Below are positions 1 to 64,000 of a DNA stretch of 64,000 nt, in pieces. Position 1 is the stretch's first letter; the number at the start of each line of letters is the position of its first letter. The stretch comes from a virus. The DNA is taken from positions 34,300 through 98,299 of the IMG/VR virus record IMGVR_UViG_3300020165_003419; one strand, written 5' to 3'. Position numbers and translations under genes: made by a program. A model generated the notes under the pieces. It was given only the letters and a program-made list of their open reading frames with translations, did no database searches and was not told the DNA's origin.

Positions 1-165
1 TTCTGGATTTGAGTAGTCAATATCTGGAACAAAAGTTCGTTGTTCTTCTATTATATTAATTGCATTATCTGACGACTCAACTGACGCATATGCACCTTTC
101 TCGGTTTCATAATCGCTATATTGTGTTGTCTTGTTTGATGCGTCAAAAAGTTTTTTAATGCTCAT
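1..165 (-). CDS. Partial (5' end) probable virion/baseplate-associated protein; runs off the window edge
   Basis: ATG at 165, 1 nt after the stop of 167..1726. Open frame MSIKKLFDASNKTTQYSDYETEKG...FVPDIDYSNPE to the edge; not in the ORF track. Confidence 0.7.
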   Translation of the reverse strand, partial: MSIKKLFDASNKTTQYSDYETEKGAYASVESSDNAINIIEEQRTFVPDIDYSNPE

Positions 166-166
166 T

Positions 167-1726
167 TTAGCTCTCTTTCACCCTAAATTTAAAAGCCTTA
201 TCTTGTTCGACCCATGAATTAAGTCTATCATCATAAAACACAAATTTAAAGGCGTAAGAGTAACCTTTTTCAAGAAGGCTCATATCAAAATCAAAATAAT
301 TGCCAGAAACATTGTACGACAGCGCTGTGTGTAAATCACTTCCGGTTCCATAAGGAACAACCATTTGGTCATCAATTATGCGCATCACCCCATATGAAGC
401 GCTGCGGATGCCGACAGATTCTATATCATTGTTCGCCACATTATAGATTGTAGGGCTCCAATTTTTCTCTCGGACATAAAGGTTAAGTCTTACTTTTTCC
501 TTGTCAGAATACCCATTCTTGAGGTTTGAGATGTTAAGATAGTAGGTTGGCTCATTTGATGTAACACCGCCGGCAGTGTTGAAGTTTTCTGGCGTTAACG
601 TGCCAGTAAAATATTGTTTGGCTGATGCGGACGCATTAACAACAGTGTTAGAACCACTAAACCATACATCATAAAGTGTATCAAGATTTTCTGACGAGGT
701 AAAGCACACTGAGCATGAGTAAATACCGGTTGAAACCCAGCCTCCCGTAACAACTGTTTTCGCGGTACTGGTATTATTTAAGAATATTGCTGATCCCGAA
801 GGTCCAGTATTATCGATTGAGCCCGAGAACAAGCTAACACACACATCTCCACCAGAAGGAATTCCAGGAAGGTTTACAAGTCTTCCTCGAACAATATTAT
901 AAAAATAAATCTTGTTTAAGTTATCTGCTGCGGGTGCGCGAGAACTGCTGAAATAAACATTTGCCCTATCATCTTTAATAGAGGAATCCCAGCGGGCTTC
1001 AATCATCGGCCTCTTAAAGAAATATTGTGTGCCTCTTCCAAAAAATCTTTTGGTGTAATAAGAATCTTTGGCTCCAAGAGAATTCGTTACAACTGAAGTA
1101 TCTGTTCTTCCGTATGTCTCTGATGCGGAAGCTTCGTAAGACGCACTCAAGCGGATGCCTACACCATAGTTTGTCTGATCTCCAGCCAACCATCGCTCAA
1201 CAAGTGGTGTTATGTTAACATCGATGTCTTCTAATCCACCGGATAAATGCGTGGTATATAAATAATCTGAGTGTTCCCTATAGGTTCCTCCACGATCGAA
1301 CCAGCTAGCGCCCTTCTTTCTCTGTATCCAGTTTGAGCCTATCTGTCCGCTGGTATCATCGGCATAGTTTTCTAAATCTAGTCCAATACCTTCTTCCCAG
1401 TCTTGACTTATAGCGGCAATATTTAATTTATATTCGATTGGTACCGTTTTAGAGTGAGGTGCATTAAACATTTTTAGATAAAAACTTACACTGCCGCTCG
1501 CCGGAATTGTGCCGGCAGTGCGATCAGCGGCAATACCAGTTGTTGGAAACTTGATAATTGCTCTCGATAATTCTTGCGACGCTGACGTTATACGACCGTA
1601 AATTGAAAATACTTCTAACACGTCCGCCATACCAGCGTTTGAGCCAGTCGCTCGTTTATTGAGCGCAGGTTTATAAGCACTAACAATTGTATTATCAGCT
1701 GATGCTGTGTACCTAAAGAGACCCAT
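167..1726 (-). CDS. Virion structural protein (baseplate-associated, beta-rich)
   Basis: 519-aa ORF coupled (TAATG) to the baseplate wedge gene; Ser/Thr/Gly-rich; function inferred from context only. Confidence 0.55.
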   Translation of the reverse strand: MGLFRYTASADNTIVSAYKPALNKRATGSNAGMADVLEVFSIYGRITSASQELSRAIIKFPTTGIAADRTAGTIPASGSVSFYLKMFNAPHSKTVPIEYKLNIAAISQDWEEGIGLDLENYADDTSGQIGSNWIQRKKGASWFDRGGTYREHSDYLYTTHLSGGLEDIDVNITPLVERWLAGDQTNYGVGIRLSASYEASASETYGRTDTSVVTNSLGAKDSYYTKRFFGRGTQYFFKRPMIEARWDSSIKDDRANVYFSSSRAPAADNLNKIYFYNIVRGRLVNLPGIPSGGDVCVSLFSGSIDNTGPSGSAIFLNNTSTAKTVVTGGWVSTGIYSCSVCFTSSENLDTLYDVWFSGSNTVVNASASAKQYFTGTLTPENFNTAGGVTSNEPTYYLNISNLKNGYSDKEKVRLNLYVREKNWSPTIYNVANNDIESVGIRSASYGVMRIIDDQMVVPYGTGSDLHTALSYNVSGNYFDFDMSLLEKGYSYAFKFVFYDDRLNSWVEQDKAFKFRVKES

Positions 1727-3522
1727 TATCTAATCTTACCTCTAATATCTACTTCTGGAAATTTTAATTCAAAAATTGCGTTAGCTGGACATAGCAACTG
1801 GCTACCATCTGGAGACATATTTTTGTTTATTACAAACGTTGTAGCCGAATACTGACCACCAGTTTTATTATTTATTTTTACACTCACAACATCTAACACT
1901 GCGTCCAAGTCTTTTAGAGCAGTATAGATGCTACTAACATACATTGGCTCGCCAATAAAAAACCCTTCTGAAAATATACTTTTGATTTTCGCCACTGCCA
2001 TGGCTTGGATATCTGAGCGCGCATGTCCGGGCTTAAGCTTTAATACAAAATCAACTCCTAAATTAATTATATAAGGATCTAAAATGTCGATTGTGTCATT
2101 AACCATTCGATAATTGTTTAACCAAGTCTGCAGGTTTTTCTTAATTGTGTTATTGGTAGTGGTCAGTTTACGAAAACTGTCCTCAGATACAACATACATA
2201 TTTAAGTTTCTTTTCATAGAGTCTTGGTCTTTGACCACAAGACATCTTTTAATTGAACCATACTTTCCTGGCATTCTGTATGCTATGTTTTCATAATCTG
2301 CCTGCGTAACCGCTCGATTTTGAGTTGGAAACGTATCGTATATTCTTCTTTTAATTTCAGACGTTGATGGGCTTGTTACATCACCTGTTATTGGCTTACT
2401 GTTTGAAACTTCCAAGCTATTTGTTAATGTATTTATTTCGTTGTTACTTAATACTGTTCTATCTTCAAATTCTAATATAGGAGAGGCAACTACGTTTACA
2501 GCATTGGATGCAACGTTAGAGTTCGTATTATTTGTAGTCCGGTAAACAATGAACAGAGAAGTATTAGATGGTACGATCCCATAGCTAATATTTTGTGATA
2601 GCCTAGTTGGATCAAAAGAAGTGTTAGTGACGTAATCTTTACCAAAAACGTCTATTGCAACTGACTGCGGTGATGCCACTACGTCTGTTTGGTTCGCATC
2701 ACCGGATCCAAATTGTAAAAAATATCCATCTCTACTAAATTCTGACACAAACTTTCGTGATACCAGCATTGGCTTCAATACAGACGGCACATTGTCATTT
2801 TTAAAATTTTCATTGGGTAGCTCTTTATAAACCATATCTTGAGCCAGATAGTCAACTTCGTAATATTGATTACCTTCTGCATCGAAAACTGAAATAATTT
2901 CTACAATGTTTCGATTAGTCAGCTTCACTTTCTTAAATCGTTCAAAAGCTCCGACCTTAACTGTTTGCTGCCCTAACTTTCCAGAAACTACGCGGCCGGT
3001 TGCACGTATAGCGTAATAAGTGGGGGCGCCGGTGGTATTATCAACTTGAGCCACAATAACTGGGTTTGAGGGGTCATTAAAATCTGTATTTTCTATTAAC
3101 ATAAAAGACAAGCCATTCCTAGAGGTAAATCTTGTTCCTCTTTTTAAAATTGGAATGTATCGTGTGTCCGGTCCTAAACCGCTCGAAGCTGCGGGTATTT
3201 GAACATAAAGGTTAACTTCTCCAAAAGTAGAAGAGCGCCCAGGGGCTTTGTACCCTAATGCTCTTCCGTGGCGGACCACATTACTATATTGAAACGAGGT
3301 ATCTAAAAAAGATTCATTGATATTGTAATCTAAATAGAAATTAAGCTGATCGCCGACGTAGGCAACCGCATCTAACATCATGGCTCCAAACGAAGCCTCA
3401 CTAAAGTCTTGGAAGGTATCGGGGTAGAATCGCTCTGCCATTTCCAAGAGATCTTGGCGAATTTCTGTAAATTCTCTATTAGTGTAGTTTATTGGTATGA
3501 ATTTTTTTTGGTCTTCTGCCAT
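1726..3522 (-). CDS. Baseplate wedge subunit (T4 gp6 / P2 gpJ-like)
   Basis: N-term INYTNREFTEIRQDL...DFSEASFGAMMLDAVAYVGDQLNFYLD and QNRAVTQADY motif typical of gp6/J wedge proteins; adjacent to a gp25-like gene. Confidence 0.85.
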   Translation of the reverse strand: MAEDQKKFIPINYTNREFTEIRQDLLEMAERFYPDTFQDFSEASFGAMMLDAVAYVGDQLNFYLDYNINESFLDTSFQYSNVVRHGRALGYKAPGRSSTFGEVNLYVQIPAASSGLGPDTRYIPILKRGTRFTSRNGLSFMLIENTDFNDPSNPVIVAQVDNTTGAPTYYAIRATGRVVSGKLGQQTVKVGAFERFKKVKLTNRNIVEIISVFDAEGNQYYEVDYLAQDMVYKELPNENFKNDNVPSVLKPMLVSRKFVSEFSRDGYFLQFGSGDANQTDVVASPQSVAIDVFGKDYVTNTSFDPTRLSQNISYGIVPSNTSLFIVYRTTNNTNSNVASNAVNVVASPILEFEDRTVLSNNEINTLTNSLEVSNSKPITGDVTSPSTSEIKRRIYDTFPTQNRAVTQADYENIAYRMPGKYGSIKRCLVVKDQDSMKRNLNMYVVSEDSFRKLTTTNNTIKKNLQTWLNNYRMVNDTIDILDPYIINLGVDFVLKLKPGHARSDIQAMAVAKIKSIFSEGFFIGEPMYVSSIYTALKDLDAVLDVVSVKINNKTGGQYSATTFVINKNMSPDGSQLLCPANAIFELKFPEVDIRGKIR

Positions 3523-3536
3523 TTTATTTCCTCACA

Positions 3537-3902
3537 TTAAATAGTAAGTTCAAGTAAATCTTTTATACCCATATCAGGGATCGAATAGGTTATTCTGATA
3601 GATATGGTATTTGGAGCTTGAGCCGGTTCGGCAAAGTCGATGGCACCAACAATGATGGCTGGCATATATCTTCTAACTTGCTGGTTGATTTTTGCTATAA
3701 TTGCTGATCGGTAATCCGTTGATTTGTTGGTAAACAAAAATGTTTTGATTCCAACTCCGAATCCGGGCTCCATAACCCTCTCTCCCGGATTGGTAAGTAT
3801 CAACATAATAAAATTTTGACGCAGCGTCTCCTTGACGGTATAATTCATAGCGAATCCGTCGGAAGAGTCTCTGTTAATTGGTAGTGATACGCCAAGTGCC
3901 AT
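3537..3902 (-). CDS. Baseplate gp25/gpW-like sheath initiator
   Basis: LILTNPGERVMEPGFGVGI signature of the GPW/gp25 family. Confidence 0.9.
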   Translation of the reverse strand: MALGVSLPINRDSSDGFAMNYTVKETLRQNFIMLILTNPGERVMEPGFGVGIKTFLFTNKSTDYRSAIIAKINQQVRRYMPAIIVGAIDFAEPAQAPNTISIRITYSIPDMGIKDLLELTI

Positions 3903-3933
3903 AGTTATAACCTGTTATAATTATCTCGTTAAT

Positions 3934-6900
3934 TTAATTTTCTGGTTTTTTACACAAATCTCCATTAGCATTAAATGGATTATCGCGTAATTTGCTTCTT
4001 CTAAACCAGGGTAATATTCGGGCGCCCTTCGTGGGCTGTAGTGAAGCTTTTAGATTTTTAACGACCAGTGCAGCGTAATCTGTTGACTCGCCGTCGTCAG
4101 GCTCAAAATTAAACTTCCTGTTATAATAGTGGCTCTTAAATAGTTTTTTAATTCTACTTTTTGAGCTTTTAAGTAATGTTTGATCCCAATCATCCCAATC
4201 TAAATTAAATGGTGTAAAAACCTGCCTGTCGCTATACGATGCCCAAAGTGCATTGGATTCCGAATAATCGGCATCCCAATTCTCGGGTGCTCTTGGGAAT
4301 GTAACTTTTATTCCGGGCTTAGATTCGAAAGTAGGTTTGGTCGAGTCGAGCATTCCGAGGAGAGTCGGGAAAGATTCGGCGTCTGCAACGGTCTGTTCTC
4401 CAATAGATGGCAGAAAACCCAGATCGTTATAAATTGCCAAAATCGATGGCACTTTTTTGGCAGAATACACTCCATTTAATACATATTGCATTTCTGGAAC
4501 TTCTCTAAGCTGGTTAATCATGCAAAGTAATAGTTTGCTATTAGCTTCAATCGGAGCCGCGGCACCAACTGATAGATCTAGCATATCCATTTCTGTTGTT
4601 ACTAAAGTATATTTTTTGCCTGAAACTACTGCAGAGAACATCAATCCATATCTAGCTCCTAACTGCCCCGTGGTTCCTATGGGCGGCAGCGTTGTGTTCT
4701 GTTCGCCGTCTTGCCCAATTGGGTATACTAATTGCATATCTCCCGGATAAACTTCTGAAATATTAAGCGATAACTCATTACTTTTAATCCTTAATATAGC
4801 ATCGCTCGGGTTCATTTTTATTCCGTTAAGAGAGATATACTTCTCGATTACAAACGGGTGTGATTCTACAGTTGTGTAGCTCACCCCTGACGCATATTCA
4901 TTTATATCCCCAATAGGTACGACTAACTTGTTTGCGAAAGGAGTTAAGATATCATGTTGATCTTCAACGTGAAACTCTCCAGCCATATATATCACATTTC
5001 CATCTTGATCTGTATGATTGTGGTAATAACCAACATATTCGCCACCTTCTGGCATTGAAAGCTCTCCGCCGGCTGTATAATGTTCCTCGCCTTCGGTGGG
5101 AAGACCAATTGGCTCTTCAACTATTTTCTTATCTAGATCCAACGTTTCGCCACCTTGGGTCATGTTTGACAAGATATAATAAAATATGTCATTAATTTTT
5201 GGTTCTACGCCGGCGTGTGCCATGTTTGTTAGGAATTTGTCACTAAGGAATTTCAATTCTTCTAATACAAATTCTTTTAAAACAATTTTCGCGTCTTCTT
5301 CAGTTGCTTGAACTGCTTCGAAATTCTTTTCGTCCCTGTATGTCCTCAGACCTCTTGTTTTAAGCGGCCAACGGTATGGTGCTTGTGTTTCATCTAAAAC
5401 ATTTGCAATTTTGACGTCGTTTCTTTTATCAGTGATTCTTGGATATTTATAATTTTCTTGAGCGTCATTAATTCTAAATAAAGCTTGTAAGACTGCTTCC
5501 GGTGGATCTACAATTGTACCAGCGTCGACCAATCTGCCATAAGTTTGTACTGCCTGCTCTAGAAAAGCATACCAAAATTCGTCATCTTTAAAGGTGTTGA
5601 AGAATTCCCAGCCGGCGCCTTGAGCATCTCTAAAAGACCTCTCCATATTCTCAACTATATATTGTGGATATATTGTACTAAACACATTCTCAAAATCTGG
5701 TTTGAATATTGAAAATGTTGCGTATGTCTTCAAGTAATGCACACTAGCATAAATTCTACACGCGGATTTTATCAACCCTTGGATTCCTGCTTTGCCAGCG
5801 CGGGTTAATATTCTGTTGTATGGTACCTCTGTTACACAATCTGGATCTGATTGCAGTCTTTGATCTTCTGGAATTTCATTATACGTATCTGATATTTCTT
5901 TTGAGATAGAGCCAAAATCTACCAAGTCTGTATTGTGCGGCTTACACGGAGTAAACTCGGGGAACATTATGTTGACCATTCCCAGATATCCTTCGTGTTG
6001 TAAAGGTTTTATGTAGACTCCGGGGTTTGTATAAGACCCACCATAAGTGGTCGGATCAAGGTAGTAAACGCGGGCGTCATCTCCTCTTTCTAGTTGGTCC
6101 CTACTAACACCCATAATCATATCAGAATTTCTTATGGATCTTATCTCATTATCGTCGTCAAGAATGATCGCCTCTTCATATGGGGTGCCTGCTGCCGAGA
6201 GAGTTTGATCTTTTGCTACAACATATTCAGCATCTTCCTCAACCAGCGTGTCGTATTTTGCTCCATACATAAAAGCAAAATCATTCATTGCTATTTCTGT
6301 TTTAAACCTTTCAAATAGCTGGGTAACTACTTTACTGATATGTTCGTTTATAACTTGCTTAGACGGGATCACATCTAACACAGCGTTGTTGTTGATGAGA
6401 TCGTAAAGAAGAGCGACTGAAGGATTGTTTTCTGATTTTGATGAATAACATTCTGCAAATGTCGGATATTGTAGGGGATCTATTTCTCCAAAAGTATTGT
6501 CAATTGCGACAAACTCATAAAGCCTCTCATACATGAGAGGATCTCCATCAGAACTTGCTTTGTCTGATTTGTAATCTTTCCACTCGTCCGGACTCATCAT
6601 AGCTCTTAGATCTGCACGATACATTGCTTTTAAATTAAATATGTTATTAATATTTATTCTTGTTGTGTCAAGTGGTTCAAACGCAGTTCCTAGGTTCGAT
6701 ATTACTCCACCGGTTTCCATTAAATCTCCAAAATATGCGTCTATATCAAAACCGTATGCGAAACTCGTTCCCTCAAGGCTGCGGCGACCCTTGTTATTAT
6801 CTCTAAATTTAAGTTTTATATCTTCGTCTGCTTTACGACCATTGCGAACAATTCTCATAGTCTCAGTGCCCAAGTTTGTTCTAAGTGACACGTTAAAGCC

Positions 6901-9900
6901 CATATCGGGAATTGATATTCTGTCTATATCCACTCCTCCGAATAAGCCAGTAAAACCCAAATCGCTAAAACTCTTAGTAATTGAGGTTGAGGGTTTCCAT
7001 GTATTATTCAATTCAACTGTCGTATCAACTGACAGGATCTCTTGTTGCAAATATGCTGCAACTTTTTCTGGAAAATTACCTTTTTGTAGCTCGGTTGAAG
7101 CGGGGTCAGAGAAAAAGAACAGAAATTGCGAGGAGTCAGGCGCCTCTCCGTCGGTGACAAAATCGACATATCTTGGGTTTGTGGCGCTTTTTCTCCAGTG
7201 AGCCGTTAATGGTTGACCCATTGTATCAGACAACACCATGTTGAGCAGTCCCCATTCGCCAAATCCAAATGCACCACCATTGCCTATTATGTCTTCTGCA
7301 TAATCTTTCTTAAGAGATTTTAAGCTACCAGCAAGACTTGTTGATGCTGCAGCTTGTTGTTGTGGTGATTCAAATGGAACCAAACCATCGTCACAACCGG
7401 GTTGCGATACCATCGGCGGCATGCCAATTGCCTCCGGATCAACAAACCCTTGCTGCATTACAGTAGCGAGACTTTCTAAATCATCTTGTAAGTCATCCTG
7501 CAAGTTGTTAAACATGGTGTCACACTGTTCCGGAGTTGCTCTACCCTCAAGCAAAGCGCAGCGCATTTCTTTAAATTTATCTAACTGATCAGGGGTTGCA
7601 CATAACGTTGGGTTTGCCGGTAAATCATCATCTTCTGGCAAATCTGCCATAAAGTCTCTCATTCCTTGTTTCACATCTTCTGGCATCAATGTTCCGCAAT
7701 TGGCCATAAAGTCGCCAATCGATGCTTGAGTTGGAAATGCTTCTGAAAACTGCGGGTATTCATATTGAACCAAATTATAAGCTGCCGCTCCCATCTCTGC
7801 AGACATATCACCCAGAAAAGCATTCATCATCTCGCTGCGAGTAACTGCAGAAGACAAGTCGCCAGCAAACGATACTACAGCATCCTTATCCGCTAGCGCG
7901 GCACCACCGACGCCAAGTTTTTCGAACATATCGGCGATTGTGTCGTCTATTTGACTGTCACTAGCAGAGTCTTCTCCACAAATTGCATCTTTGACAACGT
8001 CTCTAAATGTCGTGCTACCGTCTAATAATCCAGCTATGGAACCGACGAGCGATCCCAATGCTTCAAGCGCTTTACATATCGCAGAACCCAGTAGCTCACA
8101 AATTTTGATCATTATCTTAACGATAATCATAATAAGTATTTTTTGTAACACAATCTTTAAAAGTTGGAATATGATCCAAGGGAGGTCAGATAGCTTAGGG
8201 ATCCATCCAAATGGATTAAAAAGCTTTGGCATCTTCATATCACGAAGAGAGCGACACCATGGTAAATCAATATCTTTAATAAAGTCTAAAAGGTTTGGCT
8301 GCAAAATCGGCGGTCTTGGGCAATCGAGCATCATGATCATCTTAGCAACCATTTGTGCGCCTGGATATTTATTGAGCATATCAGTTACTGACAATAAATC
8401 GTCAGCATATACTTCAATGAGAGCCTTAATATATGCTTCTATTATAACGTTATCGCTTAATTCATTTTCAGCATTACTTTGCACATCGAATTGTTGCGCC
8501 AATGTTCTTCTTGTTAGTTCTGAAGATCCTGTTGCTGAATCGTATCCAGGTGCTTTGGAAAAAGCGGGGCGTTTACTCTTGTTTAATGTCGTTGGATCAC
8601 CTTCCGGGGACCCTGAAGTGTTTGCCGGGGTTCTCTTCCAAGGTGGAGTATACTTTAATTTTCCAGATGTTACATCTGAGGCTACTGCCATTCCGCCCTC
8701 AAGGGCGGCACCAGATGCATTTTTCAGGATGTCTTGTTCCGCGAGCTTTTTGTTTACTAATTTCTCCATTTCTGCTTGTCTTTCGGGAGGTAGACCAATA
8801 AAGAAGTCTCCAAGATTTTCTATAGACATACCTCGGAGAGCCGCAGCAATAATACTAGATAAAGAGGCTTCAAGACTAAGTCCAGAAAGAAGACATCCTA
8901 TCGCTTCCATTACCAAATCGAACAAGCCGCAGATTTTTAGTCTGTCTAATCCATCAGCAAACAAATTATCTAAAATAGTATCGGCGCCGGGGATGGATAT
9001 CCCACTAAATCCTGATAGAAAGTTTGCGCAAATCATCACGAAGATTTGTTCGTCGTCGTTCATCTGTTGGAACGCTTGTTCTGTAGCCATCTCCATTAGC
9101 TTTTTTGGTCGACCGAGCATTCCAGTTTCCGGATCAAAGTCGTTTGGGTCTATTACGACCCCCATTTTTATATTCTTCTTCTGGAACGAGTCAAAGGTCT
9201 TCGAACAGACGTCTTTGTTGAATTGGTAAGCCAATGCATCACCAATGCTGAAAAACTCATCTAATATTTCTTGTCCTAGGTTGAGCCCTTCGGTAGCTAT
9301 CTTGTCTTGTATACAACTTGCTATAGTATCTGTTGTCTGCTCTTCGGGCCACTTTAGTGTACTATATACTTTAGGATAAGTAAACTCAGTAACCACATCA
9401 AGCCATTGGGGAGCTTCTCTTGCTTGCAGTTTTTGATCTATCCTGTTCATATTCGCAAAATACGCAACTGCAGTACGGTCCTTCCACGCTTGAGTAGAGA
9501 TAAGAGGCTTTAACCTTTTCTTCTTGTAAACATAAGGCTTTCCACCACAACCAAGAGTCCAGACTCTTAGTCTTTTTAGTTCGTATTTCGCAGAAAACTT
9601 AAACTCTATCTTGGTAATTCTATCCATCCCAAAAGCTATTTTGCCCACACCAAATATATTAAGACCTTTATCGTTTAAAAATCCATCTAAAGATGTAAGC
9701 AGTTGTGCAAGAGTGCTGGTTGGGAACAAACCTGCATCGCCATAACGACTGAATTGTTTAATAGAATACAATTTGTTTGATTCTTCAAACACAATTTTAC
9801 CGCGTTCTATGGCAGTATACACTCTATAAAATCTTGAGTAAAGATTAAATGCCTTTCGAACCCTAATTAAGCGAGATTGCATAAGGTCGGCTTCCATCTC

Positions 9901-10398
9901 AACAACGATTGGATTTCCGGGCGTTTCTTCTTCGTCTTCTTCTTCGTCTTCATCCTCTGTCTCCATGGACGGAAGATTAGCTAATATATCAAATGGTACA
10001 GAATATAATAATTTAGCGTATGACAATGGACGTGGGTCAAGGTCATATGCTTGGCTCTCAATCGATTCTTCGAGAGCACTTCGTGTTTCATCGGTGTCAG
10101 CTTTATTGAACCCGATTAGAAGACCTTCAATTGCTTCGGCTTTATATTCGGAATAAATTTCTTCTATATTTACGATGTTTTGATGACTTGTTTGTACAGA
10201 AACTTGGTACGTACAGAACTTTTCATTGAACCATGGTTCAGTAGACTCTCGGGTTCTCCAGCTTGGCGTAATAAAATTTGGATTTGGTACGCATGTAGGG
10301 CATTTTTTTCCAGGAACAACATCAATGATATCATCGCACTTGTCATTTAAACCATCACCGGTTTTATCTTGAAATTGTAAAAATTTAGATTCAGCCAT
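3934..10398 (-). CDS. Very large acidic virion protein (2154 aa), function unknown
   Basis: Long ORF between spike-like and gp25 genes; acidic, many Cys, N-terminal DKTGDGLND Ca-binding-like loop. Confidence 0.6.
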   Translation of the reverse strand: MAESKFLQFQDKTGDGLNDKCDDIIDVVPGKKCPTCVPNPNFITPSWRTRESTEPWFNEKFCTYQVSVQTSHQNIVNIEEIYSEYKAEAIEGLLIGFNKADTDETRSALEESIESQAYDLDPRPLSYAKLLYSVPFDILANLPSMETEDEDEEEDEEETPGNPIVVEMEADLMQSRLIRVRKAFNLYSRFYRVYTAIERGKIVFEESNKLYSIKQFSRYGDAGLFPTSTLAQLLTSLDGFLNDKGLNIFGVGKIAFGMDRITKIEFKFSAKYELKRLRVWTLGCGGKPYVYKKKRLKPLISTQAWKDRTAVAYFANMNRIDQKLQAREAPQWLDVVTEFTYPKVYSTLKWPEEQTTDTIASCIQDKIATEGLNLGQEILDEFFSIGDALAYQFNKDVCSKTFDSFQKKNIKMGVVIDPNDFDPETGMLGRPKKLMEMATEQAFQQMNDDEQIFVMICANFLSGFSGISIPGADTILDNLFADGLDRLKICGLFDLVMEAIGCLLSGLSLEASLSSIIAAALRGMSIENLGDFFIGLPPERQAEMEKLVNKKLAEQDILKNASGAALEGGMAVASDVTSGKLKYTPPWKRTPANTSGSPEGDPTTLNKSKRPAFSKAPGYDSATGSSELTRRTLAQQFDVQSNAENELSDNVIIEAYIKALIEVYADDLLSVTDMLNKYPGAQMVAKMIMMLDCPRPPILQPNLLDFIKDIDLPWCRSLRDMKMPKLFNPFGWIPKLSDLPWIIFQLLKIVLQKILIMIIVKIMIKICELLGSAICKALEALGSLVGSIAGLLDGSTTFRDVVKDAICGEDSASDSQIDDTIADMFEKLGVGGAALADKDAVVSFAGDLSSAVTRSEMMNAFLGDMSAEMGAAAYNLVQYEYPQFSEAFPTQASIGDFMANCGTLMPEDVKQGMRDFMADLPEDDDLPANPTLCATPDQLDKFKEMRCALLEGRATPEQCDTMFNNLQDDLQDDLESLATVMQQGFVDPEAIGMPPMVSQPGCDDGLVPFESPQQQAAASTSLAGSLKSLKKDYAEDIIGNGGAFGFGEWGLLNMVLSDTMGQPLTAHWRKSATNPRYVDFVTDGEAPDSSQFLFFFSDPASTELQKGNFPEKVAAYLQQEILSVDTTVELNNTWKPSTSITKSFSDLGFTGLFGGVDIDRISIPDMGFNVSLRTNLGTETMRIVRNGRKADEDIKLKFRDNNKGRRSLEGTSFAYGFDIDAYFGDLMETGGVISNLGTAFEPLDTTRININNIFNLKAMYRADLRAMMSPDEWKDYKSDKASSDGDPLMYERLYEFVAIDNTFGEIDPLQYPTFAECYSSKSENNPSVALLYDLINNNAVLDVIPSKQVINEHISKVVTQLFERFKTEIAMNDFAFMYGAKYDTLVEEDAEYVVAKDQTLSAAGTPYEEAIILDDDNEIRSIRNSDMIMGVSRDQLERGDDARVYYLDPTTYGGSYTNPGVYIKPLQHEGYLGMVNIMFPEFTPCKPHNTDLVDFGSISKEISDTYNEIPEDQRLQSDPDCVTEVPYNRILTRAGKAGIQGLIKSACRIYASVHYLKTYATFSIFKPDFENVFSTIYPQYIVENMERSFRDAQGAGWEFFNTFKDDEFWYAFLEQAVQTYGRLVDAGTIVDPPEAVLQALFRINDAQENYKYPRITDKRNDVKIANVLDETQAPYRWPLKTRGLRTYRDEKNFEAVQATEEDAKIVLKEFVLEELKFLSDKFLTNMAHAGVEPKINDIFYYILSNMTQGGETLDLDKKIVEEPIGLPTEGEEHYTAGGELSMPEGGEYVGYYHNHTDQDGNVIYMAGEFHVEDQHDILTPFANKLVVPIGDINEYASGVSYTTVESHPFVIEKYISLNGIKMNPSDAILRIKSNELSLNISEVYPGDMQLVYPIGQDGEQNTTLPPIGTTGQLGARYGLMFSAVVSGKKYTLVTTEMDMLDLSVGAAAPIEANSKLLLCMINQLREVPEMQYVLNGVYSAKKVPSILAIYNDLGFLPSIGEQTVADAESFPTLLGMLDSTKPTFESKPGIKVTFPRAPENWDADYSESNALWASYSDRQVFTPFNLDWDDWDQTLLKSSKSRIKKLFKSHYYNRKFNFEPDDGESTDYAALVVKNLKASLQPTKGARILPWFRRSKLRDNPFNANGDLCKKPEN

Positions 10399-10412
10399 TT
10401 TTAATTCATTCC

Positions 10413-11396
10413 TTACGTAGAGAACACGTTTGTGCTAACCACGTATTTATCTCCAAAAGGTTTAGTATAATTAACATCCCACAAAGTCTTGTTAACTCTG
10501 CTGTGGTATAAACTCGGTAAAACCCAAGCTATAGTCTGAGAGGAAGCGAATGCGCATGGTGCAGCATGCCACGGAATTGGAGTAACACTAAGCGAAGCAA
10601 ATGTCGTAACATTTAATAATGCTAAATTGAATACTGAAGACCACAATTCATCTACAACTTCAGACAAATCTCGAAGAGCGTCTCTCACGTGTTCACCTTT
10701 TGCCACACCTTGTAAAATTCTGTGGGTTGGTCCAAGACCTAAAAAGCCAGATTCCTGTTTTACATTTCCAGCGATCAATTCAATTGGGGGTGCGGGCTGT
10801 ATTATCTTACCTCCGCGCGCGTTCTGTTCACCGTTAAAGCCATGACCTTTAAATGCGTGGGCACGACCGGTGACTATTTTTACACCTTCGCGACCAATGA
10901 CTCGTACAGCATCAGCTTTAATTCCAATACCGCTACGACCTTTGATTTTTCCAGCTTGTCCGGGGTCGATGCCAAAGTTTAAGTCGATATCCGTCAGTTG
11001 GCTTATATAGATTCTTGCAGCATCACCACTAAATGAGTTATTGACTGCCATTCCATCTTTTAGTTTTGAATTGGACGCTATTCGACCCACCACTAAATCA
11101 ATTGTGTTCGCCTTTTGAGCACCTTTTCCGCCATAACCAGAAGCTAAGTGTGAGGGTCTATCTGATCCAATCACGATGCCGCAGTTTTTGGAACTGTCAG
11201 TTAGTAACACATTGTTAGCAGCTGCCACAAAGTTTACTCTCGGCTCCTCAACTACAGTGTTAAACAATCCAGAATGACTGCCAACTACATTCATTGTTTG
11301 ATTCTGCTCATCGAGAGTTTGAGCAGGAGGAACTACAATTGTTTGTCTCAACGCACCCAATAAAGAGTGGTCATATAATTTTGATTTTTTTGCCAT
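10413..11396 (-). CDS. Baseplate spike/hub-like protein (gp5 C-terminal-like)
   Basis: Beta-strand repeats (DAARIYISQ, GIGIKADAVRVIGREGVKIVTG); lies directly downstream of the gp5-OB-like gene. Confidence 0.5.
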   Translation of the reverse strand: MAKKSKLYDHSLLGALRQTIVVPPAQTLDEQNQTMNVVGSHSGLFNTVVEEPRVNFVAAANNVLLTDSSKNCGIVIGSDRPSHLASGYGGKGAQKANTIDLVVGRIASNSKLKDGMAVNNSFSGDAARIYISQLTDIDLNFGIDPGQAGKIKGRSGIGIKADAVRVIGREGVKIVTGRAHAFKGHGFNGEQNARGGKIIQPAPPIELIAGNVKQESGFLGLGPTHRILQGVAKGEHVRDALRDLSEVVDELWSSVFNLALLNVTTFASLSVTPIPWHAAPCAFASSQTIAWVLPSLYHSRVNKTLWDVNYTKPFGDKYVVSTNVFST

Positions 11397-11413
11397 TTTT
11401 ACTAACCGATTTA

Positions 11414-12688
11414 TTAAGAACCGTCAACACTCCAGTGCCACGCTTCGTCTTGATAATTTTTAATTTTAAGAGTGCCGTTTCCGCGCAGTCCGATGCTTTT
11501 AAGCCACAAGTGTGCTTCTGAGGAGAATGAAGCTCCAAGTGAGCCTCCAAAATCTATTGCAAGCCCCACATTATGTCTAGACTTTCCTGGGCGAGCAGTC
11601 GGAGGTGTGCACTTTGGACGCGTTGGACTGCTCATGACTTCATTAAAATTTCTGTGTCCACAGTTTGCCATTCTAAGATATATTTGTGTTTCAATTGAAC
11701 GATATCCGCTTGAAAAGCAGATAGGATCAACTCCATTTTCTTCAACGTATGGATCCCACCATGATTGCTGCGTTGCTAATCGGTATACTTCCCGAAGTGT
11801 CGCGACCCACGTTGGGTGACCAGTAACACTAGTTTGTTTGTTATGTTTATTCCTACCAATTTGTTCTGTACGACAATTGGCTACAGGATACTGCGCGATA
11901 AGAGCTTGTTCAGCAGCAGAGGGACTTGCACCAAAAAAATCAGCCGGGAAGCCACATTGCCCGCTTGCTAGCTTAGTATAGCCCAGCTTCGAAGGGTCAT
12001 CAATCAATTGTCTAGAAACTTCATCAATTAAAGGTTGAGCTTGTGCTCGGGTAATATCTGGTATCCGGGGTCCTTCGAAATCAAAAGATGCATACGCAAT
12101 TGTAAGGTCACCAAGATCTTGATCCGGATCGAAATCATCAAATCTAGAAGCTAGATTGGTACACTCGGTTGCCATAGCATTTGCTACTACAGAAGACGAT
12201 GATGCATCAAAAATTTCTGTAAAGATCGCATTCTGAAGGTTAAGTTTTATATCTCCTGCTTGCAACTTCACTATTACCGTGTCTCCAATAGTTGGAATGC
12301 GGCCGGAATAGCCTGCTACTGAAGTAAAGGTAGTATGCATGTTAATAATTTTAATTGCTATGCCAGGAGAGGAGTGCATTTCTAAATTGCAAGGATTGGG
12401 AATAGAAGCATGCGGCGAGATAAACCCATTACCTATAATCCTTCCTTTGAAAGATATACCACCTTCAAGGGTATTATCGTTCCATAAATCACTGGCGCCC
12501 GTAAACACAGCGTTGGCATCTGCTGCAGATTGTGGGATTGGTTTAGTTAATACAATAACAGAAAATTCTGTTTGAGTTCCATACGCATCGTAAGCCAAGG
12601 ACTCTCTAAGCGAGTTAGCCTCTAATTCGGACGCGCCTTGAGCATCTGTAAAAAGATCTGGGTCTATCGCTCTTCTATTCTGTCCCAT
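11414..12688 (-). CDS. gp5-like OB-fold protein with C-terminal M15 (VanY-like) peptidoglycan peptidase
   Basis: IPTIGDTVIV (gp5/VgrG OB-like); SGYRS..Q, PGKSRHNVGLAIDF and EAWHWS are M15 Zn-peptidase motifs. Confidence 0.75.
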   Translation of the reverse strand: MGQNRRAIDPDLFTDAQGASELEANSLRESLAYDAYGTQTEFSVIVLTKPIPQSAADANAVFTGASDLWNDNTLEGGISFKGRIIGNGFISPHASIPNPCNLEMHSSPGIAIKIINMHTTFTSVAGYSGRIPTIGDTVIVKLQAGDIKLNLQNAIFTEIFDASSSSVVANAMATECTNLASRFDDFDPDQDLGDLTIAYASFDFEGPRIPDITRAQAQPLIDEVSRQLIDDPSKLGYTKLASGQCGFPADFFGASPSAAEQALIAQYPVANCRTEQIGRNKHNKQTSVTGHPTWVATLREVYRLATQQSWWDPYVEENGVDPICFSSGYRSIETQIYLRMANCGHRNFNEVMSSPTRPKCTPPTARPGKSRHNVGLAIDFGGSLGASFSSEAHLWLKSIGLRGNGTLKIKNYQDEAWHWSVDGS

Positions 12689-12977
12689 TTAGATCTCCTT
12701 GAATTAAATCAAATAGTTCATCTTTTTCTTTTTGATTCAATTCGACCGGTCCTACTGAGGTTTTTTGTTTTAAATTAATAATTTTAACCAACTGTTCATT
12801 GGACCTTTGCATAGTTTCGATATGTTTTGCAGCGACAGGGCTAAGATACTTATTTTCTTCTGAGTTGTTGGCGATCTGATTTGCAATCTCGTTCAAAAAC
12901 TCTTTTGCAACTTTTCGATCACTTCGAATATTATCTAACGCTTCAGAAATCAATGTATCTATTCTGCTGTCACTCAT
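12675..12977 (-). CDS. Hypothetical helical protein
   Basis: 100-aa ORF overlapping both neighbours. Confidence 0.6.
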   Translation of the reverse strand: MSDSRIDTLISEALDNIRSDRKVAKEFLNEIANQIANNSEENKYLSPVAAKHIETMQRSNEQLVKIINLKQKTSVGPVELNQKEKDELFDLIQGDLNGTE

Positions 12978-13696
12978 AACATACCACCTTCCCAGTCACC
13001 TTTAAATGAATAATACTTCTTTCGAAATTTCTTTAAAGAGTTGACGATCTGTTTTGTATTAAGACCGGTTAATTCTCTCAGATATAAATAAATAGCTTTT
13101 TTGTTAAAAATTTCGATATCTTCTTTTGATTCAAAGAGCACAACTATAGCTTTATATACTTTTAAGTCGTTTTCTTTCATTTGTGTTTCATCCCAAGATG
13201 TCATTTCTTGATAGAATGATTTCCAGAATTCTTCTTCCTCTCTTATCGTAAGATATGATTCGCTAGTAGACAGATATTCTTCCTCAAATCTTTTGGAAAT
13301 ATTATCATAATCAATTTCTCTTTTATTTCTTTTTTGTTGCCTCTTTACCTTATGAATAAACCAATTTTTAGTAATAACCGAGAAGTACGAGAAGGCTTTT
13401 GAGCCTTTGCTTTGATCATATTTGTCTAAGATGGTCATTAGCCAAATTTTGCACTCATCTCTTAGGGAGTCACAATTTGGTAAATTTGTAAATTTATAAG
13501 TAAAAACAATCTTATCAACCATTTGGTCAAATGCTGGTTGTATAAAACTTACGTAAAGCTCTGTTCTTTCGCGAATGCATTGTGTTTGTGAATATCTCAC
13601 TATTGCATCTTCATGAACTTGAGTAAAGTAATGGTTTTTTGTTCTCTTTTTTCTACGTCTCTTGATAGTTGGCTTCTTCGGCGTCGTCGTCGTCAT
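12974..13696 (-). CDS. Phage late-transcription sigma factor (T4 gp55-like)
   Basis: NHYFT.. N-term and KYDQSKGSKAFSYFSVITKNWF (sigma region 2), C-terminal HTH-like segment. Confidence 0.7.
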   Translation of the reverse strand: MTTTTPKKPTIKRRRKKRTKNHYFTQVHEDAIVRYSQTQCIRERTELYVSFIQPAFDQMVDKIVFTYKFTNLPNCDSLRDECKIWLMTILDKYDQSKGSKAFSYFSVITKNWFIHKVKRQQKRNKREIDYDNISKRFEEEYLSTSESYLTIREEEEFWKSFYQEMTSWDETQMKENDLKVYKAIVVLFESKEDIEIFNKKAIYLYLRELTGLNTKQIVNSLKKFRKKYYSFKGDWEGGML

Positions 13697-13994
13697 TATC
13701 AGCGGTTTCCTCTTCTATTAGCGAATATACATATTCGAATGTTTCTAACTGTTCATCGAACGAACGAGCATGGTCGACTAAACTTTTTAAAGTTTCATCT
13801 CCATAAAAAGTATCTGTTTCATACACAGCTTGAATATGGTTTGAAAACGATGAAATCATTCTTTGTAAATCACCTAATTCTTCTGCGACCCACAAAAGTC
13901 TAACTATTGCGGTTCTTGCATATATGAAAACACCTATGTTGAATATAGCCGAGAGCATCAATATGCTCGATAATATAATTTCAAGTCGGCTCAT
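13653..13994 (-). CDS. Membrane-anchored hypothetical protein
   Basis: Hydrophobic N-terminal helix, coiled coil, acidic tail. Confidence 0.6.
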   Translation of the reverse strand: MSRLEIILSSILMLSAIFNIGVFIYARTAIVRLLWVAEELGDLQRMISSFSNHIQAVYETDTFYGDETLKSLVDHARSFDEQLETFEYVYSLIEEETADNDDDDAEEANYQET

Positions 13995-14244
13995 GGGTAT
14001 CTCGCTTAGCGTTCTTTTTTTCTTGTTCTAAAATCTCTCTATTTTTCTCAATGTATTCTTTTGTCGTCTCACCGATTTTTTGAATATCAGTGTTTCTGTT
14101 CTTATAGAGAGGAGTCGTTAACAGCTTTACCATTGTACCAAACTCTTGACAATTTGTGCAGAAATCTATTTTATCATTCATTGAATGAACAATAATCATG
14201 TTTACTTCACAACTAGAACACTGGTAGTTATAGCGCGGCATCAC
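13981..14244 (-). CDS. FmdB-family zinc-ribbon protein
   Basis: MPRYNYQCSSC...CTNC pattern. Confidence 0.75.
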   Translation of the reverse strand: MMPRYNYQCSSCEVNMIIVHSMNDKIDFCTNCQEFGTMVKLLTTPLYKNRNTDIQKIGETTKEYIEKNREILEQEKKNAKRDTHEPT

Positions 14245-14465
14245 TCAACCATGTTTAGCAAATCTTCTTTTGTGATCTCACTTTCGCTAGAAACACGTAC
14301 AGTAGGGGGGTTTGTAACAGTGAGTCCTTCTTCGGTGGCCACTAATTCAAATCCTTTTAGGATTGGAACAATGTCGATTTGATTTAACAAAGATTCTTGT
14401 AACGCCATCATTACGGCGCCGAGAGCCTGATTTGATAGTTTATAAGTTTCAGTATTATTATCCAT
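14241..14465 (-). CDS. Small hypothetical protein
   Basis: Start moved to MDNNTE (ATG 14465, AAGGA upstream). Confidence 0.6.
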   Translation of the reverse strand: MDNNTETYKLSNQALGAVMMALQESLLNQIDIVPILKGFELVATEEGLTVTNPPTVRVSSESEITKEDLLNMVE

Positions 14466-15321
14466 TTTTATTTCCTTTGTTGTTTGATGTGGCTCCTTCA
14501 ATTTTGAGCCAATCGTGGTTTTCTCTTACTTCTAAATTCTTTTGCCAAGATGCTGACATAACTGTGGGTTCTATATCGTTGTCTTCGTAATATTTGATAA
14601 ATCCGTTAATATCCTTTGGAAAACATTTTCCACCATAGCCTAGGCTACCGTCGTGTCCTGGGACGTCTGTATGTGAGTTACCTATCCGTCCGTCACTGAG
14701 GAACCCAGTCATTATTGATTGCCAGTTTAAATCTTTCATGTTTGCCATTTGATACATTTCGTTCATGAATGATACTTTAACGGAAAAGAAGCAATTGCAC
14801 ATATACTTTATAAATTCAGCTGACTGTGTGTCAGTCTCTATAATCTGAGTTGCTGTGAATCGATCCCGGTACAGCTCTTTAACTCTTTGAGATAACTCTT
14901 TATGCTCAGCGCCGATTACAATTCTTGAAGTATTAATAAAGTCTAAGCGTGCAGTTCTTTCCGTTAAAAACTCTGGATTAAAGACTATATTCAGAGTAGG
15001 ATAACGTTCAATGTATTTTAAAGTTGTGCCGGGGACTGCTGTTGATTTAACAATAACAATATTGTTCGATTGTTGATTTACTTTCTCTATCTGGTCAAGC
15101 ACTTGATCTAAAATAGATAAGTCAATCTCTCCGCCGTGACCAATGTTCATCGGTGTGGGCACGCTTACAAAAATAAACTCTGATTCATTAACCACTTCTT
15201 CAAATGTGTGAGTAGAACGCCTTTCATCAGCATCATATATTTTTACATTCGCGTGGAGCGTAAATCCAGATGCAATTGCGGAGCCGACAAAGCCATTTCC
15301 TATAATCCCAACATTCTTCAT
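14458..15321 (-). CDS. ugd: UDP-glucose/GDP-mannose 6-dehydrogenase (short form lacking C-terminal domain)
   Basis: GNGFVG Rossmann motif, VPTP, KSTAVPG, NPEFL, catalytic GYGGKCFPKD. Confidence 0.9.
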   Translation of the reverse strand: MKNVGIIGNGFVGSAIASGFTLHANVKIYDADERRSTHTFEEVVNESEFIFVSVPTPMNIGHGGEIDLSILDQVLDQIEKVNQQSNNIVIVKSTAVPGTTLKYIERYPTLNIVFNPEFLTERTARLDFINTSRIVIGAEHKELSQRVKELYRDRFTATQIIETDTQSAEFIKYMCNCFFSVKVSFMNEMYQMANMKDLNWQSIMTGFLSDGRIGNSHTDVPGHDGSLGYGGKCFPKDINGFIKYYEDNDIEPTVMSASWQKNLEVRENHDWLKIEGATSNNKGNKNG

Positions 15322-15323
15322 GT

Positions 15324-16139
15324 TTATAATTCCTTAAAGTTTAAATATTTTTGGTGCACAAAAGATGCGCTTGGGTGCCAGTCATGTTCACTAAAGAAAC
15401 ATGTTTTAGTGTTATGTGGGTTCCAATTTTCTTCGTATCGAATCTTGTTGTTAGGTATGGACCACACAACATGAGGTGTATTACACAAACTCGCTAAATG
15501 CATAGGACCAGATGAAGGACCAAATGCACACTTAGCATTATACAGCAAATTAAATAAAGTTTGTAACTCGATACCTCTCTTGTCGTCAGTACCTTCAATC
15601 CATCCAGATTCTGCTTCGGTACCTATACAAGCTATTTTCTTGTCTCCTAACAGGTTACTTAATTCTTTCCAGTTATCAAGACTCCAATTATCTTCTGGGC
15701 GAACTGTTTGTCTATTTCTAATGTGGAATATATAGTCATAGCTCTCATTTTGTTCTGACCCGTATATTTTATATTCTGGCTTAATGGTATGATTTCCAAA
15801 AATTACCGGCTGAGAGAAGTGCGTAAACGGCGGCAACCCTATTCTTCTGGGTACCACCAATGCAGTTTCTTTATCGAGTTTTATTCCATTATCGACTACC
15901 AATTTTTTAAAGTCTTTACCAAAGTCTACACCATGCATAAAAAAAGAATCAACAACTCCGCCAACAGGCACATGTTCATAGAAATCATCACAGAAATCAT
16001 CATACAACGGCTTTGAGTTTGGTCGAGAGATTATTGTAGTGTGTTCAAACTTTCTGGATAGTGCACGGATATATCCTTGCCATGCAAAAAGCTCCCAGCC
16101 GAACTCGCCAACCCAAGGTCCCGCAATCAATTTTTTCAT
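15324..16139 (-). CDS. Glycosyltransferase family 9-like (heptosyltransferase-like)
   Basis: NWSLDNWKEL and FGPSSGPMHLAS resemble the GT9 W..E.W and DSGPMHLA motifs. Confidence 0.6.
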   Translation of the reverse strand: MKKLIAGPWVGEFGWELFAWQGYIRALSRKFEHTTIISRPNSKPLYDDFCDDFYEHVPVGGVVDSFFMHGVDFGKDFKKLVVDNGIKLDKETALVVPRRIGLPPFTHFSQPVIFGNHTIKPEYKIYGSEQNESYDYIFHIRNRQTVRPEDNWSLDNWKELSNLLGDKKIACIGTEAESGWIEGTDDKRGIELQTLFNLLYNAKCAFGPSSGPMHLASLCNTPHVVWSIPNNKIRYEENWNPHNTKTCFFSEHDWHPSASFVHQKYLNFKEL

Positions 16140-16843
16140 TTATAAAGTCTCTGGTAATCTAGTTTTGCTTGGTGAATTTTGTTTTTAGCCTCGGAAGGAT
16201 CAAACACCCCTTGACCAGCATAGTGTATTATATGGGAATCAAATCTATTTGGGGAACCGTTCCATTCCTCAGAAAACATTGTCATGTGATTATAATGATA
16301 ACTCAATTGTTTGACTTTGTAACCATATTTATTTATTAAATAACCAATATGAATATCATCTGTGCCCCAATCAACAAAATATTTACCGTCAATTTTTCGA
16401 TAAATGTCTCGGTGCATTTTTGATGTAACAAAAACACCGGTGTTAATATAGTTATCTCTCCATCCGATATCACCATATTGTGACTGGGCATTCAACATAC
16501 ACTGCACTCTTTGACCTTTCCGGGAACCCACATCTTCGTAAATTGAACCAATGTGATCCTCTGGCACTTCTTCAAATAGATTAGGACAGTTAGGCGCCAG
16601 AAGCATATCTGAATCGAGGTGCAGAATTCTATCATATTCTTCGTGAAGATCGTAGTGCTTCATTATTCGATACTGATATACTCCGTTTCCGATGCCACCT
16701 ACAGCTTCCTTACAGTCTACCGCTTCATCCAAGACAATAAAATCTGCTCCAACTCTTTCAGCATATCGACGAATAATCGGATGTGTTAATTCAACCCAAT
16801 CTAAACAGACTGCGTCTGCTCTTGTTGTAACCAAAAGACTCAC
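16136..16843 (-). CDS. GT-A fold glycosyltransferase (GT8-like)
   Basis: ILHLDSD DxD motif, YINTGVF, IIHYAG. Confidence 0.75.
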   Translation of the reverse strand: MSLLVTTRADAVCLDWVELTHPIIRRYAERVGADFIVLDEAVDCKEAVGGIGNGVYQYRIMKHYDLHEEYDRILHLDSDMLLAPNCPNLFEEVPEDHIGSIYEDVGSRKGQRVQCMLNAQSQYGDIGWRDNYINTGVFVTSKMHRDIYRKIDGKYFVDWGTDDIHIGYLINKYGYKVKQLSYHYNHMTMFSEEWNGSPNRFDSHIIHYAGQGVFDPSEAKNKIHQAKLDYQRLYK

Positions 16844-17574
16844 GCATCACCTTTCTTTTCCATATATACTAATGCGTTAGTGGAGTGGTAAGAGTTGAGT
16901 GTGCCGGCATCGGCCCACCTTTCTTCCAAAATAGAATAACCACAGGTCCCTTCTTCAATAAATTTGTTATTAATACTTGTGATCTCATACTCACCGCGGT
17001 CTGACATGTCGGCATGTTCAATAATATCAAATACACCATTGGTGTAGAAATAGATCCCTACACACGCCAATTTGCTTTTTGGGTGTGCTGGTTTCTCTTC
17101 TATTTCGATGATCTTATCTCCCTCAAAAACGCCAACTCCGTACCTTCTTGGATCATCTACATGTTTAAAAAATACTTTACAGTTATCTTCTGAGCTTAAA
17201 AAGTGCTCTACGTGAGGTCTTAGATCTTCTTTGAAAATGTTATCTCCCAGAATTACAACGCACGAACTATCTCCCACAAATCCCTCACATAAACGCAGGG
17301 CGCCAGCAATTCCATCAGGCTTGTCTTGTACCTTGTAAGTAAAACTACACCCGTGATCTGCTCCAGAGCCAAGGAGAGACATCATATCCCCACAGTGTTC
17401 TACTCCGGTTACAATCATAATATCTTTTATTCCTGCTTCTACAAGGCGCGCTATCGGATGATAAATCATAGGTACATCCCCAACTGGTAGCAGGTGTTTA
17501 TTTGTTACTTTAGTAAGCGGGTACAGACGAGTGCCCATTCCACCAGCCAGTACTATTCCTTTAATGTTTTTCAT
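16840..17574 (-). CDS. rmlA: Glucose-1-phosphate thymidylyltransferase
   Basis: GIVLAGGMGTRLYPLTKVTNKHLLPV, LGDN, EEKP, RGEYEIT, WADAGT. Confidence 0.9.
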   Translation of the reverse strand: MKNIKGIVLAGGMGTRLYPLTKVTNKHLLPVGDVPMIYHPIARLVEAGIKDIMIVTGVEHCGDMMSLLGSGADHGCSFTYKVQDKPDGIAGALRLCEGFVGDSSCVVILGDNIFKEDLRPHVEHFLSSEDNCKVFFKHVDDPRRYGVGVFEGDKIIEIEEKPAHPKSKLACVGIYFYTNGVFDIIEHADMSDRGEYEITSINNKFIEEGTCGYSILEERWADAGTLNSYHSTNALVYMEKKGDA

Positions 17575-18514
17575 TATACCACTCTATTGTTTTTTTCAAT
17601 CCGTCTTCAAAAGTCGTTGAGGGATTCCAACCTAACTCATTAATAATTTTACTACTATCAATTGCATATCTTTGGTCATGACCCAGGCGATCTTTAACAT
17701 ATTCAATGCTTTCGGACGGCTTTACATTCATTATAGCACATATTTCTTCAATAACATCAATATTTTTCTTTTCACAATCGGAACCTATACAATAAGTTTC
17801 CCCAGTTCTTCCTTTTGTAAAGACATCCCATATTGCTGCACAGTGATCTTCGACGTAAATCCAGTCTCTGATATTAGTACCGCTGCCGTACAGTGGGATT
17901 TTTCTGCCGTCTAATATACAATTAATGACAGTGGGAATAAATTTTTCACTGTGTTGATTGGGTCCATAATTATTTGAGCAATTCGATATAGTTATAGGCA
18001 TATCGTATGTGTGGTGGTACGCACGCACAAGCATATCAGACGATGCTTTTGATGCAGAATATGGATTCTTTGGGTTATAAGGGGTATTTTCGTCAAACTT
18101 GCCGGTTGGTCCCAGATCCCCATATACCTCATCAGTCGATACATGATGAAATCTTTGGATATCAAACTCCATGCACATCTTTAACAAATTAAAAGTACCA
18201 ACAATGTTGCTTTGAATAAAAGCACTAGCATCTTTAATTGAGTTATCAACATGACTCTCGGCGGCCAAATGAATTATATGTGTAATCTTATGATTGTATA
18301 TGGTTCCTCTAAGGTTTTCAATGTCGCATAAGTCAATTTTTGCGAAAGAATACTTTGGGTTATTGATAAACTCATCTGTATTCTTTAAATCTGCGGCATA
18401 TGTCAGAGAATCCAAATTAACAATCTTGGAGACTTCGCTTGTTTTCTGTTCTAATATAAATTTTATGAGGTTGGAGCCGATAAAGCCACAACCTCCTGTT
18501 ACAAGTATATTCAT
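17561..18514 (-). CDS. rmlB: dTDP-glucose 4,6-dehydratase
   Basis: TGGCGFIGSN, LTYA, HLAAESHVD, VSTDEVYG, PYSASKA, NCSNNYGP. Confidence 0.95.
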   Translation of the reverse strand: MNILVTGGCGFIGSNLIKFILEQKTSEVSKIVNLDSLTYAADLKNTDEFINNPKYSFAKIDLCDIENLRGTIYNHKITHIIHLAAESHVDNSIKDASAFIQSNIVGTFNLLKMCMEFDIQRFHHVSTDEVYGDLGPTGKFDENTPYNPKNPYSASKASSDMLVRAYHHTYDMPITISNCSNNYGPNQHSEKFIPTVINCILDGRKIPLYGSGTNIRDWIYVEDHCAAIWDVFTKGRTGETYCIGSDCEKKNIDVIEEICAIMNVKPSESIEYVKDRLGHDQRYAIDSSKIINELGWNPSTTFEDGLKKTIEWYNEKH

Positions 18515-19161
18515 TATTTTCTAAACCCATATAGTTCATTACTATAATAACTTGTTTCAAAACCTAATGCAACTAATTTATTTGATAAACCGTCTATTAA
18601 TCGCTGTAATAAACCCGGGTCACTTGGATCCTGAATATAATGAACTTCCATTGACAACTGTTTTATTTTTTCTGCTACTTCAAGAGTCATAGTCTCCACT
18701 AAATCAAATTCAGCGCCTTCAATATCTAACTTTAGGTAATCTATTTGTCCCAATTCATATAAATCAAATATCTTTTTTAAGGTAATTGTTTCAACTATTG
18801 TTTCTTTTCTTTTTTTTCCACGTTCAGCAGCAAATGGGTCGTACATCCCGTTCATATTGCCCCACTCTGGGAGGTCTTCATATTCAATAAATTTTTCGTG
18901 GGTGTTACTGCTTTCTCCCACTAAGATTTTGTTGTATATTTTTACGTCCGAAACTCCTTTAAATTCAGCAGGCATGTTTGCGCTGTTTAGTGAAGAAGCT
19001 TCGAAACCTATGATCTTAAATTTTTCTGGATTTGTGTAGCAATGCAATTCATTAATAAAATCACCTTGACATACTCCTCCATCAATTATAGTTGCATTTT
19101 CTGGCAACATTTCAAAATTAATAATGTGTCCCAGATGTTTGCCTAAATATATGAGCGACAT
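18514..19161 (-). CDS. FkbM-family methyltransferase
   Basis: IIDGG..G, GFEA, YLKLDIEGAE, QLSMEVH. Confidence 0.85.
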   Translation of the reverse strand: MSLIYLGKHLGHIINFEMLPENATIIDGGVCQGDFINELHCYTNPEKFKIIGFEASSLNSANMPAEFKGVSDVKIYNKILVGESSNTHEKFIEYEDLPEWGNMNGMYDPFAAERGKKRKETIVETITLKKIFDLYELGQIDYLKLDIEGAEFDLVETMTLEVAEKIKQLSMEVHYIQDPSDPGLLQRLIDGLSNKLVALGFETSYYSNELYGFRK

Positions 19162-19170
19162 GTTCCTGCT

Positions 19171-20508
19171 TTATTTTTTAACGTTATTTATATTTGTGCC
19201 AATTGGCGTTGATGTTGATTGGGCTTCTAATTCTCTCATATCCCCAAATCCACCAAATTGCGATGAATCTTCTTGTCTTTCGCATAACAACAAATCATAC
19301 TTAGTCTTAAAATATGCTTGCTGGGCTTTTAATTCGATGTTCGTAAAATGTTCTGTGGACCAGAAATCATTTGAATATTCATCTGCTGTTTCCCAGTTTA
19401 CGTTCTCGTGCAACTTTGGATCGTATAATTGTGTTCCGGGATACGGGCATAAAATTGTAAACCCAACCACATCTGGTCTAATCTCATCAATTAATTTTTC
19501 AGTGAGCAGTAGGTCTTCTCTTGTTTCATTAGGCATACCAAACAAGAAGAAGCCGCGTCTTTCTACTCCATATTTCTTAGCCCAAGCAAATACATTCTTG
19601 ATTGTTTTAACCTGTAGACCCTTGCCAACGTCGCGGAGGATTCTATCACTACCGCTTTCACATCCAATATTTACTTGGTGACACTGGGATTCTTTAAGCC
19701 ATTTAAACATCTCTTCGCTTGCAAAGCTAGCATGAATAAGGCACTCCCATTCTGTGGTGATTCCTCTCTTGATTTTTTCTTTGCAAAACTCAATAACAAA
19801 AGCAGCTGAGATATCAAAGGTTGCATCTACAAACTTAAAGTAAGTCAAGTCAAGTTCTTCGATTACTGATTCTATTTCATCACAAAGCTCGCTAACATCT
19901 CTGCTTCTGATCGGATTGTTGCGGCGGTGAAACCTGCCCGACACAATTCGTTCTGCACAAAAAGCGCAGTTAACAGGACATACCCTGTTACATTGAAAGG
20001 ATGCTGTGCGCTTACCATTCATGGACTCGCACAAATCAACGGTTCTGTAATTTTTGATTATACTACGGTCTGGCCATGGCAATTCTTGCATTGGCGGCTT
20101 GGTTCCTTGTATAACAGGGTCTGTTCGACCATTTACAATTTCTAAGAACACCTCTTCACCTTCGCCAATAACAACTTGATCAACATAAGGATGTGCAGCG
20201 CACTCTTGTGGGAGTGCTGATGGATGGAAGCCACCAAATACTGTTCGTATTTCAGGATTTCTTTTCTTCATTGCCTCTGCTAATCTTAGGGCATGCGGCC
20301 ATGCAGGAGAGGTGCAAGAAAACCCTACAACATCTGCGTCAATTGAGCCTTCAATAATCACTTCATCTGTATCAAAGTTTCCCTGGTAGCATTCTACCTC
20401 AAGATCTCCAACAAAATGTTTCTTCAAATACCCCGCAATGAAGCCTAAACCAATTGGTTCCCAGATATTTTCATAATATGGTTGTACTAATACTACTTTT
20501 GTTGTCAT
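19171..20508 (-). CDS. Cobalamin-binding radical SAM protein (class B methylase-like)
   Basis: EPIGLGFIAG / VFGGFHPS / GEGE B12-binding domain; CPVNCAFC cluster motif; GCESGS; PYPGT. Confidence 0.9.
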   Translation of the reverse strand: MTTKVVLVQPYYENIWEPIGLGFIAGYLKKHFVGDLEVECYQGNFDTDEVIIEGSIDADVVGFSCTSPAWPHALRLAEAMKKRNPEIRTVFGGFHPSALPQECAAHPYVDQVVIGEGEEVFLEIVNGRTDPVIQGTKPPMQELPWPDRSIIKNYRTVDLCESMNGKRTASFQCNRVCPVNCAFCAERIVSGRFHRRNNPIRSRDVSELCDEIESVIEELDLTYFKFVDATFDISAAFVIEFCKEKIKRGITTEWECLIHASFASEEMFKWLKESQCHQVNIGCESGSDRILRDVGKGLQVKTIKNVFAWAKKYGVERRGFFLFGMPNETREDLLLTEKLIDEIRPDVVGFTILCPYPGTQLYDPKLHENVNWETADEYSNDFWSTEHFTNIELKAQQAYFKTKYDLLLCERQEDSSQFGGFGDMRELEAQSTSTPIGTNINNVKK

Positions 20509-21138
20509 TTATCGACCCTCCTTATATACATCATATATAGATAAGTCTTGGTATTCTCGCTCTAAATCATCGTTGTGATCTGCAATGCCGAGCATTAAAA
20601 CAAGACCTTTTGCAGCAATCTCCGGTAACATGTAATAATTCCAACCTAACATATCAAAGTGATCTACCATGTGATCTACCGGATTTCTACCAAAATAGCG
20701 AGCCCTCTTAAGCCACTCATACGCTTCTTTATCATCGGTTAGAATCATACCGCCCTTACCAAGCTTCAAGAACTTGTGGGGTCCACTAAACGAAATACAT
20801 TGCATTTGTCCCGGTCGGTACATATCCTTAGTAAATCTTAAGGCACTGTCCCAAACTGGCAATGGAGAAAGTTGGTATTCTCCTTTTAATTTATTTCCGG
20901 CGAGAGCTGGGTGTTCTTTATCAAACTTTACGTGATTACCAGACTGTATGATAGCGCAGGGTACCGACATAAAGGTTCTTGCAGGAATAGTTAATTCTTG
21001 TCCTTGGGTTTTCAGATACTTAAGACACAAGAACATACCATTAGTTGCGTTGTCCACTGCGACGGCATATTTGGCGCCGGTGTACTCGGCTACTGTTTCT
21101 TCAAACATGTGCGTAACTTCGTATGGGTTGTGTTTCAT
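20509..21138 (-). CDS. Short DegT/DnrJ/EryC1/StrS aminotransferase
   Basis: FEETVAEYTGAKYAVAVDNATNG, WDSA, SFSGPHK (PLP Lys), GKGGMIL; only 209 aa. Confidence 0.8.
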   Translation of the reverse strand: MKHNPYEVTHMFEETVAEYTGAKYAVAVDNATNGMFLCLKYLKTQGQELTIPARTFMSVPCAIIQSGNHVKFDKEHPALAGNKLKGEYQLSPLPVWDSALRFTKDMYRPGQMQCISFSGPHKFLKLGKGGMILTDDKEAYEWLKRARYFGRNPVDHMVDHFDMLGWNYYMLPEIAAKGLVLMLGIADHNDDLEREYQDLSIYDVYKEGR

Positions 21139-21797
21139 TTGATACCTCGTAACTTCTTGTATATCATTTCAGCAACCATAAAATCAAATTCTGTATCAAT
21201 ATCAATTGATTCAATTTCATCTAACACTTTAAAAGTGGGGTTATCTGTCACTACGTTTCTATATTTTATCATATCTTTTTTAGAGATTATGCAGATTCCA
21301 TAAGTTACTGCGTTAATATCTGGTAAATCTTGGCTGTTGGGCGACTCTGCAATGTCGTAGTTTAATGGTTTACCATCTAACCACATGTGATGTTTAATTT
21401 GAGACACTGTTACAAGATTTTCTAACTCATCATCTTGTTTAAATTTCTGAATACAGTCATGATATGTCTCTAACGATATCATTGGACACGTAACCGGGCT
21501 GTACATAAGATACTCTGCATCCATGCAGTGAGCTAGATTTTCAAAAAATTCAGAATTAGAAGCTTCGGAACTAGCGTGATACTGGTCACGAGTGTGAGTT
21601 TTTACTCCATGTTCTCTGGCAATAGAAAGCATTTTTTCACAATCGGAACTTACCACGATATCGTCTACAAGTTTGACTTGCTTAAGTTGATTAATTTTTA
21701 ATTCTAATAAGTTCGTATCTGCAAATGGCTTAAGGTTTTTGTTTTTAACTCTTACTGAGCCTTTACGCACTGGGATTACTGCTGTTATTTTTCTCAC
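21135..21797 (-). CDS. Acylneuraminate cytidylyltransferase family (NeuA/PseF-like)
   Basis: AVIPVRKGSVRVKNKN, VSSD, SIDIDTEFDF. Confidence 0.9.
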   Translation of the reverse strand: MRKITAVIPVRKGSVRVKNKNLKPFADTNLLELKINQLKQVKLVDDIVVSSDCEKMLSIAREHGVKTHTRDQYHASSEASNSEFFENLAHCMDAEYLMYSPVTCPMISLETYHDCIQKFKQDDELENLVTVSQIKHHMWLDGKPLNYDIAESPNSQDLPDINAVTYGICIISKKDMIKYRNVVTDNPTFKVLDEIESIDIDTEFDFMVAEMIYKKLRGIK

Positions 21798-22774
21798 TTA
21801 AGCCTCTCAAGGATCTCGCTCCAGTTGTTGGTGAATTCGATTGCTTTATCATCAATATAAAATTTTGCTCTTGGCTTCTCATGTGTGATTTCAGACACGT
21901 AATCGCGTACACCATGAAATTCCAGCCACTCATCAACCAGTTCATAGCCTGTTTTGCCGTTTACAAACGGTCTGTCCGGGCGTACCTTGGCGGAAAAAAT
22001 AATAATGTTCCAGTCATCCGCCAGAGATTTTATTGCTTCCAGGGCGCCTTCTATGGGCGCCCCATAACACGTGCCATCGTGCCAGCCTTTATCAAATGTA
22101 TGCACGACACCGTCAAAGTCAATAGCTAAGTTTGCCAATTGACTCTCTAGTCCGGGCGGAACCTCTTGATTGTGGGTCTCAACCTCTGACTCGATGCCAA
22201 GTTTTTCAAATCTTCTTTCTTGGGCCTTCTTAGAAATAGTAGGACACATAAACCCTGCATCATGGATTAACTGGTATGTCATCGTTAGCGACAAAATCTC
22301 TGAGGTATGATAATATTTGGCGTGCTGAATAACTTGGATGACCTTGGGGTTTATTCCCTTCTCTTTTGGCTGTGCTGCCCAAAGTGCGCTTGGGATTCCT
22401 TGGTCTGCTGCCCAATTCAGTGCGGTTGCAAGACAATCAGATGATGCTCCATTAGTTGAGCAGGATAACCCAATAGCCAAGCATTCACTTTTGTCGAGGT
22501 TTCTTGTTCTGATCTCCAACCAATTTTGAATCCAATCATTGAAGCTTGTATCTCCCTGAATCGAAGTAACAACTACTCCGCCGCCGGGAGCATATACGTT
22601 CTTATCTGTTAGTCGCGATGCATCAACTGCAGCGTGCTCAGCAATACTCATATTACCGCCGTGACCAAAAAAGAAAACGTGCTTGGCGTCATTGTAAAGT
22701 TCTTGTAGCTGTTGAAATTCATCTGTAGCTACAATCGCTCTGAATTTATTTTCCATTGATTCAATGTCTAACAT
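21794..22774 (-). CDS. SIS-domain sugar isomerase (GmhA-like) fused to HAD phosphatase
   Basis: FFFGHGGNMSIAEHAAVD (GmhA-like) then AIDFDGVVH...EKP..FYIDDKA (HAD). Confidence 0.7.
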   Translation of the reverse strand: MLDIESMENKFRAIVATDEFQQLQELYNDAKHVFFFGHGGNMSIAEHAAVDASRLTDKNVYAPGGGVVVTSIQGDTSFNDWIQNWLEIRTRNLDKSECLAIGLSCSTNGASSDCLATALNWAADQGIPSALWAAQPKEKGINPKVIQVIQHAKYYHTSEILSLTMTYQLIHDAGFMCPTISKKAQERRFEKLGIESEVETHNQEVPPGLESQLANLAIDFDGVVHTFDKGWHDGTCYGAPIEGALEAIKSLADDWNIIIFSAKVRPDRPFVNGKTGYELVDEWLEFHGVRDYVSEITHEKPRAKFYIDDKAIEFTNNWSEILERLK

Positions 22775-22782
22775 TTTTTAAT

Positions 22783-23502
22783 TTATCCTATATTATTTTG
22801 ATCTGCTGTCGGGAAGATATCTAATGACACTGGGTTTATTGAGTATATTTCAACGTCTGGGTAATTCTCTTCTATCCACCCTTTTACAATTCCCCAGTAT
22901 CTAGCTATCCAATAACCGGCTCCTTGATCTTTACCGATCATTATTTTTGCAAATGTGCCGTTATCATAATTACAATCATGCCCAACAAGGTATATTTTTT
23001 TTACACCGCAATATAGCATGAACTGTAGCACCTCAAAAGATATAGAAGCGACTGCCATAAGTGGTCCGATTGTTATATCTTTTTTAAACATACAGGTGTC
23101 AGGATTTCCATCGCTATCACATTCATAATATTTTGCATTTTTAATTCTACCGGGCATTTGACCAGATCGAGGTACAACTCCAATCTCTGGGATCTCTATA
23201 ACTCTGTTGTCTTCCCAAATTGGATGTCTAATAAATTTTTGTATATTCGGTTTATACTCGTTGTATTCTGCATATCTATAATAAAACTTTGCTGGAACCT
23301 GTGGCATTGCATCTCCCATAAACCAATAATCTAAATTTAAATCTAGAAATATTTGATCGTTTACACCATATCTTAACACGTCCGGGGGCAGCTGTCCACT
23401 ATTAAATTCAAGAATTGTTGGTCCTGAACCGAATAATACAGCGCTGGCGCCCTCGTGTTTATTGTGGTACTCGGCAAATGCGTTCCAGTTAAGCACACTC
23501 AT
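22783..23502 (-). CDS. Maf/MptE-like (DUF115-type) glycosyltransferase-associated protein
   Basis: KHEGASAVLFGSGPT, GVND, KKIYLVGHD. Confidence 0.65.
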   Translation of the reverse strand: MSVLNWNAFAEYHNKHEGASAVLFGSGPTILEFNSGQLPPDVLRYGVNDQIFLDLNLDYWFMGDAMPQVPAKFYYRYAEYNEYKPNIQKFIRHPIWEDNRVIEIPEIGVVPRSGQMPGRIKNAKYYECDSDGNPDTCMFKKDITIGPLMAVASISFEVLQFMLYCGVKKIYLVGHDCNYDNGTFAKIMIGKDQGAGYWIARYWGIVKGWIEENYPDVEIYSINPVSLDIFPTADQNNIG

Positions 23503-24095
23503 TTTAATTTTCCAATATAAACAGGAATATTTCTTTTGTCTCCACCAAGTAATTTATTATTTGTAAGCCTCTGCCTGTTTTCAAATGTTTTATCAAACCA
23601 GTTTTCAAGTGTGGGCTGAAACGCCGGATCTTCGACTTCGTTGCCATAATCTATAACAAAACAATTTTTTACTCTCAAGTTTTCAAAAATGTCTGTATAA
23701 TAATTTTGTGGAGTTTCTGATAGGCAGTGTGTTTCGATTATCATATCCCATTCTTCGTCAAAAACTTTTTTATATTCGCTAGATTTAAAAAATCTAACAT
23801 TATCGCCAACATTTTGTTTGATGAGATCGAAATGTGCCTCAAGATCTAATATTGCGTAATCCACATTTTTATTTAATTGTAAAATATTTTTTGCCAAAAA
23901 TCCATTACCGGCGCCAATTTCTAATATTTTACCACTAAAATCAGAATAATGTTCTGACCACAGGTTAACATATTCTTGGTCACCGGTGGAAGATATTTTT
24001 CCTACTGGTGAGCTTGAGTTAAACCATGTTGGTTTTACGTTGTTTTCTTTGCTATCATTTGGAACCATTCCAGGTGCTAATTTCCATTTTGACAT
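23499..24095 (-). CDS. Putative sugar O-methyltransferase
   Basis: ILEIGAGNGFLA SAM motif, YAILDL, HCLSE; start moved to MSKWK (GGAG upstream). Confidence 0.7.
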   Translation of the reverse strand: MSKWKLAPGMVPNDSKENNVKPTWFNSSSPVGKISSTGDQEYVNLWSEHYSDFSGKILEIGAGNGFLAKNILQLNKNVDYAILDLEAHFDLIKQNVGDNVRFFKSSEYKKVFDEEWDMIIETHCLSETPQNYYTDIFENLRVKNCFVIDYGNEVEDPAFQPTLENWFDKTFENRQRLTNNKLLGGDKRNIPVYIGKLK

Positions 24096-24099
24096 ACTC

Positions 24100-25050
24100 C
24101 TATCCCAATCCTCTTTTAATGTTGACGTATGGATTGACGAAATCGGCAACATTTAGTGCCTTGATTATCTCATCAATTCCCTCTTCAATCGTAACCTCTG
24201 TTTTAAAGCCAAGAGCTTTTATCTTATCATAACTTACGATGTAATTTCTCTTATCTGCGTCTTCACCAATTTCTTCGAAGTGAATGAATCCATTAGTTTT
24301 ATCGGCTACCATGCGGCAGACATCTTCTTTACTGTAGTTCATTGAGTCATCACCAATATTATATACATTGTTGACCATCTTATCAACGTTGTTGACCGCT
24401 AGCATAAAAGCGTTGGCCATGTCTGAAACATGGATAAACGTTCTCATAAAGTGTTTCTCGTAAACAACCAAATACCCATCACGCAAACACTTGTTGGTGA
24501 AGTCATTAATGAGCAAGTCAAGTCGAAGACGAGGAGAAACACCGAATGCGGTAGCAAATCGATACGCGATAACATTACCGCGCGCCATTAGCATGTGCTC
24601 TGCTTCTGTTTTTGTTTCTCCATATAGGCTCAACGGATTAAGAGGCGATTCTTCCGTACAAATATCCGTTACCTTGCCATAGTTGCTTCCAGTCGAACCA
24701 TATAAGATTATCTGTTCTGGGCTGGTAGCGTCAATTATATTCTGGGTTCCGCCGACGTTAACGTTAGTTGCTAACTCAGGGTTGTTTTTACAGGCAGGGA
24801 ACCCAACAATTGCCGCTAAATGAATAATGATATCCTTATCTTTTACTGCAGCTTCTACGTCCTTCTTGATTGTAACATCTCCGTTAATGAAATGAAAATT
24901 CTTATTCCTGAAAAACGAGAGAAGTTGATTACCTCCTTGCATCAGATTATCAAACACTGTCACCTCATGCCCAGCTTCGATAAGCTTGGGTAACAGTGCG
25001 GTACCTACATACCCGGCGCCCCCGGTGACTAAAATTCTTTTCTTTACCAT
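24100..25050 (-). CDS. NAD-dependent epimerase/dehydratase
   Basis: TGGAGYVG, HLAAIVG, YGETK (YxxxK). Confidence 0.9.
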   Translation of the reverse strand: MVKKRILVTGGAGYVGTALLPKLIEAGHEVTVFDNLMQGGNQLLSFFRNKNFHFINGDVTIKKDVEAAVKDKDIIIHLAAIVGFPACKNNPELATNVNVGGTQNIIDATSPEQIILYGSTGSNYGKVTDICTEESPLNPLSLYGETKTEAEHMLMARGNVIAYRFATAFGVSPRLRLDLLINDFTNKCLRDGYLVVYEKHFMRTFIHVSDMANAFMLAVNNVDKMVNNVYNIGDDSMNYSKEDVCRMVADKTNGFIHFEEIGEDADKRNYIVSYDKIKALGFKTEVTIEEGIDEIIKALNVADFVNPYVNIKRGLG

Positions 25051-25331
25051 ATTGATAACCTTCCTAATAAAATATCTTTAAACATAATCCAATCAGCTAT
25101 TTTTGCTTTTACTGGATCATTGAATGCTGCTGGTTTGTTTTTTTCGAAAACATAATGTCCTGTCCAAGCAAATGGATATACGACGAATGGCGCGAACAGC
25201 AAACCGAACCATGCGTTATTAACTATTATAACACCTACATACAAAATTGTAAGCCATAAACCAATAAAATGCAATAATCTGCATTTTGGGTGGGTGTGTA
25301 ATTTTAAATAATTTTGATAATACTCATGCAT
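25044..25331 (-). CDS. DUF962/Mpo1-like membrane protein
   Basis: YLKLHTHPKCRLLHFIG...FAWTGHYVFEKNKPA. Confidence 0.8.
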   Translation of the reverse strand: MHEYYQNYLKLHTHPKCRLLHFIGLWLTILYVGVIIVNNAWFGLLFAPFVVYPFAWTGHYVFEKNKPAAFNDPVKAKIADWIMFKDILLGRLSIW

Positions 25332-26043
25332 TTTCTTTTATAAACCTCTGGAATCTTTCTATTATCTCATCTTTGCTATACAGATAGGGACCTGTTCTTC
25401 CCCAATGAATCGAATGAGCAGTTAACATATTCTCATGTACAACTTTTTCGGGGTCTGTGCATAAATAGTCTGACTTGAATAACTTAAGTATATCATGAAA
25501 AAGTATCGGCTCTGTAGCTATGTTTAACGTTTTAAGTTTCGCGTTTTGCATTATTATTATGTCTTGCCACAGTAAGTCTAAGCAGTAATATTGAAAAGTT
25601 GAATCTTGGTGTGGTAAATAACTCTCTTCTTTGTTTAACAGATCGTAGATTGCATTCTTTCTCAATCCATCTCCAAACAAAGACGGCAACCGCACAACAG
25701 AGACATCATCAAAATGATTTTTTAAATATGTCTCCAGATAAAGACGATTTTGACCATATGCGTTATCAGCAGGGTTATCGTAAACAGCGATTGTAGAGAT
25801 AAGAATTAATTTTTTAAATTTTGTTTTTTCTAAATTTTTAATCAATCTTTGAATTTGTGCAAAGTCTTCTTTTGGCTGCTTATTCGCTTTCCATTTTACG
25901 CTACTTACGCCAGCACACACTATCAACTCAAATTGTTGACCAGAAATCTCTTCAATGTTTTTAGAATTATAGTATCTGTCAAATTGCGTTTGTTCTGATA
26001 AATTTGAACCAACAAACCCAGTGTGCCCGATAAGTGCTTTCAT
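25324..26043 (-). CDS. NAD(P)-dependent sugar epimerase/reductase
   Basis: ALIGHTGFVGSNL, ISTIAVY, YGQNRLYLE. Confidence 0.8.
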   Translation of the reverse strand: MKALIGHTGFVGSNLSEQTQFDRYYNSKNIEEISGQQFELIVCAGVSSVKWKANKQPKEDFAQIQRLIKNLEKTKFKKLILISTIAVYDNPADNAYGQNRLYLETYLKNHFDDVSVVRLPSLFGDGLRKNAIYDLLNKEESYLPHQDSTFQYYCLDLLWQDIIIMQNAKLKTLNIATEPILFHDILKLFKSDYLCTDPEKVVHENMLTAHSIHWGRTGPYLYSKDEIIERFQRFIKENA

Positions 26044-27179
26044 TGATTGTCGTATTCTTTAATGTTTGTAATAATTCTGGTGACGTCGTCTTCAGTCAGA
26101 TCTGAATGTAAAGGGATGAGGATGACATCTTCGTCGGCTCGCTTAAGGTTTGGCAAGTCACAAAGCCCGCCGAACATCTCATATATATCATTTCTTCGAT
26201 TATTAACGTTAACTTGAATATTCCTATCCCACATGTAGTGAGCGAACTCTTCGCGGTCTTCGACATGGATAGGAAAAATCTGATAGTTGGGTGTCCAGTG
26301 ATCTTGGTAGTTTAAAAGCGTAACCTTTGTTAAACCTTGCAGCTCTCTTCGGTATCTTTCTCCAATCTGCTTACGATGTTCCAAGACTCTGTCTAAATGA
26401 TCCATTGCTACACTGGCGAGTGTTGCAGTGATGTCATTCATGTTTGATTTAAATCCAAGCCCATCGGGTGGGACAGGGAGAGGATCCAAAATGCTGGTCT
26501 TCTTGACCTCTCGATCAATCCCATACCAAGACTGCTTGCGAATCTTCTTATATAAAGCTTCATCAGTGGTGGTTATGACTCCGCCATCTCCACAGGTTAC
26601 AATCTTAACGCACTGGAACGAGAATGTTGCCACATCTCCGAAAGATCCAATAGGTTGTCCCTTGTATTCGCATGCCATTGCGTGCGCGCTATCTTCGATA
26701 ATTGGAAGACCATGACGGTCTGCTACTTCACGTAGCTCGTCCATATCAACAGGATTGCCCGCATAGTGAACGCACATGATCGCTTTTGTTTTATTTGTAA
26801 TCTTCTCTTCGACGCTCTTTGGATCAATATTGAGTGTATCATATTGAATATCCGCGAACACGGGTGTGGCGCCAATCTCAAGAATTGAAGTATTAGTCGC
26901 AATAAAGGTGAATGGTGTACTGACTACTTCGTCGCCGGGGCCGACATCAAGAGCTTTGAGCGCAATTTTAAGAGCGGCGGTTCCGCTCATGCAAGCTGCA
27001 GCATATGGAGCTTTAAACCTTGCTCGAACTTTTGCTCTAAATTCTGCTTCTTTCTTACCGGTATTAAGCCACTTTGACTTAAGTGTCTTAGCTACTTCTT
27101 CACCAGCTTCGTCTGGAACGTACACACTCCAGCACCTGATGATGGACTCTTCCATTTTAAAATCATTGTCAGTTGTCAT
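26040..27179 (-). CDS. DegT/DnrJ/EryC1/StrS aminotransferase (full length)
   Basis: SGTAAL, GPGDEV, VHYAG, IEDSAHA, FSFQCVK, GDGG. Confidence 0.9.
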   Translation of the reverse strand: MTTDNDFKMEESIIRCWSVYVPDEAGEEVAKTLKSKWLNTGKKEAEFRAKVRARFKAPYAAACMSGTAALKIALKALDVGPGDEVVSTPFTFIATNTSILEIGATPVFADIQYDTLNIDPKSVEEKITNKTKAIMCVHYAGNPVDMDELREVADRHGLPIIEDSAHAMACEYKGQPIGSFGDVATFSFQCVKIVTCGDGGVITTTDEALYKKIRKQSWYGIDREVKKTSILDPLPVPPDGLGFKSNMNDITATLASVAMDHLDRVLEHRKQIGERYRRELQGLTKVTLLNYQDHWTPNYQIFPIHVEDREEFAHYMWDRNIQVNVNNRRNDIYEMFGGLCDLPNLKRADEDVILIPLHSDLTEDDVTRIITNIKEYDNQ

Positions 27180-28045
27180 TTACTATTCTCCTTTACTTTT
27201 GTTGCTGTGACGTAATAAACTGAATTGGGTATCTTGCCACTACTGAATGTCAAATCTTCACTTTCAATCGCCCTAATTATTGCATCTCTTTCAAGATATA
27301 TGACGGCGCGGATCTCATCAACCTCATCTCCGAAGAGTCCGCTGGCTTCAAAAGGCATTATAACATGGTCGTCTTCTTTTTCAAAACCAAAATCTTTAAG
27401 CATACAGTCAATAGTGTCTGGGTGATACATTCTCTGTCGATTAAATTGTATCTCTGTTTTTGCTCCGAATGGAACTGATAAGATAAGCTTTCCTCCAGGC
27501 TTTAAAACTCTATGGAACTCTTTTAAACCTTTTTGATCGCCGTAATAATCTAACTCGTCTCCATAACGACCAAGCCCAAAATGTTCTAAAGCGTGTAGAC
27601 ATGTTACTATATCATAACTATTGGCTTTAAACGGCAGCAATTGAGCTTCACTAAGTTTCAACTCAAAAGATGGTATAGTAGCTGCACACCATTCGCCGTT
27701 TGGTTTTAATTCTTTAAATAAACAATTTACTCTAGGCTCCACATATGTAACCTCGCAGGTATGGCTAAAGAACAAAGCCGTTTCAAGTCGGCTGGAAATA
27801 TCAAGCAGTTTAGGCGGAGTTGGTACACCCAATGAGTATTCAAGAACCGCTCTTGTTGCTTGGTAATCTTGATACATATAAACGCTGTCAACGTTCAAAG
27901 TCCCAGCGCAGTCTTTAAAATAACTTCTTTCAATCTCATCTTCATCTTGTTGGAAATAATCAACAAATTTAGAGCTTTCATCTTTTTTCTGTCTAAGCAG
28001 AGCTTTAAGCTCCTCTTTTTCATCTTCGGCTGTCTTTACTGTCAT
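27176..28045 (-). CDS. SAM-dependent methyltransferase (DUF268-like)
   Basis: CLHALEHFGLGRYGD, RVLKPGGKLILSVP. Confidence 0.75.
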   Translation of the reverse strand: MTVKTAEDEKEELKALLRQKKDESSKFVDYFQQDEDEIERSYFKDCAGTLNVDSVYMYQDYQATRAVLEYSLGVPTPPKLLDISSRLETALFFSHTCEVTYVEPRVNCLFKELKPNGEWCAATIPSFELKLSEAQLLPFKANSYDIVTCLHALEHFGLGRYGDELDYYGDQKGLKEFHRVLKPGGKLILSVPFGAKTEIQFNRQRMYHPDTIDCMLKDFGFEKEDDHVIMPFEASGLFGDEVDEIRAVIYLERDAIIRAIESEDLTFSSGKIPNSVYYVTATKVKENSK

Positions 28046-28968
28046 TACACCAGCCCCCTATAATATTGTACTGTTTGGCTAACACCTTCTTGGTGATCAT
28101 AAAAAACGTAATCTTTGAACAAATCTTCAAATTTGCCCATTCCTAAAATCTTAATTGGAGCGCCATCTTGGAAATCTGTATTGAATGTGAGCTTGCCTTG
28201 ATAGCCGGTGGCTTTTGCTATGTTTTGTGCTGTTTCAGCAATTGCAAAGCCCTGCCCTTGAGCTACGTTTACTGGTTCAATAACTTTTTCAAGCTGCAGT
28301 GACTGCAGTAAAATCTTACACACATCGTCTATGTAGATCCATTCTCTGACTGGCTTACCTGTTCCCCAGATCTCAAACTCTGTGTCATTGTTCTCGATAG
28401 ATTCTAACATTCTAATGATCATACCGTTTAGGGCATGCACCTTATTGGGGTCAGTACTGTCGCCTGGACCATAAATACCCGAAAACATGAGATTAATACT
28501 ATTGATATTATACTGCATTTCATAACACCGAGAGATGTAATACAAAACTCTCTTGAAGTTACCGAACGAAAATACCGAGGGATGAACTGTTCCGTCAAGC
28601 CACTTTTCTTCTTCTTGGATCTGCGGGCCGTCAACATAACAACAATTAGAGAGCAGATTTACAATCGGTGTCGTTGGGCAGTTCTCTAATACAGCTTTAT
28701 ATAAGTTTAGGGCGATATAAGTATTATCTGATATTACATCTCCCGCGAATGCCGTTACATAATGAACACTGCCGACATTTGCTGCACAATTAAAAATAGC
28801 ATCAATTCCGCGGTGTCGAAACTCCAGCAGCTTCTTGCTTAATTGTGTGTAATCTCTTAAATCGCACTGTGCTCTGGATAGTCCAATTACTTCGTGACCT
28901 TCATCGGTCAAATATTTTGTTAGGTTTTTACCGACAAAACCAGTGTGCCCTAATACGATGTATCTCAT
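28045..28968 (-). CDS. fcl: GDP-L-fucose synthase-like epimerase/reductase
   Basis: LGHTGFVG, CAANVG, IYGPGD, WGTGKPVREWIY, DGAP. Confidence 0.75.
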   Translation of the reverse strand: MRYIVLGHTGFVGKNLTKYLTDEGHEVIGLSRAQCDLRDYTQLSKKLLEFRHRGIDAIFNCAANVGSVHYVTAFAGDVISDNTYIALNLYKAVLENCPTTPIVNLLSNCCYVDGPQIQEEEKWLDGTVHPSVFSFGNFKRVLYYISRCYEMQYNINSINLMFSGIYGPGDSTDPNKVHALNGMIIRMLESIENNDTEFEIWGTGKPVREWIYIDDVCKILLQSLQLEKVIEPVNVAQGQGFAIAETAQNIAKATGYQGKLTFNTDFQDGAPIKILGMGKFEDLFKDYVFYDHQEGVSQTVQYYRGLV

Positions 28969-29768
28969 TTTGTTCTCTCCCAAATATATTTTATGTCTTC
29001 TTCATTAAAAAATCTAGCTGAAGACTGTTGTGCTATCACCAAGCCATCGGCTGTTTTTGTTGATTTCCTTTCTTTTATGGACTGTTCAAGTTCGGATATA
29101 ATCTCTTTTGATATATGTGGTGTTAATTTAACAATATTGTTTTGTCCTTTTGTATAAAGCTCCAGATATGAATATAAATGTGGCTCGTTGGGATAGCTGT
29201 AGTTGTAATTTAATATAGTTGCGCCATCAAATCGTGCGCGATTATCATTCACAAGTTCAAAATCCCATGATGTCATATTGGGTCGTAGATATTTCAAAAA
29301 ATATTCTTTAGACCATATTGCTGGATGCAACGACATTCGGTACTCGATATGTTGAGCAAACTCAAGCAAGTTTTTGTTATCTTCAAAAGTTTTTGTGGCA
29401 CTTAAAGAAATACCGCCGCCAAGCATTGCTTTTTGTGCTTTCTTATTTATGAGTTGTTCTTCTAATTCAGCTATCTTATTGAGCGGCACTTGATTCATTA
29501 AGATGTGATCATCAAATATTAGAGCGAAGTATTCTTCTTTAACTTCTTTAAAGAATGGGATAAGGGCATTTGTCCACGTTTTGCCATAATCTTCTTGTGT
29601 ACCCACACAAGCAACATTTACGTTATCTGGCAACTCTTTTAATTCTAACACATCTTCATAGCCGACGATCGTTATGTCTTGATTCGGCCAATACTTGTTG
29701 AGAAAATGCACATTAATTGGGCATAAGCTTTTCGTATACTTGTTCGAAGTTGAGAGATAAATTTTCAT
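28965..29768 (-). CDS. Hypothetical glycosyltransferase-like protein
   Basis: EEYFALIFDDH and W.FE motifs, inside the glycan cluster. Confidence 0.5.
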   Translation of the reverse strand: MKIYLSTSNKYTKSLCPINVHFLNKYWPNQDITIVGYEDVLELKELPDNVNVACVGTQEDYGKTWTNALIPFFKEVKEEYFALIFDDHILMNQVPLNKIAELEEQLINKKAQKAMLGGGISLSATKTFEDNKNLLEFAQHIEYRMSLHPAIWSKEYFLKYLRPNMTSWDFELVNDNRARFDGATILNYNYSYPNEPHLYSYLELYTKGQNNIVKLTPHISKEIISELEQSIKERKSTKTADGLVIAQQSSARFFNEEDIKYIWERTK

Positions 29769-30466
29769 CAGTTGCACTCCTTACAAGGCTTTCCAAGATT
29801 AAAGCCGGTCTCTTCCCAGCCTTTGTGACAGTTGTGTCGAACACCTCTGGTAAAAGGATCCATATTGCTACCTATATCAATAAATGTTATGTCTGGAAAT
29901 TCTTGGAACCAGTCCCTAACCAGCACACGCGCAGTTGGACCTAAAGAGATAGCTACCACGTCTCCAGATTGAAAGAGCGGTGGTACTTTTTTCTTTATCC
30001 CCTCGTATAGATCCCAACTATTTCTCCTAGGAAGTTTAACGGAGTTTACAATGTTTAATCCCATCTCTTTTAACGGCTCAGTGTTTTGATCATTACCACC
30101 AATCCAAATTAAACGGCGGTCTCCCATTACTTCTGGAAATGTTTCAATGAAGTGTTTCCAATTCTTGTTCGTTGTAACAACCGCCTTGGTTAAAAATTCG
30201 TAATCTTCGCCGGCAATATTTTTTGCTAGACCCGACCACAAAGGGTAGCATAAAGAACAGGGAACACCAATGTAATAATTTTCTTGTTTGTGTTCTAAAG
30301 AAGATCTCAATGCGGTTCTCAAGCTTTCGTCAACATACTGGTCACCTCTTGCAACAGTTGTGTGCGCTTGAGAGATGCCCATCATTTCGCCGTCGTTAAA
30401 TCTAGCAAAACCAAATGGTATTTTATTTTTAAGATTATGATTGAACCAATCCATGTCTTCGATCAT
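29768..30466 (-). CDS. GT-D fold (DUF1792-like) glycosyltransferase
   Basis: FARFNDGE, ISLGPTARVL, IDIGS; start moved to MIEDM. Confidence 0.75.
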   Translation of the reverse strand: MIEDMDWFNHNLKNKIPFGFARFNDGEMMGISQAHTTVARGDQYVDESLRTALRSSLEHKQENYYIGVPCSLCYPLWSGLAKNIAGEDYEFLTKAVVTTNKNWKHFIETFPEVMGDRRLIWIGGNDQNTEPLKEMGLNIVNSVKLPRRNSWDLYEGIKKKVPPLFQSGDVVAISLGPTARVLVRDWFQEFPDITFIDIGSNMDPFTRGVRHNCHKGWEETGFNLGKPCKECN

Positions 30467-30467
30467 T

Positions 30468-30833
30468 TTAATCTCCCTTTTGTATTCTATGTGAATCTGA
30501 ATCAAAATGCTGTGTCGAAAATTCAAACAACTCAGTATCCTCCAAAGCAATCATCTGATGTCTTAGACCGGTCCAAACATGAAAGTTGTCGCCGGGACCA
30601 AGTATGACTTCATTAGCTTCAGAAATATCATCTCCAGGAGAATATTTTACCAATATTTTGCCGGATTGTATATAAAAAACCTCATCTTTTAGTTCATGGT
30701 AATGCCAAGAGCAGCGTTTTCCTTTAACAAAATAAAGAAGTTTGCCGCAATATTGCTCACAGTTTACAATCCATTTTTCAAAACCCCAACCTTTGGGGAC
30801 AAATTTAATCTCTTGTGTTGAAGAAGTCTTCAT
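30468..30833 (-). CDS. Cupin-domain sugar isomerase
   Basis: VPKGWGFE, SWHYHELKDEVFYI, RHQM. Confidence 0.85.
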   Translation of the reverse strand: MKTSSTQEIKFVPKGWGFEKWIVNCEQYCGKLLYFVKGKRCSWHYHELKDEVFYIQSGKILVKYSPGDDISEANEVILGPGDNFHVWTGLRHQMIALEDTELFEFSTQHFDSDSHRIQKGD

Positions 30834-31131
30834 CTTTAATTCCTTTATCATCAATGTAAAAATCACCAGCTGGTTTTCCTAAAAATAGAGAGTGAAACTG
30901 AACACCCCAATCAAGTAACTGCTGTCTTGTTAAATCATAAAATGCACGATTTGCATATCCGATATTGTTATCGCTTCTGCCCATTCCTCTTGCTGTTTGA
31001 AAAACAATCTCATGTCCTTCTTTATACAGTTGGTTTACTTTGTCAATGCGCTCTTGTATAGGGAACGCCTCTGAATAGTCTCCCTCGGTCTTGGTGCATA
31101 TCGTTCCGTCAATATCAAAAACGTAAGTCAT
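30805..31131 (-). CDS. HAD-family phosphatase (capsule-biosynthesis type)
   Basis: FDIDGT, QTARG, GKPAGDFYIDDK. Confidence 0.85.
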   Translation of the reverse strand: MTYVFDIDGTICTKTEGDYSEAFPIQERIDKVNQLYKEGHEIVFQTARGMGRSDNNIGYANRAFYDLTRQQLLDWGVQFHSLFLGKPAGDFYIDDKGIKDEDFFNTRD

Positions 31132-31927
31132 AAGTTCCTTTAAGCATTTCATCTACATCATCTTTTGTAATAACATAAGTTCCCATATGAGAAACTGATA
31201 TGCTAGCCAATTTATTAGCGCACCTAATGGCCGATGGAATACTTTTATCTCTTAGATAGGTGTATGCTAATGTCGATAAGAATACATCGCCGGCGCCGCA
31301 AACATCAAACACCTCAACAACGTTAGTTGGGAAAACCACATCTTTGTATCGTGTTCCTTTTTCTCCCAAAGTAACAATAAACTGACTGTTCTCTGGGAAT
31401 ACTTCAATTGATTCATATTCTTTTTCATTTATTTTGATGAATACTCCCTCAAAGCAAGATAAATCGACTTTCTTTGTATCAACAAAAATCGGAATATTTA
31501 CATCTAATTCTTTATAGTATCGGATTATTTCTTTACATGCTTCCGGCGGCAAAAAACCTTTATTGTAATCACTAATAACTACAACGTCTGGTACAGTGGT
31601 TGTGTGTATTATGTTTGTATTTATAGGTTGGATGCTGTGGTGTTCACCTTCATCCCATCTTAGCAAATGTTGGTTATATTTGCTATCGATAAACCTATGT
31701 TTGTTTATTTTTTCTGTATTGGTATAGTGCAAAACGAATCCGCCAAGAGATTCCATGTTAAGGCGAACGTTCCAAGACATTCCAGGCAAAACTACACGCT
31801 TGGTTTCTTTTAATACTGGTACTGGTGCTTCAGGACTGAGTCTTTCACATTTGCCATAATGATAAATATCACTACAGCAATCACCTATCAGAACTACGTT
31901 GTATCGTTTTTGTTGTTGAATATCCAT
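31115..31927 (-). CDS. hldA: Heptose-7-phosphate kinase (HldE/RfaE domain I, PfkB family)
   Basis: RLSPEAPVPV, VISDYNKG, KINEKE, FDVCGAGDVF. Confidence 0.9.
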   Translation of the reverse strand: MDIQQQKRYNVVLIGDCCSDIYHYGKCERLSPEAPVPVLKETKRVVLPGMSWNVRLNMESLGGFVLHYTNTEKINKHRFIDSKYNQHLLRWDEGEHHSIQPINTNIIHTTTVPDVVVISDYNKGFLPPEACKEIIRYYKELDVNIPIFVDTKKVDLSCFEGVFIKINEKEYESIEVFPENSQFIVTLGEKGTRYKDVVFPTNVVEVFDVCGAGDVFLSTLAYTYLRDKSIPSAIRCANKLASISVSHMGTYVITKDDVDEMLKGTYDLRF

Positions 31928-32303
31928 CAATTTTCTCAAAAAATTCTATTTTTTTAGCATGCTTGCCGCCTACCACATGTTTATTCTTGTAGTCGGAGCC
32001 TATCACCATAATATCTGGGGACACCATTTTTACTAAAATTTCTAATTCTTTTGCTGAGTCAAAAATCACAACTTCATCAACAAAAGAAAGACTTTCTAAC
32101 ATTAGTTTTCTGTCTTGTTCGCTGTTGATTGGTCGAGTTGGACCTTTAAGCTCTTTTACTCTTTTATCAGAGTCAATTCCTATTATAACCTTATCTGACT
32201 TATTTTTTAAATATTCAAACAATTTTATGTGCCCGACATGTAGAATATCAAAACAGCCGTTTGTAAATCCAACTATTTTATGCTTTTTTCCAAAATTGAA
32301 CAT
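31881..32303 (-). CDS. hldC: Heptose-1-phosphate nucleotidyltransferase (HldE/RfaE domain II)
   Basis: FTNGCFDILHVGH, KGPTRPIN, GSDY, GYSTT; start moved to MFNFG. Confidence 0.9.
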   Translation of the reverse strand: MFNFGKKHKIVGFTNGCFDILHVGHIKLFEYLKNKSDKVIIGIDSDKRVKELKGPTRPINSEQDRKLMLESLSFVDEVVIFDSAKELEILVKMVSPDIMVIGSDYKNKHVVGGKHAKKIEFFEKIDGYSTTKTIQRSSDR

Positions 32304-33186
32304 ATTTGTCAATCCCACCGTGAAGAGACGAAAACGGTCTATCGTATTTGCCAATCATATAAAGTTTATCTGTATCAGCCCGAGTAAATTTCTGATACTT
32401 GTCTACCAGATATCCAGGCATTTCTATTTCTTTTGTGTCAAAAGAATAATATTCGGACATTATTTCAGGTATTGCTGAAAATGATTCTGCTATACCAGTG
32501 CCGCAATTAAAGATTCCACTAATTTTTTTATTCTCAATGAAATGTTTATTAATAGAAACGATATCATCAATATAAATAAAGTCTCTTAAAAAGCCATGGC
32601 TTCCTTCAAAAATTCTAATCTCACCAGTCGTATCAATTTGCTTTTTAAATTGGTGTACAACCGAAGCCATGCCTCCCTTTCGGTGTTCCATTGGTCCATA
32701 CACATTAAAATATCTCAATCCCACAATTTGTGGGTACCCTTCGCAACTTATAAAAGATTCAGCGTAATTATCGAATACTCTTTTTGAGTTTGCATAAACG
32801 TTTTTTGGATTCAAATAAGCTTCTTCATGAAAAGGTCCATCTCCGTAAACAGAGGCAGAGGAAGCATATATTAAACGTATATCATGTTTTAAACATGTCT
32901 GTAGTAGACTCAAGCTATAATCAAAATTATGCTTCATCATAAACTTAGGTGCATAAATTGTTGTGTCGGAGCATGCACCCTGGTGTATAATAATTTCGAT
33001 TTGTTTTGCATATGAATCATTTTTTAATTTTTCTAAGAATGTAAATGGATCCATAACCGGATGTTTTGGCGAAAACTCATTTGCAAACCCATCGATGAAA
33101 TCAACAAGTACTATATCTCTAACGTGCTTAAGATTTTGATATATATTCCAACCAATAAATCCGGCGGCGCCTGTTATTACTATCAT
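32278..33186 (-). CDS. hldD: ADP-L-glycero-D-manno-heptose 6-epimerase
   Basis: MIVITGAAGFIG, HQGACSDTT, YASSASVYG, GLRYFNVYGP..HRKGGMASV, YQKFTRAD. Confidence 0.92.
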   Translation of the reverse strand: MIVITGAAGFIGWNIYQNLKHVRDIVLVDFIDGFANEFSPKHPVMDPFTFLEKLKNDSYAKQIEIIIHQGACSDTTIYAPKFMMKHNFDYSLSLLQTCLKHDIRLIYASSASVYGDGPFHEEAYLNPKNVYANSKRVFDNYAESFISCEGYPQIVGLRYFNVYGPMEHRKGGMASVVHQFKKQIDTTGEIRIFEGSHGFLRDFIYIDDIVSINKHFIENKKISGIFNCGTGIAESFSAIPEIMSEYYSFDTKEIEMPGYLVDKYQKFTRADTDKLYMIGKYDRPFSSLHGGIDKYVQFWKKA

Positions 33187-34025
33187 TCGAACATTACCTC
33201 TTTGAATCTTAATAATGCGGCATCAATATTTTCAGATATTTTGTCGTTTAATTCATCACCGGAGAGGTGGCTATAATCTTCGCTGAAGAACCCAACAAGC
33301 TTAGGCGTAGTTAACACCTTGCAGTTTAACATTTTGGCTTCAGCGCAGACGCGCGAAAACGTTTCCAGCACTTGAGGAAAAAATATAAACTTTTCACATA
33401 AAGATAATCGTGTAATAAATTCTACATAATCCGGGGAGCTTACCATTGTGGGCACAATATCGTTATTCTTACAAAACTCCATAGCTTTCAAAGTACCCTT
33501 TACTTGGTTGCCGCTATCTAAAATTCCATACTCGTTTGACTTTCCAGAAGTATGACTAATCTGCTTAATTAATTCTAAATGTTCTTTAGACCACAAGCTG
33601 CAGCCTATACTATGAACATTGTTAATTTGCAAATTATTTTCTATAACTTCTTTACAAACTTTGCTTAATACAAAAACTTTTTTTGCTTGGTCATAAAAAT
33701 CCCTATTGATAATCATGTTTCTTGGAGCAATAAAATTCTTGAAAGCTCCAGGATTTCGATTAGCAACATATTTGTGGTCATGCTCATAAATAATGTAATT
33801 CTTTTTATTCATCAGGTACTGTTTAGCTGTATCTGGTAGTCTTATAAAGTTGCTTACTACAAAGAAATCATAATCATCAAGCACACTCTCAACATTGTAA
33901 GTGTGCACCCCTGATGCTTTTACTTTTTTTTGTGACGATAAATAATTTAGGAGCACTGAATCATTTTTTTCAGCACCCCCAATTATCTCATTTTCAAAAA
34001 AGTCTTGTAGTAGAGCTACTTTCAT
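33183..34025 (-). CDS. GT-B fold glycosyltransferase-like protein
   Basis: GGAE N-term, ETFSRVCAEAKML (E-x7-E). Confidence 0.7.
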   Translation of the reverse strand: MKVALLQDFFENEIIGGAEKNDSVLLNYLSSQKKVKASGVHTYNVESVLDDYDFFVVSNFIRLPDTAKQYLMNKKNYIIYEHDHKYVANRNPGAFKNFIAPRNMIINRDFYDQAKKVFVLSKVCKEVIENNLQINNVHSIGCSLWSKEHLELIKQISHTSGKSNEYGILDSGNQVKGTLKAMEFCKNNDIVPTMVSSPDYVEFITRLSLCEKFIFFPQVLETFSRVCAEAKMLNCKVLTTPKLVGFFSEDYSHLSGDELNDKISENIDAALLRFKEVMFE

Positions 34026-35269
34026 AAAATTTCAATCTGTGACAAATTACTAGCCCACTCTGTGTCTATCTCTAATCCGAGAGCCGACACAAATTTATCA
34101 TACATTTTTGATTGTTCGAATCTTTCATGAATCTCAGTTGCATACGTCTCTGCGGCTGCGACATGTCCAGCATTGTTTTGAATATCTTCATAACATTGTC
34201 TCATATTTTCTTTATAAGACTGTTCTCTTGCATTTGCCCAGCCTGACTCTTCTATTAGAACAGTTGGCCACACAACTTCTTTTGGAACTTTAGCTATGTC
34301 AAAGGCAACATTATAAAAATTCTCTCTACCGTTCTCATTGCACAAAAAGTCTAATTGTCCGGACCAACCAACACTTACGACTGGAAGTCCACTGTATGCT
34401 GCTTCAAAAATTGGCAACCCAAAACCCTCTCCATGAGGAATGGCGACAAAAGCGGACACTTTTTCGTGACTGTACAAGGAGTGCATCTCGGCATCTGACA
34501 TGTCTCCATGTAGTAAATAAATTTTACACTTCCGATCTTTAGGTAGATCTGCGAGTAGACCCTTTAATTGTCCTTCGCATCCTTCTCTGTCCATTAAGCA
34601 ATTTTTTGATAGATTGGTCTTCAATACCAAACCAACTTCGTCGTTGTGAAACTCGTCGACGAACCATCGAACCATGTTCTCAATATTTTTTCTTGGAGAC
34701 CATTGGGCTACTGCCAAGAAATTGGTATCGTATTCAAGCTCTAAATCAATTTCTGGTAACGACTCATAAACTTTAGCAGGATAATTGACTACTTCGATGT
34801 CAGTCTCAGTTTTAAGCCATCCCTCGGGGACCGTGTGATCGCCACCCTGTTGTACGTATTTTGTAAATTCCATCACATTCTTAGAATGGTTTGAGATTAC
34901 TATCACTTTATTCATTGCATTAATTGCGGCAATCCACTCACCAGAAATTAGAGTAGTCTCCATTCCAGCTGTATATCCAATATTAATGGGTGCGTAGCTT
35001 TTCCATTCATTTGGGATGGTGATTTGAAGAGATGCGTCATATGTACCGTTCTGTTGGCTGTGTGCAATCGTTTTTTCGATTAGGTGATCAATCCACATCT
35101 TTTCTTCATCGTACTCAGGTACCCATCCAGTTTGTCCCCATTTTAAGGGTTGTACATAGATGTCGAATGCGTCTTCTTGGCTGCGTAGGGCTCGGAGCGC
35201 ATATCTTGATTGTTCTCCGTAACCAGAGCGGGTTAAAATAGGTCCTACGACCAGTAATTTGGTTTTCAT
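34022..35269 (-). CDS. Glycosyltransferase family 4
   Basis: TRSGYG, RKN, HGEGFGLPIFEAAYSGLPV. Confidence 0.88.
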   Translation of the reverse strand: MKTKLLVVGPILTRSGYGEQSRYALRALRSQEDAFDIYVQPLKWGQTGWVPEYDEEKMWIDHLIEKTIAHSQQNGTYDASLQITIPNEWKSYAPINIGYTAGMETTLISGEWIAAINAMNKVIVISNHSKNVMEFTKYVQQGGDHTVPEGWLKTETDIEVVNYPAKVYESLPEIDLELEYDTNFLAVAQWSPRKNIENMVRWFVDEFHNDEVGLVLKTNLSKNCLMDREGCEGQLKGLLADLPKDRKCKIYLLHGDMSDAEMHSLYSHEKVSAFVAIPHGEGFGLPIFEAAYSGLPVVSVGWSGQLDFLCNENGRENFYNVAFDIAKVPKEVVWPTVLIEESGWANAREQSYKENMRQCYEDIQNNAGHVAAAETYATEIHERFEQSKMYDKFVSALGLEIDTEWASNLSQIEIL

Positions 35270-35270
35270 T

Positions 35271-36551
35271 TTATGCCACCTCTACTAAGTGGTATCTTTG
35301 ATAACCTTTCCGGGTTTCCCAAGAGCCGTGCTTTTCCATAAACTCGTCCATTAAATTCACCCATCCTTTTTCATAATTTTCAAAGCTATAATTTTCTTTG
35401 ACATGCTTCATTCCAGCTTCAGACATAGCTTTGTATTTTGCCTTTGGAAGCTTTATCGCCTTTGTTAAAGATTTTTCGAAATCTGCTTGTGAAACTCGGT
35501 CTTCATAGATATAAGGCACCGCAAGCGAGCCAATAATAGATTTACTAGCCGGCTGAAGTCCCCATCCAAACCAATCCTTACCATCGGTCACTTGTTCCTG
35601 AAGACCACCAGTCATACTAACGATAATTGGAGAACCACAAGAAAGTGACTCCAATGTACCTAACCCGAACCCTTCAGCATCTGCTATATTGATCGTAAAG
35701 TCGGCCGCATTATAAAAGGCTCCAAGTTCTGCAGAAGATACTTTGTTAGTTGAAAGCATTACCTGTCCTCGGTGTAGTCCAAGGTATTCGATAAGGTGAG
35801 GTAGTGGCTGTCCGTGAGGATCTTCTGCATCTGTATGCATCAACAGACAAGCTTTATCGTGACCGACCTTATCAAGCCATTCCTTGAACCACCAAACTAA
35901 AGTTCCGGGCTGCTTCCTTCTCGCATTTCTGTTGTTCCAGAAAAATATCTTTTTATTTGCACTGCGGAGTTCATCTTCTCCATGAGAAAAAATCTGTTCT
36001 CTCAGCTTTTTAGTCCTTTCATCACTGGGTTTAAATTTATAAAAGTCTGAGGTGTTCACGGCGTGAGGAAGATAATGCGAGGAAACATTTGGTGCAACCT
36101 CTTGTAGAATTTTATGAGTAACCTTTGAAATACAAACTACCTCGTCAGTAGAGCGATAGAATCTACGATTGAATTGCGGCGCTGGAAAGTTATCCCACAC
36201 ATGGTAATAAATCATTGGGCAGCATGCTCGGATTTCATTTTCAATTTCCCAAAGCCAGCCGTAGAACCTCGGGTCAGTCATAAACCAAACCGCATCAGGA
36301 CGCTCTTTTTGTAGAATTGAGCGTATTAGTTCATGTGTACCATACCCATCAATAGGAAAAACTCTAAACTCTTGTCCCCAAGGGTCAACAGTCTGTGGAG
36401 TATAGTCTGCATGCTTTATAGCCCCGCCTAGGCAGATGAACTCATACCGTCCAGTCTTCAACAAAGCCTCAATCATGTATTTAGTTTGTGTTCCAACGCC
36501 AGATGGGGACATCGGGTGGTCAGAAATGACCAAAATCTTCTTTTTATTCAT
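35271..36551 (-). CDS. Glycosyltransferase family 4
   Basis: PSGVG, RNARRKQ, AEGFGLGTLESLSCGSPII. Confidence 0.88.
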   Translation of the reverse strand: MNKKKILVISDHPMSPSGVGTQTKYMIEALLKTGRYEFICLGGAIKHADYTPQTVDPWGQEFRVFPIDGYGTHELIRSILQKERPDAVWFMTDPRFYGWLWEIENEIRACCPMIYYHVWDNFPAPQFNRRFYRSTDEVVCISKVTHKILQEVAPNVSSHYLPHAVNTSDFYKFKPSDERTKKLREQIFSHGEDELRSANKKIFFWNNRNARRKQPGTLVWWFKEWLDKVGHDKACLLMHTDAEDPHGQPLPHLIEYLGLHRGQVMLSTNKVSSAELGAFYNAADFTINIADAEGFGLGTLESLSCGSPIIVSMTGGLQEQVTDGKDWFGWGLQPASKSIIGSLAVPYIYEDRVSQADFEKSLTKAIKLPKAKYKAMSEAGMKHVKENYSFENYEKGWVNLMDEFMEKHGSWETRKGYQRYHLVEVA

Positions 36552-36558
36552 TTATTCC

Positions 36559-37329
36559 TCATGGACAGTGTTCTGTCTTATAAAATTTACAACCATAACC
36601 GCCAGTGCATGACAAACGATTCTTTATGTATCTTTGATTTTTAATATTATACAACGCAGTATCCAAAAGTTTAAGAGCATTTTCAGTTTTTTTATTACCA
36701 CTCGTAACTCTAAAGAATTCAACGCGGTTTTTCTTTGCTGTTCGCTTGAGTAGCGCAAAATGCGTCTCTACATCTTTTGGATCTACATTCATCTTTTGGC
36801 AAAAATAATGTTTATACAGAGTAAGCTGATATGTCACCATCGCATCCGAGCGTTTTTTTCGATCCCAGCCCCATGAACAAGTTTTCCAATCAAATATGTG
36901 GACTTTGCCATCGGGTGTTGATACTACGGCATCAATGAATCCCTTGAATTTGTATCCATCTTCTGTTTCAATATCTTCCATGAGGGGCATTTCTACCGCC
37001 ATAACTTCGTACTCTTCAAAATATTCATTCAAAGCGTCCTCAATCTCGGGGATAATGTTTTTGCCTTGCCCCATCATGTCGACAACAAGCTTCTTATTTA
37101 TTTGGAGGTCGTCATCAAGACCAGCAATGTTATTTTTAAGCTCTTGTACAAAAAAATCTTCATCTACATCTTCTTGAAGTAGTTTCTTTTCGCATACAGA
37201 GTGCATTGCGGTTCCAAAAGCAGTATATTCATTACCTTTGAATCCGTCGATCTTATCTACTCTAGTTAACTTGTGATACCAAGCGCAAAAACTCCAGTCT
37301 TTTAGCTCAGAATATGAAATATGTGGCAT
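36559..37329 (-). CDS. PD-(D/E)XK nuclease, Cas4/AddB-like with Fe-S staple
   Basis: ISYS, FCAW, FGTAMH, GFIDAV, FDWKT, QLTLY, C-terminal C-x5-C-x7-C. Confidence 0.85.
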   Translation of the reverse strand: MPHISYSELKDWSFCAWYHKLTRVDKIDGFKGNEYTAFGTAMHSVCEKKLLQEDVDEDFFVQELKNNIAGLDDDLQINKKLVVDMMGQGKNIIPEIEDALNEYFEEYEVMAVEMPLMEDIETEDGYKFKGFIDAVVSTPDGKVHIFDWKTCSWGWDRKKRSDAMVTYQLTLYKHYFCQKMNVDPKDVETHFALLKRTAKKNRVEFFRVTSGNKKTENALKLLDTALYNIKNQRYIKNRLSCTGGYGCKFYKTEHCP

Positions 37330-37349
37330 ATTTACCTCTTTAATATACT

Positions 37350-37378
37350 ATTATAACCAGTTTAGAACGCGTTGTCAA
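37350..37378 (-). promoter_or_regulatory. Sigma70-type promoter (perfect consensus)
   Basis: TTGACA-17 nt-TATAAT upstream of the nuclease gene, followed by AGAGGT RBS. Confidence 0.8.
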
Positions 37379-38066
37379 GGTCAGATTCTAAATTAAGTTC
37401 AAATATTTTTTTATATAAGGTCGGGCTCACTGATTTGAGAGCGCTACGATCGTCTGGACGCATGTAAAAATCTGTGAACCCTGTAGCAAAGTACTCTCTA
37501 AGGGAAGTAGGGGCATATGCGTTTATAAACATACCAACACATATTATATTAAGCTTATCATATCCAACGGTGTTCAGTAGGAAGTTGTCAAACTCCTCAC
37601 TATATTCGACGTCTGAAAAAAATGATTTAGGGATCTTGTACCCCAAAGACGAAAGTTCGTCGCGGAGTCTAATTCTTTTTTGTAAGAATTCTTTCTTAAC
37701 GGAGGAATCACTATAGATGTCAAACCCATACGCTTCTTCCGCGGCATGTGCTACTTCGTGTATTATGTCGTCGACCATATCATCAACATCGTCCTGTTGA
37801 TTTGATACATGAAGTATTGCATCTTTATAAAATGCATTTATATCTCGTTCTTCAAACTCTTTAAACCAGCCTACTACTATCATTTCAATCTCAGACAAAA
37901 GATGGTGTGGTAGCTTTGATTCAACTATTGATATTACTTTTTCAATATCTATAGAATTATTCTCTAATTTATCTTTGAAGTAAACATGGATCCCAGTAGG
38001 CGTATAAAAATCAACCTGTTGATTCATTAACTCTTTTTGTCTGTTTTCTATATAAGTTTTCAGCAT
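37362..38066 (-). CDS. Zinc metallopeptidase-like protein
   Basis: IIHEVAHA (HExxH) plus downstream REYFATGF. Confidence 0.65.
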   Translation of the reverse strand: MLKTYIENRQKELMNQQVDFYTPTGIHVYFKDKLENNSIDIEKVISIVESKLPHHLLSEIEMIVVGWFKEFEERDINAFYKDAILHVSNQQDDVDDMVDDIIHEVAHAAEEAYGFDIYSDSSVKKEFLQKRIRLRDELSSLGYKIPKSFFSDVEYSEEFDNFLLNTVGYDKLNIICVGMFINAYAPTSLREYFATGFTDFYMRPDDRSALKSVSPTLYKKIFELNLESDLDNAF

Positions 38067-38310
38067 CGTCTAATCCTAATTGATAACCTCTGAGAAAATT
38101 CTCTTCGGCGAAGGCAAACACAAATTCTGGAAACTCTGCGGCCAAGACTTCTGAAATCATATGTACTGTGACTTCTTCATTGTCTAACTTGGTGCCGACA
38201 TACTCAACTAAAAAGTTTTTAAGTTCAGACTCGGTGCCCGGTTCTACTCCAAGCGCAAGCATTGGGTTTTCGTGAGCTTCAAGCTCGGTTATTACTCTTT
38301 CTTCACTCAT
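38011..38310 (-). CDS. Hypothetical protein
   Basis: 99 aa, AAGGAG RBS. Confidence 0.7.
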   Translation of the reverse strand: MSEERVITELEAHENPMLALGVEPGTESELKNFLVEYVGTKLDNEEVTVHMISEVLAAEFPEFVFAFAEENFLRGYQLGLDDAENLYRKQTKRVNESTG

Positions 38311-38330
38311 AATAAGTGCTCCTTTTATTT

Positions 38331-38359
38331 AATATAACTTAGAAATAAAAATTTGTCAA
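38331..38359 (-). promoter_or_regulatory. Sigma70-type promoter
   Basis: TTGACA-17 nt-TATATT. Confidence 0.7.
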
Positions 38360-38366
38360 TTTTTTA

Positions 38367-39698
38367 TTATAAAACTCTTGATGCGAGGGTCGCTAATTCA
38401 GACCTTTCGCCTTTTTTAAATGTCATATGACCAGAAATATGGTGCTCTTTGAACTTTTCAACTGCATGAGCTAACCCATTTGACGTTTCGTTTACATAGA
38501 CGTTGTCTATCTGCTCAACATCACCCGTGAGAATAATTTTCGTTCCTTCTCCAATACGTGTGATAATTGTTTTAATTTCGTGTTTGGTTAGGTTTTGAGC
38601 TTCATCGATTACAATAAATGCATTTGAGATTGAGCGACCGCGGATATATGTCAGGGCTTCAATTTCAATTTTTCCTTTCTCCATATACATTTCAAGCGAT
38701 GTGCGATCCCCCATCAAAAACTTAAGATTGTCTTGTATCGGCATGAGCCATGGAAGCATCTTCTCTTCCATTGTACCGGGAAGGAATCCGATATCTTTAC
38801 CTAACGGTTGTATTGGTCTAGAAACAATTAATCGCGAGTAATGATTGTTTTCTGTGTGCAATCCTATTGTCTGCTGCAACCCAGCAGCAATTGCTAGTAA
38901 AGTTTTTCCAGAACCAGCACGACCAACTAAAGAAATAATCTTAATGTCGGGATCCATTAGCATATCAATTGCAAACGCTTGCTCTTTGTTCCTTGCATCA
39001 ATTTTCCAATCCGGGAGCTTCTTATGCACTATGGTTTTTAATGGCTCATAGTGGCTCTTGAAGCGCGCTAGGGCTGATTTCTTTTCATTGGCATTGGACA
39101 CCATCATTACATATTGGTTTGGTTGTAAGCTTTGTACCGCGTCTTCTTCTCTTAGAAATATTTCTTCACCTGAATAAAACCGGTCTATAATCTCATCGTC
39201 AAACGTTTGTATAACAAACCCCGTGTATAATTCATCTGACGAGATTACAGCACGTTCTGATATATAATCTTCAGCTGCTATTCCAACAGAATCACAAATA
39301 ACACGCATATTAATATCGCGGCTAACCATAATTGTTTTTCGGGTGCCAGTTGCCTGAATAGACTTAGCTGTGGCTATTATAGTATGATCTGGGAGCCTTA
39401 TATCTAGATCTGCAGGAAATACAACATCTTTCAAGTTTGCAAAAGATACTACTTTAAGTATTCCTTTACCTTTTTGAATTCGAATCCCAGTTTCAAGAGA
39501 ACCTTTAGCTCGAAATTCATCCAGAGTTCTGATGAACTGGCGGGCATTAGCTCCTACCGAGTCTTGGCGCTTTTTGTGTCCATCAATTTCTTCCAAAACT
39601 TTTAAAGGAATGAAGATATCGTGGTTGTTGAACTTAAAAAGGACATTAGCATCAGTTAAGCATACGCTAGTGTCCAGTACATAATTTTTCTTAGGCAT
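38367..39698 (-). CDS. phoH: PIN-PhoH ATPase (PhoH2/YlaK-like)
   Basis: N-term YVLDTS PIN domain; GRAGSGKT, GFLPG, YIRGRS, IDEAQN, TRIG, GDVEQID. Confidence 0.92.
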   Translation of the reverse strand: MPKKNYVLDTSVCLTDANVLFKFNNHDIFIPLKVLEEIDGHKKRQDSVGANARQFIRTLDEFRAKGSLETGIRIQKGKGILKVVSFANLKDVVFPADLDIRLPDHTIIATAKSIQATGTRKTIMVSRDINMRVICDSVGIAAEDYISERAVISSDELYTGFVIQTFDDEIIDRFYSGEEIFLREEDAVQSLQPNQYVMMVSNANEKKSALARFKSHYEPLKTIVHKKLPDWKIDARNKEQAFAIDMLMDPDIKIISLVGRAGSGKTLLAIAAGLQQTIGLHTENNHYSRLIVSRPIQPLGKDIGFLPGTMEEKMLPWLMPIQDNLKFLMGDRTSLEMYMEKGKIEIEALTYIRGRSISNAFIVIDEAQNLTKHEIKTIITRIGEGTKIILTGDVEQIDNVYVNETSNGLAHAVEKFKEHHISGHMTFKKGERSELATLASRVL

Positions 39699-39732
39699 TT
39701 AATCCTCTAAATATCCACACTTAAATAGTATA

Positions 39733-40287
39733 TCATAATGATTCTTTCATAAAATCTATGTGCAACCAACAACGAGGCTCATAAAGTTCAGCACCGCCGA
39801 CTGCTATTTCAGCTAAATTTTCTACTTTCTTGTGCGTGTAAAATGCGTCTGCTCCGCAGACCGTACAAACTGCTGGGCATTTTTCTATGTGTGTTGCCCA
39901 TGGAAACATAGCGGTTACCTCTTCAAAGTCTCTACCGCTTGCAGATAAATCTAAAGAAGAGACAACAATAGTTTTTCCCTGTTTGAACAAGTCAATAAGA
40001 GCCCACGAAATGCCTTTAAGCATAAACGCCTCATCTACCGCAACTACATCATATTCGTGGTGATGTCTCATATAATGCATAACTTCTGTACCAGATTCTA
40101 CTATCTTTGCCGGCATTGAGGCGCCGGAATGAGTACTTATACGGTTGTCTGAGTATCTATTATCTATCTTTGGCTTAAATGCGATGATTTTTCGTTTTTG
40201 GTATTTATATCTATCAAGCGCAGCAAACAATCTTGTGGTCTTTGAGCCAAACATTGGTCCAGTAAAAATAATAAATTTCGGATTCAT
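39733..40287 (-). CDS. tdk: Thymidine kinase
   Basis: GPMFGSKTT, VAVDEA, CTVCG...YEPRC. Confidence 0.92.
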   Translation of the reverse strand: MNPKFIIFTGPMFGSKTTRLFAALDRYKYQKRKIIAFKPKIDNRYSDNRISTHSGASMPAKIVESGTEVMHYMRHHHEYDVVAVDEAFMLKGISWALIDLFKQGKTIVVSSLDLSASGRDFEEVTAMFPWATHIEKCPAVCTVCGADAFYTHKKVENLAEIAVGGAELYEPRCWLHIDFMKESL

Positions 40288-40302
40288 TTTTTGTCCATAA
40301 TG

Positions 40303-40378
40303 TGGAGCCGAGAACAGGATTCGAACCTGCGACCATCTGATTACAAATCAGAAGCTCTACCAACTGAGCTATCTCGGC
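40303..40378 (-). tRNA. trnT: tRNA-Thr(UGU)
   Basis: GCCGAGATAGCTCAGTTGGTAGAGC TTCTGA TT TGT AA TCAGA...GGTTCGAATCC...CTCGGCTCCA; 76 nt, CCA encoded. Confidence 0.95.
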
Positions 40379-40533
40379 GGTTCTTCTAAAGTATACTCTA
40401 AATTAGAGATTTTGTTAAGATCTATCATATTCATTCCAGCTGGCATAATACAAGAGCTTAAAAACCATAAATATACTAAAGCGCTACACAAAATCCATAG
40501 CAGTAAGTGTAACGCTATTTCACCTATGTCCAT
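40369..40533 (-). CDS. Small membrane protein between the two tRNAs
   Basis: MDIGEIALHLLLWILCSALVYLWFLSS... 54 aa; this is the track ORF 40369..40632 trimmed to exclude the tRNA. Confidence 0.45.
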   Translation of the reverse strand: MDIGEIALHLLLWILCSALVYLWFLSSCIMPAGMNMIDLNKISNLEYTLEEPPR

Positions 40534-40545
40534 ATAATAGATAGG

Positions 40546-40638
40546 CTGGAGGGGGAGGATTCGAACCTCCAAGGTGCACTTTCGTGAATCACCACCCGAG
40601 AAACAGTCGGGCGCGTTTGCCAATTCCGCCACCCCCCA
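40546..40638 (-). tRNA. Atypical tRNA-Asn(GUU) with long variable arm
   Basis: Acceptor TGGGGGG/CCCTCCA + G73; D arm GCGGAATTGGCAAACGC; anticodon stem CCCGA/TCGGG with loop CTGTTTC; 24-nt variable region; T arm GGAGG TTCGAAT CCTCC; ends GCC-T (CCA incomplete). Confidence 0.8.
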
Positions 40639-40737
40639 AAAGGGGCCGGTTTTTTGTCATGAACTAAGGAACCGGAAAACCTTCGCCTACGTGACCACCG
40701 GCGACCGCGTCCCGCTTATAAAGCGAGCAGGACAGCG
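40639..40737 (-). ncRNA. Candidate structured RNA upstream of tRNA-Asn
   Basis: GC-rich 99-nt intergenic stretch with three consecutive possible hairpins; family not recognised. Confidence 0.35.
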
Positions 40738-41214
40738 CTATGAATCAAATGTCAACGTTCCATTGTCAGTAGCTACCGAAACTGTCCAGCCTGACAAAAA
40801 CGGTGAGGCGGACACAATATCCGTTGCCGGTACCTGTACTTCTGCTGACAGAGTACAAAAACCTCTCTTGTGATCATATTTTTCTGTTGAATGCTCAATG
40901 TATTCTTGATCATAAAAATTTTCAGTTAAATATTCAGTAAGGTAATCTTCAAAAGTAAAGCTTCCTCGCTCATAATCGTCAAGATGACCTTCGCTACGCA
41001 GGGATTCTAGAATTTCACCAGACCAACGACTTGATACTCGTAGACCGGGTGTGGCGATAAGACTGGCGAATGAACTTACTACATCAGTATCTGACAGCGC
41101 TGTTTCTACATCTGTCTCGTTATGCACGAAGACATCAGTACCTTCGCTGTATGAAAGCGTTACTAATGCACCCTCTTCAAGATTGAGGTTTTTGATTTTT
41201 TGTGTGATTGACAT
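40738..41214 (-). CDS. Hypothetical protein
   Basis: 158 aa, AAGGAG RBS, tandem TTGACA boxes upstream (41284, 41291). Confidence 0.7.
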   Translation of the reverse strand: MSITQKIKNLNLEEGALVTLSYSEGTDVFVHNETDVETALSDTDVVSSFASLIATPGLRVSSRWSGEILESLRSEGHLDDYERGSFTFEDYLTEYLTENFYDQEYIEHSTEKYDHKRGFCTLSAEVQVPATDIVSASPFLSGWTVSVATDNGTLTFDS

Positions 41215-41311
41215 TTAAACTCCTTTGTTAATCCACGCAACGACGTAATATTCGCCATTGTTAATAATTATTAACACAGTTGGTGTCAAGTGTCAAGGGT
41301 AATATCTCATT

Positions 41312-41824
41312 TTATTCCCACAGATACTCTTTCCAAAGATCGCTTATCTGACTGGTTGTTAAGGTTCTTAAAATACTAACTTTGGGCTTTTTGGGGTTGC
41401 TTATTGGGTGCATATTCGCCTCATGAGGTGTTTTACATCCTTTTCTTTGATTGCATTTTTTGCAAGAGGCTACTAAATTTGTCCACGTATTTTTGCCGCC
41501 GCGGCTTTTAGGTAGAACATGGTCTAAAGTTAACTCTTCCGTCGGGAAACTTTTGGCACAGTATTGACAATGGTTTTTGTCTCTATAAATTACATTCACT
41601 CTGCTGCAAGATACACCAGTAAACCTAAATCTTACTATTGTCTTAAGAACAATAACTGCCGGCAGTTCAAAACTACGTGAAGGAGATGAAATTCTTTTTT
41701 CATAAGTTTCCAGGGGCATAGCTTTACCTACCAAACACATAACTAATGCTTCTATAGCATCTATCACTTCAATCGGCCGATAGGTTGAATCTAACTTTAA
41801 AGCCTTCATACTATCTATTTGCAT
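41312..41824 (-). CDS. HNH endonuclease
   Basis: RDKNHCQYC...TLDHVLPKSRGG..W.NLVASCKKCN. Confidence 0.9.
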   Translation of the reverse strand: MQIDSMKALKLDSTYRPIEVIDAIEALVMCLVGKAMPLETYEKRISSPSRSFELPAVIVLKTIVRFRFTGVSCSRVNVIYRDKNHCQYCAKSFPTEELTLDHVLPKSRGGKNTWTNLVASCKKCNQRKGCKTPHEANMHPISNPKKPKVSILRTLTTSQISDLWKEYLWE

Positions 41825-41874
41825 GCATGTACCTCGCTCTATACAGTAACTATATTACTGTTAGTTGTCAAGTA

Positions 41875-42372
41875 CTATCTACCAGAACTTTGTGGTGTGT
41901 TGCGGTTCGGCGGGAGTTCAAAGTCTCTGCCTTTTTTAGTTAACTCGGAAGAACTTTGTAGTTTTTCTTCTCCACCAACGCCCCATAATAATTCTACACC
42001 GATTTCTTCGCATACAGCTTGTTCGGGAGTATTGGCTTTTCCTCGATCACCACCATTCGCAAAGAAGGTTGGTTTTAATCTTCGAATAGCTTCACACACG
42101 GTACCATCGGAGTCGTCCACTGAGTCCACTAAGATAACACCTTTAATAGCGTTTAAGATTTCGACGCGGCGCTCCCATTCCATAAAAACAAAACCTTTTT
42201 TACGAAACAACCAATCATCTGAGTTAGCTATTATTATTACATCTCCATATTGTGCGGCATGTCTTATCATTCGAATATGTCCAGCATGCACAGGATCAAA
42301 GCCGCCTGAGACCATTACGGTTGGGTTCGTCCCATCGTTGTTTTTCTTCCACATATCTCTATGTACAGTCAT
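41875..42372 (-). CDS. HIGH-family cytidylyl/adenylyltransferase (TagD/RibL-like)
   Basis: VSGGFDPVHAGH, ANSD, FANGGDR, QSSS. Confidence 0.85.
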   Translation of the reverse strand: MTVHRDMWKKNNDGTNPTVMVSGGFDPVHAGHIRMIRHAAQYGDVIIIANSDDWLFRKKGFVFMEWERRVEILNAIKGVILVDSVDDSDGTVCEAIRRLKPTFFANGGDRGKANTPEQAVCEEIGVELLWGVGGEEKLQSSSELTKKGRDFELPPNRNTPQSSGR

Positions 42373-42431
42373 TCTAAAATTCCTCCAGTTAAGTTTTTAT
42401 TATATCATATTAACAAGAATTGTATAGAAAT

Positions 42432-43481
42432 TTATGATCCCGTGTCACCTGTATCAGTTGGACCGGCGCCATATGGATCGTCCGGATCATAATGATATGC
42501 AATATCTACGTGATCATTTCCAGATGGGATAACATCAAAATATACAGTGTTATCTGATGCTTGGTAATGCCAATCCCAATTTAGGGCGCCGTTAATAAAC
42601 ACGCGGATAGTATCTTCGTCACTTACAACATATGTGAGTTCAATTTGTTCATATGGTTCTAATCGACTGGATGCATCTTGGACACCGGGCGCCCAATCCT
42701 CAGCGCATATATCTACTACGACACCACCAAAGTGATTCGTTGCTTCCATGTATCGGTCTCCAACATCAATCATATTTGGAGGAGTGCTACAAAGGCTGTC
42801 CGCTTGCGCGACGTTATTGATACTAGCTAAGTATGCTGATCCGCCGCGGAGAGAGTTGTACCAAACTTTAAAATCATCAATGTCTGGGAAGTGTGCATCA
42901 CTTTGTTCCTCTTCGTCAGAGACAAACACGACCAATAGGGCTGCATCAGGTCTCAGCCATGTGGCACCGTAAGGATTATTGATTATATATTCATACGCTG
43001 CGTCGAACCCTTCTTCTCGACCGCCGCGTCCCATGGCGGCGTACATGTCCATAGCGTCTGCTATATCATCCCCAGGAACAAGGGGAAACTGAGCCTCTAC
43101 TGAGGCTTTAGCTGGGTCGTTACTCATCATGGCTAATCGCCAACCGGAGTCTGGTAATGCCTCCAGCATAGCTTCAATTCCAGCCATAAGTTCCGGATCA
43201 AAACGGTTCATTGAGCCAGAAGTATCGATAATCCATAAGATATCCACACCATCAACGCTTTGAGGTTGATTAAAAGAATCTACCCAGATCTCACCGTATT
43301 CGGTTTCCCCAGGAACTTCTACTAAAATGTATACAGGGACTTCAACAATCTCTCCCGGTACATCTACATAAATTGTTTCTCCGTTGCCTTCACCATGGAG
43401 AACATAATCAACATTACTGGTACAACCAGCAATTATTGTAACGAACAGCATTACTGCTGCTTTTAGTAACTTGTGTGCCAT
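42432..43481 (-). CDS. vWA-domain lipoprotein
   Basis: Signal peptide with lipobox IAGC; MIDAS VDILWIIDTSGSM; LRPDAALLVVFVSDEEEQS; DTGDTG tail. Confidence 0.8.
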   Translation of the reverse strand: MAHKLLKAAVMLFVTIIAGCTSNVDYVLHGEGNGETIYVDVPGEIVEVPVYILVEVPGETEYGEIWVDSFNQPQSVDGVDILWIIDTSGSMNRFDPELMAGIEAMLEALPDSGWRLAMMSNDPAKASVEAQFPLVPGDDIADAMDMYAAMGRGGREEGFDAAYEYIINNPYGATWLRPDAALLVVFVSDEEEQSDAHFPDIDDFKVWYNSLRGGSAYLASINNVAQADSLCSTPPNMIDVGDRYMEATNHFGGVVVDICAEDWAPGVQDASSRLEPYEQIELTYVVSDEDTIRVFINGALNWDWHYQASDNTVYFDVIPSGNDHVDIAYHYDPDDPYGAGPTDTGDTGS

Positions 43482-43486
43482 CCCTA

Positions 43487-43696
43487 TTAGTAGGTAGAGG
43501 CGGGCTCCGGAAAAAGATGATGTTCACGTACTTTTTTTTTCTTTCCGGTCTCTTCAATGTAGATATCGTAATCATAAAAGTCGTTTTTTGGGTATACCCA
43601 TAAAATAAGGGCTCGATTTTGCATTTCCTTTAATAATTCAGAATCTGAGTCTGCAAATGGTTTATAAACTACCCACTCATCAACTTCATACTTCAT
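43487..43696 (-). CDS. Small SH3/KOW-like protein
   Basis: YEVDEWVVY...KKVREHHL; matches the paralog pattern in this window. Confidence 0.55.
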   Translation of the reverse strand: MKYEVDEWVVYKPFADSDSELLKEMQNRALILWVYPKNDFYDYDIYIEETGKKKKVREHHLFPEPASTY

Positions 43697-43698
43697 CT

Positions 43699-44196
43699 TT
43701 ATTTATACTCCGGTTTGTGATTTTTTAACACTTCGTATAATTTTCCTGGTGAAAGATTTGGGGTCTTATAAATACGTATCTTGTCCCATTTTATTAATCT
43801 TGCTTTAACTAAGGCATGGGCTATCCACTCAGAACAATACCAGCGATCTCTATGTTTAACGATGTAAGGAAGGACTTGTGATAAAATCATTCCTATCCAG
43901 TCATACTTGGCGCCATTGGTTTTATCAATAAAATTATAAAGTTGTTCAATCTGGTAATCTCTAACCGGCTTTCTCCAACTTAGTTCAAAACTTAGAAAAT
44001 CCCAATCTTCCAAATTTTCTACTTCATAGACTGAACGACCTGCGACTTTTGCTGTCAAGAAAGGCGAGATACTTACCCACGTGACACCATTTGGCAATAC
44101 TAATTCGGCATGACTATATGGGCTTTTTGTCCACCATCGAATTATCTTATTTTTCCAGTTTCCTTTGCCTTTGTAGAATGCCACGCTTATTTTCAT
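43699..44196 (-). CDS. Permuted papain-like (YaeF/YiiX, NlpC/P60) amidase
   Basis: SPYSHAEL (His) before KYDW...WYCSEW (Cys). Confidence 0.8.
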   Translation of the reverse strand: MKISVAFYKGKGNWKNKIIRWWTKSPYSHAELVLPNGVTWVSISPFLTAKVAGRSVYEVENLEDWDFLSFELSWRKPVRDYQIEQLYNFIDKTNGAKYDWIGMILSQVLPYIVKHRDRWYCSEWIAHALVKARLIKWDKIRIYKTPNLSPGKLYEVLKNHKPEYK

Positions 44197-44286
44197 CTTT
44201 TAAAATACCTAAATATAAAATTATCCCTTCTTAATAATATAGCATATTTCTAGTATAAACCTACAAAAAATACTATATATTTTTGG

Positions 44287-44610
44287 ATGTACATATCACA
44301 CGGAGGGCTCGGTGTGGAATTTTTATATATTACGCTAGGCGTATGTCTAAGTATTTTAGTTTATTTCGTTTACAAATTTATTGTTTTCCAAAAAAAACAA
44401 ATAGTTGCCAAAGATATGCTAGAGCAGTGTATGCTTGACGAAATTCAACAAACAAGAGAAGAATATCAAAGACGACGATTATCTGAAATACGTGATTCAA
44501 GAAAGAAAACAAACGTTTTTCGTAAAATGGCTATCGACGAGATAGCAAAGCAAAAACTAGTTTATGATGAAGAGTCTGGCTGTTACGTCAGAAGGCGCCA
44601 GATTAATTAA
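44287..44610 (+). CDS. Membrane-anchored hypothetical protein (only plausible plus-strand gene)
   Basis: Fills an otherwise empty gap; N-terminal TM helix then charged coil. Confidence 0.6.
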   Translation: MYISHGGLGVEFLYITLGVCLSILVYFVYKFIVFQKKQIVAKDMLEQCMLDEIQQTREEYQRRRLSEIRDSRKKTNVFRKMAIDEIAKQKLVYDEESGCYVRRRQIN

Positions 44611-44987
44611 GAATTTTTGTTTTTATAATCTTTTATCGCTGCTCGGATTGCATCTTCGGCCAAAACTGAACAGTGTATCTTCACCGGTGGTAACGATAGT
44701 TCTTTTGCTATATCTGCATTAGATATATCTTGGGCTTCCTCAATATTTAAACCCTTTACCATTGTTGTAATTAAAGAACTTGAGGCAATTGCAGATCCAC
44801 ACCCAAAAGTTTTGAATTTTGCATCCTCAATGACACCGTTATCATTTATTTTTAATTGAAGCCTCATGACGTCTCCACATGCTGGCGCTCCAACAGTGCC
44901 TGTTCCAACACTTGAATCATTTTTATCTAATGAACCCACATTTTGTGGATTCTCGAAATGATCAACAACTTTATCTGAATAACTCAT
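44607..44987 (-). CDS. iscU: Fe-S cluster scaffold IscU
   Basis: YSDKVVDHFENP, GAPACGD, KTFGCGSAIASS, LPPVKIHCSVLAEDAI. Confidence 0.97.
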   Translation of the reverse strand: MSYSDKVVDHFENPQNVGSLDKNDSSVGTGTVGAPACGDVMRLQLKINDNGVIEDAKFKTFGCGSAIASSSLITTMVKGLNIEEAQDISNADIAKELSLPPVKIHCSVLAEDAIRAAIKDYKNKNS

Positions 44988-44999
44988 ATAATAACTAGA

Positions 45000-45336
45000 T
45001 GGTGGAGATGGCGGGAGTCGAACCCGCGTCCAAAATAACTCTGATTGTAGTCATTCACAAGCTTATCAGTTTTTTATATCCCCTAACTGAATGGGTAGAC
45101 GGTCATAATCTAAAGCTTACCGTCCTGTTGCCTTAGAAGGTTTGATTTTTTCAACTTGTCTGTTGTTTTGATTAGATTGGAAAGAAGGTTCTAATCGACC
45201 TCCCGATTAAGCCGCTAAGCGGACAGATTCGAAGTGGTTATTGTTATTAGCAATTATTGTTTTTGAACGATTAAGGTTGTATCTTACCTGCTTGCACTAT
45301 TCCTCTTTATTACCTTGTCGAATCCAAATCATCCCC
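45000..45336 (-). ncRNA. ssrA: tmRNA; tag peptide (A)ANNNNHFESVRLAA*
   Basis: 5' GGGGATGATTTGGATTCGAC, 3' GGACGCGGGTTCGACTCCCGCCATCTCCACCA (G3.U pair); internal ATAATT-GCT resume codon and frame ending LAA-TAA. Confidence 0.95.
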
Positions 45337-45538
45337 TTTTCTTTTTTACTATTACACCGACCGGATTAGAATTTTCTCCATCAAGCCAAATATTGACTTC
45401 TGTTTTATTCTCTTCTCGTTCAGTTTTAATAAAATAAATATTTTTCTTTGCAGCTTTTAATGCAGCTGACTCTGTCGAATGTTTGCTTATGAGATCTCCC
45501 ATAATATAATGCCCATTCCATTTATATACTTTCCACAT
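45329..45538 (-). CDS. Small hypothetical protein
   Basis: 69 aa; its stop overlaps the tmRNA 5' end. Confidence 0.6.
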   Translation of the reverse strand: MWKVYKWNGHYIMGDLISKHSTESAALKAAKKNIYFIKTEREENKTEVNIWLDGENSNPVGVIVKKKRG

Positions 45539-45878
45539 TGTTGAAATACTCCTCCAATTGATATCTTTTATAGAGACTATTAAATTCTGAATATGATACG
45601 CCTAAGAATCTTGCTGCATCTTTTTTTGACTTGGTAGTCGAAACAGCAAACTTGAGCATTGCATCTTTAATAATATAATCTGATTTCTTCCATATGTCAA
45701 GCCCATACAGACGATTATTTATATTAGCTGCTGACAATTCTAATTTTATTGCTAATAAATCTTCAATCGTAAACGTGTTGATCACCACGAGAGTTTCATC
45801 GTTAATTTTATTTTGGTCTTTGAACTTTTGTATAACACTGAGATTGACAGAAGTTGATTTTGTGTTATTATTAGACAT
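45522..45878 (-). CDS. Fis-like helix-turn-helix protein
   Basis: C-terminal SKKDAARFLGVSYSEF; start moved to MSNNN. Confidence 0.65.
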   Translation of the reverse strand: MSNNNTKSTSVNLSVIQKFKDQNKINDETLVVINTFTIEDLLAIKLELSAANINNRLYGLDIWKKSDYIIKDAMLKFAVSTTKSKKDAARFLGVSYSEFNSLYKRYQLEEYFNNVESI

Positions 45879-45927
45879 GTGATTAATAGAAGTGATAGAC
45901 ACTGTGATAGACACATGTGATTAACAC
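45879..45927. repeat. Four tandem GTGAT(A/T)(G/A)A(C/T)A(C/G) boxes (putative operator array)
   Basis: GTGATTAATAG 45879, GTGATAGACAC 45892 and 45904, GTGATTAACAC 45917. Confidence 0.65.
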
Positions 45928-45943
45928 CGCCACCACAGATATT

Positions 45944-45972
45944 AATATAAACTCAAAACTAAATCTTGTCAA
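45944..45972 (-). promoter_or_regulatory. Sigma70-type promoter
   Basis: TTGACA-17 nt-TATATT upstream of the HTH gene and tmRNA. Confidence 0.7.
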
Positions 45973-45991
45973 GTACTTTTTTTAAAAAAAA

Positions 45992-46774
45992 TTACAATTC
46001 GATGGACATGTCGGCTTCTTCACCGCCGCCAACTGCGTCATCACCGCTATCTACCGCATCATCGTATGCCTGATTTGATGGTTCTTCCACAGAACCAGAA
46101 AGCTCATCTTCAAATTTATTGAAGTATAGTTTAAGATTAGCAATCAAATAATCATAGAACAATTCTTGATCTTCAGGATCCGAAAGAAGTTCATATGAAT
46201 CAATGATTGCAGTTTCAATTTTCTTAAACGATTGGTATGCCATATTACGACCGGTTTGATCACCATCTACACCAGATCCAAATTCTTCTTTTTCATCAGG
46301 CGCATCATCTTCCTCGGCGGCTTTCTTTTCGGCATCCGTACGAATATCAATAAACTTATCATCAACACCGTCAGCATCATCGACTACATCTATATCTACT
46401 TCGTTTAACTCAGCATCATCTGGGTCAGCCGCGTTGTTAGCAATTGCTGGTGTGAGAGTTTTGACTACAGCGTTAACAATATGCGCACGAAATGATTGTC
46501 TCTGTGTTTCGTTAGTAGTAAGAGATTTGAAATCTGTCTCAAGAACAGGTACTATCTTTTTGAGTAGTTCTTCAAGAACATTGATTCCAGTTGACTTATT
46601 TGGTGTTGGGCTTACGTCTGGGGTTGAAACCTCTGATAGCATTTTTTTGAGTTCTAGCTCAGCTAATTTAACAATGCTCTTTTCGAATAAAACTTTTGTA
46701 CTTGTTTTTTTCTGCTTGACAAAGCGGATTAAATCACGTATATTAGATCTAAGTGTTTTCTCTTCTTGGTTCAT
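45992..46774 (-). CDS. Acidic hypothetical protein (possible head/scaffold-like)
   Basis: 260 aa, very acidic, LxE sites (MLSE, ELNE). Confidence 0.55.
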   Translation of the reverse strand: MNQEEKTLRSNIRDLIRFVKQKKTSTKVLFEKSIVKLAELELKKMLSEVSTPDVSPTPNKSTGINVLEELLKKIVPVLETDFKSLTTNETQRQSFRAHIVNAVVKTLTPAIANNAADPDDAELNEVDIDVVDDADGVDDKFIDIRTDAEKKAAEEDDAPDEKEEFGSGVDGDQTGRNMAYQSFKKIETAIIDSYELLSDPEDQELFYDYLIANLKLYFNKFEDELSGSVEEPSNQAYDDAVDSGDDAVGGGEEADMSIEL

Positions 46775-48741
46775 CTTAATATGCCTCTTTCCATAATTAG
46801 TCTCATCACCTCATCAACGGTGACTAAATTAGTGTTTTCTCTTGTAACGAGCTTACTTCGTTGTTTTTCTGCTTCGTTATCATCTTCTATTTCTTTTTTA
46901 TTGCCCCAGGGTCCTCCCTTAGCACCAACTGCAGCACCGCCGGCTGCTCCCGCACCGGACATTTCTTGCATCGGCGAGGCTATTCCAAGTATAGAAAGCA
47001 AATCAAATACATTGTCTTCACCAATAAAGTCTTCTAATTCCTCAATGGCATCCTCGCTAGTTTCTGCAGCGCCCAATAATTCTCTCATGTCTGACGCGCT
47101 GTATGGAACTCCATTGGGTCTCAAAGAAGGCTTAACTGCAGTAGCAAAGGGATCCATCAATTTAACACCCTCTTTAATGTACTTTTCTGCTCCCGCCCAT
47201 CGACCGGCGTCTCCACCCTTGTTGCTGGCTCCTAATATTACCTTAGTCCCCTCTTCCAAGGGACCATCACGTCCAACATATTCGTATGCTGCGGTTAATG
47301 GCGAAGCATGGTTAGAGATACCTACCTCTACATTCGGCAGGTCTTGGGTTAGAAGGTTCCATATCTTTAGAGAATCTTCAGCAGTAATTTCACGTCCGTT
47401 CGGTAATTTTCGACCTCCACGTGTCGGCCGCGAAATTAAAACAATAACTTCATCAGCCATTTCTGCATATTTCCGCACCATATCTAGGTGCCCGTTGTGA
47501 GGTGGCTTAAAAGCTCCCGGAACAACAGCAATCGTTTTGCCAAAATCAGCATCGACGACCGGATCATCATCTTCGTCTTCTTCTGTCACAGGCTTAAATT
47601 CATAGCCAATGAAGTCTTCTTCATTTTCAGTTACACTTCCACCAAATCCACCACCAAGATTTCCTAAGATGAATTCTCCGGTAATTTTAACAGGGTTTGG
47701 TCCAAATTTTTCTTCATCCCTAAGCACTACCCCCTCGTGACTCATCAAGTCGCCCATGGGGCTTGTGAGACCCCTTAAAACGTCGTTCCCGAGCATACGA
47801 GTGGCATGCATAAAGAGGGCACCGTTGATAGCACGTTCTGCGTCAGCTTGGTCGACCAAACTAACTACCGGCACGCCATCGACTGCAAGTGCTTTATACA
47901 GTTCTTTGTGAAGAGGGTGTCGTGTTACCATCTTATCTCCGACTCGAACTTTTAAAGAATCGTAATCTGGATTCTGCGCACTGGAAAGCCAATCGGCAAG
48001 CGATTTAGTAATCTCCCGGTCGTCAGATATTTTAATTGTCAATGGTTCCGATAACGTACTACTAAAATCAATATCTGTGTCTTCTGTGCGGGTAGTTGGT
48101 ACGGAGCCATAAACCTTAAATCCTAATTCGGCTGCTATCGGATTCAACTTCTCTATAAGGGTTTCCATGATTTCTGGATCATAAGTAACTTCTCGACTGG
48201 GCGCTTTGATTCCATCTGGTCTCTCGGCTCCCGGTCTTACATTCCCTTTACTTGCGCCGGACTTTGCGACTTTTTCATAAAATTGGTTTAGTCCGTGAAT
48301 AGCTAAAAAGTTTTCATCGTAATCAGTAACATTCGTTGTACCTGTAACGTATTCAGTATTAAGGAACATCGATGGGTTATCCCACATTCCAAGTTCTTGT
48401 AATTGTGGCTTAATTGCCGGCAGCGCTTTATTTAGGATAGCTAGAAGTGTCTTAATAGCCGGTCGCATACCGTGACCTTCAGGAAATCTTTGGTCGACTC
48501 TTGACATTGTAATTCCGCTGATGTCAATTTCTTTTGACGACCCGCGGTCAACAGCAAATTGACGTTGTCCGTCAGTCTCAACAACTTTAAACGAAACGTT
48601 AACTCCATCGATTTTAACAGCACCAGCACCTTCTGTTTCAAGATGATCTTTGGCTTTGTTAAAAAAGTCGAGAAGGTCGTTACCTGTTCTTACAGAGCCC
48701 AAATCAAAAGGATGGGCCATATGTCCGGCAGCACCGCCCAT
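46771..48741 (-). CDS. RNA-ligase-like nucleotidyltransferase fused to HIGH-family nucleotidyltransferase
   Basis: VKIDGVN (motif I), NTEYV, HEGVVLR (IV), VKITGEF (V); then VPGAFKPPHNGH and YSASDMR. Confidence 0.7.
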   Translation of the reverse strand: MGGAAGHMAHPFDLGSVRTGNDLLDFFNKAKDHLETEGAGAVKIDGVNVSFKVVETDGQRQFAVDRGSSKEIDISGITMSRVDQRFPEGHGMRPAIKTLLAILNKALPAIKPQLQELGMWDNPSMFLNTEYVTGTTNVTDYDENFLAIHGLNQFYEKVAKSGASKGNVRPGAERPDGIKAPSREVTYDPEIMETLIEKLNPIAAELGFKVYGSVPTTRTEDTDIDFSSTLSEPLTIKISDDREITKSLADWLSSAQNPDYDSLKVRVGDKMVTRHPLHKELYKALAVDGVPVVSLVDQADAERAINGALFMHATRMLGNDVLRGLTSPMGDLMSHEGVVLRDEEKFGPNPVKITGEFILGNLGGGFGGSVTENEEDFIGYEFKPVTEEDEDDDPVVDADFGKTIAVVPGAFKPPHNGHLDMVRKYAEMADEVIVLISRPTRGGRKLPNGREITAEDSLKIWNLLTQDLPNVEVGISNHASPLTAAYEYVGRDGPLEEGTKVILGASNKGGDAGRWAGAEKYIKEGVKLMDPFATAVKPSLRPNGVPYSASDMRELLGAAETSEDAIEELEDFIGEDNVFDLLSILGIASPMQEMSGAGAAGGAAVGAKGGPWGNKKEIEDDNEAEKQRSKLVTRENTNLVTVDEVMRLIMERGILR

Positions 48742-48744
48742 AAT

Positions 48745-49839
48745 CTATCCCTTTGTTTTTAATGCGTACGCAATAATTTCCTTAAGGCGCACCTCGGAAA
48801 GATCAGACTTATGTTGGTCCATATCACGCTTACCAGGGAAGTCCTCTTCAACAACCTCTTCATCTTCTTCGTCTTCTTCGTCTAAACGACGTCCAGATGC
48901 ATCACGCCCAGCAACTCGATCGGCACGATCGGTTTTGGACTGTTCATCAACGGTTTCATCAGCGTCATCTGCTGCATCTTCCATTGATTCACCCTTATTG
49001 CCATCTTTATCGAGATCTAAAAAGTCTGGCTTTTCGCCTTCTTCTAACTCTTCATCATCATGATCGCGCTTAGCAGGGTGCCCATCGTGACCTTCGGCAA
49101 GCGAAGCATCTGTAATTTGGATATCCTCAACCGCGACATTTTCTAAGATTGTTCCATCTTTAAGTTTCATGTCATAGTGAGTAACCTTACCAAGCTTTTC
49201 GCTCCAGTTGTGAGAGATTGCTTCAGCCATTTGAGTACCACCATTGTGGCTTACACCGCCGTGGTGAACACAATAATGGTTAGGGGCAAATGCGCCTGCC
49301 TCTTCATTAATATTTTCTTCTACGCTTTCATTAAGCTTACTGAGGTCCATTTTAAAACCCCAGTTCTCTGAAAGGAGACTTTTCAACTCTCCGTTCTTCC
49401 AATCTTTTGTTGACATGTTAGTGTCTCCTTTTTGTAAATGTTCAAAATAAATAGTATTGTTTTGCTTTAAAGTGTCTTCAAAATCACGAAGACACATGCT
49501 GCCATCGCGATTAGCTTCAATTTCCATTTGTCGTAAGTGCGGATCTTTTTGGGCATATCCTTCTCCCATTTCACCAACATCATCAAATTTGCCTTCGCAA
49601 TTTTGTTTATGATGCACTAATTCATGGCCAAGAGAACGCAAAATATCTTTTGGATGACGGTTAGTCGTATACAGAGTCACGGCTTTTTCTTGTGGGTCAT
49701 AGTAAGCAGTTTTTCCTAATGGGTTCGCTGCATTTTTTGAATCTTGTTTTAAAAATAGCCGCGGCGGATTCTTGAACCCTATCTTTTCTTGCGCAAACGG
49801 CATAAACTGAAGAATTAGGTTTTTTAGGACGTCATTCAC
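48745..49839 (-). CDS. HExxH metallopeptidase with acidic C-terminal head-protein-like region
   Basis: RSLGHELVHHKQ..EIEAN; DFLDLDKDGNKGE Ca-binding-like loop; probable internal start at 49416. Confidence 0.7.
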   Translation of the reverse strand: MNDVLKNLILQFMPFAQEKIGFKNPPRLFLKQDSKNAANPLGKTAYYDPQEKAVTLYTTNRHPKDILRSLGHELVHHKQNCEGKFDDVGEMGEGYAQKDPHLRQMEIEANRDGSMCLRDFEDTLKQNNTIYFEHLQKGDTNMSTKDWKNGELKSLLSENWGFKMDLSKLNESVEENINEEAGAFAPNHYCVHHGGVSHNGGTQMAEAISHNWSEKLGKVTHYDMKLKDGTILENVAVEDIQITDASLAEGHDGHPAKRDHDDEELEEGEKPDFLDLDKDGNKGESMEDAADDADETVDEQSKTDRADRVAGRDASGRRLDEEDEEDEEVVEEDFPGKRDMDQHKSDLSEVRLKEIIAYALKTKG

Positions 49840-50173
49840 TTAAAAATACCTCTTTCTGGTCGTCAGAGTACCAAATATACTCTAAATAGTTACCAAATGG
49901 GTCTTTGACGTAAACTCCTACTGTACCGTCCCGATGTTTTACAACTATTCCTTTGTCAATAGGTAAATCTTCTTTATTTTTTACTAAAATACCGATATGC
50001 GCATGGGGATAATAATTTTTATCAATTAAGGCAATATTTGTGTTTTTTATTTGTATTCTAATATACTTTTTATCTTTGTGGGTTGTTATTCCAGATAAAT
50101 GTTCCAAATACCACTTTTCTGCTGCATCCAAGTCATCTACCAGAATAGCTATATGGTCAACTAGCGATTTCAT
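49832..50173 (-). CDS. VOC/glyoxalase-family protein
   Basis: VDHIAILVDDLDAAEKWY, HIGI, YVKDPFGNYLEY. Confidence 0.85.
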   Translation of the reverse strand: MKSLVDHIAILVDDLDAAEKWYLEHLSGITTHKDKKYIRIQIKNTNIALIDKNYYPHAHIGILVKNKEDLPIDKGIVVKHRDGTVGVYVKDPFGNYLEYIWYSDDQKEVFLSE

Positions 50174-50432
50174 CGTCTTGATCTCCTGCTTTTGATACTA
50201 AAGTTAGACTCAGTGCAAACAATTCTATTTCTTTACAAGAGTCGTCTAACGGCACTGCCGTACAAATCGAAATTAAACGATTAGATATTAATTTATTTGT
50301 AATATCGGTTATAATACCGTAGTGGGGCTCAAAGTCTTCTTTTTCACTACTCCAAATACTCCATTCAACTATATCACCTAATTGAAAATCTTCTGCAGCT
50401 AAACTACCATATGGGTTCTTGTCTTCCATCAC
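50157..50432 (-). CDS. Small SH3/KOW-like protein
   Basis: FQLGDIVEW...YGIIT...LTLVS. Confidence 0.6.
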   Translation of the reverse strand: MMEDKNPYGSLAAEDFQLGDIVEWSIWSSEKEDFEPHYGIITDITNKLISNRLISICTAVPLDDSCKEIELFALSLTLVSKAGDQDDEIAS

Positions 50433-50452
50433 ACAGTAAATATGTTGGTTTG

Positions 50453-50605
50453 TTACATTAATGTGTGTTTATCTTTAAAAGTTTCACTGTACATTAGAGC
50501 TAATATAGTCACTAAAGTAAACTCGTAACCATAAACAGCGTACATTGACCACGAAAGAAATAAAAATAAAGCTGTTTTCCAAAATTTTCCAAACTTAAAT
50601 AACAT
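50453..50605 (-). CDS. Small membrane protein (not in ORF track)
   Basis: MLFKFGKFWKTALFLFLSWSMYAVYGYEFTLVTILALMYSETFKDKHTLM*, 50 aa, TGATG-coupled to the upstream gene. Confidence 0.55.
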   Translation of the reverse strand: MLFKFGKFWKTALFLFLSWSMYAVYGYEFTLVTILALMYSETFKDKHTLM

Positions 50606-50901
50606 CAATCAAATCCTGATAGTAAAAACAAATCATCTGGCTCAACACAAACAAGATGTCCACATACAGTATACACTAAAGTTCTACCTTTGTAATCATA
50701 ATTTTCTTTTAATATGTATATCTTGGTGCCACGAGAAACTTTTTGAAACATTCTACTGTTCGGATCGTAACACATTTTGTCGCTTTCGCCTAACAAAATA
50801 TATGCCGGAATCAAGGGGCGCCCGGACTCCGTCTCACCAGCTATTTGATCTAAAATAATTTTTAGTAATTCGCTAGCGCCCGATGTTTTTTTCTGGGTCA
50901 T
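50605..50901 (-). CDS. Hypothetical protein
   Basis: 98 aa; CTAGTTA motif 4 nt before the ATG. Confidence 0.6.
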   Translation of the reverse strand: MTQKKTSGASELLKIILDQIAGETESGRPLIPAYILLGESDKMCYDPNSRMFQKVSRGTKIYILKENYDYKGRTLVYTVCGHLVCVEPDDLFLLSGFD

Positions 50902-51020
50902 ATTTTAACTAGCGATCAAACAAAGCAAATTTTACCATGACTAATTGATTGAACAGATAAAAGATGGATATTGTTTGTTTCTTTAAAAATACTATCTTCT
51001 TTTTCTAGAAAAATCTTTAA

Positions 51021-51347
51021 TTAAAATATCTCTAAGCCCCAAGCCATCGCCAAACCCATTATGCCTTGCACCACCATAAACATCGTCACAGCTTTTGTTT
51101 TAAATATTTTTAAATCTTCAACTTCCTGCAGTACTTCTCGCAACTGTGGAGGGGAAGCAACATCGTCCATTTTTTCTTTCCATACTTTAAGATCTTGAAC
51201 ACGATCTTCCTTAGCTTTCAATTCAGTTAGCTGTGTTTGTACCATTTGTAGTTCGCTTCGCAAACCTTCAATTCCACTCGAAAGAGTTTCAAGTTGTTGT
51301 AAAACTAACTTTGAGTAGGTTTCCCACCCGTTACCATTATTAGACAT
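51021..51347 (-). CDS. Coiled-coil protein with C-terminal TM helix
   Basis: Heptad-rich middle, hydrophobic C-terminus, GGAGG RBS. Confidence 0.65.
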   Translation of the reverse strand: MSNNGNGWETYSKLVLQQLETLSSGIEGLRSELQMVQTQLTELKAKEDRVQDLKVWKEKMDDVASPPQLREVLQEVEDLKIFKTKAVTMFMVVQGIMGLAMAWGLEIF

Positions 51348-51429
51348 AGTGCATCCTCCGCTAATAAGTAGTAAGTTAACGGCGACTAAACATGTTCAAC
51401 ACAACACCATATTCAATAATGGCTCATTA

Positions 51430-51996
51430 TTAAGTGATGTCATCCGCATACTTTACTTTTCTTGCTCTAATTTTTATATCGGGATACTGTTCTGATAATG
51501 CACTCACTGCTTCCACATTCTTTCCGGAATCATCAAAAAATAAAACGTCTGTGGCACCTGCATCAATCCTATCGGATATCCACGCTGCTTTATCTGCAGG
51601 GTCGGAACTACCTAAAAGTTCAAATGTAATCATAGATGTGTCAAGTCCAATACTCTCAAGATACTCTCTAATAGGACCTTCGGCCGCTGGATCTCTCGCC
51701 GTTAGAACGGCTATCTCCCTGCCTTCAGTGCCAGCGTTAAGAGCATTACGAATAATGTTAGTAATTTGTTTTATTTCTCTCGGATTGATAACATTATCAA
51801 ATTCAGAAAAGTCATACTCGTATCCTGGGTTCATTTTATGGTTCGCATATTCGTCGGTGGTCATTTCAATTCTTTCACCGGTGTCAGTTGTAATATGAAT
51901 ATTGGAATCAGACTTTGCGATTGTGTCATCAAAGTCAAACACACGCAGCTTTGATTCAGTTAAATACTTTCGCCAATTTTCAAGTAGGAGTTTCAT
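51430..51996 (-). CDS. Leader-tagged HAD phosphatase (T4 PNK-phosphatase / RNA-repair HAD-like)
   Basis: MKLLLENWRKYLTE leader; VFDFDDTI, VLTAR, K, FFDDSGKN. Confidence 0.8.
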   Translation of the reverse strand: MKLLLENWRKYLTESKLRVFDFDDTIAKSDSNIHITTDTGERIEMTTDEYANHKMNPGYEYDFSEFDNVINPREIKQITNIIRNALNAGTEGREIAVLTARDPAAEGPIREYLESIGLDTSMITFELLGSSDPADKAAWISDRIDAGATDVLFFDDSGKNVEAVSALSEQYPDIKIRARKVKYADDIT

Positions 51997-52448
51997 TATG
52001 AATTTCCATCAAGAGTAGAAGTTATTGCGCTAAGAGCTTCACTATCATTCATACGATGATCACTGCCAACACTAATTAGTTTAGCTCCGTACATCTTCGA
52101 TAATAAACGACTATCACCATATGGTATAACATCATCCTGGCGAGAGTGTAATATCGTTGCTCCGGGCGGTATTGGGCACGTTGGGCAATATTTCTTCCAA
52201 GCCGGCGCAATAAGGACCATCTTACCGAGAGGTAGCTGCGCCGCCATGGCAACTGCACCCCCTCGTGAAGAGCCTACGACTGCATCCGGTAAGTGTTCTT
52301 CGTATGCATCTTTAGCTGCATCAACACTCCCTTGCCAATCGTCTCTTGAAAGCCGGGGCTCAATAACCTCATGCCCTGCCGCAGCAAGTGCTTTGGGTTT
52401 TGAGCCACCAGGCTTTGATTCTAATCCGTGGAGAAACAAAACTTTCAT
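51996..52448 (-). CDS. YqiA/YcfP-like alpha/beta hydrolase
   Basis: LFLHGLES, VVGSSRGG nucleophile elbow, HSRQDDVIP, SDHR. Confidence 0.85.
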   Translation of the reverse strand: MKVLFLHGLESKPGGSKPKALAAAGHEVIEPRLSRDDWQGSVDAAKDAYEEHLPDAVVGSSRGGAVAMAAQLPLGKMVLIAPAWKKYCPTCPIPPGATILHSRQDDVIPYGDSRLLSKMYGAKLISVGSDHRMNDSEALSAITSTLDGNS

Positions 52449-53071
52449 TTAGGGTTTCCGAGCATAATTTTTAATACATCTTTATTGCCAGCAATTTCTC
52501 TAGTATACCACCCGTTGATGCCTGGATATTTACCTTCGGGGTGTTCCCCTAACCAATTTATAGGCTTACCGGTTCCAAGAATTGACTGTACTTTTTCAGA
52601 ATCTTCGACAGCCGGCACATTATAATATTTTAACATAATATGCGCAATAGATTTAGACATTTCTGCGTAGTGTCCCGATTGGGATAACAATTCGGCAGTT
52701 TTATTAATGTAAGCATCCTTGCCGGCTTTAGAGCCATCATGCCCAGCCACTGAGAGTTTGGTTCCTGCGGACTTACGTTTTCCCCCGCGTAAAGCGTCGG
52801 GTTCGGGGTCGTCATCAAGATCAACAGCTACCCAGACATCTTCGTCCCCAGGTAACTGTCCTGAGTTTTTATAATCATAGTTCCCGCCGATGGGTGCGTA
52901 TGCAGTCTGTATCAGATCAAACAATTGATCTGAGAGATCAACATTCAATGGATCTCTTGATGCTTTGATGTCGGCTGGGTCTATCTCGGTCCACTGACCT
53001 TTGTCAGTATCCAGATCTTCCCATTTTTTTTCATTTAAATACTCTCGCCAATTTTCAAGTAAGAGTTTCAT
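52445..53071 (-). CDS. Leader-tagged hypothetical protein
   Basis: MKLLLENWREYLNE leader; LFDLIQTAYAPIGG core (possibly GNAT-like, unconfirmed). Confidence 0.7.
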   Translation of the reverse strand: MKLLLENWREYLNEKKWEDLDTDKGQWTEIDPADIKASRDPLNVDLSDQLFDLIQTAYAPIGGNYDYKNSGQLPGDEDVWVAVDLDDDPEPDALRGGKRKSAGTKLSVAGHDGSKAGKDAYINKTAELLSQSGHYAEMSKSIAHIMLKYYNVPAVEDSEKVQSILGTGKPINWLGEHPEGKYPGINGWYTREIAGNKDVLKIMLGNPK

Positions 53072-54096
53072 TATATGCTCCTCAAACTAAATAGCCCAAG
53101 ATCGGTTATAACAAAATTCTTGGTACCGGGTCGAACCATGACGTTTCCAGAATGAATATCTTTGGGTTGCCAGTTTTGTTGATCGAGAAAATGCTTCATT
53201 GCTCGCATCAAACCTTCGGCTTCAGGAAAGTTTCTCTCAACTTTCTCTCCAGCTTTGCCGGCAGCACTAACTCTACCGTGTCCACCGTGAACAGGCACAA
53301 TTTGTTTTTGAAGAATGTCTGTGTAAATCTCGCTAAGTTCTCTTTTAAAATACTTAGGCAACTGCTCATAGAATGAGGAATCTTGTTCTAAATAAGGAAG
53401 AGAAGCCTCTGCCACCAAATCAGATAACGTCTCCGCTGGTAAAAATTCCCAGTTGTGTCCGGACATTTCTGTTATCTTTTTCATCACAATGTTTGGTACT
53501 TCCTGCATAATATCTTGATAAACGTTTGGGTCACCTTGTCTCAACATAAGGTTTCCATACAAACCTTGTATGATAACTTCATAGATTGCTTCAGGATCTT
53601 TAAATAATCTAGTATATTTTTCGTGTCTTGACAAATCTGCATCATCTGAATTCAGAGCAAACAAGTCTGCTTTAACTCTATCGGGAATGTCTTCTAAGAG
53701 TTCCATAAATATAAAATAATCTTTTGTAGTCTCTTCTACATTATACACGTCTGGAAGGTATTTTGCAAATTTTTGATTCATCGAGGCTTTGTTATCCATA
53801 GCAAAGCGATAGTTTTGCGCTTCTCTGTCTGCCGTATCAGGACCTCCATAGAGTCTTTTTACAACATGCTTCATTGCATTGCGTTCACCAGTCTTTTTAT
53901 TCTCGACCAAATAAACTTCTCCCATCATACCCTTACCTAATTTGCGGTCAAAGTAAAATCCAGCATCTTCGGCGCCTTGCTTAGCACGAACTTTTTTATC
54001 TACTTCTACTTGATTCCAAGATTTGCCATCCATATCCATGGTGGCTTCTTCATCTTCGTTTACAAATTTTCGCCAATTTTCAAGTAGGAGTTTCAT
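53071..54096 (-). CDS. Leader-tagged protein kinase-like enzyme
   Basis: MKLLLENWRKFVNE leader; LGKGMMGEVY, AMK, E (alphaC), FMELL, KDIHSGNVM, ITDLG. Confidence 0.85.
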   Translation of the reverse strand: MKLLLENWRKFVNEDEEATMDMDGKSWNQVEVDKKVRAKQGAEDAGFYFDRKLGKGMMGEVYLVENKKTGERNAMKHVVKRLYGGPDTADREAQNYRFAMDNKASMNQKFAKYLPDVYNVEETTKDYFIFMELLEDIPDRVKADLFALNSDDADLSRHEKYTRLFKDPEAIYEVIIQGLYGNLMLRQGDPNVYQDIMQEVPNIVMKKITEMSGHNWEFLPAETLSDLVAEASLPYLEQDSSFYEQLPKYFKRELSEIYTDILQKQIVPVHGGHGRVSAAGKAGEKVERNFPEAEGLMRAMKHFLDQQNWQPKDIHSGNVMVRPGTKNFVITDLGLFSLRSI

Positions 54097-54425
54097 TAAA
54101 ATTGTATTCCCTCTTCTCGATACAGCGACGCTTCAATAATATTTAGAACTGTTTTAAGAACAGTTTTATCAGAAGCTAACTCTGGGCTTTCGAAAATGCC
54201 TTCATTTTCAGCATTATAAACATTCAGTTCGTCTGCTAAACCTTGGACATTTTTTATGCCCATTTTATATAAGTGAGAAGGGATATACATATTACTAGGT
54301 GTATGTGTGACAACATAGTGAGTTTTACCTTTGATTTTATTATTGCGTTTAGTGACATGAAAAGGCTCAATAGCACTTTTGTCTTCACCCAAATACCGGT
54401 GCCAATTTTCTATTAAAAGTTTCAT
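54096..54425 (-). CDS. Leader-tagged small hypothetical protein
   Basis: MKLLIENWHRYLGE leader. Confidence 0.7.
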   Translation of the reverse strand: MKLLIENWHRYLGEDKSAIEPFHVTKRNNKIKGKTHYVVTHTPSNMYIPSHLYKMGIKNVQGLADELNVYNAENEGIFESPELASDKTVLKTVLNIIEASLYREEGIQF

Positions 54426-56842
54426 GATATAAATCTTCTCCAGTTTCCTACAAGCTGTTCATTGACATCGTCAGTCCACGTCCCGGACATGTTTTGCGCT
54501 TGAATTTGAGCGAGAGTCTTATTAAATATAACCGTGAGATTATCTTCATCATCCATTTCACCGGTTACTAATTCTTTAAAAAGTTCTACACGTTCGGCAT
54601 TATCGTCTGCGTCGACTTTAAACTGTATTTGTACAACTCTCTCTTCACCACTTCTAGTAACAGTATAATGAGAAATATCTAAATGATATTCTGTTCCAAC
54701 TTCTTGTCTTGGGGCAGCTAACATATTCTGTCTTAGAAGCAGTTTAAACTCGCGAGAATCTAAAAGCCTCTCTAGTATCTGCGGAGACATTTTCCATTCC
54801 CCTGAGTCGTACTCAAAGCTCACAGAGGCATATGATTCATAGCTATCCTCATACTCTCCATCAGTTTCCACGTCCCACTCATAAGAATCTATATCTCCGT
54901 TCTCAATATCCATAGCGAGAGTCATATATTCGCCACCGACCATTTGACCTTCGCGCTTGAAGTATGTTGACAAAATTTCTTTCCACGCATCATGACGGTC
55001 ATCGATTAAAGAGTCAATTTTTTGACAAGCATCCGCGAACTCCTCTACTAGAGCATAATAAGATTGCCCGCCCAACTCTGGGTGTTCTAGATTTACGCCG
55101 CATGTCCAAAAGATGGTGTCGCCTTGACGACCCACGTAAGCTCGATCAGTAAAAAAATCTCCATATATATCGTTAATCGCATCTGGAGAATATTGAACAA
55201 CCCCGTCGATCGCGGTTGGTAGCCTACTCCAATCACTCACGTTCCACTCGATCACAACTTCGGCCGCACCCCTAATATACACGTCTTCTCCACCGTCATC
55301 TTCGACGTCAAAGCTAATTTTTGTAACAGCCGCACGTTGGTTCCAAGTATCAATAATCTCTTGACACTGATTTTCGTATGATGTTCTGATGTCTCCGATT
55401 AAGTCTGCGTCCAAATCATCTTCGGTTTCTGTGTTCTGCTTCATATTGCCGCTAACACGTTGTTCTATCCCTAACAATTGTCTCATTAGTGCTTCACGAC
55501 CCGATGCATTGGCGGTGTCCTCGTAGGAGCCACCAAAGATCATAAATCTATCTAAATTAATCTTGCCGTTTTCTTGTGGCATGTTTGCGATGACTTCTTC
55601 TTGGTTATCACGAGACCAGTCAGTAACTCTATCGACTAAACCGGGAATATCAGCACCGTATACTCGTTTCTCAGGCATCCCAACGTCTTGTCCGTCATCC
55701 CAGCGCTCCGGTTCATCTGTGTCATAATATCTAACATGACGAATGCGCGCCCGAGAAATTGGATTGATTTCACCAACATCATAGCGCTGATCATCATAAA
55801 AGATTTCACCTTCTTGAATTTCTTGCTCTGCGCTGTCTATATTACCCGTATTTGTGGTGCTCAGAAGCTCTTCTGTTTCCACAACATACGCAACCGCCCC
55901 GTGACCCCGGGCTTCTGCTACAGCACATTTATAATAGGACTGATAGGCGTTTGTACGGCTAGACGGAGAGTGGCAAGAGGTAATTTTGTCAAAATCACTC
56001 ATTCTGAGCACATCTATCGGATGTCGAGTAATAATAATGGAAAATTTGTCATTATCGATGTTATTTATCTCTTTTTTGATGAATGCAGCGTTCTTTTGCC
56101 AATACTCGCCGTATTTTGTTGCTAATTCGGTTAAATCATAGCCAGCGGGTCCTGCAACGCCCGGATTTACGATATATAAGTACATTTGATCGTTAATTCT
56201 GTTTAAATTCTCCAATTCTTTCTCATCGAGTGCAGCATTACGCATTTTCACTGTAACTTCGTGCCACTTGGCGATTGGTTGACCATTTGGACCTTTATAT
56301 CCAATACCAGCCAAGTAATCATAGACTTTTTGGTACAATGCGTCCTTTTTTCTGCTTAAATCGGCTATTTTTTTGAATAATTTGCCGATTTTCATCTGAA
56401 TCTTCTTAGTTTTCTTCTTTGGTTCCGGGTCACCAACCAACATACCCAGTAAATCGTCTGATGTGCGCAGATCACGCTCAGCAAAGACCATGCCCTTGTC
56501 CCAATCTACATCATACTCTTGAGATTCGAAGAATTTTGCAAACTTTCCAAGCTCTGTAGCTGGATCAAGGGTTGGAAACGGTATCACCGCGCGCATTTTG
56601 CCACCAAAAAGGTCATTTAAAGGCAGATTTGCTGGGTCGAGGTCATCTAATACATCTTCCAACACTCTCATCTCGTCTTCAGTGACTTCTCGGAGTACTT
56701 TTTCGTTAACAGGTACACAATTAGGTACATTTCTGTCACCTTTTTTCTTCATTCCCTTTTGCGTATAGCCATCCCAACATTTTTCTTGTAAAACATTAAG
56801 CAACGCGGTGGTTTTAGCTAAAATTTGTTCATCACTTAACAT
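54422..56842 (-). CDS. Large acidic hypothetical protein (probable internal head protein)
   Basis: N-term LQE|KCWDGYTQKGMKKKGDRNVPNCVP|VNE module; C-term QLVGNWRRFIS resembles the leader. Confidence 0.65.
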   Translation of the reverse strand: MLSDEQILAKTTALLNVLQEKCWDGYTQKGMKKKGDRNVPNCVPVNEKVLREVTEDEMRVLEDVLDDLDPANLPLNDLFGGKMRAVIPFPTLDPATELGKFAKFFESQEYDVDWDKGMVFAERDLRTSDDLLGMLVGDPEPKKKTKKIQMKIGKLFKKIADLSRKKDALYQKVYDYLAGIGYKGPNGQPIAKWHEVTVKMRNAALDEKELENLNRINDQMYLYIVNPGVAGPAGYDLTELATKYGEYWQKNAAFIKKEINNIDNDKFSIIITRHPIDVLRMSDFDKITSCHSPSSRTNAYQSYYKCAVAEARGHGAVAYVVETEELLSTTNTGNIDSAEQEIQEGEIFYDDQRYDVGEINPISRARIRHVRYYDTDEPERWDDGQDVGMPEKRVYGADIPGLVDRVTDWSRDNQEEVIANMPQENGKINLDRFMIFGGSYEDTANASGREALMRQLLGIEQRVSGNMKQNTETEDDLDADLIGDIRTSYENQCQEIIDTWNQRAAVTKISFDVEDDGGEDVYIRGAAEVVIEWNVSDWSRLPTAIDGVVQYSPDAINDIYGDFFTDRAYVGRQGDTIFWTCGVNLEHPELGGQSYYALVEEFADACQKIDSLIDDRHDAWKEILSTYFKREGQMVGGEYMTLAMDIENGDIDSYEWDVETDGEYEDSYESYASVSFEYDSGEWKMSPQILERLLDSREFKLLLRQNMLAAPRQEVGTEYHLDISHYTVTRSGEERVVQIQFKVDADDNAERVELFKELVTGEMDDEDNLTVIFNKTLAQIQAQNMSGTWTDDVNEQLVGNWRRFIS

Positions 56843-58622
56843 TTATTTTCCTAACTGCCTCTTTCATTGACTTAGAACCGCGGCATTTCCACTTCTTACG
56901 AGATAATGCATTGGCACATGGGGGGTTTTTGCACTTTTTAATCTTTGCTGACCGTGCACAGTACGCATCACCCTTAGCTGTCCCGGGTCTGATGCGGTCT
57001 CCGCCGCCTTTTGCTTGTCCTTTTTGCCCAAATGATCGACATTTGCCGTCTACACGCTTGGCAAAGCGCTTTCCTTTCGAGGGTTTACAAGGTTTTTTGG
57101 CTTTTTCTTCAAGACTTCTCCGCGGCGGTCTCTGGTAAGCAGCAGGGCTCTCTAGGCATTTTTTGTATTCTCTCATTGAGGCACCATCAGGAACTTTTTC
57201 ATCACAGAGAGGGTCTGCTTCAAGACCTTGCGCTAACCAATGTGGTGGAAGTTTCTTGCCTTCGCTGAATTTATGTTTCTTTTCATCTAAAACTTGAGCT
57301 AATTCGTCCTCAATCATCATTTGTAAAGATTCTTTTTTAGAATTGCCCCAATTGGCAGCGCCAACTTTACGACATTTAACTAAAGCTCCGGATGCATATG
57401 CGCTCGGCCATACTTTATAGCGTGATTTTACCTTATTATAGCAAGCATCCTTTTTAGCAGATGACTTTTCTTCATCGAGAGTATACATATCATAATCATC
57501 TTCGTTAGGATCACCAAAATCTCTGCGTCCCACTTCATCCGACAGATCTCGATACATCTCTTCTGTGTCGTCATATGGCGTGGTCTCTCCATTTCGATGC
57601 GTTACCAAAATAACAGGCTTTCCGTCGCTAGCAATCTCAATGGAGGCTTCTACTCCAAACTTGTCTGCTAAATCTTGCACCTCATCGCGCATAAGATCTT
57701 CAGGACTCATACGTTCTTCACCAGTATCAATATCAGCAACAGCGCGACCGGGTTCATATTCGGTTTCTTCTAAACCTCTTGTTAGTTCTACTGGTCCATC
57801 TTGCTGCAACTGTTGCAGTTGGTCTTCAAGAACTTCTAATTTATCACGAAGATTCATTACTTCAGATTGTTTTGCAAAATAAGCTTTACTATTTCGAACG
57901 TCACTGAGATCTGTGTCATCATCAGCGGAGTCATCCATATTTTTCATACCTTTTTCAGCGTTGATAATTGCCTGTTCGAGCCTCGCAATCTTTTTTGTAA
58001 TGCCGGCTATGTGTGTTTGCCTATCTTCTCTAACAGCAGAAAGCTCTTCTTTGATCACAATAATTAACTTTTCGTTATTTTTACCGTAAGTTTCACAAGG
58101 ATCGTTCCCGCATCCACAATTCATACCTTCGTTAACTGGCTCTTCTGGTTCTTCTGTTTGGTCGAGAATTTTTTTGATTTGATCAGATTGCCCTTTGTGC
58201 ATTTTAGAAGCACCAGCAAGCTCGTCAGCTATCTTTTCTAACTCCTTTTCATGCTCTTTTGTGTGCGTCTCAGTAACCACAGCTTCTATTTCTTCTTCAA
58301 TTATTTGATACAAATCCATTTTATATAATTCCTCATTTTTTTTCTTAGATTTTGCTTTCTTGCCCCATGATTTACCCTTGCCACGTTCTTTACACGCGCC
58401 CGGTGTAGGTCTGCACGCAGGATATTTTTTACGTTTTTCGCCTGAACCGCGCCCACAAGCCTTGTAACCGCCACTTCCATCAGGAGAATTACAATCAACC
58501 CATCCTTTTTTAGAACCCTTGGCTCCCTTCCTACCAAACCAGTCTCTTAAAGAGGACTCTTTGCTAGATTCAGACCCGGCTTTTTTCTTTTTTTCGTCCA
58601 GTGGACCATATAAGTCATTCAT
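56832..58622 (-). CDS. Modular basic/acidic polyprotein-like head protein
   Basis: Lys/Cys-rich modules separated by acidic helices ending in (L/V)xE; start moved to MNDLYG. Confidence 0.65.
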   Translation of the reverse strand: MNDLYGPLDEKKKKAGSESSKESSLRDWFGRKGAKGSKKGWVDCNSPDGSGGYKACGRGSGEKRKKYPACRPTPGACKERGKGKSWGKKAKSKKKNEELYKMDLYQIIEEEIEAVVTETHTKEHEKELEKIADELAGASKMHKGQSDQIKKILDQTEEPEEPVNEGMNCGCGNDPCETYGKNNEKLIIVIKEELSAVREDRQTHIAGITKKIARLEQAIINAEKGMKNMDDSADDDTDLSDVRNSKAYFAKQSEVMNLRDKLEVLEDQLQQLQQDGPVELTRGLEETEYEPGRAVADIDTGEERMSPEDLMRDEVQDLADKFGVEASIEIASDGKPVILVTHRNGETTPYDDTEEMYRDLSDEVGRRDFGDPNEDDYDMYTLDEEKSSAKKDACYNKVKSRYKVWPSAYASGALVKCRKVGAANWGNSKKESLQMMIEDELAQVLDEKKHKFSEGKKLPPHWLAQGLEADPLCDEKVPDGASMREYKKCLESPAAYQRPPRRSLEEKAKKPCKPSKGKRFAKRVDGKCRSFGQKGQAKGGGDRIRPGTAKGDAYCARSAKIKKCKNPPCANALSRKKWKCRGSKSMKEAVRKINVK

Positions 58623-58696
58623 TTTTAGATATTTCCAAAGCTTTCTCCAATAAATAGATCGGAATCTCACTATTGTCAATGTCTTCAGGGCATAAT

Positions 58697-59422
58697 CTAC
58701 CTACACGCTCTAGGTTTTTCTGGCATGCCATTGCATAAAGCAGTTAAAGCTAAATCTATGTTCAAGTTTTGTATTGGAGATACCCAAATCATATTCTCTT
58801 GTATTTGGAATGAAGGGCTTCTTTCTACATCAACAGCCCAGAGCACTCCAACAATTTTTCCATCGTTGTCATATATTACTGATCCACTACAACCAAACCA
58901 TCCATAAGTTTGCAAAATAATTTGCCTTCCTGCTTCTGGGTGTGTTTCGAAACCTGCAACGTGTCCACGGAAGCTCAGCAAACTGTGCCAGGAAGGAAAT
59001 CCTGAATATGTGATAGTCTGACCAACTTCTATTAATTCTGAACGTGGCTTCCAACGCATTGGTTTCGCATATTCAAACTCACTAGGCAAATATAACAAAG
59101 ACATGTCATTTAATGGGTCTTTATAAACTAAGACTGCCATCCGGCGTTCAGTCTCTGTCGCTATCAAGTACGAAGTGCCAAGCGCCCCATCTGCCACGTG
59201 GTGCGCTGTTAGAACAAGATGCATTCCTTTGTAGTTAATTAGCCCTCCGGTACCATGACCTTGTCCGGTCAGCACTCTTACAGACGCATTGCGTACATTT
59301 TTCTCGACTACACTAAGCGAGTTGCTTATTTGTGTCGTTAGATTTTTATTCTGAGTTGTCGGTGTTGCAATTGCTGTAACTGGCAACAATAACGCTGCCA
59401 CAATTAATAGTATTTTCTTCAT
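58697..59422 (-). CDS. Secreted trypsin-like (S1) serine protease
   Basis: Signal peptide; LTAHHV, NDMSLL, FGCSGS triad. Confidence 0.85.
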   Translation of the reverse strand: MKKILLIVAALLLPVTAIATPTTQNKNLTTQISNSLSVVEKNVRNASVRVLTGQGHGTGGLINYKGMHLVLTAHHVADGALGTSYLIATETERRMAVLVYKDPLNDMSLLYLPSEFEYAKPMRWKPRSELIEVGQTITYSGFPSWHSLLSFRGHVAGFETHPEAGRQIILQTYGWFGCSGSVIYDNDGKIVGVLWAVDVERSPSFQIQENMIWVSPIQNLNIDLALTALCNGMPEKPRACR

Positions 59423-59586
59423 CTCTTGTGTTCTCCTTTAAAAATTATAAATCGAGCACTCAATAAAGCAATATTAATAATTGACAAAACAGATAAACTA
59501 TGTACACCATGAAATATACCAATAAGAAGTATACCAATGTTTGCAACTATTGCCGCTTGACACAGGGATGTCATTAAATTGTTCAA
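59419..59586 (-). CDS. Small two-TM membrane protein (not in ORF track)
   Basis: GGAGG RBS, TTG start, ..MTSLCQAAIVANIGILLIGIFHGVHSLSVLSIINIALLSARFIIFKGEHKR*, ATGA-coupled to the protease. Confidence 0.5.
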   Translation of the reverse strand: MNNLMTSLCQAAIVANIGILLIGIFHGVHSLSVLSIINIALLSARFIIFKGEHKR

Positions 59587-59604
59587 AAGAGCCTCCTAGA
59601 TTAA

Positions 59605-59874
59605 TTAGGGCTCCCTTTTGCAATGTGATATTATTTCCACTCCTCCTACTGGGAGTGGCACTATTTTTCTTGTTTTGAGTAGGTATACATGAACTTCCGG
59701 GAATATCTTTAATTGTACTTGGTCTGATGGCAAAATATCGTAGCTCTCAACGACTATTCCGCATGATTCTATGACCGTGTCGCCATCAAATTTAAATTGA
59801 TGATTAACAATTCTTACTAAATCTCCCTTTTTGGGAATTTTTTTCAAATTGTATCTATTTTTTCTTTCATCCAA
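59605..59874 (-). CDS. Small SH3/KOW-like protein
   Basis: KKGDLVRI...CGIVVE...VEIIS. Confidence 0.6.
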   Translation of the reverse strand: MDERKNRYNLKKIPKKGDLVRIVNHQFKFDGDTVIESCGIVVESYDILPSDQVQLKIFPEVHVYLLKTRKIVPLPVGGVEIISHCKREP

Positions 59875-60302
59875 TCGATAGCTTCCTCATATGAGTCAAA
59901 AATAACGGATAAACCCTCGATATACCGGCTAGTGCCAGTTTCCAACGCGGCCCATTGCCAATTCCAATTTGTGTCTTTAGAATAAATAAGACCGCCGCTA
60001 AGATTTCTTTTAGTGTTTATCTTCTTTTTCTTAATTATGGTCGCCAAGACTCTATTTTTTGCTAAGTGAAAGCGCTGTTCGTCAGTAACTTCTATACGCT
60101 CTTGGGCACCCTCGGTATTAAGAATTTTAAAATCAAATTTTTTTATTCTTTCTCCGTACTTTTCGATTAAATTTGTAATCTCAATTTGTTCGAATCGGCT
60201 AATCGCCTCTTCATATTCACCCTCATATGAAAATGTGTGTATGGGCGCCTTTGCCCTCTTGCCACTTTTAAATAATTTGTATACATTCCAATTAGAACTC
60301 AT
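59844..60302 (-). CDS. Hypothetical protein
   Basis: 152 aa, GGAGGG RBS. Confidence 0.65.
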   Translation of the reverse strand: MSSNWNVYKLFKSGKRAKAPIHTFSYEGEYEEAISRFEQIEITNLIEKYGERIKKFDFKILNTEGAQERIEVTDEQRFHLAKNRVLATIIKKKKINTKRNLSGGLIYSKDTNWNWQWAALETGTSRYIEGLSVIFDSYEEAIDWMKEKIDTI

Positions 60303-60588
60303 GGTTCCCTCCGTTTGCTGGATAGTGTGCTAGCATGCCAACAATAATCGATAATTTCATGCCTTCTTCCTCAATAATTGTTGACATTGGGACATTTGTA
60401 GGGTCTTCTGCATATCGATCTACGTTCTTGATCCACTTAACATGCCAAAAATACATGTCGTCATAAATCATATCAATGCGTCTTTCGCGCTCAATCAACA
60501 ATGCAACAAACCCAGTAGTTTCATCAACTATCAAATCTCCTACCTTAAGTATAACACCATTCAGCGCAGAATACAAGTCATCCATCAA
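60292..60588 (-). CDS. Small SH3/KOW-like protein
   Basis: LKVGDLIVD..TG...WHVKW...EEGM. Confidence 0.65.
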   Translation of the reverse strand: MMDDLYSALNGVILKVGDLIVDETTGFVALLIERERRIDMIYDDMYFWHVKWIKNVDRYAEDPTNVPMSTIIEEEGMKLSIIVGMLAHYPANGGNHEF

Positions 60589-60854
60589 ACTATTCTCGCT
60601 TTTTCAACTTTAAAAGTACCAGTGCGTATTAGATTTAATAAACCTTCTTCTGTATAAGGCTGATATCGACTTACCGTATCTTCTGTTGTCGGCATCGGTC
60701 CGGTCCAGAATATGTCCCAAGCCCACAGATTAATTAATTTGTTGCCGTCATCGTCTAAGAGATTTTCAAACAAGCTATAGCGCGAAACCAGCAATCCAAT
60801 GTCACCAGTAGCTATATCAACGACGATGTCGCCTATTTTTAAATTAATATCCAC
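60585..60854 (-). CDS. Small SH3/KOW-like protein (paralog of 60292)
   Basis: LKIGDIVVD..TG...WDIFW...EEGL. Confidence 0.65.
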   Translation of the reverse strand: MDINLKIGDIVVDIATGDIGLLVSRYSLFENLLDDDGNKLINLWAWDIFWTGPMPTTEDTVSRYQPYTEEGLLNLIRTGTFKVEKARIV

Positions 60855-60872
60855 ATAAGTAAGTAGGGGATA

Positions 60873-61247
60873 CTATCTTTGAATTGACCGCCTAATCCGT
60901 TGTGCATGGATACAAGCTAAAATATGCTCCTCAATTGACCGATCGGGTGAAAGATCGGTATTAATTACGCACACATTATTGGGCAGTATAAGAGCAGGAA
61001 TTGGCGACGGCGCCGCTATAGCGCCATTTTCCGGCGGCATGGCATCGATGTAGGTCGGTTGGTTATACGACTCCAGCAACGCATCCGGTCTTGTTCGCGC
61101 CATTTTTTCGCCGCCAGTTTTTTCTTCTATAAAATTTTTCTCATTAGCCACATGCTCATCCGCAGTGATGCCCGCATTTGCAGCCCAAACGCCGCATGCA
61201 GACAGTGCAAAAAAAGTAAACATATATTTCATGGATATACTCCGCAT
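60873..61247 (-). CDS. Secreted/lipoprotein-like hypothetical protein
   Basis: Hydrophobic N-terminus with LSAC. Confidence 0.55.
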   Translation of the reverse strand: MRSISMKYMFTFFALSACGVWAANAGITADEHVANEKNFIEEKTGGEKMARTRPDALLESYNQPTYIDAMPPENGAIAAPSPIPALILPNNVCVINTDLSPDRSIEEHILACIHAQRIRRSIQR

Positions 61248-61271
61248 TCAAAATCGCAATAAATAGTTCAT

Positions 61272-61463
61272 TTATTTATTAATAACCATATAATGACCGC
61301 CATTTTCCCACCGCAACCAAACGTCTTTAGCGATCTTTGGGTACCGTACGTACATCATACCGGTTTGGTCATCGATTTGCAGAACGAGACCTAATGACCG
61401 GTCGTTTCGCCAGACGTCTTTAACCCACGATCCAACCGCGGCCGTTGTGTTGTTAGCTTGCAA
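61272..61463 (-). CDS. Small SH3/KOW-like protein
   Basis: AVGSWVKD..LGLVL..VRY; start moved to TTG 61463 (AAGGT upstream). Confidence 0.5.
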   Translation of the reverse strand: MQANNTTAAVGSWVKDVWRNDRSLGLVLQIDDQTGMMYVRYPKIAKDVWLRWENGGHYMVINK

Positions 61464-61464
61464 T

Positions 61465-61734
61465 TTATACCTTAATGCGATCGATGATATATGGATGGTG
61501 GAAAGAAAGGTCTTTGTACAATTTCTTGATGACCTTCTTGGCAACTTCGCCAATATCCGCCTTTGTGTCTTTAGACTTAAGAGCAGTTGCAAGCTCATCC
61601 GCAAGAATCTTTTTAAGTTCACTCTTGATACGTTTATCCAATTCCGTACCGATCATCTTCTTTATATCAGATTTATCGGTTGACGAAAGATTCTCGTTAA
61701 TGAGAGTTATAACAATGTCCTTGGAAATATGCAT
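61465..61734 (-). CDS. Small helical protein with head-protein-like LxE / LKKILADEL motifs
   Basis: TLINE, IKKMIGTEL, LKKILADEL; CTATTTA 4 nt before the ATG. Confidence 0.65.
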   Translation of the reverse strand: MHISKDIVITLINENLSSTDKSDIKKMIGTELDKRIKSELKKILADELATALKSKDTKADIGEVAKKVIKKLYKDLSFHHPYIIDRIKV

Positions 61735-61751
61735 ACTGTAAATAGTCTATA

Positions 61752-62000
61752 CTATACATTATACACCAGTTCGAGATGATTTGCAACATGATTCGACGCT
61801 AATTCGTCTTTTAACCAATATACGCTGTAGGTATGAAAAGCGGTGGTGTTGACTTTAACGACAATGCCCACACGCTTGACACGTTTTTTATCTGATGAGT
61901 ATGTATACGGGAATCCGTACGGGTTGGCATTAGTGCTACCGGTATAGTACACCAAGTCACCAACAACGAAGTCTACAGGGTGACGCGCATCCTCGTTCAT
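61752..62000 (-). CDS. Small SH3/KOW-like protein
   Basis: FVVGDLVYY...VGIVVK...YSVYW...HLELV. Confidence 0.65.
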   Translation of the reverse strand: MNEDARHPVDFVVGDLVYYTGSTNANPYGFPYTYSSDKKRVKRVGIVVKVNTTAFHTYSVYWLKDELASNHVANHLELVYNV

Positions 62001-62344
62001 CGTGACCCCATAAGCGTTTTATCCGCGTTTTCTACCAGCAACAAGTGATCACCGTTGAACAATCCTGTTTTAAATTTACTAATTACCAACGGGTGGTTTG
62101 TCCATATCACCATATACTCACGATTCGCATATGTTTCCACAACGATGCCCACGTAACGTCCAAAGTCAACGCCAACCGATTTGGTTATTGAATACCGAAA
62201 CTCTGGTGCAAGTGTCACTAAGTCTCCCAACTCGAAGCGGCGGCTAAGCCCACGCGTCCATCGCGGTGACTGAAATGTATCTATAGACCCACTATACGCG
62301 CCCACAGCTGCGCCTAATGGGTTTTCTGCCCTCTTACTACCCAT
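61997..62344 (-). CDS. Small SH3/KOW-like protein
   Basis: FELGDLVTL...VGIVVE...YMVIW...HLLLV. Confidence 0.6.
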   Translation of the reverse strand: MGSKRAENPLGAAVGAYSGSIDTFQSPRWTRGLSRRFELGDLVTLAPEFRYSITKSVGVDFGRYVGIVVETYANREYMVIWTNHPLVISKFKTGLFNGDHLLLVENADKTLMGSR

Positions 62345-62531
62345 AAAGTATATAGGCGCGTCATGGGCAATTTGCGTACCGGGCTAATCTGGAAATTTTT
62401 AGGCGGTGTTTTTTAAATCATAATCTCAGAAAATTTCTCAGCCATATCGAGAAGGTACTTAGCCAGCCATCGCTGACCGCCTATCGGCCGAGACATACAT
62501 TCCGGGTAGGGGGGAGGGGGACCCCCCCGTC

Positions 62532-62607
62532 TTTGACAGCATTTTGACAGCAGTTAAATAAACGTCAAAACAGTGTCAGGCACAGTGATTGTCAATTACT
62601 TGTCAAT
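62532..62607. repeat. Paired TGTCA/TGACA boxes with 11-bp period
   Basis: TTTGACAGCA at 62532 and 62543; GTCA at 62564 and 62575; TTGTCAAT at 62589 and 62600; also ATGTCAAAA at 63068 and 63079. Confidence 0.7.
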
Positions 62608-62769
62608 ACTTCCATCACATCCAGTCACACTATACTGTAACATGTATACATATAATGCTGCTGTACACATACCCCAATAGCTTACATGGAATGCGATGTC
62701 TGTCGATTTAGATATTATTTTATATGATCTCGGATACTTTTCTCGCAACCGGTTACGTATCTGTCGCAT
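62596..62769 (-). CDS. Small basic membrane protein (not in ORF track)
   Basis: GGGAGAGG RBS; MRQIRNRLREKYPRSYKIISKSTDIAFHVSYWGMCTAALYVYMLQYSVTGCDGSIDK*. Confidence 0.5.
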   Translation of the reverse strand: MRQIRNRLREKYPRSYKIISKSTDIAFHVSYWGMCTAALYVYMLQYSVTGCDGSIDK

Positions 62770-63096
62770 GTATTCCTCTCCCTTTAAGCCGAACGTTAAC
62801 TAAGTTACTAGTATTGTTAGACATTCTATTTAATGTATCATCGGCATGCATGCAACGCGCGGCAGGCGCTGTCACATTTGTAACATGAGAATGATACAGA
62901 TATTGTTTAATGATTATAATACTTTAATTAGTTTTGCCCTCGCATGCAAACCTACAAATAGTTTAACGCACCCCCGTCGCATGTGAGTGTATACACCCGA
63001 GCATAACGCAGGTTACACGGGCACTATCGTCCGCATGCTGTCGCATGTGTCGCGCATTGTGTGTGACATGTCAAAAGAATGTCAAAATAAATGTGC

Positions 63097-63125
63097 TTGA
63101 CAGTGTGTGTGCGTATAGGTATAAA
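63097..63125 (+). promoter_or_regulatory. Plus-strand sigma70-type promoter
   Basis: TTGACA-17 nt-TATAAA, with no convincing ORF downstream. Confidence 0.5.
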
Positions 63126-63365
63126 GCCCCACCGCATGTGAAGTGCAGTTATAAAACATATTATAAACACATACTAACAATAACTAACACTACAAACCAC
63201 ATTGATCCACCGCAATACACTTTATCTAAATGCTTTGTACAGTACTACCCACAGTGCTTATAACAGTATTAGTAACATTAACTAACTCTGGTACCCACAT
63301 AGCTCTGTTCTCATACAGATAGATAATACCTGCAATGATTAATATATTATGTATAAGTCTCGACA

Positions 63366-63629
63366 TCATTCTACTCCATCGTCGCCGATTGCTTCAACCG
63401 GACAGGCATCCATTGCTTCATAACATTCAGCAAGTTCTTCCTCGGTTTCCGGTTGTTTGTATACGAGGTCATGAGTTGCGTCATCACTCTCGCGAAAGTT
63501 GTTGGGGGCTTCATATAAACAGACGTTGCAAATAATACAGGTTGAATCAACATAAAATGATACCTTCTTGTTATTAAACTCAACAACGTCTGTGTTGTTA
63601 TCATCAAACTTCTCTTTAGGATCTGCCAT
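63366..63629 (-). CDS. fdx: Single-cluster 4Fe-4S ferredoxin
   Basis: FYVDSTCIICNVC...APNNF...YKQP...CPVEAIGDDG; GGAGGT RBS. Confidence 0.9.
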   Translation of the reverse strand: MADPKEKFDDNNTDVVEFNNKKVSFYVDSTCIICNVCLYEAPNNFRESDDATHDLVYKQPETEEELAECYEAMDACPVEAIGDDGVE

Positions 63630-63798
63630 TGCTTATTACCTCCATATCTGATTCTCCGGCGTGGGTCTTCAATCCGCTCTTAACATTGCGAACCTCATAG
63701 ACCCATTCGGATCGGTCATGCCATTTCTTTATGATGACTCCCGTGATGGGAGGCTGACCCCATTGCATTATAACTTTAACTAAATCACCCACAGTCAC
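63616..63798 (-). CDS. Small SH3/KOW-like protein
   Basis: GTG start after GAGGTG; TVGDLVKV..GVIIK..YEV..DMEVIS. Confidence 0.65.
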   Translation of the reverse strand: MTVGDLVKVIMQWGQPPITGVIIKKWHDRSEWVYEVRNVKSGLKTHAGESDMEVISNGRS

Positions 63799-63964
63799 TA
63801 AGCACCTCAACATCAGTAGGGTGAGCATATAATCTATAGTCACTTTTAATAGACTGTATAAGAATGGTACGATTGTGATCATCTTCTTTGATCGCGATGA
63901 TAAGACCGACCACGGGATCGCGGCCGTGTGTGCGCTTCACGCTTACGAGGTTACCGACTTTCAT
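63785..63964 (-). CDS. Small SH3/KOW-like protein (not in ORF track)
   Basis: MKVGNLVSVKRTHGRDPVVGLIIAIKEDDHNRTILIQSIKSDYRLYAHPTDVEVLSDCG*, 59 aa. Confidence 0.65.
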   Translation of the reverse strand: MKVGNLVSVKRTHGRDPVVGLIIAIKEDDHNRTILIQSIKSDYRLYAHPTDVEVLSDCG

Positions 63965-64000
63965 TATTTTACCTTCCTCGCCTTCATGATCTGACGTTCC

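What the first reader, a model, noticed from the sequence alone, without database searches (positions are those of the whole stretch)
51430..56842. Shared 14-aa N-terminal leader on unrelated proteins: a candidate capsid-targeting cargo system
Seen: four near-adjacent genes with unrelated bodies start with the same leader: MKLLLENWRKYLTE (HAD phosphatase), MKLLLENWREYLNE (unknown), MKLLLENWRKFVNE (kinase) and MKLLIENWHRYLGE (small unknown). Similarity stops right after Glu14. A related string ends the 806-aa protein (QLVGNWRRFIS), and one lies inside 48745..49839 (LKSLLSENW...KLNE). Known: T4 internal proteins carry a short N-terminal capsid-targeting sequence that the gp21 prohead protease removes after Glu in (I/L)xE. 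Inference: this is a different targeting tag that loads a swappable set of enzymes into the head for injection with the DNA, possibly for host takeover or anti-defence.
Basis: partly seen in the sequence, partly recalled or inferred. Interest (0 to 1): 0.85.

Follow-up and report, generated by a model that had tools for sequence, protein, structure and literature searches.

The report
Shared capsid-loading-like leader on phage enzymes
An uncultured marine T4-like phage lineage starts dozens of unrelated enzymes with the same 14-residue peptide, which ends in the cutting motif of its head-maturation protease; this most likely loads them into the capsid for delivery with the DNA, but no virion data exist yet.

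Summary
Four minus-strand genes (starts 51996, 53071, 54096, 54425) begin MKLL[LI]ENW[RH]x[YF][LV]xE; the pattern occurs 4 times against 0.00 expected. A fifth copy lies elsewhere in the same 98-kb, about 50% complete viral contig.

These include protein kinases, HAD phosphatases, GNAT, NUDIX, SAM lyase and nucleases. It is essentially absent from 185,579 cellular genomes.

- Conservation drops sharply after Glu14, and the end [YF]-[LIV]-x-E fits the L/I-x-E rule of T4 gp21.
- All 10 large leader-bearing records encode a gp21-type protease, including all 8 that are at least 90% complete.
- In a complete relative, tagged proteins flank the protease gene.
- Homologues of one cargo body carry at least six different leaders, all ending hydrophobic-x-Glu exactly at the start of the body.

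The best reading is therefore a T4-style capsid-targeting, protease-clipped leader with a new sequence and a much larger enzyme cargo (confidence about 0.65). Packaging and cleavage have not been observed, and no cultured phage carries the tag.

The C-terminal "related string" on the 806-aa protein is not conserved. The internal one (49327-49386) sits at a gene-fusion joint.

This scan noted the same tag earlier on other genomes (e1-5378476, e1-5808108).

The parts
54384..54425 (-). Leader (14 codons, MKLLIENWHRYLGE) of the 109-aa gene
   Evidence: leader HMM score 22 bits.
54096..54425 (-). Tagged 109-aa protein of unknown function. Its start overlaps the stop of the 806-aa gene (ATGA).
   Evidence: No Pfam or PHROG hit. 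Its body is fused to the 208-aa body in P0022.
54055..54096 (-). Leader (MKLLLENWRKFVNE) of the kinase gene
   Evidence: HMM score 31 bits.
53071..54096 (-). Tagged Ser/Thr protein kinase (341 aa)
   Evidence: Pkinase N-lobe and PHROG kinase hits. Of the 112 homologues, most carry PF00069 and nearly all full-length ones keep the leader, down to 25% body identity.
53030..53071 (-). Leader (MKLLLENWREYLNE) of the 208-aa gene
   Evidence: HMM score 28 bits.
52445..53071 (-). Tagged 208-aa protein with a GNAT-like acyltransferase fold. It is the conserved anchor cargo of the locus.
   Evidence: AF2 mean pLDDT 90; the leader is helix 2-12 at pLDDT 53-69 and is not confidently packed on the body. 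Foldseek top hits are GNAT acetyltransferases, TM 0.4-0.55. 171 homologues carry at least 6 leader types.
51996..52448 (-). Untagged alpha/beta-hydrolase-like gene (150 aa) inside the cassette array
   Evidence: Weak Pfam hits to Abhydrolase_6 and UPF0227. Conserved next to the 208-aa gene in G001.
51955..51996 (-). Leader (MKLLLENWRKYLTE) of the HAD gene
   Evidence: HMM score 33 bits.
51430..51996 (-). Tagged HAD-superfamily phosphatase (188 aa). HAD motif I (DFDDT) begins at residue 21, right after the leader.
   Evidence: DUF2608 and PHROG polynucleotide-kinase (phosphatase) hits. 17 tagged homologues in IMG/VR.
54422..56842 (-). 806-aa protein that starts the translationally coupled array. 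It is not tagged itself, but homologues in other phages carry the leader.
   Evidence: BLASTP to the tagged L018 (813 aa), L087, L004 and L105. The L272 homologue starts MNINDWRSFLQE.
56832..58622 (-). 596-aa Cys-rich basic/acidic protein upstream of the array. Homologues in related phages carry the leader or a variant of it.
   Evidence: The L272 393-aa homologue starts MEHILKKWNNYLVE. Its neighbour cluster occurs in 39 loci, and 6 of the 44 members are tagged.
49327..49386 (-). Internal leader-like string (LKSLLSENWGFKMDLSKLNE) at the joint of a two-module fusion protein (48745-49839)
   Evidence: The C-terminal module is a separate ORF in L272, and a separate gene with a type-2 leader in G003.
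58697..59422 (-). Trypsin-like serine protease with a signal peptide. It is the conserved upstream flank of the leader locus.
   Evidence: Trypsin_2, E=1.9e-12. Syntenic in G001. Present in 24 of 119 leader loci.

Best explanation
The 14-residue N-terminal peptide MKLL-x-ENW-R-x-[YF]-[LIV]-x-E is most likely a capsid-targeting sequence of the T4 kind. It would form an amphipathic helix that docks the tagged protein onto the scaffolding core while the prohead is built. The phage's gp21-type prohead protease would then cut it off after Glu14, leaving the enzyme free inside the head to leave with the DNA at infection. The tag is carried by a large, fast-changing set of genes, mostly enzymes. These sit in translationally coupled cassette arrays whose members are exchanged between related phages, with the conserved leader DNA probably serving as the patch of homology. 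Shown here: the tag, its strict N-terminal position, the sharp boundary at Glu14, its restriction to one lineage, the presence of the protease, the cassette turnover, and the interchangeability of leaders. Inferred: docking to the scaffold, cleavage, packaging and ejection.
For: (1) The tag occurs 4 times in the window against 0.00 expected, and 5 times in the contig.
Their bodies form 89 BLAST clusters. These include Pkinase, zeta/AAA kinases, GNAT, NUDIX, RNase_T, GDSL, SAM lyase, nucleotidyltransferases and HAD.
(3) At positions the search pattern did not constrain, 142/152 have Y/F at 11, 144/152 have L/I/V/M at 12 and 127/152 have E at 14. Conservation then collapses. This is the L/I-x-E-then-cut rule of T4 gp21 (PMC9026906). 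T4 gp23 itself is cut after FLTE.
(4) The core motif W-[RK]-x-[FY]-[LIV]-x-E occurs 29 times in the first 30 residues of ORFs and once in 184,600 internal residues, across four genomes.
(5) All 10 large leader-bearing records, including all 8 that are at least 90% complete, encode Peptidase_S77. The five records also searched for a gp23 capsid protein (G001-G005) all have one. Shorter contigs are 24-68% fragments of genomes of about 180-200 kb.
(6) In the complete syntenic relative G001, a tagged acidic protein lies between the portal and protease genes, where T4 has core genes 67 and 68. The next gene after the protease carries ..TWRTFLNE near its N-terminus.
(7) Homologues of the 208-aa body carry at least 6 different leaders, all ending hydrophobic-x-Glu exactly where the conserved body starts.
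(8) Kinase homologues keep the leader nearly unchanged down to 25% body identity.
(9) Synonymous codons vary, so selection acts on the peptide.
(10) AF2 gives a helix at residues 2-12 with low confidence, in front of a well-folded body.
(11) The tag is not found on cellular proteins. Among 112 pattern hits in cellular genomes, most (about 55) lie inside one conserved motif (ENWRW.GVPF) and most of the rest are very short ORFs. Only 10 are full leaders, on short virus-like MAG contigs.
(12) T4 Ip proteins likewise share only an N-terminal leader (PMC12373910), and T4 ipII and ipIII share 30/30 nt of it.
Against: There are no virion proteomes, and no cultured phage carries the tag. It is absent from 50,697 deposited phage records and from the nearest isolates. 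The window's own contig lacks the head module, so the protease is inferred from relatives. The leader has no sequence homology to T4 MKTYQEFIAE. L/I-x-E is a short motif. The time of expression is unknown: CTANTTA motif copies lie within 30 nt of many starts, including the 596-aa gene that heads the array, but the genes they precede are not only structural ones. The cargo is acidic (median pI 4.9), unlike the basic T4 internal proteins. Some cargo proteins reach 900 aa, and a genome may have 14 or more tagged genes, which is a heavy load for one head. Two other protease-like genes are frequent neighbours of the locus.
Confidence: 0.65

Rival explanations
1. The leader is a docking helix for some other common partner: a phage hub protein, a chaperone, a membrane or pole site, or a phage-made compartment. 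The genome encodes a ParB-like protein, and a first-stage note reports a tubulin-like one. On this reading the tag has nothing to do with the capsid, and the terminal Glu is simply part of the helix.
For: The peptide is predicted as a short helix with hydrophobic residues spaced as in an amphipathic helix, and it is N-terminal only. One tagged protein is ParB-like and lies next to a tubulin-like gene (note e1-6020898). No packaging data exist.
Against: This does not explain why at least six unrelated leader types on the same body all end hydrophobic-x-Glu exactly at the body boundary. It does not explain why tagged proteins flank the prohead protease gene in G001, or why the ending matches known gp21 sites such as FLTE in T4 gp23.
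Confidence: 0.13
2. The leader is a propeptide removed by a protease encoded at the locus itself, either the trypsin-like enzyme at 58697-59422 or the HELVHH Zn-peptidase-like protein at 48745-49839. It would serve, for example, to activate or export the enzymes.
For: These two genes are the commonest conserved non-cargo neighbours of leader loci, in 24 and 29 of 119 loci, and are syntenic in G000 and G001. Some S1 proteases are Glu-specific (own knowledge).
Against: The co-occurrence is what conserved synteny within one lineage would give. Tagged genes elsewhere, such as the ParB-like gene and the head-module gene, have no such neighbour. The trypsin-like protein has a signal peptide, whereas the tagged proteins have no secretion signal. 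The gp21 rule already fits.
Confidence: 0.07
3. The conserved stretch is mainly a DNA or mRNA element: a patch of homology for cassette shuffling, or a translation-initiation region. The peptide would be a by-product.
For: Three of the four window leaders are nearly identical in DNA. The leader uses codons that are rare genome-wide: CTC at Leu3 in 49% against 5-12%, and CGA at Arg9 in 58% of Arg codons against 11-17%. The genes are stop/start coupled.
Against: About half of the instances use other synonymous codons while the amino acids stay the same. Variant leaders keep W-[RK]-x-[FY]-[LI]-x-E with different DNA. Wholly different leader sequences occupy the same place with the same hydrophobic-x-Glu ending. 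A recombination role is compatible with the main explanation and probably part of it.
Confidence: 0.07
4. The leader is a degradation or timing tag read by a host protease. It fits the loose ClpX N-terminal motif Met-basic-hydrophobic(3)-X5-hydrophobic. Alternatively it is a recognition site for a modifying enzyme, as was proposed for another phage tag in this scan.
For: The pattern M-K-L-L-L-x5-Y matches ClpX N-motif 2 (own knowledge, Flynn et al. 2003). A shared phage tag in RB43 was tied to a radical-SAM enzyme rather than the capsid (note e1-127136).
Against: The ClpX motif does not explain the invariant E6, N7, W8 and E14. No radical-SAM or other single enzyme recurs beside leader loci among 1,253 neighbouring ORFs.
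Confidence: 0.05

Closest known systems
Capsid targeting sequence (CTS) of phage T4 internal proteins IPI, IPII, IPIII and Alt, removed by prohead protease gp21
   Same: Both are short N-terminal peptides (10-19 aa in T4, 14 here) shared by otherwise unrelated proteins. Both end in L/I-x-E. Both occur in genomes with a gp21-family protease, a gp23-type capsid and a gp22-like scaffold. In both, the genes lie in variable loci and the leader is conserved at DNA level (T4 ipII and ipIII: 30/30 nt). Sources: PMC9026906, PMC12373910.
   Different: There is no sequence similarity to MKTYQEFIAE. The lineage is different: an uncultured marine clade nearest to Flavobacterium phage immuto, Microcystis phage Mel-JY01 and RM378. 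The scale is far larger, with 6-14 tagged genes per genome and at least 89 cargo families. The cargo is mostly acidic enzymes rather than small basic proteins. Function has not been tested.
Propeptides of head and ejection proteins in phiKZ- and SPN3US-like jumbo phages, cut by a diverged gp21 homologue
   Same: Many internal head proteins are processed after Glu at a short motif by a T4-related protease, and many are ejected (PMC9026906, PMC5694885).
   Different: Those propeptides are long and are not one shared leader sequence. The cleavage motif differs (S/A/G-x-E). The evidence there is experimental.
Cargo-loading peptides of encapsulins
   Same: Both are short, transferable peptides that direct diverse enzymes into an HK97-fold shell.
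   Different: The encapsulin peptides are usually C-terminal, are not cleaved, bind the shell protein itself, and involve no virus or DNA delivery (own knowledge).

Membership tests
T4-type capsid targeting sequence / internal-protein system | A short N-terminal peptide shared by proteins with unrelated bodies | tested here: met
   4 in the window and 5 in the contig. 172 in IMG/VR on 89 body clusters. N-terminal against internal occurrence is 29 against 1.
T4-type capsid targeting sequence / internal-protein system | The leader ends in the gp21 cleavage motif (L/I)-x-E | tested here: met
   L/I/V/M at position 12 in 144/152 and E at position 14 in 127/152. Conservation ends there. Other leader types on the same body also end hydrophobic-x-Glu.
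T4-type capsid targeting sequence / internal-protein system | The genome encodes a gp21-family prohead protease and a T4-type capsid and scaffold | tested here: inconclusive
   Met in relatives: 10/10 large leader-bearing records have PF03420, and the five searched for PF07068 (gp23) all have it. Not found in the window's own contig, a roughly 50% fragment that lacks the head module.
T4-type capsid targeting sequence / internal-protein system | Sequence homology of the leader to the T4 CTS (MKTYQEFIAE) | tested here: not met
   Only the general pattern is shared: M-K start, spaced hydrophobic residues and a hydrophobic-x-E end. T4 sequences were read.
T4-type capsid targeting sequence / internal-protein system | Genes lie in variable loci, with the leader conserved at DNA level | tested here: met
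   Comparison of G000 with G001 shows conserved flanks and swapped tagged cassettes. Leader DNA and unusual codons are shared.
T4-type capsid targeting sequence / internal-protein system | Tagged proteins are present in proheads and virions, and the leader is removed | not testable with these tools
   No isolate carries the tag, and no proteome is available.
T4-type capsid targeting sequence / internal-protein system | Mature proteins are ejected into the host with the DNA | not testable with these tools
   This needs an infection experiment.
Tag recognised by an adjacent modifying enzyme (radical-SAM type, as proposed for RB43 in note e1-127136) | One enzyme family is encoded beside nearly all tagged genes | tested here: not met
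   Clustering of 1,253 ORFs from 119 leader loci found no such enzyme. The recurrent neighbours reflect lineage synteny.
Sec/Tat signal peptide | A positively charged n-region followed by an uninterrupted hydrophobic core of about 10 or more residues | tested here: not met
   The sequence shows directly that the hydrophobic run is only LLL and is followed by E, N, W, R and K.

The most novel reading that the evidence does not exclude
A whole clade of roughly 180-200-kb marine T4-superfamily phages uses at least two families of cleavable N-terminal address tags. With them it loads a large, rapidly exchanged arsenal of enzymes into the capsid and injects them with the DNA. The enzymes include protein kinases, acetyltransferase-like proteins, phosphatases, SAM lyase, NUDIX, nucleases and ParB-like proteins. 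This would be a viral counterpart of a secretion-system effector repertoire, with the tag's DNA doubling as the recombination handle for cassette exchange.
Probability: 0.55. Interest if true: 0.8.

Novelty: new variant of a known kind. Interest (0 to 1): 0.68.

Why it matters
If the tag works like the T4 capsid-targeting sequence, a simple sequence rule would list the virion-delivered proteins of an abundant, uncultured group of ocean phages. These proteins act before any phage gene is expressed. T4 has three small internal proteins and Alt. These phages would carry up to a dozen or more enzymes, including kinases and a SAM lyase. That points to enzymatic host takeover and anti-defence at the moment of injection. 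The same cargo body also carries several different leaders, each ending in the protease motif. This gives a natural series for studying how targeting peptides and scaffolds co-evolve, and it offers new tags for engineered protein packaging. The claim can be tested without a host, by protease co-expression assays and by searching marine viral metaproteomes.

Tried and rejected
- I looked for cultured phages carrying the tag or its cargo. tblastn of the HAD protein, the kinase, a 20-aa leader piece and a variant-leader homologue against 50,697 phage records gave no isolate.
- The nearest isolates by capsid and baseplate (Flavobacterium phage immuto, Microcystis phage Mel-JY01) have no M-K-hydrophobic(3)-E-x-W start.
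- Full-text searches for the motif strings and for CTS-like leaders in marine phages found no description.
- I tested whether the recurring CTANTTA motif marks late genes. It lies within 30 nt of many starts, including the head of the array, but it is not enriched overall and the genes it precedes are of mixed kinds. The time of expression stays open.
- I tested whether each genome has its own leader 'dialect'. L272 mixes canonical and shortened variants, so the shared determinant is W-[RK]-x-[FY]-[LI]-x-E rather than a genome-specific form.
- The last 14 residues of the capsid propeptide (..ARLLENQAKELLRE) resemble the leader, but the leader HMM does not score them, so I treat this as unproven.
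- The C-terminal string on the 806-aa protein is not conserved in homologues.

Full report
**What is there.** The window is the last 64 kb of a 98,299-bp IMG/VR viral contig. The contig is linear and CheckV rates it about 50% complete. Nearly all genes lie on the minus strand.

Between 58622 and 51430 lies a tight, largely stop/start-coupled array:
- a 596-aa protein;
- an 806-aa protein;
- a 109-aa protein;
- a 341-aa protein kinase;
- a 208-aa protein;
- a 150-aa alpha/beta-hydrolase-like protein;
- a 188-aa HAD phosphatase.

Four of these start with MKLL[LI]ENW[RH]x[YF][LV]xE, exactly as reported. The back-translated pattern hits the window four times, all at these starts. None is expected in 100 dinucleotide shuffles. 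A fifth copy, MKLLMESWKKFVNE on a ParB-like protein, lies in the part of the contig outside the window.

The bodies are unrelated:
- The 188-aa protein is HAD/PNK-phosphatase-like.
- The 341-aa protein is a Ser/Thr kinase. It has Pkinase hits, and most of its 112 homologues are annotated PF00069.
- The 208-aa protein has a GNAT-like fold. The AF2 model has mean pLDDT 90, and the top Foldseek hits are acetyltransferases at modest TM scores.
- The 109-aa protein has no known relatives in Pfam or PHROGs.

**How widespread it is.** These hold 172 tagged ORFs, often in tandem, with up to six in one locus.

The start codon is the true start. In-frame stops lie a few codons upstream, and a Shine-Dalgarno-like G-rich patch sits at -12 to -8.

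At positions the pattern did not constrain:
- position 11 is Y or F in 142 of 152 distinct examples;
- position 12 is L, I, V or M in 144;
- position 14 is E in 127.

Information content then falls from 3.1 bits to below 0.9.

The bodies (residues 16 onward) fall into 89 BLAST clusters, 59 of them singletons. Pfam finds the following among them: protein kinase, zeta-toxin/AAA_33 kinases, GNAT, NUDIX, RNase T, GDSL lipase, SAM lyase, nucleotidyltransferases, HAD and 5'-nucleotidase.

The same pattern was scanned in one genome for each of 185,579 prokaryote species and gave 112 hits. Most of these (about 55) lie deep inside one conserved internal motif (ENWRW.GVPF), which I recognise from memory as glucose-6-phosphate dehydrogenase. 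Most of the rest are very short ORFs that lack the rest of the leader. Only 10 are full leaders, and all of these are on short MAG contigs with other features of these phages.

**Which phages.** Ten of ten large leader-bearing records encode a T4 gp21-type prohead protease (Peptidase_S77) above Pfam's cut-off. This includes all eight rated at least 90% complete, three of them with terminal repeats. The five records that were also searched for a gp23-type capsid protein all have one.

Ten shorter contigs are 24-68% fragments whose estimated full size is again about 180-200 kb. No complete leader-bearing genome lacks the protease.

By capsid and baseplate proteins, the nearest isolates are Flavobacterium phage immuto, Microcystis phage Mel-JY01 and Rhodothermus phage RM378, at 30-47% identity. 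The two checked, immuto and Mel-JY01, do not have the tag.

The window's contig is colinear with the complete 203-kb genome G001 at roughly 50-70% protein identity for most syntenic genes. By that map, its missing half should hold the head genes.

**Link to the head.** In G001 the gene order is terminase, portal, two conserved genes, then a 182-aa acidic protein starting MKLLLEHWNRYLQE. A small membrane protein and the prohead protease follow. Next comes a 356-aa protein whose residues 17-24 read TWRTFLNE. T4 has its prohead core genes 67, 68 and 22 at these positions.

The capsid proteins of G001, G003 and G005 have a propeptide ending ..ELL[RK]E just before the conserved mature N-terminus. 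T4 gp24 is cut after MAKINELLRE and T4 gp23 after ..GSFLTE (the L/I-x-E rule is from PMC9026906). Several tagged proteins end their leader in exactly FLTE or YLTE.

**Position and selection.** Across four genomes, the core W-[RKNQH]-x-[FYH]-[LIVM]-x-E occurs 29 times within the first 30 residues of ORFs. It occurs once in about 184,600 internal residues.

Synonymous codons vary among instances while the amino acids stay the same, so the peptide is under selection. At the same time, the leader prefers codons that are rare in these genomes: CTC, CTA and CGA. This points to shared descent and exchange at the DNA level. T4 does the same: ipII and ipIII share all 30 nt of their CTS.

Kinase homologues keep the leader almost unchanged even when the body has diverged to 25% identity.

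**The most telling result.** Of the 171 homologues of the 208-aa body, the 120 whose sequences were listed were checked. They do not all carry the same leader. About half have the canonical tag. The others have:
- shortened forms (MKSHKRWKNFIKE, MNKRWKTFIKE);
- a 25-residue basic helix ending KLNE;
- the second leader family of this genome (MKITESRLRQIIYEEL...EIIAE);
- MNLIRAYIRTVLLE;
- MRTTVRGLKRLINE;
- the 10-residue MIKLxDLLxE.

In the alignment, all of these end with hydrophobic-x-Glu exactly one residue before the conserved start of the body (KKWxDF). That Glu is at least 90% conserved across the leader types.

This is the expected pattern if the leader is an exchangeable address that must finish in the cleavage site of a conserved Glu-specific protease. 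It is hard to explain by a DNA signal, a degron or a structural role in the enzyme.

AF2 agrees on the last point. Residues 2-12 form a helix with pLDDT 53-69 in front of a body at pLDDT above 90. In the HAD protein, catalytic motif I begins right after the leader.

**Cassette behaviour.** G000 and G001 share the flanks of the locus: the trypsin-like protease, the 806-aa protein, the 208-aa protein plus hydrolase, and a 108-aa membrane protein. Between them the tagged genes differ. G000 has the 109-aa protein and the kinase where G001 has three other tagged genes. G000 has the HAD where G001 has a tagged 5'-nucleotidase-like gene.

Homologues of the untagged 806-aa and 596-aa proteins carry the leader, or a variant of it, in other phages.

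Complete genomes hold 6 to about 14 tagged genes.

**The two extra strings.** QLVGNWRRFIS at the C-terminus of the 806-aa protein is not shared by homologues. It is no more than chance or a recombination scar.

The internal string at 49327-49386 sits at the joint of a fusion between an HELVHH peptidase-like module and an FAPNHYC module. In L272 the second module is a separate ORF. In G003 it is a separate gene with a type-2 leader aligned to this very stretch. It is therefore best read as an internalised leader that keeps an L-x-E.

**Rivals.** I tested it by clustering 1,253 ORFs from the 119 loci. No such enzyme recurs, and the frequent neighbours reflect synteny.

Two protease-like neighbours remain minor candidates for the processing enzyme: the trypsin-like protein with a signal peptide and the HELVHH protein.

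The loose ClpX N-motif fits the first 11 residues but not the invariant E6, N7, W8 and E14. A purely nucleic-acid role is contradicted by the synonymous variation and by the unrelated leaders that share the same ending.

**Weak points.**
- No virion data exist.
- The time of expression is unknown.
- The cargo is acidic, with median pI 4.9 against a genome background of 6.2, unlike the basic T4 internal proteins.
- The L/I-x-E motif is short.
- The protease is inferred from relatives, not seen in this contig.

**Comparison with what is known.** T4 internal proteins share only an N-terminal leader that directs packaging (PMC12373910). The CTS is 10-19 residues long, binds the core and is removed at L/I-x-E. 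It has been suggested to be a general way for T4-like phages to load diverse proteins (PMC9026906).

The present system works like that on every point that could be tested. It differs in four ways: it has no sequence homology to the T4 CTS, it belongs to a distant uncultured marine clade, it is far larger, and it mainly carries enzymes.

No paper in the searchable library describes it. This scan flagged the same or sister tags earlier on other genomes. I did not count those notes as evidence.

**Verdict.** It is a new variant of a known kind.

Noticed in passing
G000 contig outside the window (genome 457-1431 and about 5557-5889); G003 141454-144047 (L256): A second shared leader family, MK[IL][TS]K.[KQ]L[KR]QII.EE, also ends I-x-E. 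It forms a five-gene cluster in G003 next to type-1 leaders, and it replaces the type-1 leader on homologues of the 208-aa body (P0100).
   Followed up: partly
window 48745-49839 (-): This is a fusion of an HELVHH Zn-peptidase-like module (DUF6647) with an FAPNHYC module and a long acidic tail. The two modules are separate genes in related phages. Its C-terminus (..EVRLKEIIAYALKTKG) resembles the type-2 leader.
   Followed up: partly
window 58697-59422 (-): A trypsin-like serine protease with a clear signal peptide is conserved immediately upstream of the leader locus in G000 and G001, and occurs in 24 of 119 leader loci. Its role is unknown.
   Followed up: partly
window 56700-56790 (N-terminus of the 806-aa protein) and several sites in 56832-58622: A Cys-rich basic motif (CW.GY..KGMKK....VPNCVP) is shared at 78-86% DNA identity with cyanophages S-T4 and P-SSM2 and with marine single-virus genomes. 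In one MAG contig it directly follows the leader (L159).
   Followed up: no
window 58623-58679 (-): The frame upstream of the ATG at 58622 reads ..IYWRKLWKYLK-M. This looks like a decayed leader, and a CTATTTA motif lies inside it.
   Followed up: no
window 46771-48741 (-): A 656-aa protein with a ligase-like KxDG motif near the N-terminus also has a cytidylyltransferase-like HIGH domain. It is conserved in G001, G003, G005 and Mel-JY01, and it lies close to the tagged HAD/PNK-phosphatase-like gene.
   Followed up: no
L244:5471-5713 (G001), and the equivalent genes in G003 and G005: A ribosomal protein S21-like gene sits inside the head module just after the prohead protease. The same arrangement is annotated in Microcystis phage Mel-JY01.
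   Followed up: no
IMG/VR tagged ORFs (L001-L119): The cargo bodies are markedly acidic: median pI 4.9, with 80% below 6, against a median of 6.2 for other ORFs of the complete genomes.
   Followed up: yes
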